4,370 nucleotides of DNA from the IMG/VR virus record IMGVR_UViG_2734482585_000011. The stretch is one strand, 5' to 3'. The notes under the pieces were generated by a model, which saw nothing but the letters and a program-made list of their open reading frames with translations, did not search any database and was not told where the DNA came from. Both the position numbers and the translations under genes were made by a program. The stretch is from a virus (lineage: Duplodnaviria > Heunggongvirae > Uroviricota > Caudoviricetes). Numbering within the stretch: position 1 is the first letter of the stretch; each line of letters begins with the position of its first letter. Below are positions 1 through 4,370 of the stretch, piece after piece.

Positions 1-1056
1 GATTCCCGACCCGGTACGCTGAATGATTTTCTCGGTGCCATGACGGAGGATGATGCCCGTCCGGAGGCACTGCGCCGTTTTGAGCTGATGGTGGAAGAGG
101 TGGCGCGTAACGCGTCCGCGGTGGCACAGAACACGGCAGCCGCGAAGAAATCAGCCAGCGATGCCAGCACATCAGCCCGTGAGGCGGCAACCCATGCGAC
201 TGATGCTGCAGATTCAGCACGTGCAGCCAGCACGTCAGCCGGACAGGCCGCTTCGTCGGCTCAGTCAGCGTCTTCCAGCGCAGGAACGGCATCAACAAAG
301 GCCACTGAAGCCTCAAAAAGTGCTGCCGCTGCAGAGTCCTCAAAAAGCGCGGCGGCTACCAGTGCCGGTGCGGCGAAAACGTTAGAAACGAATGCGGCAG
401 CGTCACAACAATCAGCAGCCACTTCTGCATCCACCGCGACCACGAAAGCGTCAGAAGCTGCCACCTCAGCCCGGGATGCGTCGGCTTCAAAAGAGGCGGC
501 AAAATCATCAGAAACGAACGCATCATCAAGCGCCAGTAGCGCAGCTTCCTCGGCGACGGCGGCTGCAAATTCTGCGAAGGCGGCCAAAACGTCCGAGACG
601 AACGCCAGGTCTTCTGAAACGGCAGCGGGACAGAGTGCCTCAGCTGCGGCAGGCTCAAAAACAGCGGCTGCGTCGTCTGCCAGCGCCGCGTCAACAAGTG
701 CCGGGCAGGCCTCAGCCAGTGCCACCGCCGCCGGAAAATCGGCAGAAAGCGCCGCATCATCCGCTTCAACAGCCACAACGAAGGCTGGCGAAGCCACTGA
801 GCAGGCCACGGCAGCAGCGAGGTCAGCTTCCGCAGCGAAGACATCCGAAACGAACGCGAAAGCGTCGGAAACCCGTGCAGAATCCTCAAAAACGGCTGCC
901 GCATCGTCCGCCAGTTCGGCGGCGTCATCGGCATCATCGGCGTCTGCTTCAAAAGATGAGGCGACCAGACAGGCGTCAGCAGCGAAGGGCAGCGCCACGA
1001 CGGCATCCACGAAGGCGACAGAGGCTGCTGGTAGTGCGACGGCAGCAGCTCAGAGC
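1..1056 (+). CDS. stf: Side tail fibre protein Stf, Ala/Ser-rich shaft segment (5' partial at window edge, 3' end abuts N gap)
   Basis: Frame 1 is open from nt 1 (DSRPGTLNDFLGAMTEDDARPEALRRFELMVEEVARNAS...) with no stop before the gap. The translation matches my recollection of the lambda Stf region ...PGTLNDFL.AMTEDDARPE.LRR.ELMVEEVARNAS..., followed by a long Ala/Ser/Thr-rich low-complexity shaft. The first Met at 40 is internal, so the true start lies upstream of the window. Confidence 0.86.
223..1056 (+). repeat. In-frame periodic repeats (42-nt / 14-codon register) within the stf shaft-coding region
   Basis: Recurring peptide units sit at integer multiples of 42 nt. AAK(T/S)(L/S)ETNA starts at 370, 496, 580 and 832 (spacings 126, 84, 252). 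AASTSAGQA starts at 223 and 685 (spacing 462 = 11x42). STATTKA(S/G)EA starts at 430 and 766 (spacing 336 = 8x42). Hand-counted GC over 241-300 is about 62%. Confidence 0.6.
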
Positions 1057-1408
1057 NNNNNNNNNNNNNNNNNNNNNNNNNNNNNNNNNNNNNNNNNNNN
1101 NNNNNNNNNNNNNNNNNNNNNNNNNNNNNNNNNNNNNNNNNNNNNNNNNNNNNNNNNNNNNNNNNNNNNNNNNNNNNNNNNNNNNNNNNNNNNNNNNNNN
1201 NNNNNNNNNNNNNNNNNNNNNNNNNNNNNNNNNNNNNNNNNNNNNNNNNNNNNNNNNNNNNNNNNNNNNNNNNNNNNNNNNNNNNNNNNNNNNNNNNNNN
1301 NNNNNNNNNNNNNNNNNNNNNNNNNNNNNNNNNNNNNNNNNNNNNNNNNNNNNNNNNNNNNNNNNNNNNNNNNNNNNNNNNNNNNNNNNNNNNNNNNNNN
1401 NNNNNNNN
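1057..1408. other. Run of 352 N (assembly gap or masked sequence) inside stf
   Basis: Directly visible. It follows the repetitive shaft-coding region. The stf frame is 1 before the gap and 3 after it. Confidence 0.99.
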
Positions 1409-2957
1409 AATCCAGCTAAGCAGCGCGACCAACAGCACGTCTGAAACGCTGGCGGCAACGCCAAAGGCAGTAAAAGCAGCCAATGACAATGCTGAGAAAC
1501 GTCTGCAGAAAGATCAGAACGGTGCGGATATCCCTGGCAAAGACACCTTTACGAAAAATATTGGTGCCTGCCGTGCCTTCGGTGGGTCAGTAAGCACAAC
1601 AACAGGAAACTGGACGACTGCACAGTTTATCGAGTGGCTGGATTCTCAGGGAGCATTTAACCATCCATACTGGATGTGCAAGGGTTCCTGGTCTTATGGC
1701 AATAATAAAATCATTACTGATACTGGCTGCGGTAATATTCATCTCGCCGGAGCTGTCATTGAAGTAATGGGGATAAAGTCAGCGATGACGATCCGCATTA
1801 CCACTCCGACCACATCCAGCGGTGGCGGAACAACCAACGCCCAGTTTACCTATATTAATCACGGAACAGATTATTCACCTGGCTGGCGAAGGGACTATAA
1901 CTCCAGAAATAAGCCAACGGCATCAGAGATCGGGGCGCTACCGTCAGGTGGAACAGCAGTATCATCAGTTAATCTGGCTTCAAAAGGTCGGGTAGCCGCG
2001 CTGACAGACAATACGCAGGGGGCAGCAGGTCTTGAGTTATACGAGGTGTATAACAACGGATATCCAACAGCGTATGGAAATATCATTCACCTGAAAGGGA
2101 TGACAGCCGTTGGCGAAGGTGAGTTACTCATCGGCTGGAGTGGTACAAGCGGTGCTCATGCTCCGGCATTTATTCGTTCACGACGGGATACGACCGACGC
2201 AAACTGGTCGCCGTGGGCGCAGCTTTACACCTCGGCTCATCCTCCTGCAGAGTTTTATCCAGTCGGTGCACCAATCCCGTGGCCATCAGATACCGTTCCG
2301 TCTGGTTATGCCCTGATGCAGGGGCAGACTTTTGACAAATCTGCTTACCCGAAACTTGCAGCCGCTTATCCGTCAGGCGTGATCCCTGATATGCGTGGCT
2401 GGACGATTAAGGGCAAGCCCGCCAGTGGTCGTGCCGTATTGTCTCAGGAACAGGATGGCATTAAATCGCACACCCACAGCGCCAGCGCATCCAGTACGGA
2501 TTTGGGGACGAAAACCACATCGTCGTTTGATTACGGCACTAAATCCACGAATAACACCGGGGCGCATACGCACAGTCTGAGCGGCTCTACAAGTTCAGCT
2601 GGGGCCCACCAACATAGTCAGACTGGGCCCAGAACGAATAGCGGGAGTCAACCTACTGGAATGTTTCCGGCAGGGAGTACTCAAGTTAGCGGGACTAATC
2701 AGGTTGGTATCAGTGGCTCATTAACCAGTGGCACCTCCCAATGGGTAGGTAAATCATCTTCAGAAGGAAACCATACACACTCACTGTCCGGCACAGCAGC
2801 ATCTGCGGGTGCACACGCGCATACTGTCGGTATTGGTGCTCATACGCACTCTGTTGCGATTGGTTCACATGGACACACCATCACCGTTAACGCTGCTGGT
2901 AACGCGGAAAACACCGTCAAAAACATCGCATTTAACTATATTGTGAGGCTCGCATAA
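1409..2957 (+). CDS. stf: Side tail fibre protein Stf, C-terminal distal/receptor-binding part (5' end abuts N gap)
   Basis: Frame 3 is open from the gap edge (first full codon 1410) to TAA at 2955-2957. The translation begins [22 protein letters not shown]..., the conserved tail-fibre junction motif as I recall it from lambda Stf. The C-terminus carries seven HxH motifs between 2469 and 2876 (SHTHS, AHTHS, AHQHS, NHTHS, AHAHT, AHTHS, SHGHT). The track ORF 1674..2957 is only the part of this frame after an internal Met. Confidence 0.88.
2944..2948 (+). promoter_or_regulatory. Shine-Dalgarno (TGAGG) for tfa
   Basis: GAGG at 2945-2948, 8 nt upstream of the tfa ATG at 2957; it lies inside the 3' end of stf. 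Confidence 0.4.
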
Positions 2958-3538
2958 TGGCATTCAGAATGAGTGAACAAGCACGGACCATAAAAATTTA
3001 TAACCTGCTGGCCGGAACTAATGAATTTATTGGTGAAGGTGACGCATATATTCCGCCTCATACAGGTCTGCCTGCAAACAGTACCGATATTGCACCGCCA
3101 GATATTCCGGCTGGTTTCGTGGCTGTTTTCAACAGTGATGAGTCATCGTGGCATCTCGTTGAAGATCATCGGGGTAAAACGGTTTATGACGTGGCTTCCG
3201 GCGACGCGTTATTTATTTCTGAACTCGGCTCATTACCGGAAAATGTCACCTGGTTATCCCCGGAAGGGGAGTTTCAGAAGTGGAACGGCACAGCCTGGGT
3301 GAAGGATACGGAAGCAGAAAAACTGTTCCGGATCCGGGAGGCGGAAGAAACAAAAAACAGCCTGATGCAGGTAGCCAGTGAGCATATAGCGCCGCTTCAG
3401 GATGCTGTGGATCTGGAGATCGCAACGGAGAAAGAAACCTTGTTGCTGGAAGCTTGGAAAAAGTATCGGGTGTTGCTGAACCGTGTTGATACATCAACTG
3501 CACCGGATATTGAATGGCCAGTAGCACCTATAGGGTAA
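2957..3538 (+). CDS. tfa: Tail fibre assembly protein (chaperone) Tfa
   Basis: 193-codon ORF, ATG 2957 to TAA 3536-3538. The translation [79 protein letters not shown]... is near-identical, from memory, to lambda Tfa. The ATG overlaps the stf stop by 1 nt (TAATG), the usual stf-tfa arrangement. Confidence 0.93.
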
Positions 3539-3624
3539 ATTCGTAATGATTACCTAAATACGTTATTCTTTTGTTAAAAAAGTGATTTTGCTATAGGTAG
3601 GGAGTATGTTCTTGGATTAAGAAT

Positions 3625-3655
3625 AAAAAATCGCCATGAAAGAGCTTCATGGCGA
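3625..3655 (-). terminator. Intrinsic (rho-independent) terminator for leftward transcription
   Basis: Perfect 10-bp inverted repeat tcgccatgaa (3631-3640) / ttcatggcga (3646-3655) with a 5-nt loop (agagc). It is flanked on the left by A6 (3625-3630), which is a U6 tract immediately 3' of the hairpin on the minus strand. There is no U tract on the plus-strand side. Confidence 0.5.
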
Positions 3656-4287
3656 GTACATAAACGTACAAAATGTGATGAAAGTAGAGTGGCGTAAGCC
3701 ACTATATTAAGATATGACAATAGCGAAGAAAAGTAAATAACATTTTATGGACGTTTAATTGTTAATTATAAAAACTAGAGTGCCCGATATTGTTTATCTT
3801 GCTTTAAAATAATGTACTCAAACCAAATTTTTGAGCTAAAAGCTCAAATAATATAAATGCAATAATAATGTTTAATAAGACAATTAGCTTGCTTTGTATT
3901 TTCATTTCGGAATACTGTTAAGTAACTTTGATGACCCTAACAATAGATCGGAATTTTCTTAGAGTCAATGGTCACTGTTTTTGCTTGCAAAGCAAATGTT
4001 TTGGTGGTTATAAGTCGTCTTAATATAGTCACGCATGCAACTTGTTCCATGCGGAGATTAAAGATTGGAATATAACGCGAAGATGGAATTAAATTACATT
4101 TGCAATAATTAATTTATTATTACTCAATAATTACCGATATTATTATTGTAAATTAATCATTAGAATGCAAAAAGAAATGTAACGGCAAAATAAGAGGACG
4201 ATAGCTGAGAAAAAAGCGTGCTTTCCCAATCTGGGGCAAATCACGTCTGAATGACACCTGAAAACAGGTGGTAGCCTCAAGAAGGCT

Positions 4288-4310
4288 GGTGATGCTGCCA
4301 ACTTACTGAT
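4288..4310 (+). repeat. IS1 left terminal inverted repeat (IRL, about 23 bp)
   Basis: GGTGATGCTGCCAACTTACTGAT is the canonical IS1 terminal repeat. Flanking host sequence ends at 4287 (...aagaaggct). Confidence 0.85.
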
Positions 4311-4342
4311 TTAGTGTATGATGGTGTTTTTGAGGTGCTCCA

Positions 4343-4370
4343 GTGGCTTCTGTTTCTATCAGCTGTCCCT
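4343..4370 (+). CDS. insA: IS1 InsA (transposition regulator), N-terminus, 3' partial
   Basis: GTG GCT TCT GTT TCT ATC AGC TGT CCC translates to (M)ASVSISCP, the InsA N-terminus as I recall it. The GTG start at 4343 is assumed from that recollection. Confidence 0.6.

Follow-up and report, generated by a model that had tools for sequence, protein, structure and literature searches.

A run of 352 N in the side tail fibre gene of a Shigella sonnei-type prophage scaffold is most probably a size-estimated gap in an intact gene

The DNA analysed here, a stretch of 4370 nt referred to as the window, carries most of a lambda-type side tail fibre gene (stf), the gene for its assembly chaperone (tfa), an AT-rich spacer and the left end of an IS1 element (Table 1). 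A single stretch of non-ACGT letters is present, and it falls inside stf. In the segment before this N-run, frame 1 contains no stop codon and the other two frames contain 4 and 12. On its 3' side, the sole open frame starts at 1410 and extends for 515 codons to a stop at 2955-2957. These counts confirm the sequence-only reading on one point, namely that a gap of 352 N splits stf, with frame 1 in use until 1056 and frame 3 from 1410. If every N is counted as a base, the N-run and base 1409 add up to 353 nt, which is not a multiple of three, so the frame changes.

Table 1. Features of the 4370-nt window
Feature	Position	Strand	Remarks
stf 5' segment	1..1056	+	codons 80-431 of 1027; first contig; end of PF08400, then Ala/Ser/Thr-rich heptad region
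scaffolding gap, 352 N	1057..1408	.	estimated length; most probably stands for 242 nt, stf nt 1294-1535
stf 3' segment	1409..2957	+	base 1409 = third base of codon 512; codons 513-1027 and stop
tfa, tail fibre assembly chaperone, 193 aa	2957..3538	+	ATG overlaps the stf stop codon; PF02413, E = 4.6e-44
IS1 left end, 83 nt	4288..4370	+	IS1 terminus begins at 4288; scaffold ends within this multi-copy element

The origin of the window was found by a look-up of the 515-residue product predicted when gene calling restarts just after the gap, which returned 11 contigs. One of them, the 4370-nt record CWZX01000223.1 of assembly GCA_001258155.1, is byte-identical to the window. Therefore, the window represents the complete scaffold as deposited, N included. 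The N-run separates independently assembled contigs, and the gene calls of the record stop at 1056 and restart at 1409. The scaffold starts at stf nt 238, and both of its ends lie in multi-copy sequence (the conserved N-terminal region of stf and IS1), as expected for short-read contigs.

The same IS1 insertion 3' of tfa is found at finished S. sonnei-type loci (L041-L047), where the IS1 InsA/InsB genes follow, and in E. coli MLI023K1/K2 (H1-H3), where an IS1A transposase is present at the IS1 site. Most E. coli relatives are without the insertion and their match ends at 4287. The spacer between tfa and IS1 (3540-4287) is AT-rich, with about 30% GC versus 46-62% in the genes, and contains ORFs of only 48-52 codons. 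Conservation of the spacer extends to 4287 in several E. coli prophages, where no annotation is given for it.

Two further features overlap the coding sequences. The catalogued candidate small RNA IS009 (Rfam RF02111) was matched over its full length at 3300-3498 (+), with 218 bits for a gathering score of 117, and lies wholly inside the tfa coding sequence. On the opposite strand of stf, an ORF of 249 codons (261-1010, -) runs across the Ala/Ser/Thr heptad region. The stored annotations of the record and its siblings include it as a gene of 245 aa, and the lambda reference has orf206b annotated at the homologous antisense position. Its presence may be due simply to the rarity of stop codons in this GC-rich repeat region.

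The sequence behind the gap was sought in relatives of the window. An exact look-up of the Tfa protein, which has entries in 3535 blocks of the assembly collection (one source name reads 'tail fiber assembly protein [Shigella sonnei]'), gave ten loci, including the finished chromosomes CP023645.1, CP019689.1 and LR213458.1; CP019689 is Shigella sonnei 75/02 (PMC5447701). Six of the ten, S. sonnei 75/02 among them, are identical to the window on all 4018 determined bases (1056/1056 and 2962/2962). Three others show 1-4 differing bases, all in the downstream block, and the remaining one (L049) is identical across the 2875 nt that it holds. In the identical locus L040, window 1-1056 corresponds to 3155-4210 (stf nt 238-1293) and the second contig, window 1409-4370, to 4453-7414.

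All ten loci contain the same 242 nt between the two flanks (L040 4211-4452). In the finished chromosomes, this sequence lies at 423972-424213 of CP019689.1 (minus strand) and at 1277161-1277402 of CP023645.1. Together with base 1409, these form 81 codons (432-512) that are open in the stf frame, giving a single stf of 1027 codons with no stop in each of the ten. The gap thus starts at codon 432 and runs to the second base of codon 512. Its sequence starts by encoding KSTAESAATRAETAAKRAEDIASAVALEDAS, the end of the heptad region, which takes only about the first 90 nt; the remainder is the first of two 44-residue Phage_fiber_2 repeats, and the second repeat begins where the determined sequence of the window continues. 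The sequence-only reading had proposed looking for one ORF that joins the segments, and had considered that stf may be intact and over 1000 codons long if the gap length is only an estimate. Both were borne out: each window-matching genome has such an ORF, 1027 codons long.

The same distance was obtained with larger sets. In the best 60 complete E. coli genomes (98.8-100% identity on flanks of 300 + 300 nt), the span is 842 nt (841 in one) versus 952 in the window, which leaves 242 nt for the gap. The 30-nt left flank has 37 identical occurrences (35 IMG/VR loci and L004), with a spacing of 242 in 13 of them, 110 in four and a different downstream module in the others; in none of the 37 is the spacing near 352. 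Scans of the species-representative genome collection gave no match for either the gap-spanning pattern or the 30-nt left flank. Annotated relatives contain an uninterrupted stf of 980, 1028 or 1025 codons, and the number of Phage_fiber_2 repeats varies among relatives: one (110 nt), two (242 nt) or three (L007).

The length of the N-run was compared with those of related scaffolds. At this site in stf, nine sibling scaffolds, which belong to the accession series of the window, also contain an N-run, of 156-284 N. The ten runs, of 156, 250, 250, 250, 258, 262, 280, 283, 284 and 352 N, stand for true distances of 241-273 nt, and the error ranges from -96 to +110 with a mean of +11 and an SD of 50. 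The value for the window, +110, is the largest of the series, at about 2 SD. Further N-runs in the sibling scaffolds are also wrong (+46 and +68). In each of the ten scaffolds, the downstream contig begins at stf nt 1536, and the end of the upstream contig falls within nt 1262-1294. Two of the ten preserve the apparent frame, which is about chance level. With lengths this arbitrary, the N counts are scaffolder estimates, and therefore a comparison of frames across the N-run is uninformative. The frame change arises artificially when placeholder N are treated as bases, and the stf frameshift is no real feature. In every respect the N-run resembles the size-estimated gaps of short-read scaffolds, of which it is a textbook case.

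The best explanation, with a probability of about 0.93, is a scaffold gap of estimated size and a true length of 242 nt in an intact 1027-codon stf, the break probably arising from a shared module. The window would be a complete small scaffold from the short-read draft assembly of a Shigella sonnei-type genome. Read pairs would have joined two contigs (1-1056 and 1409-4370), and the distance estimated by the scaffolder would have been written as 352 N, 110 more than the 242 nt that actually intervene. At the true length, the two segments would form one uninterrupted lambda-type side tail fibre gene of 1027 codons, with tfa next to it. Because the isolate's own gap bases are absent, the intactness of its stf is deduced from the relatives and not read directly.

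By its domains and gene order, stf has the features of the lambda type. The profile of the prophage tail fibre N-terminal domain (PF08400) matches window 1-1056 at profile positions 80-134 (E = 4.5e-23), and the full-length protein of L040 at 1-134 (E = 1.4e-71). The downstream piece, where the second contig starts, gives matches to PF03406, PF07484 and PF03335 (Phage_fiber_2, Collar and Phage_fiber), so that the C-terminal half holds Phage_fiber_2 (repeat 2 in the 3' segment), the Collar domain and a T4 gp37-like His-rich tip. Among known structures, Stf residues 1-94 match PDB 9e7m, deposited as 'Tail fiber protein', residues 794-1027 match the T4 gp37 tip (PDB 2xgf, E = 9.7e-82), and the tail fibre S of Mu (PDB 8ju3) matches at E = 1.1e-85. 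In addition, tfa is directly 3' of stf, with J and lom upstream in L040-L049 and L001-L003. The order J - lom - stf - tfa and the domain set are shared with the Stf system of Ur-lambda and of the lambdoid prophages in E. coli and Shigella, where the fibre is named 'prophage tail fiber N-terminal domain-containing protein'.

The lambda stf is 88% identical in DNA to the window-type stf across the first 909 nt. The Ur-lambda Stf has a length of roughly 774 codons. Compared with the lambda protein, the window-type Stf is longer (1027 codons), with a longer heptad region and two Phage_fiber_2 repeats, whereas the central receptor-binding part is different and related to the tail fibre S of Mu. These are ordinary mosaic differences. 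Judged from its sequence and that of its relatives, stf would be an ordinary, intact, mosaic lambdoid side tail fibre gene.

A known lesion of this gene had been invoked as an analogy for the frame change. In the lambda reference, orf-401 (19650-20855) ends with ATPKAVKVVMDETNRKAHWTVRH followed by its stop, just after the Phage_fiber_2 repeat, and stf continues in another frame towards orf-314. Since this repeat is homologous to that behind the gap, the lesion of lambda PaPa maps inside the gap-equivalent. Laboratory lambda carries a frameshift that blocks the synthesis and assembly of the side fibre (2025 Ur-lambda paper, PMC12617516), and the HK630 record has its own stf annotated as disrupted, missing a C relative to Ur-lambda. 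The analogy holds for the gene family and for the position of the lesion in the gap-homologous region, but not for the shift itself. The two frames of lambda PaPa both come from determined bases, whereas in the window the frame change spans N alone and identical genomes have a continuous ORF.

It is very unlikely that a real frameshift or another disruptive lesion of stf, comparable to that of lambda PaPa, lies in the unsequenced stretch and leaves the side fibre as a pseudogene in two ORFs. The literal count of 352 N plus base 1409 would agree with it, yet the N count is demonstrably not base-for-base. The position of the orf-401/orf-314 lesion inside the gap-equivalent would also agree, as would the decay of S. 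sonnei prophages, in which lom is truncated and IS1 adjoins tfa; against this, the same open 242 nt are found in 10 of 10 window-matching loci and the window itself shows no sign of a lesion. The frameshift that the sequence-only reading envisaged inside the gap if the N stood one-for-one for bases was not upheld, since 352 N exceed the real 242 nt by 110 and the gap lengths of the nine siblings are arbitrary. It is similarly improbable that isolate GCA_001258155.1 differs from all sequenced relatives within the 242 nt, either by a stf frameshift or by an insertion of ~110 nt near the site of the PaPa lesion. If a lesion were present in the isolate, it would represent an independent loss of the side fibre in a Shigella prophage.

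A real in-frame length variant has an equally small chance. For example, a third Phage_fiber_2 repeat of 132 nt would place 374 nt behind the gap and leave stf intact with 1071 codons. The repeat number does vary among relatives from one to three, and the resulting difference (352 versus 374, -22) would be closer than +110 to the mean sibling error of +11. However, +110 is within about 2 SD of the scatter of the estimates, every sequence with identical flanks has 242 nt, and the three-repeat form of L007 has many differences from the window in its flanks. It is hardly credible that a data provider deliberately masked real sequence with N, base for base: one sequence collection is described as having masked stretches that read as N, but the window is the deposited NCBI record, with gene calls broken at the N-run, whose length is 110 off the real sequence and differs from those of the sibling N-runs at the same site.

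With a size-estimated gap in an intact stf as the preferred explanation, the cause of the assembly break was also studied. The sequence-only reading had placed the gap where periodic repeats of 42 nt run and had proposed an assembly collapse on them. Autocorrelation of the Ala/Ser/Thr region of stf, with z-scores computed against codon shuffles, showed a fundamental period of 21 nt (seven residues), with z = 5.9 at lag 21 and 3.9 at lag 42, the latter a harmonic. A periodic region does reach the gap, although 42 nt is not its basic period and the heptads cover only the beginning of the missing sequence. Tandem Repeats Finder reported no 42-nt array, the periodicity being seen in the autocorrelation only. 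Within the 12.5-kb locus, no exact repeat of more than 12 nt touches the gap region or any part of the heptad region. Since the longest exact repeat is 12 nt, the heptad repeats are too degenerate for a collapse, and internal repeats were rejected as the cause of the gap.

A module shared with the stf copy of another prophage is probably the cause, and likelier than internal repeats, as far as sequence comparison can indicate. The contigs probably broke because stf nt ~1264-1536 would recur as a nearly identical module in a second prophage tail-fibre gene of the same genome. Of 5426 E. coli genomes, 3558 contain the 242-nt module, which occupies up to 8 sites in a single genome. In a common variant, the L007 group, stf has a difference from the window type at nt 1263 and diverges again from 1537 onwards, the only differences in between being at 1416, 1455 and 1482. 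The differences at 1263 and 1537 bracket the gap, with left edges at 1262-1294 and a right edge at 1536.

Two scaffolds are chimeric: contigs from two or three paralogous stf copies with 93-97% identity overlap in gene coordinates and have been joined through N-runs. In the sibling scaffold L062, a piece of 775 nt (1498-2272) is 93% identical to stf nt 507-1281, and its 53 differences all fall within nt 549-953; therefore, it comes from a second stf copy. In L029, an IMG/VR locus read as the reverse complement, the pieces 1-4909, 4911-5976 and 5978-8547 overlap in stf coordinates, and one of them ends exactly at stf nt 1536, the first base of the ten downstream contigs.

The second copy was also sought directly. 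A search with the three-repeat Stf protein of L007 for such a copy in S. sonnei gave E. coli proteins of 67-95% identity, and the exact protein was absent among the 8000 candidates listed. The look-up of exact-sequence clusters found neither the L007 Stf nor the 1027-aa Stf, although a 1027-residue product is listed elsewhere. For the paralogous piece of L062, no match above 98.6% was found in complete E. coli genomes and none above 94% among the retrieved loci. Within the 12.5-kb loci that were read, a second stf copy was not demonstrated for the window's assembly or for the finished S. sonnei chromosomes. In most other draft assemblies, the gap region lies inside contigs of 20-50 kb, so a break need not occur here and is a matter of the pipeline or of read length.

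As a caution, reading frames should not be compared across the N-runs of draft scaffolds, since the number of N is an estimate of distance, here with an SD of about 50 nt. Tail-fibre modules common to paralogous prophages are probably recurrent breakpoints of short-read assemblies, and such breaks yield truncated 'genes' that pollute protein databases, such as the 515-aa product on 11 contigs. Thousands of assemblies from E. coli and Shigella already contain the window-type stf itself.

Some minor observations concern the lengths of the N-runs. Exactly 250 N are found in four sibling N-runs (two in L060 and one each in L065 and L068), and this repeated value suggests a default or rounded number in the scaffolding pipeline. 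In addition, 352 equals 242 + 110, and 110 nt is the gap-equivalent in stf alleles with a single Phage_fiber_2 repeat (L001 4057-4166, L005, L012 and L035). The match is probably due to chance; a real rearrangement was set aside, as an extra repeat in tandem adds 132 nt and not 110.

Upstream of stf, lom encodes 160 aa in several window-matching loci (L042, L044, L045 and L048; 2337-2819) and 135-144 aa in L041 and L043, whereas none is called in L040, L046 and L047 and the gene encodes 199 aa in E. coli and phage relatives. The shortened or absent lom suggests prophage decay beside an intact stf. In E. coli strain a7, the heptad region has 66 nt (22 codons) fewer (L004 5992-6003 versus window 694-747); therefore, the length of this region varies in frame between relatives. 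In the same strain, the N-terminus of stf has been replaced after an IS3 insertion that truncates J.

Follow-up and report, generated by a model that had tools for sequence, protein, structure and literature searches.

What occupies the AT-rich DNA that follows the tail fibre assembly gene tfa in this tailed phage, of which a stretch of 4,370 nucleotides (the window) was analysed? The original prediction, made from the sequence letters, proposed that positions 3539-4287, where lambdoid prophages often carry cargo genes, contain the decayed remains of a cargo gene, a locus for regulation or a small RNA, or one for a small protein, possibly silenced by H-NS. We consider it probable that the region is a moron which encodes a small membrane protein of the YncL family and continues into a structured 3′ UTR, from which an sRNA may be produced. 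The sharp compositional break that had drawn attention to the region is real: the two 60-nt samples on which it was based (241-300 and 3721-3780) have 61.7% and 23.3% GC, and GC over the whole of 3539-4287 is 31.5%, compared to 48.5% in tfa and 52-62% in stf, with the fall beginning at the tfa stop codon (3538). As had been claimed, no ORF of at least 60 codons lies in or overlaps this stretch, the longest ORFs touching it being 52 aa (extending into IS1) and 48 aa. This absence carries no meaning, since 42% of mononucleotide shuffles of the stretch likewise lacked an open frame of that length. All four reported palindromes (3688-3703, 3830-3848, 3981-3995 and 4255-4270) were found in place. 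Perfect inverted repeats, counted with arms of at least 6, loops of 3-10 and nested pairs included, amounted to 16 arm-pairs against 2.9 ± 2.1 in shuffles, a number reached by none of 1000 shuffles, and there were 2 terminator-like sites where 0.6 ± 0.7 were expected. Three features had been overlooked, namely the IS1A junction at 4287, the strongest hairpin (3631-3655), which is a minus-strand intrinsic terminator, and a conserved 33-codon ORF on the same strand (3905-3804).

Comparison with related prophages showed that 3539-4287 is a mosaic and not a decayed gene (Table 1). The cassette at its left (query positions 1-578) was matched at about 96% in prophage remnants at the Qin/ydfJ site (L006) and at about 77-80% in L007 and L058, where a second tfa 3′ fragment follows. 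The spacer to its right was covered by the full-length match class only, and was unaligned in L006 and L007. The 85-bp block at 4203-4287, which is GC-richer, has stops in six of six frames and contains the 4255-4270 palindrome, represents the beginning of the right arm of an old prophage: query positions 665-749 have matches of 93-100% close to the right ends of the prophages integrated at the Rac/uspF (L008) and zinT/serU (L009) sites. In the intact locus L004 this block spans 5665-5859, and is followed by the 3′ end of serU and K-12 chromosomal DNA (5860-6199, 97%). Homology to intact loci ends at 4287. Genomes sharing this junction have IS1 in place of 550 bp (L004 5750-6299), and a complete 768-bp IS1 sits at the same junction in L060. 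The loss in the window consists of 550 bp of intergenic DNA further downstream, where IS1 now stands. The same non-coding sequence, without a larger gene, is present in intact relatives, free phages among them, no relative was found to carry an ordinary intact gene in its place, and no other small ORF of the cassette is conserved or matches any family, so that the decayed cargo gene of the original prediction had to be abandoned. On the left side, homologues of tfa in L001, L003, L004 and L060 carry the annotation tail fiber assembly protein, and an Rfam IS009 match at 3300-3498 falls within the tfa coding sequence.

Table 1. Features in and around the AT-rich stretch downstream of tfa (window coordinates).
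Feature	Position	Strand	Basis or remark
tfa, tail fibre assembly gene	2957-3538	+	193-aa ORF; left neighbour
Cassette (module A), ~578 bp, about 30% GC	3539-4116	-	recurs 3′ of tfa in prophages whose integration sites differ
Conserved structured RNA block (3′ UTR or sRNA)	3622-3745	-	fold energy, conservation
U-tail of terminator	3622-3630	-	part of RNA block
Intrinsic terminator hairpin, 11 pairs (5 G-C), loop 3, then UUUUUUAUU	3631-3655	-	terminator scan
U-rich linker	3656-3687	-	part of RNA block
Stem-loop SL1	3688-3703	-	part of RNA block
Unstructured 5′ part of RNA block	upstream of SL1 within 3745-3622	-	fold
Poorly conserved spacer, ORF stop to RNA block	3746-3803	-	low identity and indels against L007
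33-codon YncL-like gene, MKIQSKLIVLLNIIIAFILFELLAQKFGLSTLF (including stop codon)	3804-3905	-	selection on ORF, family match
Sigma-70-like promoter match, TTGACT-17-TATTGT	3940-3968	-	consensus scan 9/12; predicted start ~3933
AT-rich spacer, 24% GC	4117-4202		att-lambda-type phages only
First 85 bp of conserved non-coding block, 48% GC	4203-4287		right arm of other lambdoid prophages
IS1A left end, terminal inverted repeat and insA start	4288-4370	+	100% identity to K-12 IS1A 1-83

The cassette lies 3′ of tfa at att-lambda in L004 and in the free phages mEp332, PhiR70_1 and ev099, and it also adjoins the sitABCD cargo in L007 and L057-L059. Two of its sub-segments, 3610-3790 and 3780-4000, were each found in 827 of 5426 complete E. 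coli genomes, on chromosomes only, and no feature was annotated at them among the records listed. Most copies are more than 95% identical, with divergent lineages at 77-91%. Two scans of species-representative genomes gave no homologue beyond E. coli prophages, and the comparative depth is therefore shallow.

Morons of lambdoid phages are autonomous cargo with their own promoter and terminator, placed between conserved phage genes, lom and bor of lambda being examples, as is cargo located 3′ of tail fibre genes. The cassette resembles them in lying between conserved phage genes, 3′ of stf-tfa, with a composition distinct from that of its neighbours (about 30% versus 48-62% GC), on the opposite strand, and in being present in some related prophages and absent from others. 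It also has an intrinsic terminator of its own, an 11-bp stem and U-run at 3655-3622 on the minus strand, which is kept in all copies. It differs from them in that the cargo, with 33 codons and a structured RNA, falls far below the typical size, and the promoter is putative. A similar arrangement is seen in tfaD-ybcY-tfaX-appY of the K-12 prophage DLP12, where tfa is likewise followed by minus-strand cargo; a second tfa 3′ fragment is present in L006, L007 and L058 as well, and the att-lambda phages carry an AraC-family regulator 28% identical to AppY. In contrast to the cassette, however, ybcY is a pseudogene of a larger protein, and the DNA similarity to DLP12 is confined to the tfa parts. 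We also considered the cassette as the upstream regulatory region of the AraC-family gene, which it cannot simply be, since it occurs without that gene in other prophages.

The 33-codon ORF is under strong purifying selection. It is intact, with unchanged start, stop and length, in everything that was compared, which comprises 32 distinct full-length sequences and L061-L064. Between the window and L007 the ORF shows 18 nucleotide differences, distributed 7/1/10 over the three codon positions, with pS of 0.56, pN of 0.088 and dN/dS of 0.09, and three pairwise comparisons gave dN/dS values of 0.09, 0.04 and 0.06. The probability that at most 1 of 18 changes would fall on codon position 2 is 0.007, and in none of 20000 random placements did the ORF stay open with 5 or fewer amino acid changes. 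Among the options first proposed, it is the small-protein locus in moron position that is borne out, by a YncL-like ORF of 33 codons with dN/dS of ~0.09 in a cassette that recurs after tfa. The 15 nt that precede the ATG at 3905 (UUAACAGUAUUCCGAAAUG) contain no purine-rich Shine-Dalgarno sequence, and translation of the ORF is putative. A phmmer search against 1.84 billion representatives returned nothing but the peptide itself and a variant of 43 aa, probably frameshifted, whose C-terminus diverges, and a literature search by sequence and by related concepts found no prior description of either the peptide or the RNA.

The sole NCBIfam match of the peptide is to YncL (NF000537), with an E value of 1.3e-5 and 25 bits over positions 1-28 of the 30-position model. 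YncL was the sole match for each of the three alleles, which scored 22.5-25 bits (E 1.3e-5 to 7.5e-5). This is short of the curated cutoff of 35 bits, while K-12 YncL itself scores 68.6 bits. When the peptide was aligned without gaps to K-12 YncL (b4598) from Met1 to Gly28, the score was 60 compared to 20.2 ± 4.1 for shuffled sequences, about 9.7 standard deviations above them and reached by 0 of 5000. The two peptides are colinear and similar in length, about 30 aa (33 in the phage and 31 in YncL), with 11 identities (39%) that include Ser5, Asn12 within the hydrophobic segment, Ala16 and Leu19-Phe20, followed by a (K/R)-F-G motif. Each has one hydrophobic core at residues 7-23, where the 17-residue Kyte-Doolittle maximum is 2.94 for the phage peptide and 2.34 for YncL, a comparison of hydropathy only. 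The similarity lies partly within this hydrophobic segment. The two genes differ in context, the phage gene being in a prophage cassette while yncL is at the chromosomal patD-ortT locus, and in their signals: yncL has the Shine-Dalgarno sequence AAGGTGG, whereas the phage ORF has none, and the yncL terminator comes directly after the stop codon, whereas the phage gene has a 3′ region of ~180 nt with a structured block. There is no DNA similarity beyond the coding alignment. Taken together, the best reading of the peptide sequence is a small single-pass membrane protein of the YncL family. YncL of E. coli is a small membrane protein whose synthesis is induced on heat shock and in minimal medium; producing it leads to membrane depolarisation, nucleoid condensation and induction of the phage-shock response (PMC12542507).

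Downstream of the ORF, the RNA block is the best-conserved part of the cassette. Its identity to L007 is 90-97% over 3620-3709 versus 50-63% in the flanks, and just 4 columns vary within 3629-3688 among the 32 distinct copies, next to an ORF whose synonymous sites are about 56% diverged. The 119-nt fold has a free energy of -27.2 kcal/mol, with a z-score of -5.9 relative to dinucleotide shuffles. Across copies its helices are nearly invariant and 98% paired, and the terminator stem is kept in every copy, the outermost pair and the U-run alone varying in divergent lineages, where the U-tail is broken (UUUCUUAUU). Three substitutions inside stems (3698, 3690 and 3645) keep pairing through G·U on the minus strand, and would give A·C mismatches on the plus strand. 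Two-sided compensatory changes in the helices numbered 0; diversity among the copies is low, too low for covariation to prove the fold. The small-RNA locus of the original prediction is thus plausible in its conserved, stable fold ending in a terminator, and finds no backing from covariation. The identity between lineages in this block may instead reflect a patch of recent recombination rather than constraint. A 24-aa ORF on the plus strand (3636-3710) was rejected as the explanation of the conservation, since variable sites mapped by hand onto its codons proved mostly non-synonymous and it matches no family.

Could this block itself be the main element, as an independent gene (about 3740-3622, minus strand) for an Hfq-dependent trans-acting sRNA that has its own promoter and regulates host or phage mRNAs, with the ORF separate or secondary? 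We regard this as possible but doubtful. The block does have the layout of Hfq-dependent enterobacterial sRNAs in about 120 nt, running from an unstructured 5′ region through a stem-loop and a U-rich single strand to a Rho-independent terminator whose U-tail is long (6 U), and the strength of its fold and its rank as the most conserved part of the cassette fit such a gene. The spacer between ORF and block (3746-3803) is the least conserved part, as a promoter or spacer would be: identity to L007 is 50-63% with indels, and variation peaks there for the ORF-proximal half of the cassette at 21 variable columns per 30 nt. A TAAAAT hexamer resembling a -10 element stands just upstream of the block, but the consensus scan found no minus-strand promoter at 3745-3790. 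The 5′ part of the block, which is the usual seed position, is also more variable (11 of 36 positions), and the missing covariation weighs against the sRNA gene as well.

Unlike known sRNAs, the block belongs to no Rfam family. Its matches were weak, and homology to MicC (RF00121; 22.8 bits compared to a gathering threshold of 90, E about 1) and to Esr41 (15.6 bits compared to 102) was rejected, even though the MicC-like alignment is full-length. Lambda-type side tail fibres use OmpC, and because of this and the Rfam MicC match we tested ompC, the sole specific target tried. At the ompC translation-initiation region the predicted duplex had -19.4 kcal/mol, a value that 6.6% of shuffles and 11% of background sites also attained, whereas the MicC control had -32.0, attained by 0%; MicC-like repression of ompC is therefore unsupported. 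Moreover, an sRNA cannot be the whole story, because selection clearly acts on the ORF in its own right. The position of the block at the 3′ end of a small gene is like that of 3′-UTR-derived sRNAs, of which CpxQ, SroC and KilS are examples. For KilS, derived from the 3′ UTR of kilR in the Rac prophage, the RIL-seq partners include chromosomal yncL (PMC8175672).

The linkage of a peptide gene to an RNA raises another alternative, a module like type I toxin-antitoxin systems in which the peptide would act as a membrane toxin, and the RNA block, or an antisense RNA covering it, as the antitoxin or the interaction region, with a role in prophage maintenance or abortive infection. In every copy examined (52 copies and L061-L064) the ORF is accompanied by the RNA block, and several type I systems sit in prophages. 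The peptide is small, hydrophobic and single-pass, of a size usual for such toxins, and the lack of a Shine-Dalgarno sequence together with a long structured mRNA could recall translationally inert toxin mRNAs. Overproduced YncL, moreover, depolarises the membrane and lowers viability (PMC12542507). However, the RNA block and the ORF are on the same strand, and an RNA antitoxin complementary to the toxin mRNA was not found: the duplex of the block with the ORF mRNA has -25.2 kcal/mol compared to -26.2 ± 4.0 for shuffles, which is no better than the shuffle mean, so that a trans-pairing antitoxin was rejected. Nor was a convincing promoter-terminator pair for an antisense RNA seen on the plus strand, and the peptide matches none of the PADLOC models. 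We therefore consider a toxin-antitoxin module improbable.

It is more improbable still that the stretch is inert AT-rich filler, made of recombination scars, of spacer bound by H-NS or of sequence far upstream of the AraC-family gene, and conserved through the recent spread of a segment, since, in spite of the high identity (>95%) of most copies, an ORF-free length expected by chance at this composition, the missing annotation in every record examined, and a mosaic structure in which recombination joints are clear and an IS insertion and a captured piece of host DNA are present, lineages at 77-91% identity keep the ORF with dN/dS of ~0.09 and codon-position counts of 7/1/10, conservation is strongly uneven with its peak on the terminator-bearing block, and palindromes and terminators are enriched over shuffles.

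The moron reading requires a promoter for the cassette. The -35 hexamer of the match at 3968-3940 is invariant in divergent L007, where the -10 element reads TATCGT. Since the number of promoter-like matches in the region, 5 compared to 4.0 ± 1.8 expected, is not above chance, we can only infer a promoter of sigma-70 type at about this position. In the model that we propose, the main working part of the locus would be a small autonomous cargo unit on the strand opposite the tail genes, in which the promoter (about 3968-3940) would be followed by a short leader, the 33-codon gene and a 3′ region of about 180 nt, whose last 120 nt would form the conserved structured RNA. The strong terminator at 3655-3631 would end leftward transcription ahead of tfa, which would otherwise be read in antisense. 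[quoted passage not shown] The 3′ block would most likely stabilise the mRNA, and it may be released as an Hfq-type 3′-UTR sRNA. The remainder of the stretch is spacer and the stump of an older prophage arm, at the end of which IS1 inserted, with the deletion described above.

A more specific form of this model makes the moron dual-functional, with one short transcript giving both a depolarising YncL-like peptide and an Hfq-binding 3′ RNA, which together would reprogram the lysogen towards dormancy or stress tolerance, or block superinfection. We hold this form to be rather unlikely, and offer it as a speculation. If true, the cassette would be a phage-borne counterpart of a host stress micro-protein, present in about 15% of E. 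coli genomes, and would be one that escapes current annotation.

The finding is unsurprising in kind, as morons, small membrane proteins and 3′-UTR sRNAs are already known. Its interest lies in a diverged and selected YncL-like copy in prophages of roughly one in seven sequenced E. coli genomes that was missed by RefSeq annotation. The physiological role of YncL is still being worked out, and a phage copy would tie the family to phage biology; lysogens with and without the cassette are a natural gain-of-function system in this respect. The RNA block offers a well-defined candidate for a 3′-UTR sRNA of prophage origin that would be new. More generally, seemingly empty AT-rich DNA 3′ of tail fibre genes can conceal cargo genes of very small size, which can be revealed when diverged prophage copies are compared codon by codon.

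The compositional break described in the original prediction is correct. The AT-rich stretch (3539-4287), which comes after stf and tfa where the tail region of a lambdoid prophage ends, has a GC content of 31.5%, compared with 48.5% in tfa and 52-62% in stf, and the two 60-nt samples, when recomputed, gave 61.7% and 23.3%. The four palindromes noted there were all found at their positions, and inverted repeats are enriched in the stretch (16 arm-pairs vs. 2.9 ± 2.1 in shuffles, reached by 0 of 1000), as are terminator-like sites (2 vs. 0.6 ± 0.7 expected from shuffles). The stretch is also free of overlapping ORFs of 60 codons or more; their absence is uninformative, since 42% of composition-matched shuffles had none either. 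Putative H-NS silencing of this AT-rich DNA is plausible. Elsewhere in the window, several listed ORFs artificially cross a run of 352 Ns in stf (1057-1408, masked or unassembled), and an Rfam match to IS009 (3300-3498, 218 bits, gathering score 117) lies wholly within tfa and is due to conserved coding sequence rather than to a separate RNA gene.

In 280 complete E. coli genomes, and also in four records of three free phages (mEp332, PhiR70_1 and ev099), the full 749 bp recurs at more than 98% identity. Downstream of tfa, these intact relatives have about 1.5 kb with no credible annotated gene; an AraC-family regulator gene and IS2 remnants come next, and prophages then have the lambda attachment site, adjoining ybhB-bioA. 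Thus, the search for an intact homologous locus spoke against a decayed cargo gene, and the AT-rich stretch is not a degraded copy of a gene that is intact elsewhere. Homology to uninterrupted relatives ends exactly at 4287, and this right limit of the stretch is not a natural boundary. The IS1 junction is shared by 79 complete genomes, in which IS1 replaces 550 bp of intergenic DNA (5750-6299 of L004, an intact att-lambda-type prophage locus) and ends 206 bp upstream of the AraC-family gene, an arrangement that may recall the IS-mediated activation of H-NS-silenced genes such as bgl and flhDC. The regulator (247 aa) is cargo placed downstream of tfa, like appY in DLP12; it contains Pfam HTH_AraC/HTH_18 domains and is 28% identical to AppY over 236 residues, while its best NCBIfam model, YdeO, scored 149 bits, far under the cutoff of 348.

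Features of the window and of related loci
Feature	Locus	Coordinates	Strand	Remarks
stf	window	40-2957		N run inside
tfa	window	2957-3538
Module A (cassette)	window	3539 to about 4116		~96% identity in Qin/ydfJ-site prophage remnants (L006)
RNA block	window	3745-3622	minus	same strand as ORF; ends in 11-bp hairpin and UUUUUUAUU tail
Spacer	window	3803-3746	minus	downstream of ORF; poorly conserved
33-codon ORF	window	3905-3804	minus	peptide MKIQSKLIVLLNIIIAFILFELLAQKFGLSTLF
Putative sigma-70-like promoter	window	3968-3940	minus	TTGACT-17-TATTGT; -35 conserved; match not above chance
Spacer module	window	4117-4202		only in att-lambda-type phages
Right-arm block start	window	4203-4287		first 85 bp of block; 48% GC
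IS1A left end	window	4288-4370		identical to K-12 IS1A positions 1-83
Right-arm block, intact locus	L004	5665-5859		precedes serU-derived segment
AraC-family regulator gene	L004	6506-7249
AraC-family regulator gene	L060	7083-7826
IS1A at the window's junction	L060	6109-6876
sitABCD operon	L007	7808-10536
sitABCD operon	L057	3541-6221
sitABCD operon	L058	4585-6138
sitABCD operon	L059	3711-6181
Second tfa 3′ end	L006	~5580-5700
Second tfa 3′ end	L007	5546-5645
Second tfa 3′ end	L058	3516-3615
Second tfa 3′ end (tfaX)	L005 (K-12 DLP12 region)	4876-5061

Partial matches in other genomes divide the AT-rich stretch into modules, revealing a mosaic. Module A also occurs at 77-91% identity in prophages with sitABCD cargo (L007, L057-L059); in these divergent lineages, it sits between tfa and the sitABCD iron/manganese transporter operon at the prophage end. 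In L006, L007 and L058, a second tfa 3′ end, truncated and in the same orientation, comes after module A, and this order of tfa, cassette and tfa 3′ fragment parallels tfaD-ybcY-tfaX-appY of K-12 DLP12. The conserved tfa 3′ end seems to be a recombination anchor for cargo swapping. At the Rac and zinT/serU sites, other lambdoid prophages have as their right arm the block that starts at 4203; its first 85 bp have stops in all frames. In att-lambda-type phages and prophages the block is followed by a 340-bp segment (L004 5860-6199), absent from the window as it lies beyond the IS1 cut, with 97% identity to the 3′-terminal 62 nt of K-12 serU (tRNA-Ser) and the adjoining K-12 chromosome. Together, block and segment look like what remains of an ancestral prophage integrated at serU, along with captured host DNA. 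In an O26 Rac-site prophage (L008), an imperfect ~45-bp direct repeat (CGTATGCAAGAACGT.C.GCGGTTGG.TGGT...) flanks the shared block at ~4870-4915 and ~5215-5260, and its upstream copy lies inside a 55-aa ORF whose annotation as 'capsid protein' is probably wrong.

Only one small ORF of the AT-rich stretch, the 33-codon ORF of module A, survives in divergent copies, and its start, stop and length were unchanged in 32 distinct full-length cassette sequences and four more loci. The 18 nucleotide differences from the most divergent allele are distributed 7/1/10 over codon positions 1/2/3 and cause five mostly conservative replacements (pS 0.56, pN 0.088, dN/dS 0.09), while in 20,000 trials that placed 18 substitutions at random the ORF never stayed open with five or fewer replacements. 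Codon-position pattern, dN/dS and random placements are strong evidence that the ORF is a translated gene, in favor of the small-protein locus that had been among the suggestions. One of its two weak points is that no Shine-Dalgarno sequence was found at the ORF, whereas K-12 yncL has AAGGTGG.

The peptide had no match in Pfam, PHROG or PADLOC, and among ~15 billion predicted proteins the exact peptide was predicted on only two contigs, unnamed. A phmmer search against 1.84 billion representatives returned only the peptide itself and P0018, a 43-aa variant with the same residues 1-26 and a divergent C-terminus (…LAQKIWFEYIILKQDKQYRAL), probably because the ORF is frameshifted close to its 3′ end; P0018 shows that disrupted alleles exist but are rare. 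In none of the RefSeq records among the matches listed did an annotated feature lie under the cassette match. Searches of phages by tblastn with 31-33-aa hydrophobic peptides were uninformative when negative, as even carriers of the identical ORF gave no match, presumably due to low-complexity filtering or short-query statistics.

All three alleles of the ORF matched one NCBIfam model, YncL (E 1.3e-5 to 7.5e-5, model positions 1-28/30), although their scores of 22.5-25 bits are below the cutoff of 35, the second weak point of the gene; the other small ORFs of the stretch matched no NCBIfam family. Alignment with K-12 YncL was gapless from Met1 to Gly28, with a score of 60 against 20 ± 4 for shuffles, none of 5000 reaching 60, and both proteins have a hydrophobic core at residues 7-23. 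Since colinearity, length and hydrophobic core agree with the family but the HMM score does not attain the cutoff, we call the peptide a diverged YncL-family member, rather than YncL itself. Heat shock and minimal medium induce chromosomal YncL, a small membrane protein; when it is produced, the membrane is sublethally depolarised, the nucleoid condenses, the phage-shock response sets in and protein synthesis is reduced (PMC12542507). YncL is also an RseP substrate in vivo (PMC10470546), and RIL-seq paired the yncL mRNA with the sRNA KilS, which derives from the 3′ UTR of a gene in the Rac prophage (PMC8175672).

ORF and RNA block co-occurred in every copy examined (52 copies and four further loci). 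Positions 3620-3709 are 90-97% identical to the most divergent copy, compared with 50-63% in the flanks, and among 32 distinct copies 4 of 60 columns vary in 3629-3688 vs. 10-20 per 30 elsewhere; this conservation holds despite ~56% divergence at synonymous sites of the adjacent ORF. The 119-nt RNA has a predicted fold of -27.2 kcal/mol (z = -5.9), consisting of ~36 unstructured nt, a 6-bp stem-loop, which is the palindrome at 3688-3703, a U-rich linker and the terminator. A formal pair count found no two-sided compensatory change in the helices, and the structure is thus not proven by covariation. The three stem substitutions 3698 C>U, 3690 A>G and 3645 G/A keep pairing via G.U on the minus strand and would give A.C mismatches on the plus strand; by our rough estimate, the chance of all three being minus-strand G.U is about 0.03. 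A plus-strand 24-aa ORF across the block showed mostly non-synonymous changes when variable sites were mapped by hand, and had no family match. Rfam matches were sub-threshold only (MicC, 22.8 vs. 90 bits; Esr41, 15.6 vs. 102), and the block belongs to no Rfam family.

Given that OmpC is used by lambda-type side tail fibres, MicC-like repression of ompC was an appealing idea, but it is not supported. Among shuffles 6.6%, and among background sites 11%, reached the -19.4 kcal/mol of the block's best predicted duplex with the ompC initiation region; none reached the -32.0 kcal/mol of the MicC control. The cassette also occurs in the absence of the AraC-family gene, which means that it is not merely that gene's upstream region. 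A trans-pairing type I antitoxin is not supported, given the co-orientation of block and ORF, a duplex with the ORF's own mRNA equal to the shuffle mean, and a promoter/terminator scan of the stretch in which no antisense unit was apparent.

The best-supported reading is that the cassette is a moron, a leftward unit that would work like a small phage moron with a YncL-like product. It would comprise a sigma-70-like promoter, a ~28-nt leader, the YncL-like gene, a structured 3′ UTR and a strong terminator, which would stop the leftward transcript from running antisense into tfa. By analogy with YncL, the phage peptide would insert into the inner membrane and lower the membrane potential, which might make the lysogen less active and more tolerant of stress, or hinder infection by other phages. 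The conserved 3′ block would stabilise the mRNA and may yield an Hfq-type 3′-UTR sRNA. That a single transcript encodes a depolarising peptide and also yields a regulatory sRNA, acting in dormancy or phage exclusion, is a speculative proposal that we consider rather unlikely.

Neither an RNA-block 21-mer nor a codon-degenerate ORF pattern found homologues in 185,579 species-representative genomes, and the 49 cassette loci in IMG/VR are all closely related. Text searches of the literature, covering the sequences as well as related concepts, turned up no earlier description. The cassette, present in 15% of complete E. coli genomes, is a known kind of element; what is new is an unannotated, selection-constrained prophage gene, a likely YncL paralogue, with a conserved RNA attached to it.

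Follow-up and report, generated by a model that had tools for sequence, protein, structure and literature searches.

A conserved small open reading frame of lambda-like Escherichia coli prophages very probably encodes a membrane peptide distantly related to YncL

Does a short open reading frame in the AT-rich DNA behind the tail fibre assembly gene of a lambda-like prophage represent a gene, and what kind of product would it encode? The question arises from a stretch of viral DNA of 4,370 nucleotides (IMG/VR record IMGVR_UViG_2734482585_000011), termed here the window. An earlier note, made from the letters alone, pointed to a hydrophobic reading frame of 33 codons on the minus strand, with a promoter-like sequence upstream and a leftward terminator downstream, and likened the predicted product to small membrane proteins and type I toxins.

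Judged by its list of open reading frames and by homologous RefSeq loci, the window corresponds to the right arm of a lambda-like prophage of E. coli. The side tail fibre gene stf ends at 2957. It is followed on the plus strand by the tail fibre assembly gene tfa (2957-3538), which is assigned from the open reading frame list and from the RefSeq annotation of homologous loci. An AT-rich spacer of ∼740 bp begins at 3540; GC content is 0.245-0.345 across 3600-4200, compared with 0.47-0.525 in stf and tfa. The gene order in homologous RefSeq genomes is J, lom, stf, tfa, the spacer and then variable cargo. The cargo was read at five loci (L001, L058, L059, L061 and L093) and consists of an AraC-family regulator with IS remnants (by attB-lambda/bio), sitABCD, a decayed prophage adjacent to ydfJ, or zinT. 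The upstream neighbour of the small-ORF module is tfa at each locus examined. As different cargo follows tfa and the module, the module is suggested to be a boundary of recombination in the exchange of prophage cargo.

In the window, an IS1 element whose left end occupies 4288-4370 (plus strand) breaks the spacer ∼320 bp upstream of the putative promoter. Homology to IS1-free loci ends at 4287, and one homologous locus (L002) runs on into an annotated IS1A transposase. In another contig (L056, 12586-12610) IS1 abuts the terminator stem, at the equivalent of window position 3659/3660, and the open reading frame is absent. The spacer looks like an IS1 target or a deletion hotspot.

Direct reading of the sequence bears out the proposed frame and its translation. 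The open reading frame (3804-3905, minus strand) extends over 33 codons from an ATG at 3905 to a TAA at 3806-3804 and encodes MKIQSKLIVLLNIIIAFILFELLAQKFGLSTLF; the ATG is the first start codon past an in-frame TAA five codons upstream. The peptide has a Lys-rich N-terminus, a single hydrophobic helix that includes Asn12, and a C-terminal K-F-G motif that is common to YncL. AlphaFold2 predicts one helix, residues 2-26, with a mean pLDDT of 86, and the best 19-residue hydropathy window of the peptide, 2.54, agrees with a single helix.

These properties are also those that might be expected of a chance frame in AT-rich non-coding DNA, whose conservation would then stem from recent ancestry or from constraint on the DNA or RNA and not on a protein. 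AT-rich DNA gives hydrophobic short open reading frames, and the 740 bp spacer has ∼9 frames of at least 25 amino acids in the open reading frame list. The frame in question has a GC content of ∼24%, lacks a Shine-Dalgarno sequence and is skipped by annotation pipelines. The earlier note had itself cautioned that such a frame and such a promoter can arise by chance, and the caution was justified: taken alone, neither is above chance in the AT-rich spacer. As these features are weak by themselves, the question needed comparison with related sequences.

Homologous loci were obtained from three sources: a viral-contig scan that used the terminator as its anchor and so took no account of the open reading frame; a 24-nt anchor upstream of the ATG; and BLAST against complete genomes. 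The open reading frame is intact in 62 of 62 loci and in all 38 distinct haplotypes of the region, among which there are only six distinct versions of the frame. The terminator-anchored scan returned 50 loci, two of which are without the region of the open reading frame, one because of a contig end and one because of an IS1 junction; the frame is kept in the other 48 of 48.

A second deep lineage, found beside sitABCD (L055 and L058), has 79% DNA identity to the window type over 580 bp. Its open reading frame has exactly 33 codons with the same stop and encodes the peptide MKIQSKLIILLNIIFALILFKLLAQKFGLYTLF. The identity between the lineages over the frame (3905-3804) is 80%, which is no higher than the regional average and would suit a chance frame, but the changes are mostly synonymous. 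Based on these two deep lineages and shallow sub-lineages only, and hence on few independent changes, the comparison by the Nei-Gojobori method gives 11 synonymous differences in 19.7 sites and 7 non-synonymous differences in 79.3 sites, with a dN/dS of 0.09. The other five frames have dN/dS values from 0.18 to 6 and contain stops. The pS of 0.56 is above the divergence of the flanks, perhaps as noise from ∼20 sites. Random placement of the same 18 substitutions (13 transitions and 5 transversions) produces a mean of 11.2 amino-acid changes, and an intact frame with at most five such changes was obtained in 2 of 10,000 simulation trials (P = 2e-4). Insertions and deletions between the lineages are confined to the flanks, with 20 gap positions there and none in the 102 nt of the frame. 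Within the window-type lineage, seven sites of the frame are polymorphic, and these represent five synonymous changes plus I18V and A24D. The charge at residue 21 switches between the lineages, from Glu to Lys.

The five neighbouring open reading frames in the spacer served as negative controls, and for each of them at least one lineage has lost the start codon, acquired stops or undergone a shift of frame. The earlier note had proposed that a real gene would keep its frame in homologous loci and show a bias to synonymous substitutions; the frame is indeed kept there, with a strong synonymous excess, and the frame is under purifying selection at the protein level. On the basis of these comparisons, it is very probable that the open reading frame represents a real gene of lambda-like E. 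coli prophages, never annotated so far, whose product is a membrane peptide with one helix and a distant relationship to YncL.

Annotation and literature have passed the frame over. Gene callers almost never predict it; among 15 billion predicted proteins it is called on a handful of contigs, and it is annotated in no RefSeq or GenBank phage record examined. Two 'hypothetical proteins' in phage records are other frames of the spacer. One phage record labels a 37-amino-acid frame at 4050-3937 as 'hypothetical'; it was not accepted as a gene, and nor were the other neighbouring frames, given their disruption in other lineages. When 1.84 billion representative proteins were searched exhaustively with HMMER, only the peptide itself and one frameshift variant were returned, each on one to two contigs and neither named. 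The variant (P0002, two public Logan contigs) has 43 amino acids, of which residues 1-26 are identical and the remainder is frameshifted (…AQKIWFEYIILKQDKQYRAL), probably by a 1-nt deletion in the AAAAATTTGG run or by an assembly error; it is the only disrupted allele found. Full-text literature searches for the peptide string and the terminator sequence yielded no paper and no transcript, ribosome-footprint or peptide data.

What, then, is the peptide related to? For all four peptide variants the sole NCBIfam match is NF000537, 'stress response membrane protein YncL', and neighbouring open reading frames match nothing. The variants score 25.0, 23.5, 22.5 and 27.1 bits (E 2.8e-6 to 7.5e-5), compared with 68.6 bits for YncL of E. 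coli K-12, and residues 1-28 align without gaps on model positions 1-28 of 30. The scores fall below the curated equivalog cut-off of NF000537, which is 35 bits, so that the peptide is not YncL itself but a divergent relative. A curated equivalog cut-off can in this way conceal divergent mobile paralogs of core small proteins. BLASTP against K-12 YncL gives 11 identities in 28 residues (39%, residues 1-28) and 64% positives with no gaps (E 2e-7). Pfam and PADLOC gave no match to the peptide, and PHROGs gave none below E = 0.1.

A second model was built from YncL alone, with 18 distinct sequences from 29 loci that were found by a codon-pattern scan of one genome per GTDB species. All 29 loci represent true yncL, from Escherichia, Citrobacter, Intestinirhabdus and Superficieibacter. 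The prophage peptide scores 22.2 bits against this model, which is more than any of 100,000 composition-matched shuffles attained (maximum 19.2); of 5,501 natural ATG-initiated frames of 20-60 amino acids from all fetched loci, the highest-scoring unrelated one has 9.1 bits. The similarity to YncL is specific and goes beyond composition and the small-ORF background, though it is sub-threshold. No type of similarity is more prone to convergence than that between short transmembrane peptides. When viral contigs, one genome per GTDB species and metagenomes were scanned with degenerate codon patterns, every match was either a true YncL ortholog or a member of the two prophage lineages already described, with no intermediates to YncL and no third lineage. 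As the codon pattern was built from both sequences, the lack of false positives in those scans is not independent evidence.

The prophage peptide and YncL (E. coli K-12 b4598) are alike in length, 33 and 31 amino acids, align without gaps from Met1, and each form a single helix. Common to both are Ser5, Lys/Arg6, Leu10, Asn12, Ala16, Leu19-Phe20, Leu22 and a C-terminal [KR]-Phe-Gly. The two genes differ in their setting: the prophage gene is carried downstream of tfa, whereas yncL is part of the chromosomal patD-yncL-ortT locus. The prophage frame is without a Shine-Dalgarno sequence, whereas all YncL orthologs have AAGGTGG-like sites. The prophage frame is also very AT-rich, and the peptide ends in LSTLF where YncL ends in WFI and, unlike YncL, has a charged residue at position 21. 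Judged by its sequence, the peptide is best filed as a divergent, mobile, prophage-borne relative of YncL that is widespread yet unannotated; it does not represent a new category of system.

Annotation systematically overlooks small membrane proteins. This one is found in ∼829 of 5,426 complete E. coli genomes (∼15%), at up to four copies per genome, and is also carried by inducible phages. A DNA search detected the module in four phage records, which represent three distinct phages (mEp332, PhiR70_1 and ev099). The element is absent from the Qin prophage of K-12. Morons are AT-rich transcription units that have been added to phage genomes and are autonomous; examples are lom and bor of lambda and gp15 of HK97 (PMC3594210). 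By its base composition, dedicated terminator, position at a module boundary and patchy distribution, the locus fits this definition. As with morons, its composition is unlike that of the tail genes, it lies beside the tail module and it is present only in some related phages. Its own terminator is clear and conserved, and it has a candidate promoter with conserved hexamers, although such promoter matches occur at chance frequency. It differs from described morons in that the open reading frame is far smaller and has no sequence relation to them. The reading that we consider probable is that the frame is a genuine gene, a moron of lambda-like E. coli prophages that is transcribed as a leftward unit and encodes a single-pass peptide of the inner membrane with distant homology to YncL.

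The unit would read leftward, between tfa and the variable cargo at the prophage end. Its predicted layout consists of a sigma-70-type promoter (3968-3940), a leader of ∼28 nt, the open reading frame of 33 codons, a variable spacer of ∼80 nt and a structured 3′ end with a strong terminator. The putative promoter (3940-3968, minus strand) has TTGACT at 3968-3963, a 17-bp spacing and TATTGT at 3945-3940, and matches the consensus at 9 of 12 positions. A promoter scan reports the same TTGACT-17-TATTGT that had been noted from the letters. The hexamers are present and conserved, but they are a consensus match only, at a frequency not above chance: the spacer has five promoter-like sites compared with 4.1 expected from shuffles. 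In the divergent lineage the -35 hexamer TTGACT is identical and the -10 is TATCGT. Among ten distinct versions of the 3990-3900 stretch, a hexamer is changed in one. The promoter segment 3968-3934 is 86% identical across the lineages, compared with 76% just upstream.

Transcription from this promoter would start near 3933, leaving an AU-rich 5′ leader of ∼28 nt (3906-3933, minus strand) that is without a Shine-Dalgarno sequence and is 75% identical between the two lineages (3933-3906). That such a sequence is lacking, as had been remarked earlier, is borne out by the best anti-Shine-Dalgarno duplex, -0.4 kcal/mol compared with -7.2 for K-12 yncL. The start region is weakly structured, with a minimum free energy of -5.3 kcal/mol over 88 nt and a mean unpaired probability of 0.58 around the ATG, and translation would presumably initiate independently of a Shine-Dalgarno contact. 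A terminator-like hairpin lies inside the open reading frame at 3848-3830; the divergent lineage loses two of its eight pairs (GAG to AAA), so that the hairpin is not conserved as a signal. As a terminator of a short sRNA this hairpin was rejected, because of the two broken pairs and because it has no proper U-run.

Expression from the prophage would yield a single-pass inner-membrane peptide, whose Lys-rich N-terminus should be cytoplasmic by the positive-inside rule. Production of YncL is reported to cause membrane depolarisation, a phage-shock response and condensation of the nucleoid, with a fall in protein synthesis (PMC12542507). In vivo, degradation of YncL depended on RseP, although cleavage by purified RseP was not reproducible (PMC10470546). 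On the model of YncL, accumulation of the prophage peptide in the membrane might partly dissipate the membrane potential, and the lowered potential might shift the cell into a state of low metabolism and stress tolerance; the effect on a lysogen could be better survival of stress or a barrier to superinfecting phages. YohP, a small membrane protein of E. coli with 27 amino acids, is reported to act as YncL does, by membrane depolarisation, nucleoid condensation and metabolic silencing (PMC12542507). It may serve as a working model for the mechanism of the prophage peptide, although no sequence similarity to it was detected and YohP is chromosomal. If the peptide behaves as YncL does, a family recently tied to depolarisation and metabolic silencing would gain its first phage-borne member. 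It would also point to a mechanism, open to testing, through which prophages could adjust stress tolerance, persistence or superinfection immunity of the host.

Downstream of the open reading frame, the leftward terminator that had been proposed is confirmed as an 11-bp stem (3655-3631) followed by a U-run. Terminator-like sites, unlike promoter-like ones, are enriched in the spacer, two compared with 0.4 expected, and the second of the two is the hairpin inside the open reading frame. The terminator is one-directional: it functions as a predicted signal on the minus strand only, where an A-run precedes the stem and a U-run follows. Being leftward only, it would halt transcription before antisense entry into the tail genes. 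Between the stop codon and the 3′ end lies a variable spacer (3721-3803, minus strand) with 65% identity and eight gap columns between the lineages; a 5-nt indel directly follows the stop codon. The structured 3′ end (3625-3720, minus strand) consists of a hairpin, AGUGGCUUACGCCACU (3703-3688), a single-stranded stretch, the terminator stem (3655-3631) and the U-run. At 89.6% identity, the 3′ element (3720-3625) is the segment of the module most conserved between the lineages; the tfa-proximal stretch next to it (3624-3540) has 67%. The single-stranded stretch of ∼30 nt, CUCUACUUUCAUCAYAUUUUGUACGUUUAUGUAC, is almost invariant. The folding z-score of the element is -5.4, and in the consensus structure one-sided changes mostly keep pairing by means of wobble pairs, with no compensatory double changes and no covariation. 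A conserved island of 16 of 20 positions (3729-3748, minus strand) lies within the variable spacer and displays TTTACT-17-TATCTT (TAAGTT in the other lineage). It could be a weak separate promoter with a start right at the 5′ hairpin of the 3′ element.

This sequence pattern suggests that the 3′ element is an sRNA, either derived from the 3′-UTR or independently transcribed. The protein and RNA readings are compatible, as one mRNA could serve both. A dual-function module is conceivable, though rather unlikely: the transcript would be the mRNA for a depolarising peptide of the YncL kind, with a protective effect on the lysogen through, for example, a block to the pmf-dependent DNA entry of superinfecting phages or the induction of dormancy, and its near-invariant 3′ end, released from the transcript or separately transcribed, would be a regulatory sRNA that acts on host or phage transcripts.

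It is a less likely proposition that the functional product is the RNA, with the 3′ element (3720-3625) as an Hfq-type sRNA, processed from the 3′-UTR or transcribed from its own promoter, and the open reading frame secondary or incidental. The high conservation of the element, its near-invariant single-stranded stretch between two hairpins, its strong folding and the potential promoter in the 3748-3729 island are consistent with such an RNA. So are weak same-strand matches to several Hfq-sRNA models, of which the best in an Rfam search of the spacer are VrrA with 23 bits (gathering threshold 50) and MicC with 22.8 bits (gathering threshold 90). However, no Rfam family reaches its threshold there, the paired positions have no compensatory changes, and an RNA product leaves the codon-position pattern of the open reading frame unexplained.

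A role of the peptide as the toxin in a type I toxin-antitoxin system, silenced by an antisense or trans-acting RNA, also appears doubtful. The peptide is small and hydrophobic, as are Hok, Ldr, TisB, IbsC, ShoB, ZorO and DinQ, and has a basic N-terminus; by analogy with YncL a depolarising activity is plausible. Its homolog YncL depolarises the membrane when produced early, and hokD and some other toxins also reside in prophages. A promoter-like site on the plus strand (3714-3743) could in principle drive an antisense RNA over the open reading frame, but this site is at chance level and its -35 decays to ATAGCA in the divergent lineage, and the terminator scan detected no plus-strand terminator. 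No Hok, Ldr, TisB, Ibs, ShoB or other toxin model of NCBIfam or Pfam was matched, and YncL has no known antitoxin. The predicted leader is short and unstructured, in contrast to the long folded leaders typical of type I toxin mRNAs. Of the two architectures named in the earlier note, that of a small single-helix membrane protein gains from the kept frame and from the homology to YncL, sub-threshold as it is; that of a type I toxin found neither an antisense RNA signal nor a toxin-family match, and the peptide is not to be filed as a demonstrated toxin of this type.

A chance frame is now improbable, given the concentration of substitutions at synonymous positions, the indels in the flanks and none in the frame, the five broken control frames and a specific match to YncL.

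The presence of a small hydrophobic peptide at this prophage end has a parallel in K-12. YnfT, a small hydrophobic protein of 37 amino acids in the Qin prophage (L095, 6891-7004), has an analogous place and orientation relative to tfaQ: its gene lies past the tail-fibre module, before the prophage end, on the strand that does not encode tfa. Although its sequence is unrelated, the parallel hints at small membrane peptides as a recurring type of cargo at this end.

Several minor features of the window may be added. The segment 4022-4101, which lies 55-130 bp upstream of the putative -35 hexamer, is identical at 70 of 80 positions across the two deep lineages, a higher conservation than that of the open reading frame itself. 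It contains GCATG...GCATGC motifs and may have a regulatory role or represent some other feature; the overlapping reading frames are disrupted in some of the lineages. Part of stf is masked by 352 consecutive N (1057-1408), and the readable N-terminal part of the gene (40-1056) consists of Ala/Ser/Thr-rich low-complexity repeats, where weak spurious isrG matches occur on the minus strand. The Rfam family IS009 (RF02111) matches with 218 bits at 3300-3498 (plus strand), wholly within the tfa coding sequence, and this 'sRNA' family may perhaps be just a model of a tfa gene fragment.
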